Virus record (IMG/VR): IMGVR_UViG_3300042542_004481
Location: 1 to 64,000 of that record
Source of the DNA: an uncultured virus (IMG/VR IMGVR_UViG_3300042542_004481)
Taxonomy: Duplodnaviria; Heunggongvirae; Uroviricota; Caudoviricetes
Length of the DNA stretch: 64,000 nucleotides
Strand: one strand, 5' to 3'
A program made the translations under genes and the position numbers. The notes beneath the pieces are model-generated. The model was not told the origin of the DNA. It searched no databases and saw only the letters and a list, made by a program, of their open reading frames with translations. Shown piece after piece: positions 1 through 64,000 of the stretch (the first letter of the stretch is position 1; the number at the start of each line of letters is the position of its first letter).

Positions 1-79
1 ATCATCCTCCTACCTATCTCACATCTCTCACTCTCCGCTCAAACTTGCTAAAATCCAAAGAAAGTCATATATTTATCTC

Positions 80-382
80 ATGGCTAAGTCAACACGCAAC
101 ACAAACGCAGGTAAGTTCACCGGGACATCTGAGTCCTCTAAGTATTTTGCTAATAATCCTGAAGCTCGTCGTAAAAAGAACGAGTACAATAAGAAGTACC
201 ACGCTACAGAAGAGCGCAAAAACTACAGAGAACAACTCAATAAGGTCAATCGCCGAGATAATGATGCCGGTTATGGCGATAAATATGACCTAAGCCACAC
301 TCGCAACGGTAAACTAGTTAAAGAGTCTAGATCTACTAACCGTGCTCGTAACGGTAAAGGCGGTAAGTCGTCTAAGAAGTAA
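80..382 (+). CDS. Small basic HNH-like phage protein
   Basis: Lys/Arg-rich ORF with DLSH...ESRSTNRARN, resembling small phage HNH-type proteins. Confidence 0.5.
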   Translation: MAKSTRNTNAGKFTGTSESSKYFANNPEARRKKNEYNKKYHATEERKNYREQLNKVNRRDNDAGYGDKYDLSHTRNGKLVKESRSTNRARNGKGGKSSKK

Positions 383-488
383 CCCCAGATCAATATATGC
401 AAACAATTTAGTCTCCAAGCGGAGGCTGACTGACACTTAAGTCTCAATCCGCGCTCTTTCTTTGCAGATATTGATCTTATTTAGCTCC

Positions 489-500
489 TCACAACCCCTT
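489..500 (+). repeat. TCACAACCCCTT motif, copy 1 (candidate phage promoter)
   Basis: Identical 12-mer at 489-500 and 602-613 in the same intergenic region. Confidence 0.5.
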
Positions 501-601
501 TTTCGTTATAACTTTCTGATTTGATTGTGAGATTGTGAGATAGTTGAGTCGGTATGACTGAGCCACGCGATGTGGTTAGTCTATACAGCCATATCAGCTT
601 T

Positions 602-613
602 TCACAACCCCTT
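602..613 (+). repeat. TCACAACCCCTT motif, copy 2
   Basis: Second exact copy, upstream of ORF 695. Confidence 0.5.
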
Positions 614-694
614 CTTGTCAGGACACATATGCTTGACGGTCAGGACGTTGAGAAATGTGAGACACTAATGTTTAACCCTTAAAACCAAATCAAG

Positions 695-1078
695 ATGAAG
701 ATCAACTTGACCCGCTCTTATCGGAGCAAGAATGGCAATACAGTGTTTGTATATGCCGTAAGTGGAACCAACGAGCAACTTAAGCAATTTGCTGCAGCTC
801 AGGGTGATAACCACCGTGTAGATGAAGCAACAGGTACGCCGTTGTGGTTCACGACACGTTGTGTTGGCCAGAACGGCACGCTTATTATCACGAGCAACAA
901 TAAAGTTGTTCCTGATATGAGCCAGTACGACCAGGCTGACTCATTGGCTAAGCAGTATGGCGGTAACTTAGGCCAGGAGCTTGCTAAAGCCGCAGCTGAA
1001 AAGCTGATTGGCGCTGGTGCTCAGGCAGTTACACCTGCTACTACGCCAGTAGGAACACCCGGATTAGGCAAGCTCTAA
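695..1078 (+). CDS. Hypothetical early protein
   Basis: A-rich leader, 127-aa ORF, followed by an intrinsic terminator. Confidence 0.8.
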   Translation: MKINLTRSYRSKNGNTVFVYAVSGTNEQLKQFAAAQGDNHRVDEATGTPLWFTTRCVGQNGTLIITSNNKVVPDMSQYDQADSLAKQYGGNLGQELAKAAAEKLIGAGAQAVTPATTPVGTPGLGKL

Positions 1079-1092
1079 TACGGGAGACATAT

Positions 1093-1126
1093 AAGGTGAC
1101 GGGAGCAATCCCGTTACCTTTTTTTT
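1093..1126 (+). terminator. Rho-independent terminator
   Basis: AAGGTGACGGGA-GCAA-TCCCGTTACCTT followed by a T run. Confidence 0.85.
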
Positions 1127-1333
1127 GTCATTAAGACAGTGGAAAACGCGATAGAAATCGCTCACGCTCTCTAAAAATCGGAGCTAACTTGTTGAAAGTC
1201 AGAGAGAAAGAGAGTGGGACTAAATCTCCCACCTCTTTTACTCTCTCTTACACACCACTCAAAATTACCCTCAGCTTAACCTCTACTCGAGTATATAGCT
1301 ACATAAACTTCACAGGTTTAAAATCAATGTCCT

Positions 1334-1561
1334 ATGCAACAGACAGATAACTTACAATCAGAAGATCCTAATCATCATATCTCTTATCTTAAAGACATAT
1401 ATACCCATCTTATGTATGCTCACCGATCACTACATGATCTTAAGACATACTATGTCCGCGGGCAGGTATATGATAAAGCTCAAGAGATATTCGATTTAGA
1501 AAAAGAAATCGGCCGCCTTAAAGATCAGGTAGATGAAATGATCCGGCCACTGCCATTCTAA
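1334..1561 (+). CDS. Hypothetical protein ending in LPF
   Basis: 75-aa ORF with an A-rich leader; C-terminus RPLPF. Confidence 0.65.
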   Translation: MQQTDNLQSEDPNHHISYLKDIYTHLMYAHRSLHDLKTYYVRGQVYDKAQEIFDLEKEIGRLKDQVDEMIRPLPF

Positions 1562-1634
1562 AGTAAATCTATATCAATACCCATGAGATGTAGATAAGGG
1601 CAACGGCATCCGGAATACCACCGGGTGCCGACCC

Positions 1635-1910
1635 TTTTACTAATGCACCACAACTCACGTAGATATAAAGACTTCTTAGTAAAGATTCTCTTACCTGATA
1701 CTAAATTTATCTTAGTAATAATGCAGGGACTAAGATGTGAAACTACCTGATTAACATAGGTTCTTAGGAACTAACGATATAGTAGTGATATTGTATCATT
1801 AAAATGTTAGTCAGCTCCCAAGGGTGAGCAGTTGTAACAGCACATTAAAAACATAGATACTATGAGTGGAAGGTGAGGTATCGGTTACAACTGAGTGCAG
1901 AGGGGTAAAA
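1635..1910 (+). ncRNA. Twister ribozyme, type P1, with long P3 and P5 insertions
   Basis: P1 TTTTAC(1635-40)/GTAAAA(1905-10); L1 TAA and GAGGG; P2 TGCA/TGCA; L4 TCCCAAGG(1816-23) able to pair CCC with GGG (T1) and GG with CC1648-49 (T2); P5 CAGTTGTAAC/GTTACAACTG. Confidence 0.8.
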
Positions 1911-1938
1911 CAATTGTCAACTCTAAAACCAACTCAAT

Positions 1939-2256
1939 ATGCCATCTTGCTTTCAACTTTTAGATAAGCAGTCTAATGAAGCTGTTTCTCTCAACAAACT
2001 TGATGAAGATATCTGTAAAGATGTTCTCAATGTCCCTGTACATGAAAAGAAATACGGCGGCGGATATGTAAAAGGCGCTTTCAATTGGTTTGATACCATC
2101 GGCTACCATATAGCAACAGGTATGCCACTCGGATCTCAAGAACTTAGAGATCACTACCTTAAATCTGATATATGGGCTGAAGAAGCACCTATAATCAGTA
2201 AGATTCTTGATTACCTGGAAGCACGCTATTATAGCCACAGCTTCTACGGTAGATAA
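1939..2256 (+). CDS. Hypothetical protein
   Basis: 105-aa ORF with an A/C-rich Bacteroidota-type leader. Confidence 0.75.
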   Translation: MPSCFQLLDKQSNEAVSLNKLDEDICKDVLNVPVHEKKYGGGYVKGAFNWFDTIGYHIATGMPLGSQELRDHYLKSDIWAEEAPIISKILDYLEARYYSHSFYGR

Positions 2257-2369
2257 TGTTTTTCGCAGGCCCCGGGGAGGAGACACAGAGGTAAGGCTGT
2301 GCCCCGGGGAGCTGTTCTCCATACTTAGCTATATCATCAACTCACAAATTAACTCAAACACTCTCTCAC

Positions 2370-3659
2370 ATGAAAACAGAAATCTTTGAAAAGATAGCCA
2401 AGGCAATTAGCGAGTATAAGCAAGAAGGATTAATCATATTTCAGGATAGTCCTAAATTATATAGCCTACACTCTCTGACAGAAACAGATGAGTATAAGCA
2501 CTATATGTTCTTTATGAGTAAATCCTATGGCTATGAAGAACAGCTTGAAAGGGCAAAGGCTAACCTCAAAAAGGATAGCAACGTCTCATCTTATGCACCT
2601 GCTCCTATTAAGCAGTTCATATCTCTCAAATACGATAAGGTTAAAGACAAGATATCTTTAGCCAGATACGAAGTAGGATATGGATATAGTCACCGGCAGA
2701 AAAGATATTACCCTCACCGGAAAAACCATCCTTTGTTATGCTATAGCAATCACCTGTATTCCTTTATCCCATTACCGAAAAGTATTGGAAGCGGGAAACT
2801 TATACGGATTGCTACGCCGAACAATACACCAGAAGATTTTGCCAAACTTATGGCCAAAGTAATCTATCCTGAGCTATCCTTAGAATACTATCAGTTCTCT
2901 AAGATACCTTTCAGATATCTGAACGGTACAGATAACCAGTTAGATGCTTATGAAAAGATGTCCGGAATAAAGATACCGCAGGCTCTCAAACGATTTGTTC
3001 CAGAATCAGTAATAGAACTGATCAGCGTTCTTAAGAATCCTAACGAGCTTAATACAATCTGTCAGTATCTCTCTAAATATCCAAACAATATCCAAGAGAG
3101 AAGCCATTATCATGGTGATATATTTTGGCAATATATATCTGATATGTTATTTCAGGATCGCGGAGAAAGTGATTGGTTGGTTAGAGATTGGGTAAATGAT
3201 CATCGCAGCCTAGGTCGTAAACTTAGCCTTAAGATATCATCCAAGAAAAGGATGATCGACGAGCACAATAAAATGAGCGTCGAAAGAATGGCTAAGAAAT
3301 CCCCTGAAATAAAGGTGGCCGGCATGTACAAGAATATGTTCAAGAGGTTCCCTATCCAGGGAGCAGAACTGATTCTTGAGAAGGAAAGATTGGTACAAGA
3401 ATCTGTAGAACAGAGACATTGCGTAGCAAGCTATGCCCATAAAATCAATGCGGGCCAGTGTGCTATCGTATCCATTCCCTATAACGGTGAACAATATACA
3501 TTGGAAGTTGCAATAGATTCTGACTCACATATGTATAACGCTCAGCTTAGAGGTAAATGTAATGTGTCTGCACCAGAAGAACTAAACAATAACCTTAATA
3601 AGTTCTTCGCAGAATTTGCAGGGAAACCTGTTCCATCTTGTCCGTCGCTTCCATTCTAA
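2370..3659 (+). CDS. PcfJ-like domain protein
   Basis: C-terminal LVQESVEQRHCVASY...YTLEV...QLRGKCN is typical of the PcfJ-like family; ends in LPF. Confidence 0.75.
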   Translation: MKTEIFEKIAKAISEYKQEGLIIFQDSPKLYSLHSLTETDEYKHYMFFMSKSYGYEEQLERAKANLKKDSNVSSYAPAPIKQFISLKYDKVKDKISLARYEVGYGYSHRQKRYYPHRKNHPLLCYSNHLYSFIPLPKSIGSGKLIRIATPNNTPEDFAKLMAKVIYPELSLEYYQFSKIPFRYLNGTDNQLDAYEKMSGIKIPQALKRFVPESVIELISVLKNPNELNTICQYLSKYPNNIQERSHYHGDIFWQYISDMLFQDRGESDWLVRDWVNDHRSLGRKLSLKISSKKRMIDEHNKMSVERMAKKSPEIKVAGMYKNMFKRFPIQGAELILEKERLVQESVEQRHCVASYAHKINAGQCAIVSIPYNGEQYTLEVAIDSDSHMYNAQLRGKCNVSAPEELNNNLNKFFAEFAGKPVPSCPSLPF

Positions 3660-3767
3660 GACCTGAGGTAGTCAGCATAGGACCACAGGTGAGGAACCTC
3701 GGCCGGTAATCATACCAGCCGGGGTCAACCTCTTTTCAATCATTGTTTAACTCAAAACTTATATCAC

Positions 3768-4052
3768 ATGGAGACTGCTCAAAAATCTTTTAAGCTTGCA
3801 ATCGTAGACGAAACATCATCATCTTTAATAGAAGCTCTTGGTATGTCCCAAGAAAGAGCTCAAGAGCTAGGTACTAAAATCAGAAAAGTTTTCGTAGTTT
3901 CAGAAAAGATTACTCAAGCCGCAGATATTGTGACAGCAGATTGTCGTCACGAAAACGAGTTATTGTTTTGCTACTACTACATAGCAAAGCTGCAAGATCA
4001 AATGAATAATCCTATTGAGGCTTTGTTGAAAAAGATAGGCAATAAAGAATAA
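3768..4052 (+). CDS. Hypothetical protein
   Basis: 94-aa ORF; its stop codon abuts the hammerhead. Confidence 0.7.
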   Translation: METAQKSFKLAIVDETSSSLIEALGMSQERAQELGTKIRKVFVVSEKITQAADIVTADCRHENELLFCYYYIAKLQDQMNNPIEALLKKIGNKE

Positions 4053-4112
4053 GTGTACTGATGAGTCTTTAAGAGACGAAACGCAAAGATTTTATATCTT
4101 TGCGTCTGCACT
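4052..4112 (+). ncRNA. Hammerhead ribozyme, type I
   Basis: Stem I AGTGTA/TGCACT, core CTGATGA(4058-64), stem II GTCT/AGAC, GAAA, stem III CGCAAAGAT/ATCTTTGCG, GUC cleavage triplet with the cut after C4106. Confidence 0.93.
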
Positions 4113-4411
4113 GCATGAAGTTAGCCGGGTACACGCCATGCGAGCGAACCCTGCCAGATCACCGGATCTGTGATGACAGCTACCAGGTAGCTAATTCTAA
4201 ACCGGTAACAATTTTAACGGATGCTCGCAGCAATACCCTCTATCTAAAAACGAGAAGTGGCATCCCGACTAGAACTAAAGGATACATCAGCAAACTCTAT
4301 CTATAAAACCGATAGGTGAACCGGGGAGACCTGCTGCAAAATAATTCGCGGTGGTACCGTATCCTGTAATGTTCTAAACCCGTCGCCTATGAAAGGGCGG
4401 CGGGTCTCCCC
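4113..4411 (+). ncRNA. Structured RNA region with two CAGCAA stem-loop units (candidate Ro/TROVE partner RNA or leader)
   Basis: Unit 1 GGATGC(4219)..CAGCAA..GCATCC(4265); unit 2 AGGATAC(4279)..CAGCAA..GTATCCT(4365); both contain CTCTATCTA; further hairpins at 4116-4198 and 4378-4405. Confidence 0.55.
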
Positions 4412-4448
4412 AAAAATTTAAACCTGACAAATTTAAACCTATCAACCT

Positions 4449-5834
4449 ATGAGCACTCTCGTGAACGCTATGCGCCAATATGATTCTACTACAGCCAACG
4501 GTGCTGTGACACACTCTACCTCACTCTCTCATCTTGTAGATATGTTCTTTCTAGCAGGTGCCAGCAGGAACATGTCTGAGATGGCCATCACTACGGTCTT
4601 CGAACGCGCTTATGCGGAAGATCCAAACATCGCAGCCAAGATTCTATTCTGGTCTCGTGATGCGCGTGGTGGTGCAGGTGAGCGCAGATTCTTCCACATC
4701 GTTATGAAGCATATCGCACAGACTCGTCCAGAGATCTTCGAGATGCTCATTATCCATACGCCAGAGTTTGGCTATTGGAAAGATGTATTCGCTATAGATA
4801 CGCCTAATCAGGATACCCTGAACTGGCTCTCTACGCAGCTAGAAGAATCTTCTAACCGTAATCTTCTTGCCAAATGGTTTCCACGTAAAGGGCCATGGTT
4901 TACAGCGATGCACAAGTATATGGGTATTACACCCAAAGACTTGCGCAAGAAGTTGGTAGCCATGACCAAGGTCGTAGAGACACAGATGTGCCAGAAGAAA
5001 TGGTCCGATGTAGAATATGACAAGGTTCCTTCGATTGCCATGAACCGCTACCGTAATGCTTTCTTTAAGCATGACCAAAAGCGTATGTCTTCTTTCATAG
5101 AAGATGTTAAGTCTGGCAAAGCGAAGATCAATGCCTCAGTATTGTTTCCTCACCAGTTGTATCAAGCAATTGCTCGAGGAGATAATGCCGATGCTGTAAC
5201 AGCACAGTGGAACGCCCTGCCGGATTACATGCAAGACAGCACAGAAAGGATTCTTCCTGTATGTGATGTCAGCGGTAGTATGAGCGGGCTTCCCATGGAC
5301 GTAAGTGTTTCTCTCGGGATCTATATCTCTGAGAGAAACAAAGGTATCTTCAAGGATGCCTTTATTACGTTTAGCCAATCCCCAGAGATGCACTACCTCA
5401 AGGGTAGTCTTCCTGAAAGGATGGTGCAGCTGAACAGCAGCGAGTGGGGTATGAATACCAACCTTGAATCTGTATTCAATCTTGTGCTTAACAGCGCTGT
5501 AAGAGAGAACATACCACAGACCGAGATGCCTACAAAGATCCTTATCATATCTGATATGGAGTTCGATGAGGCTTGCGGTACCGGAACAAACCTTGATGCA
5601 ATCAGATCTAAGTACCAGCAAGCTGGATACGAGATGCCTGAGATCATCTTCTGGAATGTGAACGGTAGATTGGGTAACTCTCCAGCGAATGTTAGCGACA
5701 AGGGGATCGGACTGGTATCTGGCTTCAGCCCATCGATTCTTAAATCTATCCTCAAGGGTAAGATTTATGGACCGAATCAGCTGATGTTGGATACGGTTAT
5801 GGTAGATCGCTACAAGGCTATACGCATTGACTAA
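4449..5834 (+). CDS. Ro60/TROVE-like helical domain plus vWA domain protein (DUF2828-type)
   Basis: RDARGGAGER, GYWKD, AKWFPR, MIDAS CDVSGSM, ISDMEFD, IIFWNV, LVSGFS motifs. Confidence 0.8.
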   Translation: MSTLVNAMRQYDSTTANGAVTHSTSLSHLVDMFFLAGASRNMSEMAITTVFERAYAEDPNIAAKILFWSRDARGGAGERRFFHIVMKHIAQTRPEIFEMLIIHTPEFGYWKDVFAIDTPNQDTLNWLSTQLEESSNRNLLAKWFPRKGPWFTAMHKYMGITPKDLRKKLVAMTKVVETQMCQKKWSDVEYDKVPSIAMNRYRNAFFKHDQKRMSSFIEDVKSGKAKINASVLFPHQLYQAIARGDNADAVTAQWNALPDYMQDSTERILPVCDVSGSMSGLPMDVSVSLGIYISERNKGIFKDAFITFSQSPEMHYLKGSLPERMVQLNSSEWGMNTNLESVFNLVLNSAVRENIPQTEMPTKILIISDMEFDEACGTGTNLDAIRSKYQQAGYEMPEIIFWNVNGRLGNSPANVSDKGIGLVSGFSPSILKSILKGKIYGPNQLMLDTVMVDRYKAIRID

Positions 5835-5897
5835 GACTCGGGGGAAGCGGCAGGATTGATCATCCAACCTGGCAACAGAAGCCGCAATAGACACACG

Positions 5898-5929
5898 AAG
5901 GCTCGGGGAAACCCGGGCCTTTATATTTT
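5898..5929 (+). terminator. Rho-independent terminator
   Basis: AAGGCTCGGG-GAAA-CCCGGGCCTT followed by a T-rich tail. Confidence 0.7.
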
Positions 5930-5935
5930 ACCGCT

Positions 5936-6385
5936 ATGAAAGAAAAAGATAAAATCACAGTAGACATCACTAAGGATGAGATAACTCACTCGCTCTCTAA
6001 ATGTATAAAGCACGATAGTGCTAAGCTTTTGGCAGAAACCATTATTGGTATAGCGAGTACTACAGAAATCGGATTAGAGCTAATCTATAAGGCGATGCAA
6101 GGGTGGGAAAGAAAGTTTGATTTCAAAGTGGGGCAGAATATCCTTATCCCGATAGAAAACACCTATACGTGGAAGATGAATAAAGAAGCTACTAAGAACG
6201 ATCCTAAGTATTCAAAGGACGGTTATATCAAAGCTGTAATAACAGGTATAGACGCTTATGCCCGCGAATGCTATAGACTATCTTATAGTTATGTAGACGA
6301 CAAGGGAGAAGAACATACTCAAACAGACTATACATTAGACGGTAGAGTATTCTTATTACCAGACGATTTCCCGTTTAGCGAATAA
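5936..6385 (+). CDS. Hypothetical protein
   Basis: 149-aa ORF. Confidence 0.75.
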   Translation: MKEKDKITVDITKDEITHSLSKCIKHDSAKLLAETIIGIASTTEIGLELIYKAMQGWERKFDFKVGQNILIPIENTYTWKMNKEATKNDPKYSKDGYIKAVITGIDAYARECYRLSYSYVDDKGEEHTQTDYTLDGRVFLLPDDFPFSE

Positions 6386-6474
6386 CCCGCTCTCTCAATC
6401 TCAGAGAAAGATTTACTATCATCTTCCATTTCTCACAATCTGTCAACCAAACATCGTTGTATCCCAAAGAATTA

Positions 6475-6482
6475 TATATTTG
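6475..6482 (+). promoter_or_regulatory. Bacteroidota sigma-A -7 element
   Basis: TATATTTG matches TAnnTTTG, just upstream of ATG 6492; the -33 element is weak. Confidence 0.5.
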
Positions 6483-6491
6483 TGATGCGAC

Positions 6492-6770
6492 ATGATCTAT
6501 CAGTTACCAAACGGCAAAGTAATCCACATCACGGTAGAAGAATATCTTGATCTCACAGACCAAGACATCCAATATCTGATGAGCGTCAACGCCGGTAACC
6601 ATATCAACTCTCCGTGGCACGGCTCCGTCGTAAAGAAGGGCGTCATACGAGAACAAGAAGAAGATTCCTCTATAGATTACACACCTGAATCCGATGAACC
6701 TTTCATAGGACACGGTATAGAAGAACCAATAGAGGAAGAGTTTCCAGATATCACAGAAGAACAAGAATAA
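6492..6770 (+). CDS. Hypothetical acidic protein
   Basis: MIYQLPNGKVIHITVEEYLDL N-terminus and an acidic tail. Confidence 0.75.
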   Translation: MIYQLPNGKVIHITVEEYLDLTDQDIQYLMSVNAGNHINSPWHGSVVKKGVIREQEEDSSIDYTPESDEPFIGHGIEEPIEEEFPDITEEQE

Positions 6771-6801
6771 TCGTCGTTTCCTGACAACGACAACCAAGCG
6801 G

Positions 6802-6833
6802 AAGACCGGGCTAAAGAGCCACCGGTCTTTTTT
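6802..6833 (+). terminator. Rho-independent terminator
   Basis: AAGACCGG...CCGGTCTT followed by a T run. Confidence 0.65.
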
Positions 6834-6876
6834 GCTTTATATATCAACGGCTCTATTATCTCAAATACCAATAAAC

Positions 6877-7341
6877 ATGAACTCAAAAGTTAAAGTTAAT
6901 GCAGACGCTGCTGGGAACGTAATCGTTCCATCAAAAAACAATCCTGGATATGGTCATATCCGTGTAGAACAAATCCGTATGATTATCGATGAACGTGGTT
7001 TCGCTCGCAAGAAGACGGTGAGCTCATTGATCCCAGGTACAATCGAGGATCTGAAAGCTTTCGGATGGACAGCCGGACAAGAGGTAGATGGTAAGATTGT
7101 GGTGAAGGAACGCCTTACTCCGTTTAATACATCTGAGCCAGAGCGTGATTACAAAGTTGCAGGTGAAACCGGTGTAGTTTGTTGCCAGGACGGGCAACCG
7201 ATTTATCGTAAAGCGTTCTACACGTTGAACATGAATGCTTATGATGAGACCGTTGAGCACACTAACGGTGAAGACATCAAGGCAGCTTACGCAGAGCTTA
7301 TGGAAAAGAAGTCTACTGCTAAGACAGACTTGAGTCTGTAA
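6877..7341 (+). CDS. Hypothetical protein, possibly OB-fold
   Basis: ATG 6877 follows an A-rich leader; beta-rich sequence; terminator follows. Confidence 0.75.
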   Translation: MNSKVKVNADAAGNVIVPSKNNPGYGHIRVEQIRMIIDERGFARKKTVSSLIPGTIEDLKAFGWTAGQEVDGKIVVKERLTPFNTSEPERDYKVAGETGVVCCQDGQPIYRKAFYTLNMNAYDETVEHTNGEDIKAAYAELMEKKSTAKTDLSL

Positions 7342-7368
7342 TCAGAGCTATTCTGATATAAAGAGGTT

Positions 7369-7410
7369 GGGGCATAAGGATGTAAGAATCCTTGTGTCCC
7401 CCCTTTTTTT
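7369..7410 (+). terminator. Rho-independent terminator
   Basis: GGGGCATAAGGAT...ATCCTTGTGTCCC followed by a T run. Confidence 0.7.
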
Positions 7411-7459
7411 ACTTGTCGAAGAGACAGTTGTCTATCTTACTTTGTTAACTATACACCCT

Positions 7460-7948
7460 ATGAAAAACAAAAAGATTGCCGAGCCACATCTGAATAATGT
7501 GGAATATCAAGGTAAAATACCTACATATCAGGTAAACGCTCCGTCTTATAACGGAAAAATTTACCAAGCAGTAGAGATTACCCGTTTAACAAGTGAGCAA
7601 ATGTTCTTAGTCAACAGAGCTTTATATGGTCTCAGTGTATATACACAAAAAGAGATTTTGACTATGAAACCTGTCAAAAGAAAACGTATCTTAAAGGTCC
7701 ATAAGAAGACTGTCAGGATGCTTAATATTTGGAAACAGGAAATCATATTGACATGGTCAAATAGTTTTTTCAAAAAAGTTTTCCCTAATAGCCCAATCAC
7801 AACAGAATTATTAGGTGCATCTGAAATCGATCCTGATTTTAAGTGTACTATGAGTTTTAAAGAACTCGGGATAAACAAGAAACAACTTGTGTCAAAGCTT
7901 TTTGAAGAACGCATATTGCCACCAAATTTTTATCAACTAACATCTTAA
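7460..7948 (+). CDS. Hypothetical basic protein
   Basis: In-frame ATG 7460 downstream of the terminator. Confidence 0.7.
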   Translation: MKNKKIAEPHLNNVEYQGKIPTYQVNAPSYNGKIYQAVEITRLTSEQMFLVNRALYGLSVYTQKEILTMKPVKRKRILKVHKKTVRMLNIWKQEIILTWSNSFFKKVFPNSPITTELLGASEIDPDFKCTMSFKELGINKKQLVSKLFEERILPPNFYQLTS

Positions 7949-7953
7949 GGACT

Positions 7954-8190
7954 ATGCAAGTAGAATTTTTAGTCAACGGTGGCGTATCGCTGCTGTTGAG
8001 TCCGGAAAACGAAATGGAGGAGGCCCTTATAAAACAGCTTATGAAACAACAGAACGATATCACAGAGATCCGTTCTAGTGTCATGGTGCTTAATAAAACT
8101 TTTAGGAATGGTATTCTTATAGGTAAGAAACATCTCCGTAAAGAAGAAGAGGAAACCGATGTCGATTCGACCGAAGAAAAAACCATGTGA
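7954..8190 (+). CDS. Hypothetical protein
   Basis: 78-aa ORF within an operon-like run. Confidence 0.65.
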   Translation: MQVEFLVNGGVSLLLSPENEMEEALIKQLMKQQNDITEIRSSVMVLNKTFRNGILIGKKHLRKEEEETDVDSTEEKTM

Positions 8191-8584
8191 TGGGTGTGGA
8201 GAATCCAGAGTAATCTGGAAAAACGATGGGGGTAAACGCTATTGTCAGAAATGCTGGAGTACTCATCTCGCAAAGAAGACCGTCGTAGTAAACCAACGAA
8301 AGGCGTTGCCCCCTCGTTCTCCCAAACGCATAAAGGATGATGCAGAGTACAGCAAGAAAAGAAAAGTTTTCTTGTTAGCTAATCCTATGTGCCAGGCTCA
8401 TTTACAAGGTATATGTACGCAACACTCTACAGATGTGCATCACAAAGCAGGCCGTACTGGAGATCTTTATCTCGATGAACAGTATTGGTTAGCCGCATGT
8501 AGATCATGTCATATGTGGATTGAAAATAACCCGAAGGAAGCCCGGGATTTGAGGCTATCCATATCAAGATTAACAAACAAATGA
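8159..8584 (+). CDS. Zn-finger plus HNH endonuclease-like protein
   Basis: CxxC...CxxC at the N-terminus; CQAH..C..TDVHHKAGR...LAACRSCH HNH-like C-terminus. Confidence 0.7.
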   Translation: MSIRPKKKPCDGCGESRVIWKNDGGKRYCQKCWSTHLAKKTVVVNQRKALPPRSPKRIKDDAEYSKKRKVFLLANPMCQAHLQGICTQHSTDVHHKAGRTGDLYLDEQYWLAACRSCHMWIENNPKEARDLRLSISRLTNK

Positions 8585-8772
8585 CAGGTGTAGTAAAGTT
8601 CTTTAAAGCAGATAAAGGATATGGTTTTATTATCAATGATGAGGACAAGAAAGAATATTTTGTACACTTCCGAGATTGCGCAGATCGCATCGAAGGAGGA
8701 TATAAAGTAAGCTTTAATCTCAAAGATGGTAAGAAAGGACCTATGGCTATTAACGTAATAATTATTGAATAA
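8581..8772 (+). CDS. csp: Cold-shock domain protein
   Basis: GVVKFF..KGYGFI (RNP1) and YFVHF (RNP2), KKGPMAINV. Confidence 0.9.
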   Translation: MTGVVKFFKADKGYGFIINDEDKKEYFVHFRDCADRIEGGYKVSFNLKDGKKGPMAINVIIIE

Positions 8773-9170
8773 TGGAAGACAAGTTGGGAATAGCCGTAGT
8801 TAAAGAGGCTTGCAGACTTTGTGGAGCAGATGTTAACGATACTATTGTTATGAATACAAAGCTATCCAAAAAGAATGCTAAGAAAGTAGAAGAGCTTCAT
8901 GGTAAAGTAATCGGTTATGCTAAAGAGCCTTGTAAAGATTGCAAAGAAGCAATGACAAAAGGCTTACTTATGATTGGCGTAATAGAAGAAAAAACTGAAG
9001 ATGAAAATAACCCTTGGAGATCAGGCCATCAATGGGTTATAAAAAAAGAAAAAGCTGAAGAGTTATTTGGCGAAAACGTAGCTATACAAGGCGCAGTATT
9101 CGTAGATATCAAAGTAGCTAAACAAATGGGCCTACCTGTTTATGATTTAACACCGAAAGGATCAGCATGA
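8772..9170 (+). CDS. Hypothetical protein with CxxC pairs
   Basis: CRLC and CKDC motifs; translational coupling. Confidence 0.7.
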   Translation: MEDKLGIAVVKEACRLCGADVNDTIVMNTKLSKKNAKKVEELHGKVIGYAKEPCKDCKEAMTKGLLMIGVIEEKTEDENNPWRSGHQWVIKKEKAEELFGENVAIQGAVFVDIKVAKQMGLPVYDLTPKGSA

Positions 9171-9559
9171 AAACACTAAATTTTATAAAAGAAGAATGGG
9201 GAGGATGGTATATAGATCTTCCCGAATGGACCGGCAGTAAAGCAGATCTTGCTATGGTTGCTGGCGCAGATAAACTGTTGGATGTTCTTGCTAAGAAATC
9301 TAACAAAGTAAGTATGAATGTAGCACTCGCCCCAGTAGATGGATATCATCACTTAAAGCTTAAGAATCTTACACCAGATGCAGGTGGAGGGATGTATACT
9401 CCATCAGGAGATAAAAAGTATCCAGAAGAGATTTGGCTTTGTGATGTAACTAAATTTGTATTCGGAGGATACATGCCTACCGATATTTACTTTCAAAAAA
9501 TAACAAAGAAAGATCCATATGGAATCCAGAGATCTTATCAGATCGCGAGTACAAGATGA
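9167..9559 (+). CDS. Conserved hypothetical protein (DUF6717-like)
   Basis: WYIDLPEW...LAMVAGADKLLD...IWLCDVTKFVFG. Confidence 0.6.
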   Translation: MKTLNFIKEEWGGWYIDLPEWTGSKADLAMVAGADKLLDVLAKKSNKVSMNVALAPVDGYHHLKLKNLTPDAGGGMYTPSGDKKYPEEIWLCDVTKFVFGGYMPTDIYFQKITKKDPYGIQRSYQIASTR

Positions 9560-10616
9560 AGCACTAAAAACTGTATTGCCTCTTCATAGATGTGGCGTAG
9601 ATGTGTCGATGGGTGTTGGTAAAACACTCATCGGCCTGCGTCATATGGCGGAACACTATACTGATTATTGTAAGTTTCTTGTCGTAGCATCTAAGAAAAC
9701 TATTCTATCTGAATGGGTAAACGAAGCTAAGAAGCACGGGTTAGATCATCTCATACCTCATATTACTCTTTCAACTTATTTATCCTTGTCTAAACAAGAT
9801 AAAGATTATGACGTCGTCTATCTCGACGAGTGTCACAATCTCTTGTTTACACATGCAGAATGGTTAAGAGAATACAAGGGTAAGATACTTGGTCTAACTG
9901 GTACACCTCCTAAAGATGATCGGTCTGAAAAAGGCAAGATGGTAAATGCTTTCTGTCCTATCTGTTACAAATATGAAACAGATGATGCGGTAGATGATAA
10001 GATCCTTAATGACTATAGGATAATTGTTCATACACTTCCTCTGGACACAGCAAAAACAATGCTTGTAGAAAGTAAAGATAAGTCTTGGTATGCTTCAGAA
10101 AAAAACACTTATGATTATTGGTCACGCCGACTTGATGAGACTACTACAAAAAAAGCTCAGCAAATCATGAGTGTTATGCGTATGAAAGCTATGATGGAGT
10201 TCCCAAGCAAAGAGACTCTTGCTTTAAAACTATTTAGACAGATGTCGGACAAGTGTATACTATTTGCTAATACGCAAGAACAAGCAGATAGACTATGTCA
10301 ATACAGTTATCACAGTGGTAATTCTAACTCCGAAGAAAACTTACAAAAGTTTAAGAGTGGCGAAATAGATAAGCTCTCTGCTGTTCTTCAGCTAAACGAG
10401 GGAGTCAATATCCCTAATCTAAAATACGGTATCATACTACACGCATATGGTAATGAGCGCAAAGCATCTCAAAGAATCGGCCGATTACTCAGGCTTAATC
10501 CAGATGATGTAGCTACTGTTCATATCTTGTGTTATAGAGATACCGTAGATCAGAAGTGGGTAAAACAATCTCTTGAAAACTTTGATCAATCTAAAATTAT
10601 ATGGCAAAATAACTAG
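9519..10616 (+). CDS. Superfamily 2 helicase
   Basis: Walker A MGVGKT, DECH, LTGT (motif III), NEGVNIP, QRIGRLLR (motif VI). Confidence 0.9.
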   Translation: MESRDLIRSRVQDEALKTVLPLHRCGVDVSMGVGKTLIGLRHMAEHYTDYCKFLVVASKKTILSEWVNEAKKHGLDHLIPHITLSTYLSLSKQDKDYDVVYLDECHNLLFTHAEWLREYKGKILGLTGTPPKDDRSEKGKMVNAFCPICYKYETDDAVDDKILNDYRIIVHTLPLDTAKTMLVESKDKSWYASEKNTYDYWSRRLDETTTKKAQQIMSVMRMKAMMEFPSKETLALKLFRQMSDKCILFANTQEQADRLCQYSYHSGNSNSEENLQKFKSGEIDKLSAVLQLNEGVNIPNLKYGIILHAYGNERKASQRIGRLLRLNPDDVATVHILCYRDTVDQKWVKQSLENFDQSKIIWQNN

Positions 10617-10777
10617 TTATTGTGGTGGAATGGTAGACACACCGTGTTGATGTACGGCTTTTGCTGCCCGGCAAATAATTAATGGCTTAACAGAGCGGGC
10701 TGTAGGGCAAGATCTAAAAGGCGAAGATCTGATAATATGAGTGACAGCCTCTGCAGGTTCGAGTCCTGTCAATAACT
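10616..10777 (+). ncRNA. tRNA-like RNA with a ~95-nt variable-region insertion
   Basis: Acceptor GTTATTG/CAATAAC, D arm TGGTGGAATGGTAGACAC, T arm GCAGGTTCGAGTCCTGT; non-canonical anticodon loop. Confidence 0.7.
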
Positions 10778-10794
10778 AGTTAAATATTAATATC

Positions 10795-11067
10795 ATGAGT
10801 ATTTTAGCCCCAGAAAAAAAAGAAAAAGTGGAAAGCTCAACAGAAAAATCAAAGAACCTTGTGCTTATCAATGATGAGTACAACTCTTTCGATTTTGTTA
10901 TTAACTGTTTGATTCGCCACTGCGCACATAGTTCACAACAAGCTGAACAGTGTGCCCTTATTACGCACTACAAAGGTAAATGCGATGTAAAAAAAGGGTC
11001 TTTTAAGGATCTCGAGACCCCCTATTACGCTCTCTTATCGGAGGGTTTAACAGTAGAGATCCAATAA
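10795..11067 (+). CDS. clpS: ATP-dependent Clp protease adaptor ClpS
   Basis: LVLINDEYNSFDFVI...QAEQCALITHYKGKCDVK...GLTVEI, the Bacteroidota ClpS pattern. Confidence 0.88.
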   Translation: MSILAPEKKEKVESSTEKSKNLVLINDEYNSFDFVINCLIRHCAHSSQQAEQCALITHYKGKCDVKKGSFKDLETPYYALLSEGLTVEIQ

Positions 11068-11085
11068 TGTTTAACAAATAAAAAT

Positions 11086-11454
11086 ATGGCAAAAAGAGGA
11101 AGACCTCGTAAATATCCAAAGATGGATGTTCGAGAAAACAAAACAACAGGATCATCAAATCCTTTTCAAATTGAAGACAATGTACCTTTAACAAAAAGAG
11201 GAGGCGGAAGCGAGCTTACTATTCAGTTTTTAGAAAAGCTTTTAGAACTGCCTGTAGATAATAAATCTGCTATTGTAATTACAACATCTATTATTCCTTC
11301 TAAAAGAGAAGCGGCTTCTCTTGTAAACGGAGTAAGACATGTTATAGGAAAGCTTCCGAAGAATGATCCTAGATCTAAAATTGCTATAGCTTCTAAATCT
11401 TTTAAAGATGCTAGAGGTTATTACGTATCCACCAGAGTATGGAGGCTTCAATAA
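11086..11454 (+). CDS. Hypothetical DNA-binding protein with an AT-hook-like N-terminus
   Basis: KRGRPRK; IEDNVPL...RVWRL. Confidence 0.6.
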   Translation: MAKRGRPRKYPKMDVRENKTTGSSNPFQIEDNVPLTKRGGGSELTIQFLEKLLELPVDNKSAIVITTSIIPSKREAASLVNGVRHVIGKLPKNDPRSKIAIASKSFKDARGYYVSTRVWRLQ

Positions 11455-11654
11455 AAGATTTACGTACAAAGATTGCTTTAGATGTGTTTCAAACTTTCCT
11501 GGTAGACGCTAATGTAAGAGACAAGATATACGATATTGACTTCCAGCTTATAGCTGATAGATCAGTCAAAGCGGCAGATTGTTTACTAAAAAGTTTATCT
11601 TTGAAAGATGTCGAAACTAAAAATAAAGCACGTAAAAAAGTGCGTAAACCATAG
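11439..11654 (+). CDS. Hypothetical protein
   Basis: 71-aa ORF overlapping the upstream gene end. Confidence 0.6.
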   Translation: MEASIKDLRTKIALDVFQTFLVDANVRDKIYDIDFQLIADRSVKAADCLLKSLSLKDVETKNKARKKVRKP

Positions 11655-11747
11655 CTACAGAATGATTAGGGGCTCCAGTAGTCTTACTGGAGTTCCTATC
11701 TGGATCTGTTCTAATTGTGGTCACAGTGTATTATCAAATTAAAAACC

Positions 11748-12038
11748 ATGGCGCTTACTTCTATTGAAATAAACTGGAAAGATAACTCTACTCGTCGTCT
11801 TCAGTTTTACACCGAACAACATGAAACAGGATTATATGTAGCCGTACAGATCTGTAACGAAGATTGGAAACCTGTAGGCGAAGCAGCTGAAACAACAGAT
11901 ACTAGAGAAGAATCAGTTTATCATAAAGAGCTTCGCTTTAGTGCTGCAGAAAAGGGAGAGTTTGTAGCTCAATATTCTACTAATCCCGAGTGGAATCCTG
12001 GTTATGTATCTGAAACAGAAAACGAAGATGCTGTTTAA
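11748..12038 (+). CDS. Hypothetical protein
   Basis: In-frame ATG 11748 after an A-rich leader. Confidence 0.7.
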   Translation: MALTSIEINWKDNSTRRLQFYTEQHETGLYVAVQICNEDWKPVGEAAETTDTREESVYHKELRFSAAEKGEFVAQYSTNPEWNPGYVSETENEDAV

Positions 12039-12330
12039 AGTAGTTTGTATTAACGATAGCAATAGACCTGATGGTATCCCTACGTCAAAGTGGGTAAAAA
12101 AAGGTGTTACTTATACCGTTATACAGGTTATGAAGATGCGTATGCAAGGTGGTATGTTAGGTTTTAAACTGGACGAGATAAATCTTGATCAGTATTTTCC
12201 TTACCAATACTTTGCAGCAAACAGATTTGCTGTAATTGTAGGTGACGGTAACTATTGGGCTCAACAAGAATTAGATCGATTATTGGAAGAAGCAAAGAAA
12301 GAAGCGGCAGAAGAACCAATAGCAACATGA
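12028..12330 (+). CDS. Hypothetical protein
   Basis: MLFKVVCINDS...KKGVTYTV, a pattern common in small phage proteins. Confidence 0.7.
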   Translation: MLFKVVCINDSNRPDGIPTSKWVKKGVTYTVIQVMKMRMQGGMLGFKLDEINLDQYFPYQYFAANRFAVIVGDGNYWAQQELDRLLEEAKKEAAEEPIAT

Positions 12331-12791
12331 GCCAGTTCGAAGAAACATTATGTGAACCTCGTATTAAATACGAATGGTATTTGACGGGTCCTCAAGGGGC
12401 CCGTTATATTTTATATCCGATAAAAGACGTACACTCTGAGGAAGATGTGAATAGAGCTAAAACTTGGATTCACAAAAACCTAGATGTAGTAAGTCTTCAA
12501 GTTAGATGGGTCAAAGAAGACGATGATTTATCTATGCCGGAAAGATTACCTGACGAAGCGATTATATCTAATCTCAGACGAGAACTTGGAGCTAAAGAAG
12601 CTTATATCGAAGAGCTTGAGGAAAAGCTTAAAGAGAAAGAAGTCTCTCAGGATAGACAGCACCGCCAAGCTGTTAAGAAAGAAGACATGTATAAAAATCT
12701 TGAGAAGCAATTGAACAAGGCTAAGAAAGAGATTATTCGTTTGCACAAAGCAATATCAGATTGCGTAACTAGTAAAACTCAACAACGATGA
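12327..12791 (+). CDS. Hypothetical coiled-coil protein
   Basis: ATGA overlap with the upstream gene; C-terminal heptad pattern. Confidence 0.65.
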   Translation: MSQFEETLCEPRIKYEWYLTGPQGARYILYPIKDVHSEEDVNRAKTWIHKNLDVVSLQVRWVKEDDDLSMPERLPDEAIISNLRRELGAKEAYIEELEEKLKEKEVSQDRQHRQAVKKEDMYKNLEKQLNKAKKEIIRLHKAISDCVTSKTQQR

Positions 12792-13342
12792 AACAATTTA
12801 TTTTAGTACTAAGCAGCCTGCTATTATTATCATTTGCTCTCGCCCCGGATACTCAGAAGGTGGTTGATCATGCTAAATGGCAGACTACCCAGCAAGTTAC
12901 CTATGACGGAAGCTATAGAAAAATTGGCTATCCTAACGGGGATGTTCCAGCTAATATAGGTGTATGTACAGATGTTATAATCCGTGCCTATCGATCTATA
13001 AACCAGGATCTACAAAAGCTAATGCATCAAGATATAGTAGCTAATCCTAAAGCATACAAGATCATTAAAGCAGATAGAAACATTGATCACCGACGCGTGC
13101 GTAATATGAAACGCTTTCTAAAACGCAAGGGAGCGGAGCTAGCAATCAGTGATCCTTATCTGCCTGGTGATATTGTATTTTGGAACATAGCTGTTGGTCA
13201 TGTAGGCATCGTAGTAGATGTAAAGGTGCCGGGTACAGATCGCTACTACATAGTACACAACATAGGAGCTGGTCCAAAGATGGAAGACTTTCTATACAGT
13301 GCTACAATAGTAGGACACTACCGATGGTGGCCAACAAAATAA
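12788..13342 (+). CDS. DUF1287 (NlpC/P60-like) secreted protein
   Basis: Signal peptide; YPNGDVP..GVCTDVIIRAYR, NIDHRRVRN, GDIVFW, GHVGIV, VHNIG. Confidence 0.85.
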   Translation: MKQFILVLSSLLLLSFALAPDTQKVVDHAKWQTTQQVTYDGSYRKIGYPNGDVPANIGVCTDVIIRAYRSINQDLQKLMHQDIVANPKAYKIIKADRNIDHRRVRNMKRFLKRKGAELAISDPYLPGDIVFWNIAVGHVGIVVDVKVPGTDRYYIVHNIGAGPKMEDFLYSATIVGHYRWWPTK

Positions 13343-13350
13343 TAACAATT

Positions 13351-13414
13351 AACCACGTAGCACCTTACTTGTGTGATAGCTGTGATAATGTGGGTTCAAC
13401 TCCCTCCGTGGTTA
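13351..13414 (+). ncRNA. Degenerate tRNA-like element lacking a D arm
   Basis: Acceptor AACCACG/CGTGGTT and T arm GGGTTCAACTCCC. Confidence 0.45.
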
Positions 13415-13420
13415 CTAAAT

Positions 13421-13526
13421 AGTCAGGTGGCGGAATTGGTAGACGCTATTACCCTAAATAGTTACTGCGATGAGTGGGGTAAACTCTGGGAGATGTAACA
13501 TACAGGTTCGAATCCTGTCCTGACTA
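13421..13526 (+). ncRNA. tRNA-like RNA with aberrant anticodon arm and enlarged variable arm
   Basis: Acceptor AGTCAGG/CCTGACT, D arm TGGCGGAATTGGTAGACGC, T arm ACAGGTTCGAATCCTGT. Confidence 0.75.
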
Positions 13527-13528
13527 CT

Positions 13529-13738
13529 ATGGAAATAGTAACAAACCACAAAGGTATAGAGCTTAGAGTTGGTGATAAGATCATAATCATATCTGATAAA
13601 CTAGGAGATAGATCTCTAAGTACTGTAACCCTGGGGGAAGTACTAACCATAACAGGTTTTTCAGATGATGGAAAAATTCTGTATCACAATAACTCTTTAG
13701 CCTTACCGGTAAACAGTAATCTTTATGAGAAATCATAG
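13529..13738 (+). CDS. Hypothetical protein (SH3-like pattern)
   Basis: LRVGDKIIII...GEVLTITGF. Confidence 0.55.
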   Translation: MEIVTNHKGIELRVGDKIIIISDKLGDRSLSTVTLGEVLTITGFSDDGKILYHNNSLALPVNSNLYEKS

Positions 13739-13827
13739 TAGGCGAAGTACGCACGCCTTAGTTGTTGCGTACATGGCACTGATACTAGCAGGTATCTGCC
13801 TCTTTATAACTATGGTAAAATAGATTT

Positions 13828-14685
13828 ATGGTAGAAAAAGTAACTAGAAAGTCTATGGTCATAAGGCCCAGTGGTAGAAGCACGGACTTTATTAGTCCAA
13901 GCTTTGGCCACGGGTGCTTAGGTTTTAACTGTAGTTACTGCTACATGAAAAGGTATAAACCTACAGGTTTAACAGTAGCAACCAATACAGAAGACATACT
14001 TACAGCTATCGATCATCACGCCTGGTTTGCTACAGTAGACAAGCCTAATCAAACACACGAGGAGTTTGTTACCTATGATATCTCTTGCAATGAAGACTTC
14101 GCTTTACATCTGAAGTATCACGATTGGAAAAAGATCTTTGATTTTTTTAAGACTCACCCTATAGCAATGGGGAGCTTTGCTACTAAGTATGTAAACCCAA
14201 AGCTGTTAGACTATGATCCAGAAAAAAAGATCAGGATCAGATTTAGTCTTATGCCGGATAAGTACTCCCGGATACTTGAGCCTAATACCTCACCCATAGA
14301 TCTAAGGATTAAAAGTATAGACCAATTTGTAAAGACCGGATACGAAGTACACATCAACTTTAGTCCTGTTATTGTAACAGATGACTGGTTAGTAGAGTAT
14401 GAAGAACTGTTTAGACAAGTGGCTGCCGGGGTAGAAAATAAGAAAGAGGTAAAGGCCGAGGTTATCTTTCTTACTCATAATGAGGATAAGCACAAACATA
14501 ATCTAAACTTCGGTCTAGGAGGTGAGGATCTTTTGTGGCAACCGGATATCCAAGAGTCAAAAATATCTCAGTATGGTGGAGAAAACATAAGATATAAACA
14601 CGATCTTAAAGCTTCTTTTATTAAGCAGTGGACGGATCTTCACGATGAGGTAATCCCTTGGAACACTATACGATACATCTTCTAG
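13828..14685 (+). CDS. splB: Spore photoproduct lyase-like radical SAM protein
   Basis: GHGCLGFNCSYCYM Fe-S motif, YDISCNEDF, FATKYVN, RIRFSLMP, VHINFSPVI, SQYGGENIRY. Confidence 0.8.
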   Translation: MVEKVTRKSMVIRPSGRSTDFISPSFGHGCLGFNCSYCYMKRYKPTGLTVATNTEDILTAIDHHAWFATVDKPNQTHEEFVTYDISCNEDFALHLKYHDWKKIFDFFKTHPIAMGSFATKYVNPKLLDYDPEKKIRIRFSLMPDKYSRILEPNTSPIDLRIKSIDQFVKTGYEVHINFSPVIVTDDWLVEYEELFRQVAAGVENKKEVKAEVIFLTHNEDKHKHNLNFGLGGEDLLWQPDIQESKISQYGGENIRYKHDLKASFIKQWTDLHDEVIPWNTIRYIF

Positions 14686-14707
14686 ATATATTGTATATTT
14701 ATATTCC

Positions 14708-15178
14708 ATGATTGAGATAATAGAAAACTTTGTAGATGAGGACTTTGAAAAAGCTATAATAAGTATGGCAAAAAAAGCTCCTAAGAATACAGTTAAAGGG
14801 CGAAGCAAGATTATGCGCTGGGGATCTGATATCTACAGAGATAAAGATAACCTTAGTTTACAAATACCTGAAATATTCTTACCTCTTAAGGATAAAATCC
14901 TTTTCAACAACGCTCAGATAAACCAGTATAACGTAGGAGATTATGCTCAATGGCATATAGACGATCCGAAGATGGGAGAAACTATCCATATAATAAGTCT
15001 TCTATCAGATTGTAAGATTCGATTTAGGAAAGATGATACCGATCTTTTAATAGAAGAGCACACCCTACCCCGATTTTCTTACATGAAATTTTATGGCGAA
15101 AAAAGATGGAAATGGAAACACTCTGTCTTTGCCGATAAACCTCGTTATTCTGTAGTACTAAGAAACATGACTCTATGA
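14708..15178 (+). CDS. AlkB-like 2OG-Fe(II) oxygenase
   Basis: INQY..GD...WHID, ISLLSD, RWKWKHSV, RYSVVLR. Confidence 0.8.
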   Translation: MIEIIENFVDEDFEKAIISMAKKAPKNTVKGRSKIMRWGSDIYRDKDNLSLQIPEIFLPLKDKILFNNAQINQYNVGDYAQWHIDDPKMGETIHIISLLSDCKIRFRKDDTDLLIEEHTLPRFSYMKFYGEKRWKWKHSVFADKPRYSVVLRNMTL

Positions 15179-15378
15179 CTGTTATACACGAGATTCAACA
15201 AGTGATTTGGGTAGATACACCTTTGGGTCATGGCTGCGCTTTATTTCTTATAGACTACGGTCCTCATGAAAATACTGTATGGGTAGTAGCCCTTCAGAAA
15301 ACAAGAGAAGTAAAACACTTTAATAGCAACCAGGTAAAGGTATGTTACAACCACACATTTGATATTAACAATGAATAG
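15175..15378 (+). CDS. Hypothetical protein
   Basis: VDTPLGHGCALFLIDYG...NTVWVVAL; ATGA overlap. Confidence 0.7.
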   Translation: MTVIHEIQQVIWVDTPLGHGCALFLIDYGPHENTVWVVALQKTREVKHFNSNQVKVCYNHTFDINNE

Positions 15379-15724
15379 TATAGAAAAGTATCATGAGATC
15401 ATAGATGAGCATGGTACATGGGAAAATTATCTGGCCTATATTAAACAGATAAACAAATCAAAAAAGAAAAAGATGGAAGTAAATCTTAAAGATCTATGCC
15501 GGCAAAAGGAAACTCTTAAGTACATTGCTAGTGTTCTAAGAGAACAATCTATACTAAAAGGCTTAGCGAAAAAGTTGGAAAAGACTGTAGACTTTTACGA
15601 CGATATCGAAAGAGATCTCGAGCTCGGCGGAGAATGCATAATAGAACTAGATAAGCCTCGCTTAGAAGCTATCGAAGAAAGAAACAAAATGTTACAGTTC
15701 CTAAATCAAAGCGACGACCTATGA
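15371..15724 (+). CDS. Hypothetical protein
   Basis: ORF coupled to its neighbours. Confidence 0.6.
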   Translation: MNSIEKYHEIIDEHGTWENYLAYIKQINKSKKKKMEVNLKDLCRQKETLKYIASVLREQSILKGLAKKLEKTVDFYDDIERDLELGGECIIELDKPRLEAIEERNKMLQFLNQSDDL

Positions 15725-16038
15725 TCTATATCAAAGAAGACTTAGATAAAAGAAACAATGCTATCACAGCATTTATGGGAGGGCCAAAGTATCTTAAAGA
15801 GAAACACTTTTCCGATCTTATGGATGAAGAGTTTGAGCTCATAGGTCTAGAGGATCTACGCTTTCACAAATCCTGGGACTGGCTCATACCGGTATGGTCT
15901 AAGGTAAGATTTAAGCTTTCACCTATGGCCGTGATCGGAGCGATTACCTACATCGATGAAAACAAAATAGAAGATCTGTACGAGTTGCTGTCTAATACCT
16001 GTATAAACTGGTGTAAAGAAAACAATATCAAGCTATGA
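15721..16038 (+). CDS. Hypothetical protein
   Basis: LRFHKSWDWLIPV motif, common in small phage proteins. Confidence 0.7.
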   Translation: MIYIKEDLDKRNNAITAFMGGPKYLKEKHFSDLMDEEFELIGLEDLRFHKSWDWLIPVWSKVRFKLSPMAVIGAITYIDENKIEDLYELLSNTCINWCKENNIKL

Positions 16039-16445
16039 GTGACCACAAGAAAATGATCTACCACGGCAAGTTTATAGCTCACACCGATGGTAGCATATCC
16101 CCATTGGCTGCTTCTGACAATGAGAGGTTTAAACTATTCAAAGAAAACCTTCAGCCGGATCAGACCATAGAGGTGTTTATGGACTCGGATTTAGATAACG
16201 GGACAGTAGCTCAACTAGCTAAGATCCATGCATGTATAAGAGAACTAGCCAAGGATACTGGTTATAGTTTTGAAGACATGAAGCTTGAGGTCAAGAGACA
16301 AGCAGGCTTATGTGTAAAGAAGAATCTTGGAGGAGAAGTGTTTATGGTATGTAAATCATTTGCTGATTGCTCCAAGGATGAACTAGCCCTAGCTATTGAA
16401 GCTATCTTACAGATAGGGGATACAGTGGGCATAAACTTTAGATAA
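16035..16445 (+). CDS. NinB-like or hypothetical recombination-associated protein
   Basis: QLAKIHACIRELA..TG..FEDMK...KSFADCSKDEL. Confidence 0.5.
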   Translation: MSDHKKMIYHGKFIAHTDGSISPLAASDNERFKLFKENLQPDQTIEVFMDSDLDNGTVAQLAKIHACIRELAKDTGYSFEDMKLEVKRQAGLCVKKNLGGEVFMVCKSFADCSKDELALAIEAILQIGDTVGINFR

Positions 16446-16446
16446 G

Positions 16447-17013
16447 ATGACACACAAAATAATAACCACAGAAAACTATCTACTTGTTGTAGATGATTCA
16501 GAGATTAAATATAAAACTTGGTATCTTGATGATGCTAAACAAGTTAGACAATGTGTAGTTTTAGATACTGACTATTGGAAATCAAGGAAAGATTACAAAA
16601 AAATCATAGCGCACTTACCACTGAACAACTCACCAATACTTGAAGGTGTTGACTTGCTTCCACCACTTGAAGATGAGGTTGAGAAGTTGGCTGATGAATT
16701 TAAAAATTCATATAAAAAGGTTGGTGTTACTGATTATGAAGTTTCATCATTTACTATAGGGTATAACAAAGCCAAAGAGAAATATAAGTACACAGAAGAG
16801 CATATTCTTGATGCTTGGGAATTAGGAGCTTCAGAAGGACTGCCATTAACAAGGGAAAAAAAGAATAATTTAATTAAGCACCTACAACAACCAAAGATGC
16901 CTGTTGGGTTTGAGTGTGAGATGGATTATGTGCCATCAACATTTAATATTTGGGAAAAAACAATAATCAACTCACAAGGTCTTACTCAATGGGTAGGAGA
17001 ATATATTTATTAA
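16447..17013 (+). CDS. Hypothetical protein with atypical composition
   Basis: 188-aa ORF; KKIIAHLPLNNSPILEGVDLLPP. Confidence 0.7.
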   Translation: MTHKIITTENYLLVVDDSEIKYKTWYLDDAKQVRQCVVLDTDYWKSRKDYKKIIAHLPLNNSPILEGVDLLPPLEDEVEKLADEFKNSYKKVGVTDYEVSSFTIGYNKAKEKYKYTEEHILDAWELGASEGLPLTREKKNNLIKHLQQPKMPVGFECEMDYVPSTFNIWEKTIINSQGLTQWVGEYIY

Positions 17014-17315
17014 GAAAGGCCTTCCTGAACATTAGCCGGGATCTCTACCTCTTCCATCTTTGTAGCACCTTGTTCTTTGGCTGAAGATTCAATCTCTAAC
17101 ATCAGGATGGTAAGAGTCTGGATATGATATTCAAACTCGTTCTCTGCCTGTTTTTTTTCCTTAAGCTTTTGCATGGCAGCTACTAGTTCTTCCTGAGATT
17201 TACTTTGGGAATAGTGTATAGTAAGCTGCTGAAGACGGGCATAGAAATGACCCGGGATCTCAATAGTTATCTTAGCGTCGAAAGGAATAGTCTCGATTGA
17301 TTGTTTGTTTGTCAT
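17010..17315 (-). CDS. Hypothetical protein on the opposite strand
   Basis: Fills the gap between + genes; convergent TTAA stop overlap. Confidence 0.7.
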   Translation of the reverse strand: MTNKQSIETIPFDAKITIEIPGHFYARLQQLTIHYSQSKSQEELVAAMQKLKEKKQAENEFEYHIQTLTILMLEIESSAKEQGATKMEEVEIPANVQEGLS

Positions 17316-17358
17316 GGCGCTAAAGTAAAAACAAATCTTAAACTTTACAAGTGTAAAA

Positions 17359-18078
17359 ATGAGTAACCCAACAAGTGTAAACTTAGAAGAAGTACAGCTT
17401 AAACTTTATGAAAGACTCAAGCCATCAGGCTGGGCAGATAAGCTTAAAGGATTTCTTCTTAGTGATGATTTTAAAAAGATTCTGGAGACATTAGCAGACG
17501 AAGTGAGAAACAACCAGCGATTTACTCCCCAGATTAAACAACTCTTCAGAGCATTTGAAGAGTGTCCCTATAGCGAACTAAAGGTAGTTATGGTAGGGCA
17601 AGATCCTTATCCTTACCCGGGCGTAGCCGATGGGATAGCTTTTTCTTGTGCCAATGACGGCCGAGTGCAAGCTTCTTTACGGTATATGTTCAAAGAGATA
17701 GAAGATACTGTCTATCCTATGGAAGGATACGAATGGAACCCGGATCTGGCTAGATGGTCAAATCAGGGTATCCTAATAATCAATACGTCTTTAACAACAA
17801 CTATTAACAAGATAGGTCAACACTATGCCTTATGGCAACCCTTTATTGCATATGTACTTGACATCCTGGCCTTTAATAATCCGGGTTTAGTCTACGTGTT
17901 TATGGGTAAGAAAGCTCAAGAGTGGATGAAGTCTATACCAGATAACAACTGGAAGATAGCTTGCAATCATCCTGCCTCGGCAGCTCATGCTCAATCAGAA
18001 ACATGGGACTCCGGTGACATGTTCAATAAGGTAAAGGACCTGGTCAAAAAACATTATGCCTATGAAATCAAATGGTAA
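17359..18078 (+). CDS. ung: Uracil-DNA glycosylase, family 1
   Basis: GQDPY, GIAFS, WSNQGIL, HPAS motifs. Confidence 0.93.
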   Translation: MSNPTSVNLEEVQLKLYERLKPSGWADKLKGFLLSDDFKKILETLADEVRNNQRFTPQIKQLFRAFEECPYSELKVVMVGQDPYPYPGVADGIAFSCANDGRVQASLRYMFKEIEDTVYPMEGYEWNPDLARWSNQGILIINTSLTTTINKIGQHYALWQPFIAYVLDILAFNNPGLVYVFMGKKAQEWMKSIPDNNWKIACNHPASAAHAQSETWDSGDMFNKVKDLVKKHYAYEIKW

Positions 18079-19759
18079 TAGCAACAAGAAGATGTCTCCA
18101 TCAGAAGTAAGCGACTGGATGCATAAATCTAGGGTGGCTCCTTTATGGAAAAAGAGAACCGCTGAGTATCTGAAGAGAAAACTTATTACCATGGATCAGA
18201 TGTTGACCTTGAATAAGATGATTGACTCTAAAGATCCTGACAGCCGTAATCTTTTCTTAGAGGTGGTTGCTCAGATCCTTAAAGAGAATCTAGTAATAGG
18301 TCTAAACGATGGGCAGAAAAAAGCCTTTGAGCAGATTACAGATTATACCAGTTTACCCTTCCCTGGATTTTTAGATGAAGGAGCTGAGGCTTTTCCTCAA
18401 GGCTTCGTACTAAAAGGTTACGCCGGTACCGGTAAGACATTCTTAATAAAGCGTGTTATAGAATACATATGTAACACGGACACCAATGCTAAAATTGCTA
18501 TCGGTGCTCCAACAAACAAAGCTGTACAGGTTTTGTATAAGAGCTCTGGAGCAAATGCTACTGGTCATAAAGGGTATGTCTTTGAAGATATCTTTGATAA
18601 GAATGCTCGGATTGTGTACAGTACTATTCACAAACTCTTAGGTTTAAAAGAAACCATAACGGATAAAGGTGAGCAATTATTTCTAGAAGATTCTATGAAT
18701 GATAGCGAGCTTAGTAAGTTTAGTTATCTTATCGTAGATGAGGTATCTATGTTGGACGATGATCTTTGCAAAAAGATTATGCAATACTCTGACAGAATAA
18801 AGATCATATTTATGGGTGATCCTGCTCAGATTCCTCCGGTAAAAAGAAAAGATGCTCTTCCTCTAAAGAATCCTCAAGATCACTCTTATAGATTCTTGTA
18901 TGGAGAGCTTACGGAAATTATGCGTCAGCAAGGAGAACATCCTATAGTAGATGCATCCTTTGCTATAAGAACAAGTCTCCATGATCCGGAACCTTTGACT
19001 GATATTAAAACACAGCTCAATGATAAGGGTCATGGGATAATCAGAATCAATCTCTCTACAGAGAAAGACAAGATCAAACCGATACTAAAACAGTACTTCG
19101 ATACGCCAGAGTTTGCTGAAAACAATGACCACATGCGAGTAATCGCCTGGAAAAATGCTACAGTAGAATACATAAACAGCGTAGTAAGGGAACTGATCTA
19201 TGGTAAAAATCCTGAAAGGTTTATTGTAGGCGAAAAGCTAATAGCTAAGAAACCTATATCTGAAAAACTAAAATCGGATAAAGATCATAGTTGGGATTAT
19301 TGGAAAGTAGTATACCCTACTTCAGAAGAACTAACCGTAGAAGAAGTATGTGAAGATTATATTACTATTCAAGAAGGAGACTTTAAGCTTAAAGCAAAAG
19401 TATATGAGCTAGATGTTAGCTCGGTAAATGTGTTCACAGGATCTGTGATAAGCCGGTATATAAATGTAATCCATGAAGATAGCGAGATTGCTTATAAGAA
19501 TCTCTTAGAAAAAGCCAGACAAAAAGCTATGTCTACAAAAAAAGGTATAGACTGGGTAATCTATTTCAATCTTATGAAGTGGTCAGCTGAAGTGATGTAT
19601 GGATATGCTATTACTGCTCACAAATCTCAAGGATCAACATACAAGAATGTCATGATCATGGAATCTGACGTAGATGCTAACAATAAAATAGTGGAAAGAA
19701 ACCGGATAAAGTATACAGCTTATTCCAGAGCAACAGACGTACTCTTTGTGGTAAAGTAA
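18056..19759 (+). CDS. Superfamily 1 helicase (Dda/RecD-like)
   Basis: GYAGTGKT, APTNKA, TIHKLL, VDEVSM, GDPAQIPPV, YAITAHKSQGST, YTAYSRA. Confidence 0.9.
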   Translation: MPMKSNGNSNKKMSPSEVSDWMHKSRVAPLWKKRTAEYLKRKLITMDQMLTLNKMIDSKDPDSRNLFLEVVAQILKENLVIGLNDGQKKAFEQITDYTSLPFPGFLDEGAEAFPQGFVLKGYAGTGKTFLIKRVIEYICNTDTNAKIAIGAPTNKAVQVLYKSSGANATGHKGYVFEDIFDKNARIVYSTIHKLLGLKETITDKGEQLFLEDSMNDSELSKFSYLIVDEVSMLDDDLCKKIMQYSDRIKIIFMGDPAQIPPVKRKDALPLKNPQDHSYRFLYGELTEIMRQQGEHPIVDASFAIRTSLHDPEPLTDIKTQLNDKGHGIIRINLSTEKDKIKPILKQYFDTPEFAENNDHMRVIAWKNATVEYINSVVRELIYGKNPERFIVGEKLIAKKPISEKLKSDKDHSWDYWKVVYPTSEELTVEEVCEDYITIQEGDFKLKAKVYELDVSSVNVFTGSVISRYINVIHEDSEIAYKNLLEKARQKAMSTKKGIDWVIYFNLMKWSAEVMYGYAITAHKSQGSTYKNVMIMESDVDANNKIVERNRIKYTAYSRATDVLFVVK

Positions 19760-20170
19760 TCAGTGCACTATAAAGTAGGCAAGGGATGCTCCTAGTACGA
19801 TGCTAGAAGATAACCAGCCGATCTTTAACCAGCGCTTTTGGTTATTAGCCACAGAGAGTTTCTCTGTTAAGTCTGCTATGTCTTGTTCTTTAATCTTAAT
19901 GATGCGATCTTTAATAGCAGACTGAGTGTTGAGCATCGCGATCTCGCGATCTTTTTCTTTGACAAGGCTATCTCTGTTATCTAATTTAGCATTGGCTACG
20001 GACAATAAAGTATCGCAGGCTCTCCCTTCTACAATGCTGGCGGCAATGTAGCGTAACTCTGTTAAGCCGTAACACTTAACGGTATCTGGACTTGTACTTC
20101 CAGTTTGCGCGTATAATGGAGTCCAGCTCATCAGGAGAAGCGTCAGAAAGAATAAACTTGATTTTATCAC
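19760..20170 (-). CDS. Exported coiled-coil protein with a C-terminal TM helix (spanin-like candidate)
   Basis: N-terminal signal peptide, coiled coil, hydrophobic C-terminus. Confidence 0.55.
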   Translation of the reverse strand: MIKSSLFFLTLLLMSWTPLYAQTGSTSPDTVKCYGLTELRYIAASIVEGRACDTLLSVANAKLDNRDSLVKEKDREIAMLNTQSAIKDRIIKIKEQDIADLTEKLSVANNQKRWLKIGWLSSSIVLGASLAYFIVH

Positions 20171-20402
20171 GTGTTCTATAAATTATAGGTGTCTCAATAT
20201 TCTTTAAGCTATCGTAAGATTTCTCAAGCTTGTTTTGCAAAACTTTGCTAGAATCTATACGACGTTGCAATATAAGCAAAGAATCTCTTAAGAGCTTTTC
20301 ATCTTTAGAAGGATCTGGCTTGTTAGACTTTTCAAAAAATATAAAAAGCAACAGACCTATGATGCTACAAACTAAAACGAGTATGAGAAACTTTTCTTTC
20401 AT
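20076..20402 (-). CDS. N-terminally anchored coiled-coil protein (i-spanin-like candidate)
   Basis: MKEKFLILVLVCSIIGLLLFIFF TM segment, then coiled coil; overlaps the downstream gene. Confidence 0.55.
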   Translation of the reverse strand: MKEKFLILVLVCSIIGLLLFIFFEKSNKPDPSKDEKLLRDSLLILQRRIDSSKVLQNKLEKSYDSLKNIETPIIYRTRDKIKFILSDASPDELDSIIRANWKYKSRYR

Positions 20403-20547
20403 AGTTTTATTTGTAGCGATATTCCCGTGGGAAAAGATCGACAAGGGAATAATCGCTACCTTGCTGGCCCTATTTACCAGATTTGTCGATCAGGAGACTA
20501 GGTATTCTAGTATACTAAAAAAAGATTAAACCACCAAAAAAAGTAAT

Positions 20548-21036
20548 ATGGCTATTATAAATAATGTGGAAAGCGAAGCGAAAGGAATGATTGCAATCTT
20601 TAAAAAAGATTTCTTTGAAAAGTTTGGGGTATATCCAGACGTATACTACAATCTTATACCAGATGAACCAAGAAAATCAGTAAGCTTAAAAGCTTTTGAA
20701 GAGCTTGTAAATCAAGTATACGAAAGTGTTTTCCCAAATAGCTGTTATGAAGGAGGTATTCGGAGTAGGAAAAGGAAGAGAGAAATAGTAATCTTTAGAC
20801 AACTATTCTTTAGCCTGGCTCAGGAAATGGGATTTGGCCCAAGTTATCTGGGTTGCTTTTTAAATTTTGATCATGCTACAGTAATACACTCTAGAAAAGC
20901 TATAAGAAATCTTCTAGATTCAAACGATAGAGATACAGTTCTTTACCATAACCTTGTAAAAGATGCCTTTAAAAAAAGATTTAGCCCTGATGGAAATGTT
21001 TTCCAAAATATCGGAAGCCGGGCTGACACCGAATGA
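20548..21036 (+). CDS. Protein with a DnaA C-terminal HTH-like domain
   Basis: SRKRKREIVIFRQL...LG..LNFDHATVIHS matches the DnaA domain IV signature. Confidence 0.75.
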   Translation: MAIINNVESEAKGMIAIFKKDFFEKFGVYPDVYYNLIPDEPRKSVSLKAFEELVNQVYESVFPNSCYEGGIRSRKRKREIVIFRQLFFSLAQEMGFGPSYLGCFLNFDHATVIHSRKAIRNLLDSNDRDTVLYHNLVKDAFKKRFSPDGNVFQNIGSRADTE

Positions 21037-21571
21037 GTTTTATTTGTTGTGCTGCATGCGAGAAAACGTTGGAGCACAGCATATCAATATCCATCAAGAC
21101 CTAAGGACTCTACAGGAGAAAGATTGGATTGCTGAAAACATGATGCTTCAACCTAAAGCTATGAGCCTTCTTGCTGTAGTAGATAGTTTCTTTAAGGTTC
21201 ATAAGAAGAAGACAAGTACTCAACTACTAGGCAAAGAGTTTACCGATAACATGGTTAAGTACAACGAGTTATTCCCGAAGAAGAAAGCGGGTAGCGGAAA
21301 GTATATGCGCTCTAGTATAAAAAATATAGAGACAGCTTTTCGATGGTTTTTTGAGAACCATGATTATACATGGGATGTCATCATAGAAGCCACAACAAAA
21401 TATCTCTTACAACAAGAGGTAGAAAACTACAAGTTTACCCGGACATCTGTATATTTTATACGCAAGCATGATAAGGGTATTGTGGGATCAGATTTAGCAG
21501 ACTGGTGCGAGATTACAAAGTCCGGAGAAGATCCTGATGAAAGCAAAATATTTACAGAAAAGGTAGTGTAA
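20963..21571 (+). CDS. Hypothetical replication-region protein
   Basis: LTPNEFYLL N-terminus; YNELFP; lies just upstream of DnaB; true start may be 20990. Confidence 0.65.
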   Translation: MPLKKDLALMEMFSKISEAGLTPNEFYLLCCMRENVGAQHINIHQDLRTLQEKDWIAENMMLQPKAMSLLAVVDSFFKVHKKKTSTQLLGKEFTDNMVKYNELFPKKKAGSGKYMRSSIKNIETAFRWFFENHDYTWDVIIEATTKYLLQQEVENYKFTRTSVYFIRKHDKGIVGSDLADWCEITKSGEDPDESKIFTEKVV

Positions 21572-21618
21572 CACTCTGATAATCAAAGAGATTATTATTT
21601 CACAAAATACTTTTCATA

Positions 21619-21650
21619 TTTGTTTTTAGAAGGTTGTTTTATTACGTTTG
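21619..21650 (+). promoter_or_regulatory. Bacteroidota sigma-A promoter (-33/-7)
   Basis: TTTG(21619-22)-N20-TACGTTTG(21643-50) upstream of dnaB. Confidence 0.7.
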
Positions 21651-21731
21651 CTAAGGGAAATAATCAAATATTTACTGTGATGCCTAAAGTGTATTTATGA
21701 TACGCTAAGGGCATTGTCGCCACTAAAAAAA

Positions 21732-22748
21732 ATGAGTGAGTCTAATTACAGAAAAAGAAGCTGGAAACCTCAGAAGGATGCCTATCAACAGGCTCTAGAT
21801 TACATGATGGGGCGGAAGGAAGGTACAATTACGAGTATAAAGACTCCATGGCCCAAGTTCAATGATGCTACCGCCGACGGCATCGAGTGGAACTCTACAA
21901 CAGTAATTGCTGCAAGACCGGCTACAGGTAAAACTCTAATCAAAGATCAGATAGTTAGAGATGCTTTTGATCTCAATCCTGATACAAAGTTTAGAGTACT
22001 TGAGTTTAGCCTGGAAATGGTAGGCAGAGTATCATCGATGAGATCTTTCTCAGCATTTATTGGAAGACCTTATAAGTATTTGTGTAGTGCTGATGGTGTA
22101 TTGTCAAACGAAGATTTGGCAGTTTGCTACGACTATGCAAAGAAAATGGTTCAGTTACCGATAGATGTAATCGATGAGCCTTGTACTGTCAACGAGTTTA
22201 GGCAAACTATTGCCGAGTATATGGACGCCTATTCTATTGAAAAGAAAGATAAGGATGGCAAAGTCCATAGAGAATACACAAAAACAATTATCACCCTTGA
22301 CCACTCACTTCTACTTAAAAAAGCACCCTTTGAGAAAGACAAACTTGATACTCTATTTGCACTCGGAGAAGCACTCACAGATCTTAAACGTAAATACCCG
22401 ATAGCGTTTATAGTCCTAAGCCAACTCAATCGTGATATCGATAGACCCGAAAGAAACGAAGATGGAAAATATGGTAATCATATTTTAGAATCTGATATCT
22501 ATGGTGCAGATGCTTTACTTCAACATGCTGATACCCTGATTGGGGTAAACCGTCCTGCTAAACAGAAGATAAGATTCTATGGTGTAGAGAGATATGTTAT
22601 AGAGGATATGTCGGTACTGGTCTTTCACTTTATCAAAGCTCGTAATGGAGATACCCGAATGTCTTTTATGCGAGCAGAGTTTGATAAGATGAGGGTATCA
22701 GAGATGCCCACCCCAGCAACTCAAGAACGTAAACTAACAGTAAAGTAA
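21732..22748 (+). CDS. dnaB: DnaB-like replicative helicase
   Basis: AARPATGKT, FSLEM, LDH, LSQLNR, QHAD, KARNG. Confidence 0.92.
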   Translation: MSESNYRKRSWKPQKDAYQQALDYMMGRKEGTITSIKTPWPKFNDATADGIEWNSTTVIAARPATGKTLIKDQIVRDAFDLNPDTKFRVLEFSLEMVGRVSSMRSFSAFIGRPYKYLCSADGVLSNEDLAVCYDYAKKMVQLPIDVIDEPCTVNEFRQTIAEYMDAYSIEKKDKDGKVHREYTKTIITLDHSLLLKKAPFEKDKLDTLFALGEALTDLKRKYPIAFIVLSQLNRDIDRPERNEDGKYGNHILESDIYGADALLQHADTLIGVNRPAKQKIRFYGVERYVIEDMSVLVFHFIKARNGDTRMSFMRAEFDKMRVSEMPTPATQERKLTVK

Positions 22749-22749
22749 A

Positions 22750-23298
22750 ATGAGTATTTCAACAGTAGAAAAACCAGAAGACAAAAGGGAAAAGCTTCGC
22801 ATGTTGCGAGAGTTTCACAAACCAACCTTCGATGCTCTTGGAGTGCATGAGCCTTTGTTCATACCGAAGCTGGCTTATAAGCCACCGGGATGGGCAGAGA
22901 AAGCTATCGCATTCTTTGCTAGTGAAATCGGTAGAGGAATGGACATCTATGTAGAGTTTACAGAATCGGATTACAGTCCTATGGATCCAGATAGACGCCT
23001 ATACAAATGGCGTTATAATCCTAACTATAGGGAAGAGTATGAGATTCAAGAGACTAATACATCGATAAGGTATTTTATACCGGTATCAGAATTGATTCTG
23101 ATAAAGTCCAACTCCGCAGATATTCTAGTCGAAGAGCACGCTAAAGGAAGCATCGAACTTAAAGCCGATGTTTCTTTGATTAGTGATGAAGACGTAAAGC
23201 TCACTGATGCTACAATTCGGGATCTTGCCGCGGTGCTTCTAAAGAAGCCTGTGAGCAAGAAGAAGTGGTTAAATGACTTAATCAATAAATCAGTATGA
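22750..23298 (+). CDS. Hypothetical protein
   Basis: 182-aa ORF in the replication operon. Confidence 0.75.
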   Translation: MSISTVEKPEDKREKLRMLREFHKPTFDALGVHEPLFIPKLAYKPPGWAEKAIAFFASEIGRGMDIYVEFTESDYSPMDPDRRLYKWRYNPNYREEYEIQETNTSIRYFIPVSELILIKSNSADILVEEHAKGSIELKADVSLISDEDVKLTDATIRDLAAVLLKKPVSKKKWLNDLINKSV

Positions 23299-24047
23299 GC
23301 GAAAAGACAAAGATTGTACTGCCTACAAAGAAAGTAGAAGCAGCACAGAAAAGCCCGAAGAATCTTATTGTATTTTCTAAGCCTAAAGTAGGCAAGACTA
23401 GTCTGTTTGCGCAGCTAGATGACTGTCTTATCTTGGACTTGGAGCACGGAACAGACTATGTTGATGCGATGAAGATCAAGGCTAGTTCTGTAGAGGATAT
23501 CAAAGAAATAGGCGAAGCTATTATAGAACAGGGAAAACCATACAAGTATATCGCAGTAGATACTATTACTGCGCTAGAAGAGATGTGTATTCCTTACGCT
23601 GAGCTTATATATTCTCGAACCTCTATGGGTAAGAACTGGTACTCTAAGCTTAAACCAGAGTATGGATCAATCTTAAATATGCCTAACGGCGCAGGATATC
23701 CATACTTAAGAGAAGCTTTTACCAAGATCATTGAGTATATCAAGACCTGGGCACCTAGAGTTATCCTGATTGGACATATCAAAGATGTAATGTTAGAAAA
23801 GGCAGGAGCTGATTTTAACAGTATGGATCTTGATCTGACAGGTAAACTTAAGAGAATAACAAGCTCGCAGTCTGATGCAATCGGTTATCTTTACAGAAAG
23901 GGTAACCAGAATATCCTTAGTTTCAAAACTACAGATGAAGTATCTTGTGGTGCAAGACCCGAACACTTGCGCAATAAGGAAATCGTCATCTCTGAAATGA
24001 CCGATAAAGGTTTGGTTACAAACTGGGATAAAGTATATATCGATTAA
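23295..24047 (+). CDS. AAA_24 / Sak4-like ATPase
   Basis: SKPKVGKT, LDLE, VDTIT, GAGY, LIGH. Confidence 0.82.
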   Translation: MSEKTKIVLPTKKVEAAQKSPKNLIVFSKPKVGKTSLFAQLDDCLILDLEHGTDYVDAMKIKASSVEDIKEIGEAIIEQGKPYKYIAVDTITALEEMCIPYAELIYSRTSMGKNWYSKLKPEYGSILNMPNGAGYPYLREAFTKIIEYIKTWAPRVILIGHIKDVMLEKAGADFNSMDLDLTGKLKRITSSQSDAIGYLYRKGNQNILSFKTTDEVSCGARPEHLRNKEIVISEMTDKGLVTNWDKVYID

Positions 24048-24065
24048 CCATCAACATAAAATAAC

Positions 24066-24749
24066 ATGCTTAGTACAAAAGATGTAAAAGCTGGAGGCGG
24101 GTCCTCTTTGCCTAAGATTATCCAACCAGGTAATCACAAAGTAAAAATTAATAAGGTAGAGCTTGAAGATTTCAAATTCAAGCCGGGCGCTGTTCACCTT
24201 ATCCTTCATGTAGAAGGAGAAGATCTTGGTGCTGATTTCCAAGGTTTCTTCATCAACAAAGACGACGAGTCTCTCGGTCGATATAAAGGTCAAGTTGCAA
24301 GACTTAAAGCAACTGAATGGGCTTTTGCTGATGGTCAGACAAAAAGCGGTATCGAAGTAAGCCGAGATATGGACGTGCTGAGATTTCTAAAGAATCTGTG
24401 TCTTGAACTTAATAGTCTTAAGTGGTTTGAAGATCAAGATGGCAAGCACAGCACCATACAATCTTTGGTAGAAGCTTTCAATAATGATAAGCCTTTCAAA
24501 GATAAGTGGCTGAACGTTTGTATCGGAGGTAAGGAATATACAAACAAAGAAGGCTATACAAGCTATGATTTGTTCTTACCTAAATTTAGCAAATCAGGTG
24601 TACCTTTTGAAGGTGTAGGAAAAGCTAAGAACCGTGTAATGGTTTTTAAAGAATCCGAACACATCAAGAAGAAAGCCGTAGAAAATGTCAGCGGTTTTGG
24701 TGCAGAAGGTGGCAATGAAGGAGCTGTAGACTCAGCTTTCAAGCTATAA
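24066..24749 (+). CDS. Putative single-stranded DNA-binding protein
   Basis: Follows the Sak4-like gene; PGNHKVKINKVE beta pattern; acidic Gly-rich tail. Confidence 0.55.
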   Translation: MLSTKDVKAGGGSSLPKIIQPGNHKVKINKVELEDFKFKPGAVHLILHVEGEDLGADFQGFFINKDDESLGRYKGQVARLKATEWAFADGQTKSGIEVSRDMDVLRFLKNLCLELNSLKWFEDQDGKHSTIQSLVEAFNNDKPFKDKWLNVCIGGKEYTNKEGYTSYDLFLPKFSKSGVPFEGVGKAKNRVMVFKESEHIKKKAVENVSGFGAEGGNEGAVDSAFKL

Positions 24750-24765
24750 GTAAAAACCAATAATG

Positions 24766-24794
24766 AAGGGGAGGGCGAGAGCTCTCCCCTTTTT
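24766..24794 (+). terminator. Rho-independent terminator
   Basis: AAGGGGAGGGC-GAGA-GCTCTCCCCTT followed by a T run. Confidence 0.8.
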
Positions 24795-24799
24795 ATATT

Positions 24800-25792
24800 A
24801 TGCTACGTACAAAATCTCTCATATCGCAACTTGCAGATATCCCAAGAGAATGGGTATTTGAATACTACTTAAAGCTGGAAGAAAAACTTACAGGACAAGA
24901 TATAAAGATGACCTCGGTATTTAATCCCGGGGAAAAGAATCCATCTATGTTTGTCTATTACGCTAAGAGCGCTGCAGCTTATAAGTTCAAAGATTTTTCT
25001 TCACAAGATAAATCTGGAGATGGTGTAACTCTTGTACAAATTATGTTTAATCTCACCACAAGAGGTGAGGCTGCTCATAAAATTATTCAAGACTATAACC
25101 AATGGATGCTTACAAATAGTGAAGACTATGCTCTTCGCGAGTTTAAGATCCGGAGTAAATACAAGGTAACAGAGTTTACCGCACGTGGCTGGAATACCTT
25201 AGATAAAAACTATTGGACAAAGTATGGTATAACCTCGAAGATACTTGAGTATTATAACGTAACTCCTTTAGAGGAATATAAAATGACTAAGGAAGAAGAG
25301 GGAGAAACAAAAGAGCTAGTGATCAAAGGTCAATATATCTATGGTTATTTCAGAGAAGATGGAACTCTATATAAAATCTATCAGCCTAAAGTAACAGACA
25401 ATAAGTTTATCAAGGTCAAGGAATATATCCAAGGCACAGATCAACTTACTTATTCTAAAGAGTATCTGGTAATATGTAGTTCTCTAAAGGACATGATGTC
25501 TCTTAACAGATTAGGCTTTAGTAATATTGAATCTGTTGCGCCGGATAGTGAGAACACTCTTATCAGTGAAAATGTCATTGCTTCTTACAAGAGTAAATAT
25601 AAAGGGGTATGTACTCTTTTTGATAACGATCCTGCTGGTATAAAATCTATGGAGAAGTACAAAGAAAGATATGATATCCCGTCTGCTCATTTACCAATGA
25701 GTAAAGATCTATCTGATTCTGTAAAGGATTACGGTATCGAAAAGGTAAGAGAAGAGCTGATCCCTTTACTACGTAAAACACTTAAAATTTAA
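24800..25792 (+). CDS. DNA primase (Toprim), crAss-type
   Basis: EKNPSM, YKFKDFS, KIYQP, SSLKD, APDSE, LFDNDPAG, KDLSD. Confidence 0.85.
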   Translation: MLRTKSLISQLADIPREWVFEYYLKLEEKLTGQDIKMTSVFNPGEKNPSMFVYYAKSAAAYKFKDFSSQDKSGDGVTLVQIMFNLTTRGEAAHKIIQDYNQWMLTNSEDYALREFKIRSKYKVTEFTARGWNTLDKNYWTKYGITSKILEYYNVTPLEEYKMTKEEEGETKELVIKGQYIYGYFREDGTLYKIYQPKVTDNKFIKVKEYIQGTDQLTYSKEYLVICSSLKDMMSLNRLGFSNIESVAPDSENTLISENVIASYKSKYKGVCTLFDNDPAGIKSMEKYKERYDIPSAHLPMSKDLSDSVKDYGIEKVREELIPLLRKTLKI

Positions 25793-25797
25793 AAGAC

Positions 25798-25974
25798 ATG
25801 TACAAAGTACAAGGAGAGCTTCTTCTTTCTTGCAAAAGAGCTACAGAAAGACTGATAGACTTACTAATAGACGAGCTAAGGAGGCACCCTTCTGAAAAGA
25901 AAAAGCTCTTAAAAGAATTGTCTAAAGCTCAAAATATTTTAGAAGAGCTTAAACGTTACAATCTTGAATCATGA
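25798..25974 (+). CDS. Small hypothetical protein (58 aa), absent from the ORF track
   Basis: ATG 25798 MYKVQGELL...YNLES; ATGA overlap with the next gene. Confidence 0.6.
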   Translation: MYKVQGELLLSCKRATERLIDLLIDELRRHPSEKKKLLKELSKAQNILEELKRYNLES

Positions 25975-26477
25975 GTAAGATATATATCGGTATAGATATC
26001 GGTAAATCTGGAGCTATTGCAGTAATGTATGATGACAAGATTGTCACCTATAACATGCCTAAGATAGCCAACGAGCTAGATTACCATGAGTTGAACAGAC
26101 TGCTTAGAACTTTTTGTAGCAATAGTGAAAAGCCTCATGTAGTATTCGAAAAGCTAGGAGTAATCTTCGGCTCAGGTAAATCTACAGCGTTTTCTATGGG
26201 TCATCAGTCAGGTGCGGTAGAAATGGCTTGCGTAGCTAATAACATCCCTTACACAAAAGTAAGAGCTGTCGATTGGCAGAAGCAAATGTTTCAAGGCGTA
26301 CAAGAAATAACCAAGACAGGATCTTCTAAGAAAGATACTAAGGCTATGGCTTTGGTAGCAATCAAAAGAATATTCCCTAACCTAAAACTCACCTTTGGAG
26401 ATAGAGCTTCTAAACCACACGATGGTCTAGTAGATGCTGTACTAATGGCAGAATATGCAAGAAGAAATAATTTATGA
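25971..26477 (+). CDS. RuvC-like Holliday junction resolvase
   Basis: IGIDIGKSGAIA, VFE, AFSMG, WQKQM, HDGLVDAVLMA. Confidence 0.85.
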   Translation: MSKIYIGIDIGKSGAIAVMYDDKIVTYNMPKIANELDYHELNRLLRTFCSNSEKPHVVFEKLGVIFGSGKSTAFSMGHQSGAVEMACVANNIPYTKVRAVDWQKQMFQGVQEITKTGSSKKDTKAMALVAIKRIFPNLKLTFGDRASKPHDGLVDAVLMAEYARRNNL

Positions 26478-26899
26478 ATCAACAAAAAAAAACTCTTACT
26501 CTAGGACAGGTTCTGCATTTGAAAGATAGAGGTGTAGAACAAATAATCATCAGATATTCCGGTGGAGGTGACAGTGGTCAGATTGATGAAACAACATATT
26601 CTGGACAAAGAATAGGAGAAGACCGGAGTGCCAAGGCTTTATCTATCTCAACAGAAGTGGATATTAAAATAGAATCCGTAGGATATGATCTTCTCGAAAA
26701 TATAGGTGACTGGTATAATAATGACGGAGGTCAAGGTACTATAGTGATTAGTGTAGCAGATCTTTACTACGAGATAAACGCAGAATATAATCCTGAACAA
26801 GAAGGAGAATACGACGAAGAAAAAGAAGAATGGATTCCTGCTGATACTCAACCTGATCCTTGGGAAGAATATTACGAAGGACACTTAGAAAAAGAATAA
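26474..26899 (+). CDS. Conserved hypothetical protein (DUF6878-like)
   Basis: YSGGGDSGQID, DWYNNDGGQG. Confidence 0.7.
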   Translation: MNQQKKTLTLGQVLHLKDRGVEQIIIRYSGGGDSGQIDETTYSGQRIGEDRSAKALSISTEVDIKIESVGYDLLENIGDWYNNDGGQGTIVISVADLYYEINAEYNPEQEGEYDEEKEEWIPADTQPDPWEEYYEGHLEKE

Positions 26900-26900
26900 C

Positions 26901-27242
26901 ATGGCACATCCTATTCAACATGCTGTATCAAGCGCTAAGAAATTTGGCGGTACACCCAGCGACTATTTACATATCCATGAGTGGTTCGATGCAACTAAAG
27001 CTTGGGTAGGACATAGCGCGCATAGAATATTTCGTCATCACTCTGAAGGAATCTTTGAGTGTGAAAAAGTATTTGGTGCAAGTTTTAAAAACAGTGAGGG
27101 AAAAACAGTATACACTCGTTATGTTGGTGAGCAACATGTACGGGAAGATTGCAATGGGCATATCCCTTGTGCAAAAGAATGGCTAGATAATTTCAAAGAG
27201 CCGAAAGAGTGGATGCTTAAAACACAGAAAATAGAAGACTGA
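26901..27242 (+). CDS. Conserved hypothetical protein (DUF6915-like)
   Basis: MAHPIQHAVSSAKKFGG...IHEWFDATK...HRIFRHHSEG...EQHVRED. Confidence 0.75.
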   Translation: MAHPIQHAVSSAKKFGGTPSDYLHIHEWFDATKAWVGHSAHRIFRHHSEGIFECEKVFGASFKNSEGKTVYTRYVGEQHVREDCNGHIPCAKEWLDNFKEPKEWMLKTQKIED

Positions 27243-27652
27243 TGAAGACCAAAGAACAATACGACTACAATGCTCTATACAAAATGCTAGGATCTCAAGA
27301 TGAAGAGTCTTATGTCCTAGGATTACAGTGTATAGAACATATGGATACAAAAGCAAACCTGGCAAGTATATTGCTTTTGTATAAAGCTTTTCCCGATAAA
27401 GGTATGTGGGGTGTACACGCCCCTATCACATTTGATAAGATAAAGAAGTTTCTAAATATAAACTCTTCTGAAAACTTCATTATTACTTATAGAGATATAA
27501 TGAGGATAATGAGGGATCAAATGGTAGAAAAAGATCAAGTAGAGATTTTCCTAAAGGAAGTTACTAGTATGGTAAAACATACTTTAGTAACCTATGGCTT
27601 TGATTTTATAGAAGATGTCACTCTTGTACTTAAAAATAATAACGATGAGTAG
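27242..27652 (+). CDS. Hypothetical protein
   Basis: Coupled 136-aa ORF. Confidence 0.7.
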   Translation: MKTKEQYDYNALYKMLGSQDEESYVLGLQCIEHMDTKANLASILLLYKAFPDKGMWGVHAPITFDKIKKFLNINSSENFIITYRDIMRIMRDQMVEKDQVEIFLKEVTSMVKHTLVTYGFDFIEDVTLVLKNNNDE

Positions 27653-28871
27653 TAAACTAAATGACGAGCTTGCAAAAGTCTGTAAAGACCTGATCCTAGA
27701 AGATCCTTTTTATGGTAGTTTCCTGATGATGCTAGATAAACAGTTTAGCGAAAAGGTTCCTACAGCTGGAGTATCTATACAGGGTATTGCATACAAGCTT
27801 TATATGAACGAGGAGTTTTGGAAATCTTTAAGCCTCGATCATCGTAAAGGATTGCTTAAGCACGAGTTGCTTCACATAGCACTGTTTCACCTGACAGAGT
27901 TTAAAGATCTTAATCTTAGAAACAAAGACATAGCAAATATCGCTATGGATCTGGAGATTAATCAGTATATTAAAAAAGATCTTTTGCCCGAAGGAGGACA
28001 GACTCTTGACTTATATCCTGAACTAAATCTTAAAGAAAAAGCTGGTACCCACTATTATTTTGACGAGCTTACCAAAGCTTCTCAAAATCCTGGTACCTGT
28101 CCTAATCTAGATAAGATGCTTGAAGCTTCGAATCAAGGGCTTAGTATATGTGTTGTAGAGGGAGATGGCTCAGGCCAAGAGATTGAGGTACAAGTGCCTG
28201 ATCACTCTACCTGGAATGATTCTGATAATATCGATGAGGCTACTAAAAAGCTAATTGATAATCATCTTAAGAACATCCTCAACGAGGTAGCGGATCAGAT
28301 AAAGAAGTCTCGCGGAACTGTTCCTGGAGAAATTGCAGGGATACTTGATAAAATAAATATTGAAGAGCCTCCCAAGTTTGATTGGCGAGGATATCTGCGT
28401 AGGTATGCTGGAGGATCTGTAAAGACCTATACCAAGAAGACCAGACGCAAATACAATAAGAGATTTGAAGAAAACCCTGGTTTGAAGATTAAGCAGAAGA
28501 AACATATTCTTGTTGCTTTGGATACTTCAGGATCGGTAAGCAACGAAGAGCTTAAAGAGTTTATGCAGGAAATCCACCACATCTATAAAACAGGTTCCGA
28601 TGTAACGGTTGCTCACGCAGACGCTGCTATACAAAAGATCCATCCTTATAATCCTAAGGATGAGTATAAGATCTATGGTAGAGGCGGAACAAGTTTTGAT
28701 CCTGTTGTGGATTATTATGTTGAAAACAAAAGAAAGTATACCTGTCTAATTTATTTGACAGATGGTGAAGCCCCGGCACCAGATGCCCGGGTCAATAAAG
28801 TATTATGGGTGCTGTCCTCTAAATCAAATATGACAGATCACCTTCCAGGACAAACAATCAAGCTTAACTAA
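27645..28871 (+). CDS. Metallopeptidase-like plus vWA protein (DUF2201 type)
   Basis: LKHELLH, NIAMDLEIN, ALDTSGSV, GRGGTSF, YLTDG. Confidence 0.88.
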   Translation: MSSKLNDELAKVCKDLILEDPFYGSFLMMLDKQFSEKVPTAGVSIQGIAYKLYMNEEFWKSLSLDHRKGLLKHELLHIALFHLTEFKDLNLRNKDIANIAMDLEINQYIKKDLLPEGGQTLDLYPELNLKEKAGTHYYFDELTKASQNPGTCPNLDKMLEASNQGLSICVVEGDGSGQEIEVQVPDHSTWNDSDNIDEATKKLIDNHLKNILNEVADQIKKSRGTVPGEIAGILDKINIEEPPKFDWRGYLRRYAGGSVKTYTKKTRRKYNKRFEENPGLKIKQKKHILVALDTSGSVSNEELKEFMQEIHHIYKTGSDVTVAHADAAIQKIHPYNPKDEYKIYGRGGTSFDPVVDYYVENKRKYTCLIYLTDGEAPAPDARVNKVLWVLSSKSNMTDHLPGQTIKLN

Positions 28872-28872
28872 T

Positions 28873-30366
28873 ATGGGAAACAAAAACAATCAGGTAAACC
28901 TGAACATCGACGAACTTAAAGGATTTGTTCGTCACATTGTTGATAACAATCGCCATCTACAGGCTCAGGGTAAAAATCCCGTAGCTGTAGAAGTTGTCGG
29001 TGAATCCGGCATCGGTAAGACCAGTTCTATCTTGCAGCTGGCAAACGAGCTAAGTGTAAACATGGTAAAGTTAAACTTAGCCCAAATCGAGGAGCTAGGT
29101 GATCTTGTAGGTTTTCCTGTAAGACAGTTTCAACTCTGTAAAGAGGGCAGTGTGGTTAAGCCGGCTGCAGTAAAGTCTGCAAAGACTGAGACCCGTATGG
29201 TTAAAAAGCTTGTTCCTCAAGAAGTCACTCGTGTTGAAAAGCAGATGGTAGAGGAGTTCGATGTAACAGAGACCAAGAAGCAGGTTCTAGAAGGTGGCCG
29301 CTTTGTTACTAAGGTTATTGAAACCAAGGTACCAAAGATGGTAGAGAAAGACGTAGAGGTTACTGTTACAGAGATGGTTGAAGTTGAGGTAGAGGAGACT
29401 GTAGTAGTTAGTGAAGAGGTAGGAATTGCGGATGTAGTATCTGATGGGGAGTGTATCTGGGCTGATGAGCAGGCTGTAGAAGAGTATCTAAAACGAGGCT
29501 ATCAGTTTACAGGACAGAAGCGCATGTCTTATTGTCCACCGGAATGGATTGCGGATAAACAAGGCGGTGGTTTCCTGATTCTTGATGACTGGAACCGTGC
29601 TGATATTCGCTTTATCCAAGCTGTGATGGAACTGGTAGATCGTCAGGAGTACATCTCTTGGAAGCTTCCTAAGGATTGGCACATTATCCTGACCGCTAAC
29701 CCGGACAATGGAGAGTATCTTGTACAATCGATTGACAATGCTCAGCGCACACGTTTTATTAGTGTAAACCTGAAGTATGATATCGATGTATGGGCACGTT
29801 GGGCAGAGTCTGCTCAGATTGATTCTCGTTGTATCAACTTCATGTTGATGCATCCGGAGCTTATGGATGAGGCGTCGAGCGGGATCAATGCTCGTTCTGT
29901 GACAAACTTCTTTAACTCTATCAGTAGTATTGAAGAGTTTGAGAAACAGCTTCCTCTTATCCAGATGATTGGTGAAGGTTCAGTAGGACCTGAGTTTACC
30001 ACTATGTTTACCACGTTTATCCACGGACGCTTCGATAAGCTAATTGATCCTAAGACAGTGCTCACTCACGATAATGAGGCGTATGTTATAGGAGAGCTTC
30101 GCGGTTGTATCGGCCGAGATGGAAACTATCGTCCAGATATTGCTAGTATCATGGGCCGTCGTATCACTAACTACAGCTTAACTTTTGCTGAGAAAAACAG
30201 TGTTGAGACGAAGCACATTGAAAGACTAGTTCGTCTTGTTACAGACGAAGATACCTTTATGAATGACATTAAATATGTCATGGTTAAACAGCTCATCAAC
30301 GGAAACAAACAGAAGTTCCAGAAGATGCTGACTAACCCGGAGGTTATCCGAATGGCAACTAAGTAA
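28873..30366 (+). CDS. MoxR-like AAA+ ATPase with a large insertion
   Basis: GESGIGKT, EELGDLVGFP, LDDWNRAD, LTANP, RSV; paired with the vWA gene. Confidence 0.88.
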   Translation: MGNKNNQVNLNIDELKGFVRHIVDNNRHLQAQGKNPVAVEVVGESGIGKTSSILQLANELSVNMVKLNLAQIEELGDLVGFPVRQFQLCKEGSVVKPAAVKSAKTETRMVKKLVPQEVTRVEKQMVEEFDVTETKKQVLEGGRFVTKVIETKVPKMVEKDVEVTVTEMVEVEVEETVVVSEEVGIADVVSDGECIWADEQAVEEYLKRGYQFTGQKRMSYCPPEWIADKQGGGFLILDDWNRADIRFIQAVMELVDRQEYISWKLPKDWHIILTANPDNGEYLVQSIDNAQRTRFISVNLKYDIDVWARWAESAQIDSRCINFMLMHPELMDEASSGINARSVTNFFNSISSIEEFEKQLPLIQMIGEGSVGPEFTTMFTTFIHGRFDKLIDPKTVLTHDNEAYVIGELRGCIGRDGNYRPDIASIMGRRITNYSLTFAEKNSVETKHIERLVRLVTDEDTFMNDIKYVMVKQLINGNKQKFQKMLTNPEVIRMATK

Positions 30367-30372
30367 TAACAT

Positions 30373-30405
30373 AAGGGGTCAGATTTTTCTGGCCCCTTTT
30401 ATTTT
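30373..30405 (+). terminator. Rho-independent terminator
   Basis: AAGGGGTCAGA-TTTT-TCTGGCCCCTT followed by a T-rich tail. Confidence 0.8.
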
Positions 30406-30412
30406 AACCATT

Positions 30413-31516
30413 ATGCTAAGAGAAGTATTCAAAAAACAGATTGTATTATTAAGCTCGCCTAATGAACCTTTAGTGTTTGCAACAAGGCTGGCTATAGATT
30501 ATAAAGATCTGAATGAGGACGCTATAGATGATTTGCTAAGCCCTCAAGATAGCTATGATTTCAAAGAAAAAGAGAAAGTATTCTTTTTGCCTGGATGCAC
30601 TATTGCTAGATTTAAGACTAATAATTATTTTAAATCTATAGGTGTAAGTTTAACTAAAAACAGCAAATCTGCCGACGTTGTTATAGTAGGTGAAGAAACA
30701 GGAAAAAGTATTCTTAAAAAAGATGTTGACCATTATAGTTGCTCCTTAGAATATCTTGAAGAATACATAGAAAAAAAGTATTCTATAGGAGATCCCGAAA
30801 GTCTTGAAATAAAAAACATTCTTGAATCAGACGATTGTTATCCTTATTTTATATTTAAAGATTATAATGTATATAGAGAATGGAACAATTATAAAACGGT
30901 AGCAACTCTTGTTGTAAAAAGTTGGATAACCGAGGAAAAAAGACTCAGAGATATTGAAGATGCTATACTTGAAGGAAAGATTATTGTTAAAGAATCTTTT
31001 CTTATGGATAAGTGTAATCAAACAGTAATGACAGAGGAGATGTATGAGGAAACAAGAAAGATATTTGAGTCTGCTGATAAAAACAATCATGTACTAGCTC
31101 TTGAGCTGATGGCAAATTGCAATTATCAAAAGTCTGCTATGTATCTTTTGATGTTATTTAAAGAGTTTAGATCTGCAATATATAATACATCAGAGTCGCG
31201 GCACGTAAACTTTAGCAGCTTGTGCACTTTCTTCGATCTTGAATTAGGTAACTGGATAGATTTTGATGATGTAGTAAAGAAGCTCATTGAGAAAAACTGT
31301 ATTACAAAGGAGGATTATAAAAAGTTAATAACTTTAGCTAAGGCAGAATTTGGAGATAATCTAGGTAGTGAATACTTTCGCTATTCCGATATCGAGCCTA
31401 CAGAGACATTTATCAATGCTCTAGAAGAAGCCGAACAAAAAGCACTCAAGATTTCTACTCAAAGTCCTATTCAAGCTGAGACTCAAGAATCTATTATCTC
31501 AGAAGAACATGAGTGA
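30413..31516 (+). CDS. Hypothetical protein, possible BRCT-like N-terminus
   Basis: VFFLPGCTIARFK...SADVVIVG. Confidence 0.65.
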   Translation: MLREVFKKQIVLLSSPNEPLVFATRLAIDYKDLNEDAIDDLLSPQDSYDFKEKEKVFFLPGCTIARFKTNNYFKSIGVSLTKNSKSADVVIVGEETGKSILKKDVDHYSCSLEYLEEYIEKKYSIGDPESLEIKNILESDDCYPYFIFKDYNVYREWNNYKTVATLVVKSWITEEKRLRDIEDAILEGKIIVKESFLMDKCNQTVMTEEMYEETRKIFESADKNNHVLALELMANCNYQKSAMYLLMLFKEFRSAIYNTSESRHVNFSSLCTFFDLELGNWIDFDDVVKKLIEKNCITKEDYKKLITLAKAEFGDNLGSEYFRYSDIEPTETFINALEEAEQKALKISTQSPIQAETQESIISEEHE

Positions 31517-32534
31517 TAACAACGCTTTAGAACTAGAGTTCTACGCAGACAAATTTTATTTTAGTTACGGCAGCTTAAACAAGCTAGTCTATTCACCTCA
31601 GCTCTTTTATAAGGATTATGTCCTTAAACAAAGAGAGCAGGAGGCCACGCCAGCAACACTGCAAGGCAAACTCATCCATTGTCTTATATTAGACAAAGAT
31701 GCGTTTGACAAACAGTTTGTGTTGTTACCCGGGAATATGCCCAGTGATAACCCTAAGAAAGTAGTAGATCAAATATTTAATCACTGGTCGGAGCAAGTCG
31801 CTCTAGGTCAAGAGGTTAATATGAACGCTACACTTGATGACTATGGGGATATGATTTTAGATATCCTTAAAGAAATCAACCTTCATCAGTCCCTCAAAAC
31901 CGATCAACAAAGACTCGAGAAGATGCTCACTGAAAGTAATAAAGAATACTTCTCCTTCTTGATTACTGCAAAAGGTAAGGACATCGTAGATATCCCGACC
32001 CTAGAGTATTGTAACGAAATCGCAGAGCTACTCAAACAGCACTCAGAAGTCACTCAGCTTCTTGGTATAGATAACCAAGATGAAAACGTACAGGTGTTTA
32101 ACGAGCTACCGATACAGACAGAAACTGTGGATGGATACAGCTTCGGGCTAAAGGGTATCATAGACAATGTAAGTGTTGATTTTGGGAACAAGACAATCCG
32201 TATAAATGATCTCAAGACAACAAGTAAATGTCTAACAGATTTTCCTGAAACCGTAGACTTCTTCAAGCTATGGCTGCAAGCGGTCCTGTATAAACGTATG
32301 GTGGTCCAAGAGTTTCTTGTGAATAATAACATGGATCCCGAAGAGTGGAAGATAACCTTTAGCTTTATAGTAGTAGATAAATACAAACAGATCTATTGCT
32401 ATGAAGTATCTAAGGAAACCATGCAGAAGTGGGAAGAAGATCTCAAAGAGTATCTTAAACTTGCTGAGTGGCATTATTCCGAGAGACGCTACGATTTACC
32501 ATACAAACTCGCTCAAGGTAAAGTACTTCTTTAA
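31509..32534 (+). CDS. PD-(D/E)xK exonuclease (RecE/ExoVIII-like)
   Basis: FSYGSLNK, GKLIHCLIL, KGIIDN, INDLKT, WLQAVLY. Confidence 0.82.
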   Translation: MSDNNALELEFYADKFYFSYGSLNKLVYSPQLFYKDYVLKQREQEATPATLQGKLIHCLILDKDAFDKQFVLLPGNMPSDNPKKVVDQIFNHWSEQVALGQEVNMNATLDDYGDMILDILKEINLHQSLKTDQQRLEKMLTESNKEYFSFLITAKGKDIVDIPTLEYCNEIAELLKQHSEVTQLLGIDNQDENVQVFNELPIQTETVDGYSFGLKGIIDNVSVDFGNKTIRINDLKTTSKCLTDFPETVDFFKLWLQAVLYKRMVVQEFLVNNNMDPEEWKITFSFIVVDKYKQIYCYEVSKETMQKWEEDLKEYLKLAEWHYSERRYDLPYKLAQGKVLL

Positions 32535-32543
32535 CAATCCTTT

Positions 32544-33128
32544 ATGTCTAAACTAGATTCCTTGTATAAGGATTATGTCCAGAAGAGCAGGATATTTTTG
32601 TATCCCATGCTGGACATAAAACGTGGTGTAAGCGTCACGCCTATTCAGACTTATATAGGGTGGAAAGAACAGTATAGTTTCCAATCTGAGAAACTTATAT
32701 GTGTTTATCACCTTCGTAAGGATGAAGAATTTAGGCTATTCGAGAAACAGAGACTGATGGGTCACCCATTATTCTATGATTTCAAAATGACAGATGACGA
32801 CAAGGGGGTGTATGTTTTTGATTTTAGCAAACATCGACACGACTGGGACAATTTCCTTAAAGGAAAATATTCAAAGCTTAGTCCGGATCTTAAGAAAAAG
32901 ATCCGGGCTTTCTTTGGTAGTGCTAATCTAGGTTACATAGACAGCTTTCTTTATCCCGAAAGATACTTCAAGTTATATGCGGAGTTGCTTACAACTCAGA
33001 GAGAAGATGAAGGGAAGATGCTTGGTATTTTAAGAGAGGTAGGAGAGCTATGCTCTAAACCTGATATGGAGCAGGAGCTCCTAATCGCAACAGTAAAAGA
33101 TTTGCATATCAATCCTAAAAGTGTTTAA
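32544..33128 (+). CDS. Hypothetical protein
   Basis: QKSRIFLYPML...GKYSKLS; 194 aa. Confidence 0.75.
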   Translation: MSKLDSLYKDYVQKSRIFLYPMLDIKRGVSVTPIQTYIGWKEQYSFQSEKLICVYHLRKDEEFRLFEKQRLMGHPLFYDFKMTDDDKGVYVFDFSKHRHDWDNFLKGKYSKLSPDLKKKIRAFFGSANLGYIDSFLYPERYFKLYAELLTTQREDEGKMLGILREVGELCSKPDMEQELLIATVKDLHINPKSV

Positions 33129-33153
33129 TTTGTCGAAACCAACTATTACAACC

Positions 33154-33570
33154 ATGTCACAGAAATCAATGATGTTAATCACATCTTCATGGATGGAGCG
33201 TAAGACGTTCCGTCTCATGCCTATTACAACAGATTGCCCATACTCAGAAGGTATTTATGATCCGTCAGACAAAGTACTTGTTCTGGTAAGTAAGAATACT
33301 AAAGAGAGCTTCCACATGTTGGCAAAGCTTGATGAGCAAGGTGATCCACAAAAATTGAAAAGACCTCGCGCTAACGGTAAACCATACCCAGAAGAGCGTC
33401 GGTCACTGGAGACATTTCAAGAACACTATATTACAGAGACAAAAGAGATTGAAGCAATTATCAATATGTTTGCTCACAATGCTGAAGACTTTGATTATAA
33501 GTCTTATATGGCATCTACTGGCCCAATCATGACGCCAGAAAAGCCGGCTATTGAAATTGTAGGCCGATAA
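33154..33570 (+). CDS. Hypothetical protein
   Basis: In-frame ATG (MSQKSMM); TFRLMPIT.DCPYSEGIYDP. Confidence 0.7.
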   Translation: MSQKSMMLITSSWMERKTFRLMPITTDCPYSEGIYDPSDKVLVLVSKNTKESFHMLAKLDEQGDPQKLKRPRANGKPYPEERRSLETFQEHYITETKEIEAIINMFAHNAEDFDYKSYMASTGPIMTPEKPAIEIVGR

Positions 33571-33589
33571 TATAATTTAGTAATCATGG

Positions 33590-33615
33590 AAAAGCACGGG
33601 ATGACCGTGCTTTTT
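33590..33615 (+). terminator. Rho-independent terminator
   Basis: AAAAGCACGG-GATGA-CCGTGCTTTTT. Confidence 0.7.
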
Positions 33616-33653
33616 CTATCTCAGGGGGAACGGCTTAACCGAACAATTACGCT

Positions 33654-35567
33654 ATGAGCATGACTAGTCATTGGGTCATGGACTATGAGACCTTAAGCAA
33701 CTGCTTTATTGCGGTGTTTGAACACTATCAAAATACAGAAAGAAGGATCTTCATAGTACATGAGAAAATAAATCATCTCAAAGAGCTTATAGCTTTTTTG
33801 GAGAAGAATAGTAAGAACAAGGAGTGGCACATTTCCTTTAATGGTCTAGCCTTTGACGCGCAGATTACTGAGTACATCCTAAGAGAAAAGGATATCTTAT
33901 TAGAATCTAGCGCTCACGATGTAGCTGCAGCTCTGTATCAGAGAGCTCAGGATATCATATCCAGGCAGGACCGAGGAGAGTTTCCAGAGTTTAGCGAGAG
34001 AGATTTGAAGATAAAACAGGTAGATGTATTCAAGCTAAATCACTGGGACAATCCGGCCAAAAGATCCTCTCTGAAGTGGATTCAGTATAGTGTAGACTGG
34101 GACAATATTCAGGAGATGCCTATACATCATAGTACAGCGATCACCTCTGTTAAACAAATAAACACGGTGATCGATTATTGTATAAATGACGTGAGGAGTA
34201 CTAAGGAGATTATGCGACTCAGCTCTGAACAGATAAATCTGCGGGCGACTCTTACAGGCGAATATAATATCACCCTGTATAGTGCATCAGAACCACGGAT
34301 TTCAAAAGAGCTATTCTTATTGTTTTTGAGTAAAAGTACTGGCATACCGAAGTATGAGTTAAAGCAAATGAGGACGCGTAGGGATAGGATTGTAGTAAAG
34401 GATATCCTCTTGCCTTACATCGACTTTAAAACACCAGAGTTTAAAAAGCTACAAGAAGCTTATCGTAATCTTACGATTAATCCTTCAAGTATAAAAGGAG
34501 CTTTCAAATATGTAGCAATGCATAAAGGTGTTAAAACAGAATATGGCTTAGGTGGTTTGCATGGTGCCGCTAATAGTGGGGTATATGAGTCTACTGAAGA
34601 TATGATAATCATGACTTCAGATGTGACAAGTTTCTATCCTAATCTGGCTATCAGAAATGGTTGGTCGCCGGCACACTTACCTAAGGAAGAGTTCTGTAGA
34701 TTGTATGAATGGTTCTTTGAGGAAAGAAAAAAGATACCTAAAAAAGATCCCAAGAACTATGTTTATAAGATTATACTCAATGCAACATATGGTTTGTCAA
34801 TAGAGCCTAACTCGTTTTTATATGATCCGCAGTTCGGGATGCAGATCACTATTAATGGGCAAATGCTATTGACGATGTTGTATGAGATGCTGTCAGAAGG
34901 TATACCTGGATCAATCCCGCTAATGCAGAATACAGATGGTTTGGAGATGATGATACCTGCAGGAGCTGAGGAAAAGTACATGGAGATTTGTGCAGAATGG
35001 GAGAGGATAACTAAGCTTCAACTTGAACATGATCAGTATAAGAAACTCATATTGGCGGATGTGAATAATTATATTGCCGTGTACAAGAATGGGAAGACGA
35101 AGTGTAAAGGCAGATTTGAGTTTGAGGGACTAGCCTTGCATAAAAACAAGAGCCAGCTCATTATACGCAAAGCAGTCTTTAACTATTTCGTAAACAACGT
35201 CCCTCCGGAAAGATATCTTTTAGAAAACAGAAACATCTTTGATTATTGCGCCGGCGTAAAGATCAAGGGTGACTGGGGGTTTAAGCAAACATGTGTGAAG
35301 AACGGTGAGGTTACTTATGAAGATTTGCAAAACACTATCCGATATTATGTATCCAACGGAGGATGTAAGATCATTAAGGTACACAAGTCTGACGGTAGAC
35401 AAATACAATTAGAGGCTGGTCCATGGATGCAGACTGTATTTAATAAAAACGTCAAGAAGAAGTGGGAAGAGTATGATGTGAATGACGATTATTATCTAGA
35501 GTATATCTATCGAGAGATAGCAAGCGTAGTTCCTAAAAAATCACAACAACTTAATCTTTTTGAATAA
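33654..35567 (+). CDS. polB: DNA polymerase, family B
   Basis: ExoI DYET, ExoII FNGLAFD, ExoIII YCINDV, motif A SDVTSFYPN, motif B KIILNATYG, motif C NTDG. Confidence 0.93.
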   Translation: MSMTSHWVMDYETLSNCFIAVFEHYQNTERRIFIVHEKINHLKELIAFLEKNSKNKEWHISFNGLAFDAQITEYILREKDILLESSAHDVAAALYQRAQDIISRQDRGEFPEFSERDLKIKQVDVFKLNHWDNPAKRSSLKWIQYSVDWDNIQEMPIHHSTAITSVKQINTVIDYCINDVRSTKEIMRLSSEQINLRATLTGEYNITLYSASEPRISKELFLLFLSKSTGIPKYELKQMRTRRDRIVVKDILLPYIDFKTPEFKKLQEAYRNLTINPSSIKGAFKYVAMHKGVKTEYGLGGLHGAANSGVYESTEDMIIMTSDVTSFYPNLAIRNGWSPAHLPKEEFCRLYEWFFEERKKIPKKDPKNYVYKIILNATYGLSIEPNSFLYDPQFGMQITINGQMLLTMLYEMLSEGIPGSIPLMQNTDGLEMMIPAGAEEKYMEICAEWERITKLQLEHDQYKKLILADVNNYIAVYKNGKTKCKGRFEFEGLALHKNKSQLIIRKAVFNYFVNNVPPERYLLENRNIFDYCAGVKIKGDWGFKQTCVKNGEVTYEDLQNTIRYYVSNGGCKIIKVHKSDGRQIQLEAGPWMQTVFNKNVKKKWEEYDVNDDYYLEYIYREIASVVPKKSQQLNLFE

Positions 35568-36397
35568 TGCCAAAAAAAGCTGGTGTTACAACAAAAGAAA
35601 TGCTTAAGCAAGCACCGCTTCCTATGGCGACTTCTAGTTACACAGTCATATCACATGATTTTGTAATGAGTAGCGTAGAGGCGGAGCTAGCTAAAGCAAA
35701 TCTAGAAATAGAGCGAGAGCTTTATAAGATGTCCAGTAATGGTCAAATAGCATCTGGAGTATTACACCTAAATGCCGGTGATGATCAAGAGATGCGAATG
35801 ATGTTTGCTTGGGCTAATTCGTATGATAAATCGATGCGCTTTAAATGTGCTATCGGTGGCTACCTTACTAAATCAGGTAGCATTGTAGTTTCTGGTAACA
35901 TGGGAACCTGGGGTAGAAAACACACAGGTACCGCTGATCAAGAAACGTTACAAACAATCACTCATCAGATTGAATCAGCAAATGTGTATTATAGTCAGTT
36001 GCTCAAAGACAAAGAGAACATGAAGAATGTTCTTCTTACTGAAAGAGAAAGAGCAGCAGGGCTTGGAGTAATATACTTTGAACATGGGCTGCTCAATACC
36101 GAGCAGACTATGATTATTAAAGACCAGATGAAAAAGCCGAGTTATGATTATAACTGTGATAAAGATAGTTTGTGGGCACTTTATTGCAACGTAATCTATT
36201 CTCTACAAAAGTCTCATCCTAAGACTTGGTTGGATCAACAAAGGCTTATTCACTTTTTCTTATGTGATCATTTTAATATCGAGTCCTCTGTACAGCCTTT
36301 ACCTAAGGTAAAACAACCTGAAGTAACTGGTGGATATCAGATGACAATTGACGATGTGATCGCAGAAGAGGAGGCAAATAATCAGATTCAAATGTGA
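35567..36397 (+). CDS. DUF932-like protein
   Basis: SYTVISH, NSYDKSMRF, RKHTG, SLWALY. Confidence 0.65.
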   Translation: MPKKAGVTTKEMLKQAPLPMATSSYTVISHDFVMSSVEAELAKANLEIERELYKMSSNGQIASGVLHLNAGDDQEMRMMFAWANSYDKSMRFKCAIGGYLTKSGSIVVSGNMGTWGRKHTGTADQETLQTITHQIESANVYYSQLLKDKENMKNVLLTERERAAGLGVIYFEHGLLNTEQTMIIKDQMKKPSYDYNCDKDSLWALYCNVIYSLQKSHPKTWLDQQRLIHFFLCDHFNIESSVQPLPKVKQPEVTGGYQMTIDDVIAEEEANNQIQM

Positions 36398-36502
36398 AAG
36401 ATTTAAAAGAGAAATATAAAAACTATGAGAGGAAGAACACCCTTAGAGGGTGGCTCTTCCACTTGTGGCTTGTTTTTTTATCTATAATAACCCACAAAAA
36501 CA

Positions 36503-37180
36503 ATGGAAACAATTGAAAAGTATCCTCTCCCAAATAACAGAGAACTTAAGATTTTTTATGACGAATCTCCAGAGTCTCCTAGAAGTTGGGATAATCTGGG
36601 TACAATGATATGTGTTCATCGGTGCTACGATTTAGGAGATGTTCAAGCAGATAGTCACCTGCAAATGCTTCAGGAAATGGCTGACGATATGGGCATTACT
36701 CGTATCATAGAAGACATGGATCTCTATGAGGAGATCTACACTGATCCAGATAAACTACAAGAGTGGCTTAATTCTCGTGAAGACTGGGTTTGTCTACCTT
36801 TATATCTGTATGATCACAGTGGCATAACAATCAGCACATCATCTTTTAGCTGCAGATGGGATTCCGGCCAGGTTGGTTATATCTTTTGTCCTACATCGAA
36901 AATCCTTGAAGAATACAAAGACGTTTCACCAGAGACTTTAGAAAAAGTATCACAGGTATTAGAGGGTGAAGTAGAAGTCTATGACCAGTATCTTACTGGA
37001 GATGTCTATGGTTTTTCCGTTGTAAAGAAAAATATGTGTGACCACGGTCATATCCACGAGGATATAGAAGATTCTTGCTGGGGATTTTTTGGCAGCAATA
37101 TTAAAGAAAACGGTATCTTAGACCACTTATCTGAAGAAGACACAGACTTTATATTTAAGAAAGATGCAACAACAGCTTGA
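36503..37180 (+). CDS. Conserved hypothetical phage protein
   Basis: PESPRSWDNLG, LPLYLYDHSGITIS..F.CRWDSGQVG, YLTGDVYG, DSCWGFFG. Confidence 0.75.
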   Translation: METIEKYPLPNNRELKIFYDESPESPRSWDNLGTMICVHRCYDLGDVQADSHLQMLQEMADDMGITRIIEDMDLYEEIYTDPDKLQEWLNSREDWVCLPLYLYDHSGITISTSSFSCRWDSGQVGYIFCPTSKILEEYKDVSPETLEKVSQVLEGEVEVYDQYLTGDVYGFSVVKKNMCDHGHIHEDIEDSCWGFFGSNIKENGILDHLSEEDTDFIFKKDATTA

Positions 37181-37547
37181 ATCAGTAGAACAATTTCACA
37201 ATGCTTTTGAGATAGAAAACGAACATTCTCCAACGCTTGCTCCTGAAGATACTTTTATCTTAAGGCACAAGCTTATGAAAGAAGAAAACGATGAATATCT
37301 AGAAGCTTGTTGGAACGGAGATCTTGCCGAGGTAGCAGATGCTCTAGGAGATCAGCTCTACATCTTGTGTGGTACTATTCTTAAACACGGTCTTCAACAC
37401 AAAATAGAAGAAGTGTTTGCAGAGATCCATAGATCTAACATGAGCAAGATGGGAATGGATGGTAAACCGGTTAGACGAGAAGACGGAAAGATCATGAAGG
37501 GACCCGGATACACACCACCAGATATCGAGTTTATTCTTATGAAATAA
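37164..37547 (+). CDS. MazG-like nucleoside triphosphate pyrophosphohydrolase
   Basis: EENDEYLEA, EVADALGDQLY, EIHRSNMSK, REDGKIMKG. Confidence 0.9.
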   Translation: MQQQLESVEQFHNAFEIENEHSPTLAPEDTFILRHKLMKEENDEYLEACWNGDLAEVADALGDQLYILCGTILKHGLQHKIEEVFAEIHRSNMSKMGMDGKPVRREDGKIMKGPGYTPPDIEFILMK

Positions 37548-37578
37548 AAGAAGGGGAGCTTAGCTCCCCCTTTTTTTT
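37546..37578. terminator. Bidirectional terminator between the convergent gene blocks
   Basis: AAAAGAAGGGGAGC-TTA-GCTCCCCC followed by T8; an A run on one side and a T run on the other. Confidence 0.8.
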
Positions 37579-37600
37579 CCTAGTCGTTCTGACACAGAGT

Positions 37601-40600
37601 TTATTGTGAACTACTTGAACTTGCCAAGGTTGGATTGTTTTTGGTAGCTGTTATAGGGTCTAATGTACCACCGGTAAATCCGACAGACTTCCAGAAACTT
37701 GTCCAAAGCTTAGAGCCTCCTTCTTTTTGCCACTCGTATGGGCCGGAGTCTTTCTGATATCTAGCATACTGATTACCGGTAGCTTCCATATAAGCAAGCT
37801 CAATCATCTCTTTATAAGTCTTCAACGTAGCGCCGAAACTTAAAGAGCTTGCATCAGTGAAAGTCTCATAATAGTTATCTAAACCAAATCCAGGGTATGG
37901 TACAAACGCTTCGTTTTCTGCTCTAACCTGAAGGGCCATAAGAATAGCATGGTTGGTAAGCCATCCTCCAGCATTCCAAGGATGCTCGGGATCTTCAGGA
38001 GAAAGACCAAAGAAAGGCAAGTTACCGCTACGCTGACGCATCTTTTCATATCTATCTGGATCTGTAGGATCAAATCCTAACATTGGAACTAGGACACTAA
38101 GAATAGCCAATAGACCAATTATCTCTACTACGGTTTTCTTCCAAGCAGCATGCTCTTCCGGAGTCATGTGAGCCCAGTTCTCTGTACCGTATTTAAAAGT
38201 ACGAGAGAGCATCTTAAGAGTTGTAACATAGTAACCCTCTTGCATATCGCCTAAACCGGGATTGTATCTACCTCGCTTAGGCCCAAACATGTTTCCACTA
38301 AAGGCCCAACGATTAATAAACATCGGGGTAAAGTAACGCTTAAGAAAGGCAATCATTCTATAAGCCAGATAGCGCGCTGCTTCCGGTTGATCAAACTTAT
38401 CATAGGCACCGTTAAGGTTCATCTGTACTGTATGGAACCTATTACGGAAAGCCTTATAAAGCAGATTGTCAATCTTAATTTCTTTTCCGGTTTTAAAAGA
38501 CTGGCCTTTGATAGATTGTTGGAGATCCTCTTTAGTCATATTAAACTTCTTGGCAAGAGATTCTAGTGTATCGCCATCCTCTAGTGTATAGTTAGTAGGC
38601 ATGTTACTATAACGAACATCTATACCATCTTTAAGTTTAAGTTGACCGTCCACCTGTTCCCAAGCTTCCATATAATTAATCTCTTTACCATCACGTGTAA
38701 TCTTCTTTTTATACATCATGCCGGCAAAGAGCTGCAGTGCAGCTTCATCTTCTGTCCACTTTCTAAAATTGGTCAGATAGCTGAAGTTAGCTACATCATG
38801 CAAGAAAGTACGAGATAAAGATTCAGGGAGCTTAGTTTCTGCTCTACCGCGAATAGCATCAAATGAATCTGCTATTTGCATATTCAAAGGCTTAGGTCCG
38901 CGAGCATAAGTATTAAAGGAAACCTGAGACATTGTATTAAATGCCCAGCCTTCTCCTTTAGCCATAGAAATAGGATCTATATCTATACCTCCTGCAGACA
39001 TAATCATGCCTTGGTATTTAGCACCTAAAACGTTTTTTATAGCGCTAGGAAAATTAAGGGCGAAGAAAGCAAGAGAGCTTCTGCTAAGCATCATCTTTGT
39101 AACATTCTGTAAGAAAGGCATACCCGCTGTCCAACCCACATCTGTAATACCCTCAAACTCTCTTTCTATAAAATTATTAACCGCATACTGCCTTACATAT
39201 TTACCCTTCTTATTTAAGTAAGTCATGATCCCTCTATGCATAAAGTTGAACTTGTTGATCTTGTTCATCTCTTTAGCAAAGTTATCCGGGTTGTTAAGAG
39301 TAGATTGTAAAGCTCTAGCTACAGGATTAATTTCAATAAGCTTCTTCTGACGCTCTGCTGAGAACATGTAACGCATCAGAGATTGGTTTACATCCGGAGA
39401 CACGTCGTTGATATCCAAATCGTAAAGACCTGTGATAGGTACACTAGCTACCTCATTATCAAACATGTCTGCACGAACAAGCATAGCATCGTCTTCCCAA
39501 GCGTAACCCTCACCTTTTTCATCTTTAGCTTTACGGAAGAAGTTTTTAAAACGTTCTATCATAAGCTGAAGAATAGGGAAGTTATCTTCACCAACATCGC
39601 CTGCTATAGCGGATAGCTTCTTAGTACGGAGAACCTCTAGAGCATTTTTTCTATATCTAGGAATATCAAGATAGAGTCGGCTTCTATATGACAATCCTTC
39701 TTGATTCCGGAGATGATGCTCCTTCATCTTTTCAAGGATAGCATAGTGCTTAGGATCTGTACTCTGCATATTCAAATAGTCCTGATCTATATAAGGGCTA
39801 TTTGGTATGTCCAGTCGAGGTAGGAAGTTCCCCTGGTTATCTACAGTATTGCCTATGATTCTTTCAGTACGATACTGAGGCTTTACAACACGGCTATAGT
39901 ATTTCATTGCCGGCAAACCTTTTATAGTATAAGATCTGCCATCTGCGCGTGTTACTACAGTCTTCTCATAAAAATCTTCATTAACCGGACGGGTTACATT
40001 CCACACATATATTCTTTGCCATACAGGTTTCTTTGCACCAAGCTCCTGATCATATACTTCTTTCTGGATATGGTTAGCATAGAACCAAGCATCGAACTCT
40101 GCGCTCTGACCAAGAAGAGAATTAATCACGTTACCCTGCAAGATTAGATCTGCAGATTCAGATGTGATGTTATTAGTATTCATGATTCTCATCATCTGAG
40201 CTGTATCAAGTTTGCTCAGCTGATTATTCATGATCAGGCAGTAATAAGTGGTGGCCTCTTTTTTACGTAAGCCATCAAGCTTAGCAAATGAAGCAAAGAG
40301 TTTTTCTTTTTGAAGTTTACTAAGACCTGTATTATCAGACTTGTTTCTAAGATTATTAAAGTCGGATTGTTCTGCAGCACTAAGAGGTACCTTGTTATTG
40401 ATCTGGTCCCAGTAGTAACTGTAACGAGAAGCTTCATCTTCGTTTAATCCGGACAGATTAGCAAACCCTTTCATCATCTCATTGAGAAGCTCTTGCTGCT
40501 GTTTGATAAACTCTATACCTTTTTGGGTAAAGTTCATACCATTAGGCTGACCGTCATCATCACGGTTACCTGCAACAAGATCCATAATCTTAGAGTAAGT

Positions 40601-43600
40601 CTCTGAGATTGCATACTTCTTCTTAGTAGAATCAGGAAGCTTGCTCATAATCGATTCTATATCCGCCATGATACTGCGGATCTCATCGAAGTATTCTTTC
40701 TTTATAGCGACGCGGCTATTCTTGCGCACCCATCTTGAAAACTCTCTTTCATATGCTGGGCTACCTGGAGCAAATCTTTGAGCAAGTTCTTGCTCAAACT
40801 GAGCCATGGAGTTTTCAAACAAACCTGTGCGAGGCTTCCATTCAAAATAAGACTCGCCGGTATCTGGATCTTTTGAAGCTTCGCGATATTCTTTTAAGAG
40901 AACAGCGATCTCTTTATCCAGACCAGTCTTCATCTTACCGTTAGCGTCTACTAAAGAAAAGAGCTGGTGATATTGTCTCCAGAGATCATCCATCTTATCT
41001 GAAGTCTGAAGCTCGTCTAATTGAGAAGTATTAGAATTGGTAATCTCACCCATCAGTTCAAACAGACGGTCTTTAAGATATGCCGCTTCTAAGCCAACAT
41101 CAACTTGCTTACCATTAATAGTTACAACGCGATATCCTTGCTCAAGCATATAATCTCGAGCATAGACCTTAGCTTGGTATTCTTGGTGAAAGTAATCTCT
41201 AAGAAGTTTTTTACGATCAGCGATAGCTTGAATAAGAGCTTTGTAAGTCTCATCGGTATTATGCTGGGAGTACTCTTTATGAGCTTCGTCTACTTTATAA
41301 CGTGCGCGATCTAGATCAATCCGCCAGTTTTTATGAGCACTCTTCAGTGTCCAGACATCTCTTTCTTCCCACTCACCTTTTTCATTGATACGACCTATCT
41401 TTTCTACACGAGCTACTCTTTCTATAAGAGCGTTCACATTAGCTCCGCTATAACCTGCAGCTTTAAGTAAAGGGGCCATGTCTCGGGCATAGTCATTAAA
41501 CTTGCCCATAGCCTTGTTCATTACATCAGACATCTGATTCTTGACATAAAGAGCAAAGCCTCCTACAACAGGATCGGCACTATACATGTAACCTTCAAAG
41601 AAAGCATTAAAGACGTTACCGTCCTTAAGCTCACCCTTAAGAGCTTTCTCAATTTTTTGCTCAGTGATTTGAGCGCCATCTAAAGATTTTTTATCAAGAG
41701 CCGCTAGGCGCTTGTTCTGTTCAAACGTGCTCTTACCCTGATCCTTTAAACTTTGAAGAGTATCTCTCTCATCGTTTTCTACTTGGGTAAGACCAGTGTA
41801 TTCAACCATCCAAGAATCAATGAGCTTTGGTGAAGCGTTTCTATCCTTAAGACGTTGGATGATACCTTTATAGCGCTTATCGATGTTCTCAGCCATAGGC
41901 ATGAGCTGGCTATAGATAACATCCCGGCTACCTCTTTCGTAGATATCCTTAGTATATTTCTGGGTCCCTTTGATATTACCATCGATACTAGTAACAAGAG
42001 AATACAAAGGATTACTAGTAGGTACACCAGCCTCATTCATAGTCTTGATAACCTCTGCAATATATTTGGACCAGTAGTCTAGTAAGTAGTTGTAATAGAC
42101 CGCTTTGTGCATGTTGTCAATGTTGTCCTTATCCTTAGATAGTTCTAACATGTGACCACGAATCTTATCCGTCATGTTCTGCAACCGGAAGAAGGTGTTA
42201 ACCATCGCGGTAGCATGCGCTTTATTATATTCAACCTCGTCTCGCTTCTGGCGTAGTTTATCTTCAAGAGGTTTAGCAAACTTCGAAAGATTGCGCTTCA
42301 TCTCTTGTAAGTCGCCACGCTTAAACTCATCAGCAAGCAGGGAAGCAATCTCTTCATAATTACGGTTACGAGAAACAGCATCGATTTGCTTTAACGCGAT
42401 GTCGTGAGCTCTAACGGTAAGACCAATAAGTTCAGGCTTACTGATACGCAGTAGATCAGTAACATACTGGTTAGTATCTCGGATATAAGCTACGGTGTCG
42501 ATATCCTCGAGGGCTTCATCAGCTATCTCGAAGACCTGACCTTCCTTAAGCATATTAACAAGATCTACAATATTAGTATTAGGAGTAAGCTTAGAGGCAT
42601 TAATACTCTTACCAAAGAACTGACGTAGCATTTGACGTAGAGCAAACATCAAATCTTTAAGGACAGAAGCAAAGCTATCAGATTTAGCTTCACCACGCTG
42701 TTCCATTCCGGACGCGGCAGTAAGTGTTCTTACTATCATCTCCTCAGCAAACAGCGGGTCTGTCTCGCTAAGTTCCGGATAATCAATCTTCATCTGCCTG
42801 TACAAGGCCAATCCCTCAGGTGTCTTCAGTAAATCCCGGTAGATCTTATTAAACATCTCCCGGTTCTGGTAATACAGACTTCTTACAAAAGGGTGAGAGA
42901 ACTCATGGAACATATCTCCCATGGTTACTCTGTCTCCTACAAAGTATACTGTGTCTCCTATGAAGAAAGCTTTCTCTCCGTTCCAAGGATTTGTCTTGTT
43001 CTTCGTAATCTCTGCTGCTTCAGCCGCATCGATAAACTCATACTTGATAGCGTTCTGGCCTACCATAAACTGATTAGCCAGGGCTTTTGCATAAAGCTTG
43101 TTGGCCAGGTTACGTAATAGAGCTTTTAGGCCGGATATCCCTTTAGTGTTGCTTGTTGTTTCCGGAGTAACAGATATAGACGCCCTCATAGGTTCTATAG
43201 CAACTGTGGCTAAAGACGTGTCTGTACTTTCTGCAAACTCTTGTATAGAATCTGGTGTACGGTCTAGCTGAAAAACAGGCTGATTGACATTAAGGCTTGA
43301 TCGATACCAGGTAGGAACTATCATTGAGTGTCCTCTATCTCCTACTTTAACAGTAGAGTATCTACCAAAGGTTCTAGCAAACATTAGGTTATAGATCCTT
43401 TCTCTTTCTTCTCCAGAATCTCTTATAGATGATGATCCGCTAGCAGGAGTAAACTCAATACCTGCGTAGTCAGCATCTGCAAAAAGAGAAGAAACCGTAT
43501 CTATTACGCGCCCCATTACTTCCAGAACCCGGTTGGGCATATCGATCACTGCTTTAAGATCTTGAATGTCTCTAAGAACCCCGTGATTATTTGCTATCTC

Positions 43601-45565
43601 GGAAGCTTTGGCATAATCTTTATTTTTAATAGCTTTATACCAGTCTTTATATCTGGTTCCTGTAATACCATCTCCTGGTAAAATCAAAGCTTTTCCATTA
43701 CTAACCTCTACTACACCATAACGATTATAGTTATATGAAACAATAGATCTAGCTTTTACATTATCTTCAGTTGCTGGAACTATCCATTCCGCATCACCAA
43801 AAGAAAATTTATCAGATCTAAAATTTGTCTTAATTAGTCCGTTTGGCTGAAGAGTCCCATCTACATCTATATCTTCTGTAGTTTCTTGGCCTGTAGCCGG
43901 ATCTATATATTTTAATGTAAAGGTTGCCTCTCTATAAGCCTTAGTATTTCTTTTATTTTCTTCAAGCTTAGCAACTTCATCAAATATAGCATCTGAAAGA
44001 TTATCATAATTACTAGTTCTATACTGAGGAGTCTTGCGTGTAGTATACGAAAAAAGTTGTCCTCCAACAGGAGCCATCTGAGCTACAAAGAGAGGTCTTA
44101 AAAAATGACCAGGATCTTTTAATATATTACCAAGTTGTGCATCTGGACTCACGCCGTAAGTATTAGGATCATAACCTCTTCTGTTACCTAACATCCTTTC
44201 ATTAAGATCACTTACAAAGCTAGCAATAGCAGATCTAATGCTGCCTTCAGTACTAGTGGCAAAGTTGTTATATAGTCTAAATCTTGCATGGTTATTGAAA
44301 AAAGTTTGTAAAATAATCTTTACATATCTTAAACGAGGCTCATCTAAAATCTGTTCATATTCTTCAAACGTAAGAGGTCTACCTAAGAGAGTTTTTTTCT
44401 CTTTAATCTTTTGATAAACATACTTTAAACCTGTTTCAATCTTAGGAGTAGTCATGTTAGGCGCTATTCCTGCGTCTACATAGTTTCTATACCAAAGAAG
44501 AGCCTCTTGTACTTTCTTTAAAGCTTCTTCTTGAGCTGTTGTAAGATAAAAGAAATTTTCTCCTAGCTGCACAAGCTTTACATCGTTGGAATCCATCTGG
44601 TTATATAAAGATGTAAGCTCTAAAATCTTATTATTGATTTTTTCTATTTCAGGTTTAGCAGGACTTAACTCTCCTGATTTTACTGCAATATTAGGATTAG
44701 CAAGAATAATAGCTAAGTCATCAAGAGAAGCATCCGGAGAAATATTAATAGCGTCAATATTTTGAACACCTCCCAACAACATATTTTTAATTGTTTCCCA
44801 AATCTTTCTTAAAGCTTTAGATAAGCTTTGAAGGGTTTTATCCCTACTTACGTGGTCATCTTTAAACTCGCCATTATCGTCATAAAACTCTGCAGCAAAC
44901 CTACCCATCATTTCTACCATCAACTCTTCTATCTGGTACACTTCTGCAGCTTCCCTTTGCTTATCATTAAGTCCTTCAGGAATAGGATAAAGAGCTTCTA
45001 TAATAGCAAACTCTTCTTTGTACTTAGCCTTAACTCGATACTTAGTAACTTTTTCTCCAGGCCTTACCTCTTCTGTATAAGAATCAAACATCTTATTAAG
45101 AAGGCCGAAGTAGAGTCTGGTATTTTCGGCCTTAACCATATTGAGAAGCACGTGGCCAAACTCATGTAAAGGAGTGTCTTTGCTAGCCTTTGCTCCATTG
45201 ATTATAATTGTAGGCTTGCCTCCTACAGCTCTAGGGTCTGTAGAAGGTACCAATACTCCCTTAAAGTTCTCATTAGGAAGATTCTCTATCTTATAAGCAT
45301 AGCCCGGAAACTTAGCAGTAAGTGTTTCTGCCAGCTTTTTTAAAGCATTTAGATCTGCCGGAGGAATACTATTCTGAGTTCTTTCTAGCTGATACTGATG
45401 AGCCGGATAGATAGAAGTAAGTACACCTTCTGACTGAAGCTTGCTTTTTACTTCGGAAGGAGTACGTATTTCGCCACCAGTTTGTAGGTAGTCTCTGTAT
45501 GCCTGAAAGGGACCTACCTCTTTTACGAGGAGATCCCATTCTGGACCAATAGGGCATGCTTGCAT
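37601..45565 (-). CDS. Giant virion protein (2654 aa) with two zincin-like modules and a LysM-like domain
   Basis: LHEFGH and FHEFSH motifs; YTLEDGDTLESLAKKFNMT LysM pattern; adjacent to the vRNAP. Confidence 0.8.
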   Translation of the reverse strand: MQACPIGPEWDLLVKEVGPFQAYRDYLQTGGEIRTPSEVKSKLQSEGVLTSIYPAHQYQLERTQNSIPPADLNALKKLAETLTAKFPGYAYKIENLPNENFKGVLVPSTDPRAVGGKPTIIINGAKASKDTPLHEFGHVLLNMVKAENTRLYFGLLNKMFDSYTEEVRPGEKVTKYRVKAKYKEEFAIIEALYPIPEGLNDKQREAAEVYQIEELMVEMMGRFAAEFYDDNGEFKDDHVSRDKTLQSLSKALRKIWETIKNMLLGGVQNIDAINISPDASLDDLAIILANPNIAVKSGELSPAKPEIEKINNKILELTSLYNQMDSNDVKLVQLGENFFYLTTAQEEALKKVQEALLWYRNYVDAGIAPNMTTPKIETGLKYVYQKIKEKKTLLGRPLTFEEYEQILDEPRLRYVKIILQTFFNNHARFRLYNNFATSTEGSIRSAIASFVSDLNERMLGNRRGYDPNTYGVSPDAQLGNILKDPGHFLRPLFVAQMAPVGGQLFSYTTRKTPQYRTSNYDNLSDAIFDEVAKLEENKRNTKAYREATFTLKYIDPATGQETTEDIDVDGTLQPNGLIKTNFRSDKFSFGDAEWIVPATEDNVKARSIVSYNYNRYGVVEVSNGKALILPGDGITGTRYKDWYKAIKNKDYAKASEIANNHGVLRDIQDLKAVIDMPNRVLEVMGRVIDTVSSLFADADYAGIEFTPASGSSSIRDSGEERERIYNLMFARTFGRYSTVKVGDRGHSMIVPTWYRSSLNVNQPVFQLDRTPDSIQEFAESTDTSLATVAIEPMRASISVTPETTSNTKGISGLKALLRNLANKLYAKALANQFMVGQNAIKYEFIDAAEAAEITKNKTNPWNGEKAFFIGDTVYFVGDRVTMGDMFHEFSHPFVRSLYYQNREMFNKIYRDLLKTPEGLALYRQMKIDYPELSETDPLFAEEMIVRTLTAASGMEQRGEAKSDSFASVLKDLMFALRQMLRQFFGKSINASKLTPNTNIVDLVNMLKEGQVFEIADEALEDIDTVAYIRDTNQYVTDLLRISKPELIGLTVRAHDIALKQIDAVSRNRNYEEIASLLADEFKRGDLQEMKRNLSKFAKPLEDKLRQKRDEVEYNKAHATAMVNTFFRLQNMTDKIRGHMLELSKDKDNIDNMHKAVYYNYLLDYWSKYIAEVIKTMNEAGVPTSNPLYSLVTSIDGNIKGTQKYTKDIYERGSRDVIYSQLMPMAENIDKRYKGIIQRLKDRNASPKLIDSWMVEYTGLTQVENDERDTLQSLKDQGKSTFEQNKRLAALDKKSLDGAQITEQKIEKALKGELKDGNVFNAFFEGYMYSADPVVGGFALYVKNQMSDVMNKAMGKFNDYARDMAPLLKAAGYSGANVNALIERVARVEKIGRINEKGEWEERDVWTLKSAHKNWRIDLDRARYKVDEAHKEYSQHNTDETYKALIQAIADRKKLLRDYFHQEYQAKVYARDYMLEQGYRVVTINGKQVDVGLEAAYLKDRLFELMGEITNSNTSQLDELQTSDKMDDLWRQYHQLFSLVDANGKMKTGLDKEIAVLLKEYREASKDPDTGESYFEWKPRTGLFENSMAQFEQELAQRFAPGSPAYEREFSRWVRKNSRVAIKKEYFDEIRSIMADIESIMSKLPDSTKKKYAISETYSKIMDLVAGNRDDDGQPNGMNFTQKGIEFIKQQQELLNEMMKGFANLSGLNEDEASRYSYYWDQINNKVPLSAAEQSDFNNLRNKSDNTGLSKLQKEKLFASFAKLDGLRKKEATTYYCLIMNNQLSKLDTAQMMRIMNTNNITSESADLILQGNVINSLLGQSAEFDAWFYANHIQKEVYDQELGAKKPVWQRIYVWNVTRPVNEDFYEKTVVTRADGRSYTIKGLPAMKYYSRVVKPQYRTERIIGNTVDNQGNFLPRLDIPNSPYIDQDYLNMQSTDPKHYAILEKMKEHHLRNQEGLSYRSRLYLDIPRYRKNALEVLRTKKLSAIAGDVGEDNFPILQLMIERFKNFFRKAKDEKGEGYAWEDDAMLVRADMFDNEVASVPITGLYDLDINDVSPDVNQSLMRYMFSAERQKKLIEINPVARALQSTLNNPDNFAKEMNKINKFNFMHRGIMTYLNKKGKYVRQYAVNNFIEREFEGITDVGWTAGMPFLQNVTKMMLSRSSLAFFALNFPSAIKNVLGAKYQGMIMSAGGIDIDPISMAKGEGWAFNTMSQVSFNTYARGPKPLNMQIADSFDAIRGRAETKLPESLSRTFLHDVANFSYLTNFRKWTEDEAALQLFAGMMYKKKITRDGKEINYMEAWEQVDGQLKLKDGIDVRYSNMPTNYTLEDGDTLESLAKKFNMTKEDLQQSIKGQSFKTGKEIKIDNLLYKAFRNRFHTVQMNLNGAYDKFDQPEAARYLAYRMIAFLKRYFTPMFINRWAFSGNMFGPKRGRYNPGLGDMQEGYYVTTLKMLSRTFKYGTENWAHMTPEEHAAWKKTVVEIIGLLAILSVLVPMLGFDPTDPDRYEKMRQRSGNLPFFGLSPEDPEHPWNAGGWLTNHAILMALQVRAENEAFVPYPGFGLDNYYETFTDASSLSFGATLKTYKEMIELAYMEATGNQYARYQKDSGPYEWQKEGGSKLWTSFWKSVGFTGGTLDPITATKNNPTLASSSSSQ

Positions 45566-45570
45566 CTTGA

Positions 45571-48500
45571 TTATCTATAACAGTTTAACATAAATTCTCT
45601 TACGTCATCGTCTGTAATAGGCTGTAACTCTTGCAGGGTCTTTTTACCCTGTGTTGTAAGGTCATAGCCTGGGTTTACATACCCAAATTCTTTATACAGT
45701 CTCTCAGACAAATATAAGAAAGTTTGCTCGGCACGGGCTCGTATATCCTTGTATTTAGGATCTATAAAATTACCTATCCATTCTTGCCCATATCCTGAAC
45801 TATTGAAGACTAGTTTCATCCCACGCTCAGCTTCAGCTTTAAGAGAATCTATAGCATCATCAATCTTTTGTTTCATGAATGGTGCTATAGTACCGTTAAT
45901 GTCTTTTACTGCAGAGTTTTCTGTAACGCTGTAGACAGTATAAGTAGGTAACCCAAACTTGTTAGAGATAGGCAGGCCTCGGAAGTTTCTATCCTGCAAT
46001 AATCTTTGAGGAAAGGTAAGAGGAACCGCCTGGAAAGCATCGTTAAAAACAAAGATGCTATCCGGATTCTCTGCAGCCATTGCTGTAGCTACATCAAGAT
46101 TGATCATAGAGCTACTCATAACCGTAACCCCGTCTTCATTAGTGCCAATAAGCGTTTTTGCTTCTTCAGCATAAGGTCTAGGAGAATACTCTTTTACGCC
46201 TTCTTTATGAAGTTTATAAGTCTCATCTAAACTAAAGTCCTGAGAATAGTAGTCCTTAAAGCGCTTTCTAGTCTTAGATCTACTGCTCAGACTGTTCTGA
46301 GACAAGAACTTTTCATAGAAAAAGTCTAGAGCCAAAGGATTAAGTTTTTCAGTGTACTCCTTTATAGGACGCTCCATAAGTCTGATAAAGAGATCCTGAG
46401 GCATAGCTCTATTAATAGAGAACATAGACTTAGTACTCATACCGGACTGTAAGAATCCTACAAGAGGAAGCATAGCAAAGAACTCGCTAACCATTTGATT
46501 AGCCATAGGGTCTTCCAGTTTTTTAACTGTAGGATCGGCTAGAGAAACTACGTTTTCGTAATAGAGATTGAGCTTGTCAGGATCATCTAACTTAGACTTA
46601 AGGACAACGTTGTTTACACCGCCTCCAGAGTTAGGTACAAGAGCTTCGATAATACTGAACTGTTCAGCAAGCTCTTTACCGTAGTTCTCTTTAATCATTA
46701 CAAGTTTATCAGCAAAGCTAAGCTCACCTTTAAAAATCTTGTCTGTGTTAAAGATGTTCTCTAAAGCTTTTTCCTTGAGAAACTCCTCATAGCTCAAAGT
46801 TTTAAGCCTGCTAGCAAAAGCCTCATCCGTTTCTCCCTGTTTACGTTTAGTATTCGACTTAACATTACCAGCAATCCAAGCATATTCTGCGCTTTTTTCT
46901 ACATCAGAAAGCTTAGGATAAAGACTTCTTAAATATTCTCTTTCGAAAACATAGTGGAAATACTCTTCTTTAGAACTGAATGTTGTAATAGGAAGCTTAG
47001 CTAAACCTAGCTCTTCATACTCTGCCTTATTGTAAAGCTGGCCAGCATACTGACGATCTAAAGATCTTCTGTCGTAATAAGCTTTACCGTCTTTAAAGAA
47101 GACACCTATAGAAAGACTCTTAATCTTCTCAGCTTCATTAAGCTTAGAAGCCATAATGTCCTCTACAGCTTCCCCTTTGTAATGAGTAAGCTTACCTATA
47201 TTAAAGTTCTTGAGAGTATTTTGGAAAATAAAGTTTACTAGGTCGTTGCGTAACTCATTAGAAAAAACTTCAGCATCACCGAAGGTTGCATTAACATCAT
47301 CAGCGATATTAGAAGCGAGCTTTTCAGCTAACCAATCATTTAGAACCTTACTGTTACGAAGAGGGAAGAGATCTTTCCAAATCTCTAATTGGAAAGGCTG
47401 CACATAAAAGCTTCCTATGATGGTTTCTTTTAAGATATCATCTACAAGGTGTTCAGGTAAACGACCATTTTCTCTAAGTTTTTGCAGCATCAAAGTTCTG
47501 TTCTGCGCATCGAACAAACTATCAGACTTAGAGGTATCAAAGTTCATACTCATCTTGACATCTCTAACTGCAGTAGCCATTTCCTCAATCTGTATAAAGT
47601 GCAAGAATGCTGCTTTTTGTACATCTGAGTATTTAGGTTCTTCTCCTTTTTCTAAAGCTTCTGCATGATCTTCTATTTCTTTTTTAAGATCTGCTTCAGA
47701 AAACTCATTAGTTGCGCCAAGAGTTCTATCAAGAAAATCTTCGGTCTTCTTGTAGAAGACTGCTTTTTTATTTACATCCCGAGCATTAAGATTAAGATCC
47801 TCTAAGAAGTTAAATCGACCATCAGAAAGTATTTTAGAACGAGCTTCTACTCGGAACATCATTGCTCCTTTTTCTGGAGCTGTTCCCATCATGTCTCCAA
47901 AAGTACTCTTAGCTCTACGCTGAGCTTCTACATATTCTCTAACAATAGGTTGAGAAGCAAGGTATACAGCTGTTTTAAAAGGTACACCGGCCTGAACCAT
48001 AAAGAGAAGAATAGGTGCAATCTCTTTATTACCTTGAATGTTAAAGATCCATGCATCTTTTGCAATGTCTACCCAACCATTAATAAGCTGGGATATCACA
48101 TCAGAAATACGGTTACCATCTTTAGCCATGATATGACTCAAAGAGATAGCCTGCTGACCATTAATATCTAAAGTATTATGAGGAACACGAAGAGTCTGGA
48201 CAACATCAAAAGTTTGTTTACTACCTCGTTTGGTAGGGACTTTAGCTACCGGTAATAGATAAGCTCCTATTCGGTTAAAGATGCTGTTGAAAGTATTATC
48301 TACGGCACCCAGACCAAGAGTTTGTTTACCAATGTTATTTGAACTATGCTTATACTGGTTGTAACCTATTTCAAATATTCTTGTTCCAGCAATCTGACCA
48401 GGAATTTCACCAAGCTCTGCAGCATCCTCTGCTGAAAGTTCTCCCGAAAGTCTTTGTTTAGGATTATACTGAGTGACTTTAGAAGCAAGCTCGTCTGCAA

Positions 48501-51500
48501 GAGGCTTAACAATATCTGTACCGTTAGGCTTAATCAGAGTAGCAAAGTTATCTTCAAGCTCAAGGATCTCTTTAATGTTCCAGATGAGATCATTCTCAAC
48601 GGCTTTTGTACCATTGAGCTTACGAGCAAAATCTTCTTTAGAAGAAATCTTACCTTCTTCTCTAAGAATATCTGCAAGCTCCGCATCCAGATTTTCAGCA
48701 GTGTCTCCAAATATGCTAAATAAAAGACTATTAAAAGGTGCAAGATCTTCAAGAGAACCTGTAACAGGTGATACTTCTGTAAGAGCTCTTTCTTTTTCTA
48801 CATAGTATCTTTCATATTGAGCATAGAGTTTATCTACTTCTTGCTTAGTACGCTGCCTAGCCATAGTTATTCTACGAGATCCGTCTTCTTGGATCTCCGT
48901 AGTATATGATGGCATCATCACTGTAAGCTTATCAATGTCAAAGTCAGATCCCGATTTAGCAACAATCTCTGCCGGCGGCACTATGATATTACCAGCTTCT
49001 TCTGGTAAGAACTCATACACCTCCATAAACTCCATAGAGTTAAGACCCTGAACTGGAATACGCACACCGACCATCGTAATCATGCGCCGGTGATCCGCTG
49101 TATTTAACCACTCTTCATCTTGAAGCAAAGTGTTAAGCTTATCTACGGTACCTATTCTATTACCTTCTTTGTCGCGAAGATTAAGTAGTTTCTTAAACTG
49201 CCCTTGCATTGCAACTTTTACTTTCATAGCTGCAGTTGTACCGTCAGCTTTTTTATGATAAGTAGGAAGATCGTTTGTACCCCATCTCTTTCTCTGCTCA
49301 TCTGTAGGATTAGTATAATCTCTACCAGTAGAAGAGGCTGTTTCAAATCCAGCACCAGATACTTGAATAAGAGCCTCACCGTTTACTTTCTGCTTAATCA
49401 GTCGACGAGTAACAATAGAGTTAAGCATCTTCTCAATCTTCTCTGCAGACAGAGACATTGAAAAGTCATGCTTAATCTTATTTCCGCCATAGCCAAGATC
49501 TACAAAATCAATCTCGTGATCCGCCATCTCCTGACGAGTCATCTCTTTTCTTACAAACTCTAAAAGATTTTTCAGGCTACCTTCTGGTTTGCCATTAACC
49601 ATCTTCCAGTTCATCTCATCCAAAAGCTCTAGCTTCTTAAGCTCAGTAAGCTTCTGAACATTGCTCTCATACTTTTTATAAAGCTTGTATTTAGGAGATT
49701 CTCTTTCTCTAGCTTCTTCTGTTCTGAGGGCTTTCCATAGAGCTCGACGCTGATTGATATTTTTTACATCTTTGCGGAAATCTACAGGCACTCCTCCTTC
49801 AATAAGACCATCTTCAATAAGCTTTCGTAACTGAGTAGAGAAAGTAACCTTCTCTTTAAACTCCGGTGCAATCTCAAGCTGGTTCTTCAGATAATTTAAG
49901 AAGATTGTGTTTTTAGTAAAGGTTTCTTCAGAAATCTGGCGATCTCCATCAGAAGAATAAAGCTTATCATATACTGGATCAAAAGATGTAAAGCCATCTT
50001 TTTCTTTCTTCTTAGCCTCCTTAGTAATGGTACCTACTTTAGAACCTGATTGGAATAAAGCATAGTCAATGTTTTCATTGACCATCTTATCGTGTAGATC
50101 TTCAAGCTTGGTACCTTTGATTACTGTAGGTACAAGAGGAAATAAAGAAAACTTGTGGAACGCCGTAATAGGCAATCCTTCAGTATCGAGCGGTCCAAAA
50201 TACTGCAGCTTTTGAGGAGGGAAGAATTGAGTAAGTGTTCTATGATCGATATCTTGACCATTTATAATCTTCTGGTACATCTCCTCTTGCTGATCACTCC
50301 ACTTACCTTCTAGGTTAAGAAGTATTCTATAAGAGTCAAAAGTTATCCAACCTTGAGCATCTCCTTCATTCATCTTCTGGTACGCATATATCAAGCCTCC
50401 TTCAATAGGATCTGATACAGTACCAAGTTTGGTAATATTACCATCTTTATCTCTTTCCGCTCCAAGTACTTTAGCTTCTGCTTCCTGACGACTAACATTA
50501 GTACGAGCCATCTCATCTTTAATAAGAGCATCAGCATACTGACTAAAATATGTAGAACGGATTTCATTATCCCTTACAACAGCTGTGTTCATACGACCAT
50601 CAAAAGGATAGTCTTCTTGTTTTTCTGGGAATCTCTTTTTACGATATCCTCGGCCAAGAACTCCATTTACATAGTCCATAGCCAAAGAATCTGTACGATA
50701 AATTGTACCGGTAGAACCTACACCTGCGTTACGTTTATGGAACTCCTCTTTCTTCATGTTATAAAGAGCAGGATCACCATAGATAACAGATACAGATTCC
50801 ATATTGTGAATCCAACTGTTTATTACGAAAGATTTAACCAGGGCATTTTCTTGAGCTCCTGTTTTAAGATTATCAGACCCAAGATTTTCATTTCGGATTT
50901 GACCACTAAGTTTTGTCAAGACGCTTTTACCGACCAAAAGCTTACCATCGATACCTCTAGCATTCTTAAACATATCCATTACACGAGCCGTCTCTTTGTT
51001 AAAGTACTGAATCACATCAGTCTTCATCGCATTACGAAGAGCTCTTGCGTCTTCTGTATTCTGCTTAAGATACGTATCTAGGTCTTGATCTAGTTTAAGC
51101 AAAGCTTTCTTAGTATCTATAGTTAATACATCAGAAAAAGCTACAAATCCTCTACCGTTGGTCAGATACTTAAAGTCAAAATCTGTTGCACCGTCCTTGG
51201 CCATTTTACGGAGCTGTCTTATACGAGCATGCTCTGCATTGATATAACCAAGCATATAGTTGCTAAACATATTCTCATCTCCTTCACTATAACCAAGAGA
51301 CTGATTGTTATCATTTTTCAGATCTCTGAGCAACTGAATAGTAGGAACATACGCTGTAGCAAGTTGTCCAGCTTTTGTAGAAACTTTAGGATTGTATATA
51401 CGACTTACAAATACAGAAAAAGATGTTCCCTTATCAGCATGTCTCATAAGCTCCGGAGAACCTCTTAATATACTTAAGTGTAGGTCCATCAAAAGCTTTG

Positions 51501-54500
51501 TAACTACATCGGCCTTGGCAGAAGAAATACCTTTTTCATTTTCAAACTCACCATTTTTTTCTACAGCAACACCGCTAAGATTTTCTAATACAAACTTTAC
51601 AGGTTGTCCTTTAGGATCTAATCTTTTCTTTCCTATAATATTTCCTTCTCCATCAAGATCCTCCATATCAAATATGGAATTAAGCCATACAGAAGACTTA
51701 GCCCACGGGTTTCTCTTTACATCAAGATGTCTCATCCACGGTAAGTTGATAAGCTCTTGATAAGTAGATACATCGTTAACAGCATTGACCATAATAGTCA
51801 AAGAGTTATTCAAGGTATGTTCAAACTGAGTATTACCCTCAGCATTTGTAACCATGAAGTTTCCTCTGAGATCTGAGTATTTAGCTTCAGCTTCAAGAAT
51901 CTTATTCCAGTTTTGGCCTTCACCTTCTAGTTCAGGATATGTAACATCTCTGCCGTTATCATCTTTACCTTGAAAAGAAGGATACTTTTCTTTAAGATGA
52001 GAAAGTCTAGTAATCTTTACAGCGGGTTTACCCGAATTATCTCTTCTCTTATTAAGCTTACTAATTACATACCAAAAAGGTTTTGCATCAAACTGTTCAT
52101 CAAGAAGAGCATTTTCAATGTCAAGATTATCTTCCTCTAGTAAGAATCCGATATCTCTTAAAAAAGCTAACTGTTCTTTAGCTCCTGTAGGCGCTTTAGG
52201 GTAAGCTTTAATTACCTCAGCCATGTCCAGATAGTTTACACCATTTTTATCCGGTTTTATAAACCTAGTTTTAGCTGAAGCAAAGTAATGTTCCCAATCT
52301 GTAGCAACCCGTTTTATATTACCAGAAGATTGTCCAATCTTAATCTCGTATCTCCAGTTTTCAAAATTGAGAGCTTTACCTTCTTTATTTACATTAACAA
52401 TCTCTACACCAGCTTGTACAAGAGGTACACGAGATTTATTAAAAGTTTGCCAGAAGTTTGTCCAAAGATGCCATTCTGTTGTACCCGTTGTATCCACAGG
52501 GCCCATCTTATCCATAAGCTGAGCCATAGGGAAATCTTTGTTGTTCTTTCTGTATTCAGCTAACTTAGCAAACATAGTCTCAATGTTTAGAGTGTTTTGC
52601 AAAAGCTTTGCTGTAGCATTCCATACCCGGTCAAACGATTCAAGCTGAGGAACACCTGCTTTTTTCTTTACACCGTTTTCCTCATACTCATATTCTGTGC
52701 CAGGCATATATACCGGCTGACCGTTCTTGTCTACTTTGTGTAGACTACGCATTAAGAATAGAATCTCGGTACTCGCCATCTCTTGGTGAGAAAGCTCGTT
52801 ACCTCCCTTATCATATCCTTCTCTTCCTTTAGACCAAAGATCTTCTTCTTTAGTAACATCCTCATCAAAGAAACCTTCTTTTGTTTCAGGTTCAAGAACC
52901 TGAGACTTAAGCATATGATAAGCAATAACGCTGCGAGTATCCTCTCCTTTTTTAGGACGGTTCTCAAGAAGATTATCAACATTACCAAAGTTGTCAATGA
53001 ACCAATCTAGGCGCTGAACTTGTTTGGTAAGACTGTTTTTTACAACGTCTTCTGTAGCAGCATCCAACTTTGCCTTAAGAGCATTTCTAGTATTGATAGA
53101 TCTTTCTAGAACATGCTGATAAGCAAGTTTGAGACCTGCTTTTTTCTTAAGAAGAGTGCTGGTCCATTTATATGATATATTTCCTGATGATCTTTTGTTC
53201 TTAGAAAATTCATCTACAAACTCTGACATCAAAGAATCAGTCAACTCTACAAGATATCTAGAGTCTTCATAGCTCAAAGATTTTACAGAAGCATCTTCTT
53301 TGATAGCCATCATACCTTTTTCTAGTACTCCGAAAGTAGCGTTGTCTTCAGAGAATGTGTATTCGCTAAGATTTCCTACACGGAGTTTTTCATATAAAGT
53401 ATGAATAGTACGAAGAGCTTTAGAGTCTGCTACAACTTCGTCATAAGTAAGGTCGCCGAACAAAGCTTTTAAGAAATCAAGTATCTTCTGGAAGATAGTC
53501 TTCTTAACAGGCTGCGCAATATCTGCTTTTCCACCTTTGAGCATCCACTTACGAAAATCTTCAGCTAGATACTCTTCAAGCTGCTTTTCATCAGCATCAG
53601 AGAATTTAACAGTGTTTCCTTTGTAATCTACAAAGGATCCAGACATTTTACCAGCTTCTGCATACAAAGCTTTTTTCTGAGCAGGAGAAAGAAAAGCTTG
53701 AGTAAATCCATGCCATGCTTCGTGGTAGAGATCTGAGTAATCAGATCCTCTATACAAAGTAATACCTTGCATAGACCATGTAGCTACCGCACGACGATTT
53801 TTTGAGTTAACCATGGTAAACATGGCCTCAAAAGGAAAGTATTTACTAAGAGGATGATTTTCGTACCACTTACGGGCAGCCTCGATTTGAGCTTCAGTAG
53901 CTTTTAACTCATCTTTCTTTACATCTATGCCCTTATCAAGTTCTGGATTATTCATCGCATCTCGTAGAGCACTTGTCTGTACAGGAGGCACAGTAGCATC
54001 CGTAGTAGTAGATGTAGCAACTGGTGTTTCTACACGAGGTTCAACTCTCGGATTAATCTTTTCCATCGTAGAACTAGTAGGCTCAAATGATAGATAGGCA
54101 TTAAGACGGAAGAGCTGGCGCTGAGCGTTTAAAGGATAGTGTATGGTAAAGTTTTCTTTTATGTAATCGTTATATGGTTTTTCTGTTTGATTAACCATGA
54201 AACGATCGCCTTCTCTAGCAATAGAAAGATCAGAGAAATTTCTATTTAATAAATCGGCTTTGACGTTACCTTTAGGATACTGTACACTGTAATAAAGACC
54301 TGTAGCTGTATTATAAAAAATATCGCCAGGTTTTGTAAACTTAGATCTAGTTTGCGGATCATAAAAGTTTGTACCAGAAATAGCTTTACGCTTTTGAAAA
54401 TCTGTAACACTATTAGAATCCAAAGGTTTAGCTTGAACCTGAAGATTAGAAAGATAATTTTTTATTTCAGTCCTAGCTGTTTGACCCATGAGCTCGTTTT

Positions 54501-56106
54501 CAGCGAGCTCTTGAGCTGTAGGCGCAACTTCTCTATTGACAAAGTCTCCTTGTTGATTTTTATAAAGAGTAGGAAGAGATTGGTATATTACATTACCCAT
54601 CAACTTCACAGTAAAAGAACCATCTTCATTAGAGTAAACATCCAGACCTTCTTGTCTGGTCATGAAATACTGATTGATATAATCGATTCTTTTTTGAACA
54701 CTTACTTTAACAGTATCTCCAACACTATTCTTCTCTACAAGATCTTGAGTCATAAGGTTTGCCAAAAGATCTACCATATTGGGAGAGTCTTTTATTACAG
54801 GTCTCTCTAGCTCAATTTTTAATCCAGGTAACTGTTTTGTAGTAAATACAACTCTTCCTAAATCAACCACGCCTCCTTCTGTTTTAGCAGATTCAAATCT
54901 GATATTTTCACCTGCAAAATCAATAGAAGAAAGACGAGTAAAAGTATTAAAGTCCCAGTCAGCATAACCCATGCTTCCTCCCGTAATATCCATAAGAAGC
55001 ATCTCATCAGGATTATCCTTAAGAGCTTTACGAAGTTTCTGAACAAGCTCAAGATCTTTTATAATCTGTGCACGAGCTTCCTCTTTTGAAATTCTTTTCT
55101 GTCTAGCTAAAGCATCTATGCGACTGTAATCATCTGCTGTACCTGGTGTAACTGCTCTATACGGTTGCAGATTACCTTGCGCATCAAAGTTTCCAGAATA
55201 GAGTTGTCTGAAATAATAGTAACGAGGTGTTCCGTTTGGATCATACTCACCGTTATCATTAAAAAAAATAGGCTGACCGTATTTATCTGTTAGGACAAGT
55301 ACAGGCTCATTGGAATCATAGTTACTAGGCTTGTTTGCCTCTGCAGGTTGAAGATCTCTACTTAAGACTTTAGATCTGTCAATCTGATTAATAGGCATCA
55401 AGCGTAACTTTACGCCAGGCATACCTGGAACAATCTCTATCTTATTCGCATCTCTATCTACAACCGGAGAAAATAGTTTAGTTAAAACATCTCTAATTGT
55501 TTTAAAGAAAGGAACAAGAACAGGATTAGGCACATTGTAGTTTGGATCACCCTTTTTATCAGAAATAGCTTCTTGCGTTCTTGTAGCCATAATAGTAGGC
55601 TTAGCCGCATTAAACTGTTTCTTAGAAGAAGATGTCCTTAAATCAGGATCAGGTACCGGTTGATTAGCAGAAACAGATGGTGTTACGGGAGGGGCTTGAA
55701 CCGGAGGCTCTTGAGTCTGTTGTTGCAAACTCTCGTTCATATTACGAACATCACCGACGATATTAGCTGCTATACCTAAAGTAGTTTTAACAGCTTCCAG
55801 ACCTGTTTCCTCATTTCCAAAATCTCTTACCATCCGAGCTATTTCATCAAAGCTCACGTTTTTATCCATCAAAGCCATCTTGACATTTCTGTCAGCACTG
55901 GCTATCTGATCAATATAAAGAGGAGCCAGAGCCGCATATGTAAGAGCAAGATCTGAGTTCTGCGTCTTCTCTAAGACACGGTTATAGACAGAAGTAGCAT
56001 ACTCCTTTACACTGAAAGGAGTATTTTGCTCTGTTATGTCTAGTAAGTTCTTCGCAACCTTTTTTCGGAACTTTCGCTGTTGTTCTGTTGTTAATACGCA
56101 AATCAT
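45571..56106 (-). CDS. Virion-packaged RNA polymerase (crAss-type, 3511 aa)
   Basis: VRIPVQGLNS and GSDFDIDKL catalytic motif (48931-48945); YHEAWH zincin-like motif in the N-terminal part. Confidence 0.9.
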   Translation of the reverse strand: MICVLTTEQQRKFRKKVAKNLLDITEQNTPFSVKEYATSVYNRVLEKTQNSDLALTYAALAPLYIDQIASADRNVKMALMDKNVSFDEIARMVRDFGNEETGLEAVKTTLGIAANIVGDVRNMNESLQQQTQEPPVQAPPVTPSVSANQPVPDPDLRTSSSKKQFNAAKPTIMATRTQEAISDKKGDPNYNVPNPVLVPFFKTIRDVLTKLFSPVVDRDANKIEIVPGMPGVKLRLMPINQIDRSKVLSRDLQPAEANKPSNYDSNEPVLVLTDKYGQPIFFNDNGEYDPNGTPRYYYFRQLYSGNFDAQGNLQPYRAVTPGTADDYSRIDALARQKRISKEEARAQIIKDLELVQKLRKALKDNPDEMLLMDITGGSMGYADWDFNTFTRLSSIDFAGENIRFESAKTEGGVVDLGRVVFTTKQLPGLKIELERPVIKDSPNMVDLLANLMTQDLVEKNSVGDTVKVSVQKRIDYINQYFMTRQEGLDVYSNEDGSFTVKLMGNVIYQSLPTLYKNQQGDFVNREVAPTAQELAENELMGQTARTEIKNYLSNLQVQAKPLDSNSVTDFQKRKAISGTNFYDPQTRSKFTKPGDIFYNTATGLYYSVQYPKGNVKADLLNRNFSDLSIAREGDRFMVNQTEKPYNDYIKENFTIHYPLNAQRQLFRLNAYLSFEPTSSTMEKINPRVEPRVETPVATSTTTDATVPPVQTSALRDAMNNPELDKGIDVKKDELKATEAQIEAARKWYENHPLSKYFPFEAMFTMVNSKNRRAVATWSMQGITLYRGSDYSDLYHEAWHGFTQAFLSPAQKKALYAEAGKMSGSFVDYKGNTVKFSDADEKQLEEYLAEDFRKWMLKGGKADIAQPVKKTIFQKILDFLKALFGDLTYDEVVADSKALRTIHTLYEKLRVGNLSEYTFSEDNATFGVLEKGMMAIKEDASVKSLSYEDSRYLVELTDSLMSEFVDEFSKNKRSSGNISYKWTSTLLKKKAGLKLAYQHVLERSINTRNALKAKLDAATEDVVKNSLTKQVQRLDWFIDNFGNVDNLLENRPKKGEDTRSVIAYHMLKSQVLEPETKEGFFDEDVTKEEDLWSKGREGYDKGGNELSHQEMASTEILFLMRSLHKVDKNGQPVYMPGTEYEYEENGVKKKAGVPQLESFDRVWNATAKLLQNTLNIETMFAKLAEYRKNNKDFPMAQLMDKMGPVDTTGTTEWHLWTNFWQTFNKSRVPLVQAGVEIVNVNKEGKALNFENWRYEIKIGQSSGNIKRVATDWEHYFASAKTRFIKPDKNGVNYLDMAEVIKAYPKAPTGAKEQLAFLRDIGFLLEEDNLDIENALLDEQFDAKPFWYVISKLNKRRDNSGKPAVKITRLSHLKEKYPSFQGKDDNGRDVTYPELEGEGQNWNKILEAEAKYSDLRGNFMVTNAEGNTQFEHTLNNSLTIMVNAVNDVSTYQELINLPWMRHLDVKRNPWAKSSVWLNSIFDMEDLDGEGNIIGKKRLDPKGQPVKFVLENLSGVAVEKNGEFENEKGISSAKADVVTKLLMDLHLSILRGSPELMRHADKGTSFSVFVSRIYNPKVSTKAGQLATAYVPTIQLLRDLKNDNNQSLGYSEGDENMFSNYMLGYINAEHARIRQLRKMAKDGATDFDFKYLTNGRGFVAFSDVLTIDTKKALLKLDQDLDTYLKQNTEDARALRNAMKTDVIQYFNKETARVMDMFKNARGIDGKLLVGKSVLTKLSGQIRNENLGSDNLKTGAQENALVKSFVINSWIHNMESVSVIYGDPALYNMKKEEFHKRNAGVGSTGTIYRTDSLAMDYVNGVLGRGYRKKRFPEKQEDYPFDGRMNTAVVRDNEIRSTYFSQYADALIKDEMARTNVSRQEAEAKVLGAERDKDGNITKLGTVSDPIEGGLIYAYQKMNEGDAQGWITFDSYRILLNLEGKWSDQQEEMYQKIINGQDIDHRTLTQFFPPQKLQYFGPLDTEGLPITAFHKFSLFPLVPTVIKGTKLEDLHDKMVNENIDYALFQSGSKVGTITKEAKKKEKDGFTSFDPVYDKLYSSDGDRQISEETFTKNTIFLNYLKNQLEIAPEFKEKVTFSTQLRKLIEDGLIEGGVPVDFRKDVKNINQRRALWKALRTEEARERESPKYKLYKKYESNVQKLTELKKLELLDEMNWKMVNGKPEGSLKNLLEFVRKEMTRQEMADHEIDFVDLGYGGNKIKHDFSMSLSAEKIEKMLNSIVTRRLIKQKVNGEALIQVSGAGFETASSTGRDYTNPTDEQRKRWGTNDLPTYHKKADGTTAAMKVKVAMQGQFKKLLNLRDKEGNRIGTVDKLNTLLQDEEWLNTADHRRMITMVGVRIPVQGLNSMEFMEVYEFLPEEAGNIIVPPAEIVAKSGSDFDIDKLTVMMPSYTTEIQEDGSRRITMARQRTKQEVDKLYAQYERYYVEKERALTEVSPVTGSLEDLAPFNSLLFSIFGDTAENLDAELADILREEGKISSKEDFARKLNGTKAVENDLIWNIKEILELEDNFATLIKPNGTDIVKPLADELASKVTQYNPKQRLSGELSAEDAAELGEIPGQIAGTRIFEIGYNQYKHSSNNIGKQTLGLGAVDNTFNSIFNRIGAYLLPVAKVPTKRGSKQTFDVVQTLRVPHNTLDINGQQAISLSHIMAKDGNRISDVISQLINGWVDIAKDAWIFNIQGNKEIAPILLFMVQAGVPFKTAVYLASQPIVREYVEAQRRAKSTFGDMMGTAPEKGAMMFRVEARSKILSDGRFNFLEDLNLNARDVNKKAVFYKKTEDFLDRTLGATNEFSEADLKKEIEDHAEALEKGEEPKYSDVQKAAFLHFIQIEEMATAVRDVKMSMNFDTSKSDSLFDAQNRTLMLQKLRENGRLPEHLVDDILKETIIGSFYVQPFQLEIWKDLFPLRNSKVLNDWLAEKLASNIADDVNATFGDAEVFSNELRNDLVNFIFQNTLKNFNIGKLTHYKGEAVEDIMASKLNEAEKIKSLSIGVFFKDGKAYYDRRSLDRQYAGQLYNKAEYEELGLAKLPITTFSSKEEYFHYVFEREYLRSLYPKLSDVEKSAEYAWIAGNVKSNTKRKQGETDEAFASRLKTLSYEEFLKEKALENIFNTDKIFKGELSFADKLVMIKENYGKELAEQFSIIEALVPNSGGGVNNVVLKSKLDDPDKLNLYYENVVSLADPTVKKLEDPMANQMVSEFFAMLPLVGFLQSGMSTKSMFSINRAMPQDLFIRLMERPIKEYTEKLNPLALDFFYEKFLSQNSLSSRSKTRKRFKDYYSQDFSLDETYKLHKEGVKEYSPRPYAEEAKTLIGTNEDGVTVMSSSMINLDVATAMAAENPDSIFVFNDAFQAVPLTFPQRLLQDRNFRGLPISNKFGLPTYTVYSVTENSAVKDINGTIAPFMKQKIDDAIDSLKAEAERGMKLVFNSSGYGQEWIGNFIDPKYKDIRARAEQTFLYLSERLYKEFGYVNPGYDLTTQGKKTLQELQPITDDDVREFMLNCYR

Positions 56107-56107
56107 C

Positions 56108-59100
56108 TTATTGGCATCCTAAAGAGTTATCAAAATCATCTTCTATCTCAGCTGTAACAGCTGTACGAGCATCCTCAAGATCCTCGGTAATAGTATCTGT
56201 AGTATTCAGCTCAACCGCGTCATTAATAACTTGTACAGCGGCTGCTTGACTTTCAGGATCTACTGGAGGGATTACGTCAAATTGTTCCACAAATGGTTGG
56301 TCTTTATATAAGATTTTTTCTTTGACTTTGTCAGCTTTAACTGTAAAGACTCTTCCTCCGGGCTGACCGTAAGGACGAAGATATAAAGTATTATTTTCTT
56401 TTTTAACAACAACTACTCTAGATCCATTTTTCATGATCAAGCTTGTGTTTTCTTCAATATCCTCATACTTGATATCTCGGGCTAGCTGTTGTTTTCTTTG
56501 TTCAATAAGGCTTTCCAATCTGGAAACATCTGCTACACTTATCTCATCTTCGTAAATCGCTATAGAGATGGCGCTTTCCGCAGCGTCTAACTCAGACTTG
56601 CTTTCCGCATCAGCAATCATTTGCTCAAGCTCCTGCATGGTAGCTTGGTACAACATCTGAGATTGTTCTTCAGCGGCTCTTCTAGCGGATTCCTCCGCCA
56701 TACGCTTACTTTCAGCAAGCTGTTCAGCAGAAATATCATTATCAATAAGATATTGAGCTTCCGACTTAGTCATCCGGTTTACCTGATTCCAGTTGTAACC
56801 CAGATCTGAAACAAGCTGTTTCTTCTGCTGGTATTCAGCAGGTGTAGTATCTTCTACTGCAGCAGCCTCAGCACCATCTACAACTTCTTGAGTTGCAACC
56901 GGCTGAGCTTGAGGAACTGGTCCCAGTTTACTACGCCAGTATGCAGACTCTCTTTCCGAGAGATCTGTAATGTCTTGCGGAGTAAGAGACGCCATATCAT
57001 AGCCTAATCTATTGAGATAGTTTTTAGCATCTATCTTACCAGAGATAAAATCAAGAGCATGTTTAGCTGCAGTTTTAGCATCCGCAACAGCTCTTTGTTT
57101 TTCGGCTCCTCTGGCTTTTTGAATACCCTCTTCTGTAATACCTTCTGATGAAGCAATGTAATCTTCTTCAGTAACAGCATTGATAATCTCAGTTTCTTTT
57201 TCAGGAGTAACTTCTACTATACCGGTAGGGACAGCAGGAGCAGGGGTAGCTGTTGTAAGAGGAGCCCCTGTTGGTGTACCATAAGGTGTAGTCGGAGTAA
57301 ATGTTGCTGCTGTAGGAGCAGGAGTCGGTTGAGGAGCAACTTTTGTTCTATTGTATTCATTAAGAATCCTTTGTACTTCTCCGCTGCCCATCTGCAGATA
57401 CTGTCTAAATTCTGGGCTATTTGCTACCTCGTCATCTGTTTTAGAAGCAACGTTTTGATCCGGCCACTGTTCTGCAGTAAGGCTATCAGCCCCTGTACGA
57501 TCTTTAACAAAATTTCTATAAGACTGCACAAGAGCTGGCAATACACCCGCCGATCTGTATTGTTCAATACTTGATCCAGGATTAAGCGTAGCTCCTGCTG
57601 TAGGTCCGGTAGACGGTCTGCGACGACCAGGACGTATCTTTTCTCCAACTCTTTCTGGCTGAGCCACGCTCTGACCATGGATAGTTTCGATGTAGGATGT
57701 AGCAATATTAAGAGCTTCCTTAAGGAGAGTATTATCCTTTGTTACTCCAAGAATCTGCGACAGCATATACTGAAGCATATTCAAAAACTCTTTCCAAACA
57801 GTTTTGCCTGTAGTTTCGTATTCTATTGTATCAAGCCATGCCGCAAACCTAGGATTTGTAAACATCTCAGCAAGAAACTCATGTTCATTTTTAAGACCAT
57901 AGAAAGGTTTTGATACAGCATAACCATATACCATTTCATCAGAAGGACGATTAGTCTCATACTCTTTGATAGCTCTATCCATAAGCTTTTTAATAGCCGC
58001 TTTGAACTGAGGGTTTTTATCTAGTTCAAAGCTGGTAATCTCATGGATAAGCTCATGAAGAAAAACTGTTTCAATAGCTTTTGAATCTCCTCTATAGTCT
58101 GAAGAAAAATATCTAGGATCTATAAAGGTTCCTGTTTTACCATCAGCACTATATTGAAAGTATCCGCCTAGGCTAAGCTTCTTAAAGGTTATTACACTCT
58201 CCTTAGATACAATACCTAAAAGACGTCTAGCAAGAGCTTTTTCCCGGTAAGTAGAATACTTACTATCGATTATTTTTTGTAAAATATCTCTAGTTTTAAC
58301 TTTAGTTTCTACAGAAGGGTCAAGATTAAAGCCATATTCTTTGGCAAGATCCTCATATGTTCTGACGTCACCTTTGATTTTATTACGGGTTTGTCCAGAA
58401 AACATAAGAGCATCCATCCGCATCTCTTCTTCGGGTATAGGCTTCTCTGTAAATCGAACTCCTTGTGCAGCTTCATACTTTTCAAATAGATCAAGGATCT
58501 TTTTATAAGTATCAGATTCAAAAGGAACCATTTCTTTTTCGCCGGCAATGTAGTAGAAAACAGAAGGTATCTTTTCTTCAAGGATAGCTTCCATACCTTT
58601 TTCATCTACAAATACTCCCATCTCATAAAGCTTTGAGAAAAGCTGGCTCTTATGCATACCTGCTAAGAACTTCTTATAGCTTTCTTCAATCTTAGCTTTA
58701 TTTTGACGCTTAAGTTCTCCAGCAAGTTGAGCAATACGACTAGCGTATTCTGTAAACTTACTAGGATTGTGCAGGATGTCAACAGCTGCTGCATAAGACT
58801 CTCGGTCAACTCCTAAAGCATAGTAATCTTTGAGCTTCATAAAAGACTCATCAATACCAGCATCTATTGCTACTTCACCTTTAGCTCTAGAAATATATTT
58901 GACAAATTCTCTATAGTTGTCGTAAAGGTTCTGTGTAGCACTAGTTAGTATATCCTCTTCTCTTTCTCCCTCAAGTATTTCTAAACTGCTTACCTTACCG
59001 ATAAGACCGCCGTTTTCATCATAAGCTTTGCCCTTTTTAATCTTAGCAACAACAGCTTCCCGGCCTTTTTTATTCTTGACTTTTGTACCTTGTTTTACTT

Positions 59101-61723
59101 TAGCTCCTTTTTCGACAGATCTCTGTTCTTCGCTAACAACTCCTGTTTGATTAGCTTTATCTATCTCAACGGCTTTTTTATACTCGTCGATAGCGTCTCT
59201 GTATTTTTCAAGAACATCTAATCTACCCTGCAGCTCATCCGCTTTCTTTTGAGATTCTTCATCTCCTTCACGGTAAACTTCAATAAGACCTTTTTCATTT
59301 TTGGCTTTATTACCTTTAAGAGACTCTATTTCTACATCAAGAGTATTAGTATTAAGAGCCATCATGTATTCAGAAGCTATACTTTCAGCAACTGGCTTAT
59401 TTGCAATAAGCTCATCCATAACACTCTTCATACGACCAGTTGTTCTGAAAAAGTCGTAGCTAGATTTTACAGCAGCTTTTTTAGCTTCTTCCCATCCTAC
59501 CCAAGCGTTATATTCTCTTTCATACCCTTCAGGATCAGTCTTACGGTTATAGCTTTTTGGATCAAAAGGATTACCGTATTTCTCTTCAGTTTCAGTAAAC
59601 ATCTTCTCGACCATATCAGCTTTCTTAAGGAAAGAATCTAAGCGAGATTGATATTCATTGCTTACTTCTTGATCAGTGCCCTCCATTGGACCAAAGGCTT
59701 CTTGTAAACCTTTAGCATCAAGACCTTTCATATCCTTAATTTGATCTCTTATAAGATCTAGTTTTCCGAAACGAATAAGAGTATGAAGATGTTGAGATAC
59801 ACTATCGTCTGTAATAGTGTAATAAGAACGCTTGTCATTGGCCTCATTGGCCATATCAGCTTCTCGCTGATTGGTAATCTGAGATACTGTGTTTTCAGTA
59901 ATAGCATCCCAGAAACCGTTATTCTCAGTAGCAGCGTTAAGAGCATCTACAATACTCTTTGTGTTTTTTTCTTGACTATCCCTCCACTGTTTATAATCTT
60001 CCGGTTTAGTCCACTTATGAAACTGTTCTGGTACAATATCGAACATTAGCTTCTGAGGAAACTTGGCCATAGAGCCCATAAAGTATCCTGAAGAAAAAGT
60101 TTCAACAGCTCTTCCTGGATCAATATTTTTCATATGATCATAAAAAGATCCAAATACAGATCTTGAACCTGTAGTATAGAAGTTATGGAAACGATCTTTA
60201 TAATAATCAGTCATGGTATTTTGTACCACGTCCTGATATACTTCTTGAAGACCTTCTGTAATATTGGCTTTGCTATAGTTTACAAAAGAACCTAAGGCGT
60301 TATTGAGAAGATTTTTAGGTCGATATGTAGCGCCTGTAGTAAGAGTTTTCCAAGTACCTTTCCATCCATCATCTACAACGCTCCAGGCAGCTTTACCTGC
60401 TTTTCTTAAAGCTTCATCGTATACTAGTTTACCTTTAATACCTTTTTCAAGTTCTTCTCTAAAAGCAGACATCGGTTTCCAACCTCTGAGAGCTTTATCA
60501 AAAACTATCTTATTAGATATCCAAAGAGCAGGAAGGTTCCAATAGAAAGCTTGTCGACCGGCATTACCGGCTTCTTCATAGATTCTTTTTAAATCTTCTT
60601 CTCCAGGAAGCTTTCCGTTGTTTTTCTTATAGTACTCATCTATAAGACTATCTCTTACATCTAGTTCTGTACTTCCTCCTTCTAGTTTGGATTCGGATAC
60701 TATTGCTGTATAAGCTCGAGCATCGCGATAGAAAGCTCCAAATGTTTTAGAGGCTCCGGCCCAACTAAGAGCTTTTTCAAAAGCTTTAGGACTTTTAGCA
60801 AGCTCTGTTCCATACTTAAATGTTTCTGGAAGAATCGCTTTTCCTATACCGCTAATACCCTTGCCTCCGTATGTTTTAGCAAACTTCCAAAAATCATTTG
60901 CTTTATCTGCTTTTTTAAGCCAGTCATATGTGGTAGTGATACCTTTTTGTACATCTTTGAACTTATCGTAAAGATTAAGAGCTTTTTTAATGTTTCTACC
61001 AGCTTGTGTGGCCGCTGCAGCCCAACTTGCTCCTGCAGTCTCTGGAGCTAAAAGAGTAGACGCCCCCCAAATAACAATTTCTTCTGAGGCCATCTCGGCA
61101 AGAATACCTCCTGTATAACCAAAGTCTACAGTCATATTATTAATCCAAGATCCTAGCCCTCCTTTGCTGTCATGACCTATAGCGTGCCATCGAGCCATTT
61201 CTTTAGCCGATGTAATATTAGGATCATTCCAATCCCTCCAAGTATTCCAAGGAAGCATATCTGTATATGCAGACTGAGCAAGATTCAAACTAGAGGTCAA
61301 ACTTCGACTATATCTCTCTAGCCAACTAGATTCTTTATTATAAAGCGATTCATTATCTCTGAAAGGAGTAAAGCCATACTTTTTATAAACACTAGGCAAA
61401 GCTGCATACTTCTTAAAGTTTGCTCCATCATAATCAGAGTTATAAGCTTTTACTTTAGAATAGTACGTAGGGTTATTAGCCCAAGTTCCAGCTGTTCTAC
61501 CAAGTTCTCTTAATCTTTCGGCACCTGCTTGAGACGAGGAAACACTTACCTGTTTTTGAGTAGGTATCATGTTTGTACTCATCACTCCCACAGGATATGA
61601 CCGAGGAGGATCTGGAACTTTTATATCAGTGATATCTAAACTTCTAGGATCTACTAACCCTGCCGATACATCAAGTTGTATGTTAGAAGTAGGAGCATCT
61701 AAAGGATTAACCGGTTCTGCCAT
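56108..61723 (-). CDS. Giant virion protein (1871 aa) with a zincin-like motif
   Basis: LHELIHE...HEFLAEMFTNPRF; upstream of the vRNAP in the same block. Confidence 0.8.
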   Translation of the reverse strand: MAEPVNPLDAPTSNIQLDVSAGLVDPRSLDITDIKVPDPPRSYPVGVMSTNMIPTQKQVSVSSSQAGAERLRELGRTAGTWANNPTYYSKVKAYNSDYDGANFKKYAALPSVYKKYGFTPFRDNESLYNKESSWLERYSRSLTSSLNLAQSAYTDMLPWNTWRDWNDPNITSAKEMARWHAIGHDSKGGLGSWINNMTVDFGYTGGILAEMASEEIVIWGASTLLAPETAGASWAAAATQAGRNIKKALNLYDKFKDVQKGITTTYDWLKKADKANDFWKFAKTYGGKGISGIGKAILPETFKYGTELAKSPKAFEKALSWAGASKTFGAFYRDARAYTAIVSESKLEGGSTELDVRDSLIDEYYKKNNGKLPGEEDLKRIYEEAGNAGRQAFYWNLPALWISNKIVFDKALRGWKPMSAFREELEKGIKGKLVYDEALRKAGKAAWSVVDDGWKGTWKTLTTGATYRPKNLLNNALGSFVNYSKANITEGLQEVYQDVVQNTMTDYYKDRFHNFYTTGSRSVFGSFYDHMKNIDPGRAVETFSSGYFMGSMAKFPQKLMFDIVPEQFHKWTKPEDYKQWRDSQEKNTKSIVDALNAATENNGFWDAITENTVSQITNQREADMANEANDKRSYYTITDDSVSQHLHTLIRFGKLDLIRDQIKDMKGLDAKGLQEAFGPMEGTDQEVSNEYQSRLDSFLKKADMVEKMFTETEEKYGNPFDPKSYNRKTDPEGYEREYNAWVGWEEAKKAAVKSSYDFFRTTGRMKSVMDELIANKPVAESIASEYMMALNTNTLDVEIESLKGNKAKNEKGLIEVYREGDEESQKKADELQGRLDVLEKYRDAIDEYKKAVEIDKANQTGVVSEEQRSVEKGAKVKQGTKVKNKKGREAVVAKIKKGKAYDENGGLIGKVSSLEILEGEREEDILTSATQNLYDNYREFVKYISRAKGEVAIDAGIDESFMKLKDYYALGVDRESYAAAVDILHNPSKFTEYASRIAQLAGELKRQNKAKIEESYKKFLAGMHKSQLFSKLYEMGVFVDEKGMEAILEEKIPSVFYYIAGEKEMVPFESDTYKKILDLFEKYEAAQGVRFTEKPIPEEEMRMDALMFSGQTRNKIKGDVRTYEDLAKEYGFNLDPSVETKVKTRDILQKIIDSKYSTYREKALARRLLGIVSKESVITFKKLSLGGYFQYSADGKTGTFIDPRYFSSDYRGDSKAIETVFLHELIHEITSFELDKNPQFKAAIKKLMDRAIKEYETNRPSDEMVYGYAVSKPFYGLKNEHEFLAEMFTNPRFAAWLDTIEYETTGKTVWKEFLNMLQYMLSQILGVTKDNTLLKEALNIATSYIETIHGQSVAQPERVGEKIRPGRRRPSTGPTAGATLNPGSSIEQYRSAGVLPALVQSYRNFVKDRTGADSLTAEQWPDQNVASKTDDEVANSPEFRQYLQMGSGEVQRILNEYNRTKVAPQPTPAPTAATFTPTTPYGTPTGAPLTTATPAPAVPTGIVEVTPEKETEIINAVTEEDYIASSEGITEEGIQKARGAEKQRAVADAKTAAKHALDFISGKIDAKNYLNRLGYDMASLTPQDITDLSERESAYWRSKLGPVPQAQPVATQEVVDGAEAAAVEDTTPAEYQQKKQLVSDLGYNWNQVNRMTKSEAQYLIDNDISAEQLAESKRMAEESARRAAEEQSQMLYQATMQELEQMIADAESKSELDAAESAISIAIYEDEISVADVSRLESLIEQRKQQLARDIKYEDIEENTSLIMKNGSRVVVVKKENNTLYLRPYGQPGGRVFTVKADKVKEKILYKDQPFVEQFDVIPPVDPESQAAAVQVINDAVELNTTDTITEDLEDARTAVTAEIEDDFDNSLGCQ

Positions 61724-61728
61724 GATTA

Positions 61729-64000
61729 TTACTGAGCTGGGGTGTTATATAAAATCTGATTAGGATCTCCTTTATACTGTTGAGCGGCATTAGTCAAAGT
61801 AGTTCTATTAAGCATAGCATTGATATCAAGATTTTGACTAAATCTTGTATAAAGATCGCCAAGATCTAACGTAAGGTCATGATAGGTAGGTTCAGCGGCT
61901 CGTGAAATATTATTACCATTATCATCGTACTCGATAAGATTCATATCTAACCGATACATGTTTGTTTCTTTTGTTATAGTAATATTACCAGCCATAGGGT
62001 TTTCTATTTTAAGCTTCCCTGTATTTTCCATAATAAAATCATACTCGTCATATACACTTCTTCTTAGATAGTCACTTTGCATTTTATCCTTAGGCATGTA
62101 TACAACAATCCCTTCATCAGCGTATCTGTCATCATCAATAAGCTTATCGCTTTTACCTTGAGCTGAACGATATTGCTTACCCCAAGCTTTACTAGGAACA
62201 ATTCTAAAAGCCATAGTTTTTTCATCACCTGCGGCTATAGGTACAATATCAAATCCTCCGGCAACTCTATCTTCATTTATCGGTAAACCTTCTTTTGAAA
62301 GTCTTCCACCTAAAGGAAAATCTTTTATTACTTGGTCTAATATGTCTCTAGCTCCAGCATCATTGTCTTCACCATCTCTATATCTTTCACCTGTATTTTC
62401 AATGTTACCGTAATAGATTTTTGCCTCATCTCTCAATGTGTTATAGTTCTGAATCATATCCATAAAATCCATATTGGATTGAGAATACTCAGGACTTACT
62501 CCAGAATCTATGACTCCGGAATATCCATGAGCGGCGTCATCTGTAGCTTTTAATCCTTTTGGATTTGTCCAAGAAGCTCCTTTATCTGAATAAGCTTGTC
62601 TCCACATAGCATAGCCTTGCTTATATTCTTTTACAACAGCATCATATGACATTTCTTCTACAGTACCTAATTGACTAAGAGCTTGAAGACTTGGATTAAT
62701 ATACTCTCCTGCTTTTACAAAGGCTTTAGTTAATCCTCCAAAAGGTGTTGCTACCGCTTGAGCATTTAATGAAACATCACGAGCTTCTCTAGCAAGAACC
62801 ATTGCGTTATGCTCCTGATAACCTCTAGGATTACTCTTTTTAAAATTATTTACTCTTTCTGTAGCAATCTTTTTTAATTTCTCATCTAGTGTTTTATTTG
62901 TAGCAGGGTCATCTGCTACAAAACCATCAACATTAGAGGTATCGTAAACTTCTTTAAACACTTTAAAAGAGCGATCCATCTCATTCCAATCGTCTTCATC
63001 TTCTGTATTTTGTTTTTGACTAAGATCCGCTTGAGCAAGAGTGATAGCTAGCTCAGATTGTTTTTTAGAAAAGTCGGTATGAGCCTCTACAAATTGATCA
63101 CTAAGCTTAAAGTCTTTCTCGTATTTAGATAACGTAGTACGAGTATCTTCTGTCACCCAAGAATTATTAAGCCATCCTGAACCGTTTGTAGGATCAAATT
63201 GTGTTTTAGTATTAGCGTAGAGCTGATTAAGAATTGCAGGATCGTCTAATAGCTTTTCAAAATCTTCAACAGCTTTTTTATCTCCGGTAATAAGAGCTTG
63301 AGGGTTTATGCCGTACTTGTTTTTCTTACCTATCGTACCGTAAGTTACATCACTTAGGTCATATGGTGTTATTTTGCCTGAGGCACCGCCTAAGATATTG
63401 TAAGTTACTTGATTTAATGCATCTAAAGAAGCTCCTGCTTTAGGGTTATTTTGGTTTACTTGATGAGCTTGTTGAATAGCACGAATACCCTCTAAAACAT
63501 ATTGTTTAGCTGAACTATTTTTTCTATCAAGAAGAGCATTTCTTTGAGAAACGTTATCCTTATAAGCTTTGTTCTGATCAACAAGTGTTGTAGCTGTTCC
63601 TCCAAAATCTTTAGGAGTGTAGGTAGTTAATTTTTTTGCAAGTTCTGCCTCAGCTCTTTTTTTCTCTTCTTCTTCTATTCTTTTAAGCTCATACTTTTGA
63701 TACATATCGGTTCCCCAAACGTATCGTCTTTGACCAGTTTCAGGATCTATTTCAACGTAACCTTCTTTTTCTCTAGCTCTTTGTAATTGGAAAGCTTGAG
63801 CTTTAGCCTGGACAGCATAAGGGTTTTCTTTAATAGTAACTTCTTGGTTCAGTCTAGCATAGCCTTCTGCTACGTTGTAGGTAGTTTCTCTGAGCATATT
63901 AAAGCCCATCACCGAATCAAAATTATCTACAGCAAAGCGAACATTATCCCGGTTTATGCCTAAAGCTTTTAAATTGTTATCAGCATCGTCATATACCTGT
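61729..64000 (-). CDS. Large virion protein, 5' end outside the window
   Basis: The frame stays open from 63912 to the window edge, so the listed start is internal. Confidence 0.75.
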   Translation of the reverse strand, partial: QVYDDADNNLKALGINRDNVRFAVDNFDSVMGFNMLRETTYNVAEGYARLNQEVTIKENPYAVQAKAQAFQLQRAREKEGYVEIDPETGQRRYVWGTDMYQKYELKRIEEEEKKRAEAELAKKLTTYTPKDFGGTATTLVDQNKAYKDNVSQRNALLDRKNSSAKQYVLEGIRAIQQAHQVNQNNPKAGASLDALNQVTYNILGGASGKITPYDLSDVTYGTIGKKNKYGINPQALITGDKKAVEDFEKLLDDPAILNQLYANTKTQFDPTNGSGWLNNSWVTEDTRTTLSKYEKDFKLSDQFVEAHTDFSKKQSELAITLAQADLSQKQNTEDEDDWNEMDRSFKVFKEVYDTSNVDGFVADDPATNKTLDEKLKKIATERVNNFKKSNPRGYQEHNAMVLAREARDVSLNAQAVATPFGGLTKAFVKAGEYINPSLQALSQLGTVEEMSYDAVVKEYKQGYAMWRQAYSDKGASWTNPKGLKATDDAAHGYSGVIDSGVSPEYSQSNMDFMDMIQNYNTLRDEAKIYYGNIENTGERYRDGEDNDAGARDILDQVIKDFPLGGRLSKEGLPINEDRVAGGFDIVPIAAGDEKTMAFRIVPSKAWGKQYRSAQGKSDKLIDDDRYADEGIVVYMPKDKMQSDYLRRSVYDEYDFIMENTGKLKIENPMAGNITITKETNMYRLDMNLIEYDDNGNNISRAAEPTYHDLTLDLGDLYTRFSQNLDINAMLNRTTLTNAAQQYKGDPNQILYNTPAQ

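Follow-up and report, generated by a model that had tools for sequence, protein, structure and literature searches.

A conserved phage RNA family, probably derived from the twister ribozyme, with a two-arm insert predicted in loop L4

Twister ribozymes and a twister-type element in an uncultured phage

Self-cleaving RNAs of the twister class, here represented by type P1 (RF03160; Roth et al. 2014 as described in PMC5408937, PMC6154101 and PMC11662667), are built around two conserved loops, and the twister-defining features used below were drawn from the available texts of these three articles. P2 and P4, which flank the conserved loops, are described as the essential stems (PMC5408937), and P1 as phylogenetically conserved yet dispensable for cleavage (PMC5408937, PMC11662667). 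According to the available text of PMC11662667, cleavage is lost when the general-acid A is replaced by U or C, the N-1 position is free, P1, P2 and P4 tolerate imperfections, and T2 (also named PK1) is the most sensitive to imperfections among the twister elements. The auxiliary arms described in these articles are P0, P3 and P5 (PMC5408937, PMC6154101, PMC11662667), of which the optional P0/L0 arm sits just upstream in type-P1 twisters and lowers cleavage in the CHiTA assay (PMC11662667). A search for further twister permutations, as far as the available text of PMC10085705 reports it, gave no promising candidates, and the same source reports that ribozymes cluster near each other and near phage genes. 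Twister-sister (RF02681; Weinberg et al. 2015 as described in the available text of PMC5408937) occurs in bacteria and in phage-related DNA.

In this work we analysed an element on the plus strand, at positions 1635-1910 of a stretch of viral DNA of 64,000 nucleotides (the whole stretch is called the window), which covers the start of an IMG/VR virus record of 77,222 bases. From sequence comparison we consider it probable that the element is a copy of a conserved phage RNA family derived from the twister self-cleaving ribozyme, and we regard it as a genuine twister-type RNA that represents a new structural variant and is predicted to self-cleave. P1, L1, P2, a short L2, P4 and L4 follow each other in the same order as in type-P1 twisters; both have N-A-A opposite G-A-GGG in L1 and U-CCC-AA-G as the L4 strand, and in both the T1 pseudoknot (PK2) consists of three Watson-Crick pairs between L4 and L1 beside an A/A position, which is A1820/A1901 in the element. 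In both, the predicted cut is followed by a conserved A and the N-1 position before it is variable, and in both a P5 arm and a hairpin just upstream are optional.

The element is missed by the standard models, as the original prediction, made from the window's letters alone, had expected. An Rfam 15 scan at gathering level gave no twister, and at E <= 10 the segment 1560-1960 (401 nt) gave neither a twister nor a twister-sister match, nor a match to any other family; the twister-P1 model (RF03160) run over the whole 77-kb record scored three candidates, none of which matched. The 156-nt and 65-nt inserts of the element may place it beyond what the Rfam twister models align. With a relaxed descriptor (TCCCAAG, GAGGG 12-200 nt downstream, N-AA, a P2 of 4 bp and a P1 of at least 4 bp, G-U allowed), one match was found in the window as against two in 200 dinucleotide shuffles, both strands being searched, and the motifs of the element are more than a chance match.

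Relatives and consensus fold

Relatives were gathered by three exact-word scans of viral contigs (IMG/VR). A 16-mer covering L4 and the P4 3' strand found 44 loci, 34 of which have the window's four blocks at variable spacing, the other 10 having only the word. Because the L4 word biases the sample towards L4, 17-mers in block B and in block A were scanned as well, giving 61 loci and 102 stretches, respectively, and a block-A match was present in 186 of the 207 loci. Removal of duplicates, chance matches and truncated or low-scoring copies left 72 distinct complete relatives, for which block scores of at least 40 (A), 35 (C) and 26 (D) were set as filters. A separate tally of the 186 loci gave 76 distinct copies readable at both T1 strands, the remainder being 56 duplicates, 22 loci with a weak block A, 15 without the L4 block, 9 without the 3' block and 8 failing the motif pattern. 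Exact-word anchors and block-score filters favour conserved copies, so that the conservation figures given below are inflated.

The flanks of the element have neither protein nor nucleotide similarity to any of the 207 loci, and the flanking proteins (75, 105 and 429 aa) have no relatives in viral contigs; it is thus the RNA alone that is conserved. A blastn search of the GenBank phage collection with 1300-2400 gave no match. In the 77-kb record, nhmmer found no copy besides that at 1635-1910, and head-to-tail copies occur in some other phages (for example loci L015, L014, L039, L010 and L211). As judged by these relatives, the element belongs to a phage RNA family that is widespread and uncatalogued, with members of about 250-430 nt that are predicted to be folded. 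Eight matches were found in prokaryote genomes, all on inconsistently labelled MAG contigs (Pseudomonadota, Alphaproteobacteria, Bacteroidia, Saccharibacteria and unclassified) which are probably binned phage contigs and point to no host.

The window and the 72 relatives were aligned with MAFFT into 73 rows and 598 columns (alignment A2, with pairs counted per helix); an earlier seed alignment, A1, of 18 rows and 361 columns, would give about 265 model positions. In A2, 90.2% of the cells of the consensus are paired as against 83.7% in shuffles, none of 500 shuffles reaching this level in a control that ignores relatedness, and slid controls on the same alignment gave 34-47%. Both-sided changes occur at 36 of the 51 consensus pairs. 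We take the fold and its conservation to be established by this comparison.

Read from the outside inwards, P1 joins UUUUAC (1635-1640) to GUAAAA (1905-1910) by six Watson-Crick pairs. Across A2, 56.4% of the P1 cells are paired in this register, and at least four contiguous pairs are present in 26 of the 73 rows. The MFE structure of the window's own copy has none of the six P1 pairs and a competing pairing instead, and forcing P1 costs 2 kcal/mol; the same structure holds P2 (5/5), P4 (5/5), stem III (4/4), stem IV (8/9), stem V (11/11) and P5 (10/10). P2 pairs UGCAC (1644-1648) with GUGCA (1895-1899), with 97.0% of cells paired and both-sided changes at all five pairs; four of these, TGCA 1644-1647 with TGCA 1896-1899, had been predicted, and 1648-1895 is added to them. 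L2 is left with the linker CACAA (1649-1653) on its 5' side, which is 3-5 nt long in a family that has no P3, and with the single base A1894, next to the P2 3' strand (1894-1899 together), on its 3' side. P4 is a long-range pairing of CUCAC (1654-1658) with GUGAG (1824-1828), paired in 97.2% of cells and changed on both sides at five of five pairs.

Covariation indicates that the large insert, which separates the P4 5' strand from the conserved U of L4, is a pair of helical arms, III/IV and V. The insert measures 156 nt in the window's copy (1659-1814) and 60-300 nt across the family. The first arm (1659-1746) is formed in the A2 consensus by stem III (1659-1662/1743-1746), an internal loop (1663-1670 opposite 1739-1742), stem IV (1671-1679/1730-1738) and a variable tip (1680-1729). 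Stem III shows both-sided changes at two of its four pairs, the pair 1661-1744 being GC in 44 and AU in 29 of the 73 rows; in stem IV 84.8% of cells are paired, with a conserved U-U mismatch. The internal loop is near-invariant in A2 (A1740-A1742 in 73/73 rows, A1663-G1670 in 55-71/73), and it does not fit what we take to be the consensus of the k-turn or of loop E. In one relative, L003, the first arm is reduced to a capped stem III. The second arm (1747-1814) is stem V (1747-1757/1804-1814) with a variable tip (1758-1803), and its eight conserved pairs are paired in 96.9% of cells and all show both-sided changes. With the arms inserted within L4, P4, III and V meet in a three-way junction, and L4 forms its single-stranded side. 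Nucleotides 1650-1810, which had been read as a P3 insertion of about 160 nt, therefore sit inside L4, and the 5' side of L2 carries no P3 hairpin.

The L4 strand itself, CUCCCAAGG, runs from 1815 to 1823, and the predicted motif TCCCAAGG (= UCCCAAGG) is found at 1816-1823. Downstream of the 3' strand of P4, the P5 arm (1829-1893) has a stem (1829-1838/1884-1893) and a variable tip (1839-1883); 96.7% of its cells are paired, with both-sided changes at seven of ten pairs, which bears out the P5 of about 65 nt that had been proposed, and the P5 spacer is 28-97 nt long among the relatives.

Twister signature and alternative readings

The 5' side of L1 (1641-1643) holds the predicted scissile bond, U1641/A1642, which adjoins P1, and then A1643. 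A1642 is the presumed general acid, and G1900, the first base of GAGGG (1900-1904) on the 3' side of L1, the presumed general base, roles that follow the available texts of PMC5408937 and PMC11662667. In A2, A1642 is A in 70 of the 73 rows and A1643 in 69, and the N-1 position is variable, being U in 64. G1900, A1901, U1816, C1817, C1818, A1820, A1821 and G1822 are kept in all 73 rows, and A1894 is A in 71; among them A1820 and A1821 are the conserved L4 adenines, the former partnered by A1901, and G1822 is the T2 base. The 49 rows obtained with words that lie outside L4 and L1 show the same conservation, U1816, C1817, C1818, A1820, A1821 and G1822 being kept in 49/49. This pattern fits a family under selection for catalysis.

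T1 pairs C1817-C1819 with G1902-G1904. It is paired in 96.3% of cells and has both-sided changes at one of its three pairs, the third, which is CG in 66 rows, AU in 2, UA in 2 and otherwise in 3. Over the 76 distinct copies, T1 reads CCC/GGG in 65, the compensated CCU/AGG in 3 and CCA/UGG in 2, and is uncompensated in 6; one of the two CCA/UGG copies (L072) was put in register by eye, the script having given TCC/TGG. The pair closing L4, 1658-1824, also varies (CG 49, UA 11, AU 4, UG 3, other 4 and gap 2 of 73). Covariation and conserved catalytic bases in A2 agree with the twister call of the original prediction, with its strand and predicted cut site, and with its P2, L4, L1 and P5, and T1 agrees as well; its P1 has six pairs in the window's copy and is weaker across the family.

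The T2 of the original prediction, a CC/GG in which a compensatory change was taken as support, fared otherwise. Both pairs are possible in the window's copy. C1649-G1822, the likely T2 pair, is CG in 70 and UG in 3 of the 73 rows, and as it never changes on both sides it proves nothing on T2. C1648-G1823 is CG in 51 rows, UG in 9, UA in 1 and otherwise in 12, with an A at 1823 in 11 of the 73, whereas C1648-G1895 is CG in 61, UA in 8, UG in 2 and otherwise in 2. Because C1648 covaries better with G1895 than with G1823, P2 has five pairs and C1649-G1822 is the sole well-kept T2 pair. Together with the sensitivity of T2 reported in PMC11662667, this puts real uncertainty on the activity of the element.

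Some copies have a pyrimidine run in place of the cleavage-site AA, and this run can pair with GAGGG. They make up 4 of the 73 rows of A2 (L030, L065, L127 and L189), and others lie outside A2 (L016, L051/L078, L093 and L094). By the rules given in the available text of PMC11662667 they are predicted not to cleave, and their presence hints at some role other than cutting. These AA-less copies count against our reading of the element as a twister-derived, self-cleaving RNA, as do the lack of an Rfam match, the insert in L4, the covarying closing pair, the single T2 pair, the 56% pairing of P1 and the biased sampling.

One alternative, which seems to us unlikely, is that a twister-derived scaffold has been kept as a folded 5' leader or spacer that might bind a phage or host protein or protect an RNA end, with cleavage weak, conditional or lost. 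It would explain why the III/IV internal loop, a feature without parallel in twisters, is better conserved than any other family-specific part, and why the pyrimidine-run subgroup keeps scaffold and L4 and replaces U-A-A; the weak P1 of the family and the reduced cleavage of twisters with P0-type upstream hairpins (PMC11662667, available text) point in the same direction. However, selection is seen on residues needed only for twister catalysis (the A in 70/73 rows, the G in 73/73), T1 shows compensated changes, and in a pure scaffold there would be no need to keep N-A-A opposite G-A-G-G-G.

A more speculative proposal, to which we give a slightly lower chance, is that the III/IV arm with its near-invariant loop (A1663-G1670/G1739-A1742) might be a sensor or docking module, making the element a naturally regulated twister. 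Cleavage, and hence the separation and stability of early messages, would then be switched by a phage or host factor, and the AA-less subgroup, with L1 closed into a helix, would have branched off as copies that still bind but no longer cut.

It is decidedly improbable that the element is an unrelated phage RNA that became twister-like by convergence, whether it founds a non-catalytic class of its own or belongs with other ribozymes, for example twister-sister. No Rfam family matches it, its size and multi-arm shape depart from those of 50-100-nt twisters, and twister-sister is itself vaguely like twister in sequence and fold (PMC5408937, available text). Yet none of the conserved twister residues of L1 and L4 is missing, their order and topology are those of twister, covariation supports an L4-L1 pseudoknot, unlike the situation in twister-sister, and even at E <= 10 twister-sister does not match. 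The architecture first proposed can be dismissed almost entirely. It combined a 160-nt P3, a 65-nt P5 and a T2 of CC/GG in a type-P1 twister whose L4 hairpin is closed by a local P4, short and imperfect. Its motifs are all in place, its P5 is right, and the window's copy allows both CC/GG pairs. In A2, however, this local P4 has 47.0% of its cells paired, as compared with 46.8% in shuffles, and 185 of the 500 shuffles do as well; its 5' strand belongs to stem V (8/8 both-sided) and its 3' strand to the long-range P4 (5/5 both-sided). C1648 covaries with G1895 and not with G1823.

Genomic context and putative role

The element occupies a gene-free gap of 377 nt between two plus-strand ORFs, 1334-1561 and 1939-2256, the latter beginning 28 nt past its 3' end. 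The surrounding plus-strand block (1-37 kb) codes for helicases, a primase, a Sak4-like annealing protein and a DNA polymerase, and the minus strand carries three ORFs of 1871-3511 aa, a gene layout which we take to be crAss-like. Among the relatives, an ORF starts on the same strand within 150 nt downstream in 43 of 67 loci as against 20 control hits (control n at most 73), and this ORF is often 33-44 nt away. A candidate hammerhead core lies on the same strand at 4053-4111, 2.1 kb downstream, where RAGATH-1-hammerhead (RF03152) scores 32.6 bits (E 0.0012), and its cut would fall after a GUC near 4106.

Just upstream of the predicted cut site is a GC-rich plus-strand hairpin (1596-1636), with an inner stem (1604-1613/1621-1630) and an outer stem (1596-1600/1632-1636), followed by UUUU; it shares its final two nucleotides with the 5' strand of P1. 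For the 50 nt that lead up to the cut site the MFE is -25.5 kcal/mol, compared with -10.5 in shuffles, and a hairpin of -10 kcal/mol or lower precedes the cut site in 39 of 72 loci versus 16 of 72 control segments from 80-130 nt further upstream. The hairpin was not flagged in a scan for intrinsic terminators. It could also be a candidate intrinsic terminator or 3'-end protector. Two other features were considered and rejected: a promoter inside the element, for which a single sigma-70-like site (1695-1722) was found where 3.6 are expected in shuffles and which is not significant, and a general linkage to tRNA genes, ARAGORN having found a tRNA in only 3 of 73 loci, the flanks being short.

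On our preferred reading, of a twister-derived RNA, we infer cleavage and its effect on the mRNAs as follows. The element would be transcribed within the plus-strand early or replication gene block and would fold as its 3' strands emerge, T1 and at least one T2 pair docking L4 on L1. G1900 and A1642 would then catalyse the attack of the 2'-OH of U1641 on the phosphate between U1641 and A1642. The upstream RNA would be left with a 2',3'-cyclic phosphate end a few bases past the stable hairpin 1596-1636, and the downstream RNA would begin with a 5'-OH, its compactly folded first domain lying 28 nt ahead of ORF 1939-2256. Two cistrons would in this way be separated, with a protected end on each.

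If the element cleaves, the twister active site would be seen to tolerate a large multi-helix insert in the very loop that builds it. As a site of variation, L4 is absent from the consensus, from the Rfam models and from the large activity survey as described in the available text of PMC11662667. Cleavage would also mean that uncultured phages hold a sizeable, uncatalogued set of ribozymes, with at least 76 distinct copies in IMG/VR, and, with the hammerhead candidate 2.1 kb away, the locus would be a testable case of ribozymes cutting phage operons into separately stabilised messages.

Comparison with known ribozymes

Large inserts in L4 are not among the twister variations tested or described in the available texts of PMC5408937, PMC6154101 and PMC11662667, and no published description of the L4-insert family was found in the literature searched. 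Compared with type-P1 twister, where according to the available text of PMC5408937 L4 is the terminal loop of the P4 hairpin and is closed by an essentially invariant G-C pair, the element has L4 as a junction strand opened by the two-arm insert and closed by a covarying C-G pair. T2 in twister consists of two pairs, an L2 dinucleotide with two bulged L4 bases, whereas in the element the first T2 position is taken by the fifth pair of P2. All that is left of L2 is a 5' linker of 3-5 nt and a single A before the 3' strand of P2, P3 is missing, and the overall size and multi-arm shape set the element apart from twisters of 50-100 nt. On the other hand, its upstream hairpin (1596-1636) stands at the position of the twister P0/L0 arm (PMC11662667, available text).

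Twister-sister resembles the element in having a multi-helix junction and some twister-like patches of sequence. As described in the available text of PMC5408937, however, it lacks evidence of pseudoknots and is cut on the opposite loop strand, whereas in the element the L4-L1 pseudoknot covaries and the N-A-A strand is kept. With the RAGATH-1 hammerhead (RF03152) and other operon-embedded ribozymes, the element would share its likely use, that of a nucleolytic RNA inside a polycistronic transcript, while the catalytic core and fold of the hammerhead differ from those of the element.

Candidate hammerhead and structured spacer

On the plus strand, 2.1 kb further downstream of the twister-type RNA (window 1635-1910) and sharing its strand, we identified a hammerhead ribozyme candidate at 4032-4111 (core 4053-4111). 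In 5'-to-3' order, CUGAUGAG is followed by a short stem II and CGAAAC, then by a stem III hairpin of 7 bp and by GUC; the strand after GUC pairs with the 5' end, with stem I open. The RAGATH-1-hammerhead model of Rfam matched at 32.6 bits (E 0.0012, 481 nt searched), below its gathering score of 56.3, and Hammerhead_3 gave a sub-threshold match of 24.6 bits.

The core of this candidate lies within a 396-nt spacer (4053-4448, plus strand) 5' of a phrog_850 "RNA-binding protein" gene (ORF 4449-5834), which has the Pfam domains DUF2828 and DUF7788. The fold energy of the spacer was -114.1 kcal/mol, versus -92.3 for shuffled sequences (z -4.53); none of the 100 shuffles folded as well. Besides the candidate hammerhead, the spacer may hold an additional structured RNA, putatively a partner of the phrog_850 protein.

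tRNA-like sequences and the minus-strand ORF block

The Rfam tRNA model matched plus-strand positions 13421-13526 at 39.7 bits; the match spans 106 nt, which is long for a tRNA, and ARAGORN made no tRNA call anywhere in the window. The match may represent a tRNA-like RNA that carries an insertion or whose anticodon arm is abnormal. Among relatives of the twister-type RNA in other viral contigs, the variable tips of stem V at L014 and L036 contain the tRNA T-arm-like sequence GGGTTCAATTCCC, a tRNA-like segment is found inside arm IV of L085, at the stem IV tip, and ARAGORN called an odd tRNA near L085 and near L154.

On the minus strand, ORF calling gave four consecutive ORFs of 2654, 3511, 1871 and 726 aa (37604-63909), none of which had a PHROG match at E <= 1e-5.

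Tandem and probably non-cleaving relatives

Closely spaced or head-to-tail copies occur at L015, L014, L039, L010 and L211; at L015 two bases separate the GAGGG of one copy from the A-A-UGCAC of the next, and the two matches at L211 are 390 nt apart. In L089 and L076, further elements downstream of the family element share the U-A-A-UGCAC start and have different bodies: in L089 a 4-bp stem directly closes the UUCCCAGU loop of a short hairpin, and L076 has a different, long insert. The twister-type RNAs of phages may make up a broader superfamily.

In a subgroup comprising L016, L030, L051/L078, L065, L093, L094, L127 and L189, a pyrimidine run, complementary to GAGGG in the example of L030, takes the place of the U-A-A of L1, and L4 and the arms are retained. 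P2 of these copies can then extend as an unbroken helix across the would-be active site, and the copies are probably non-cleaving.
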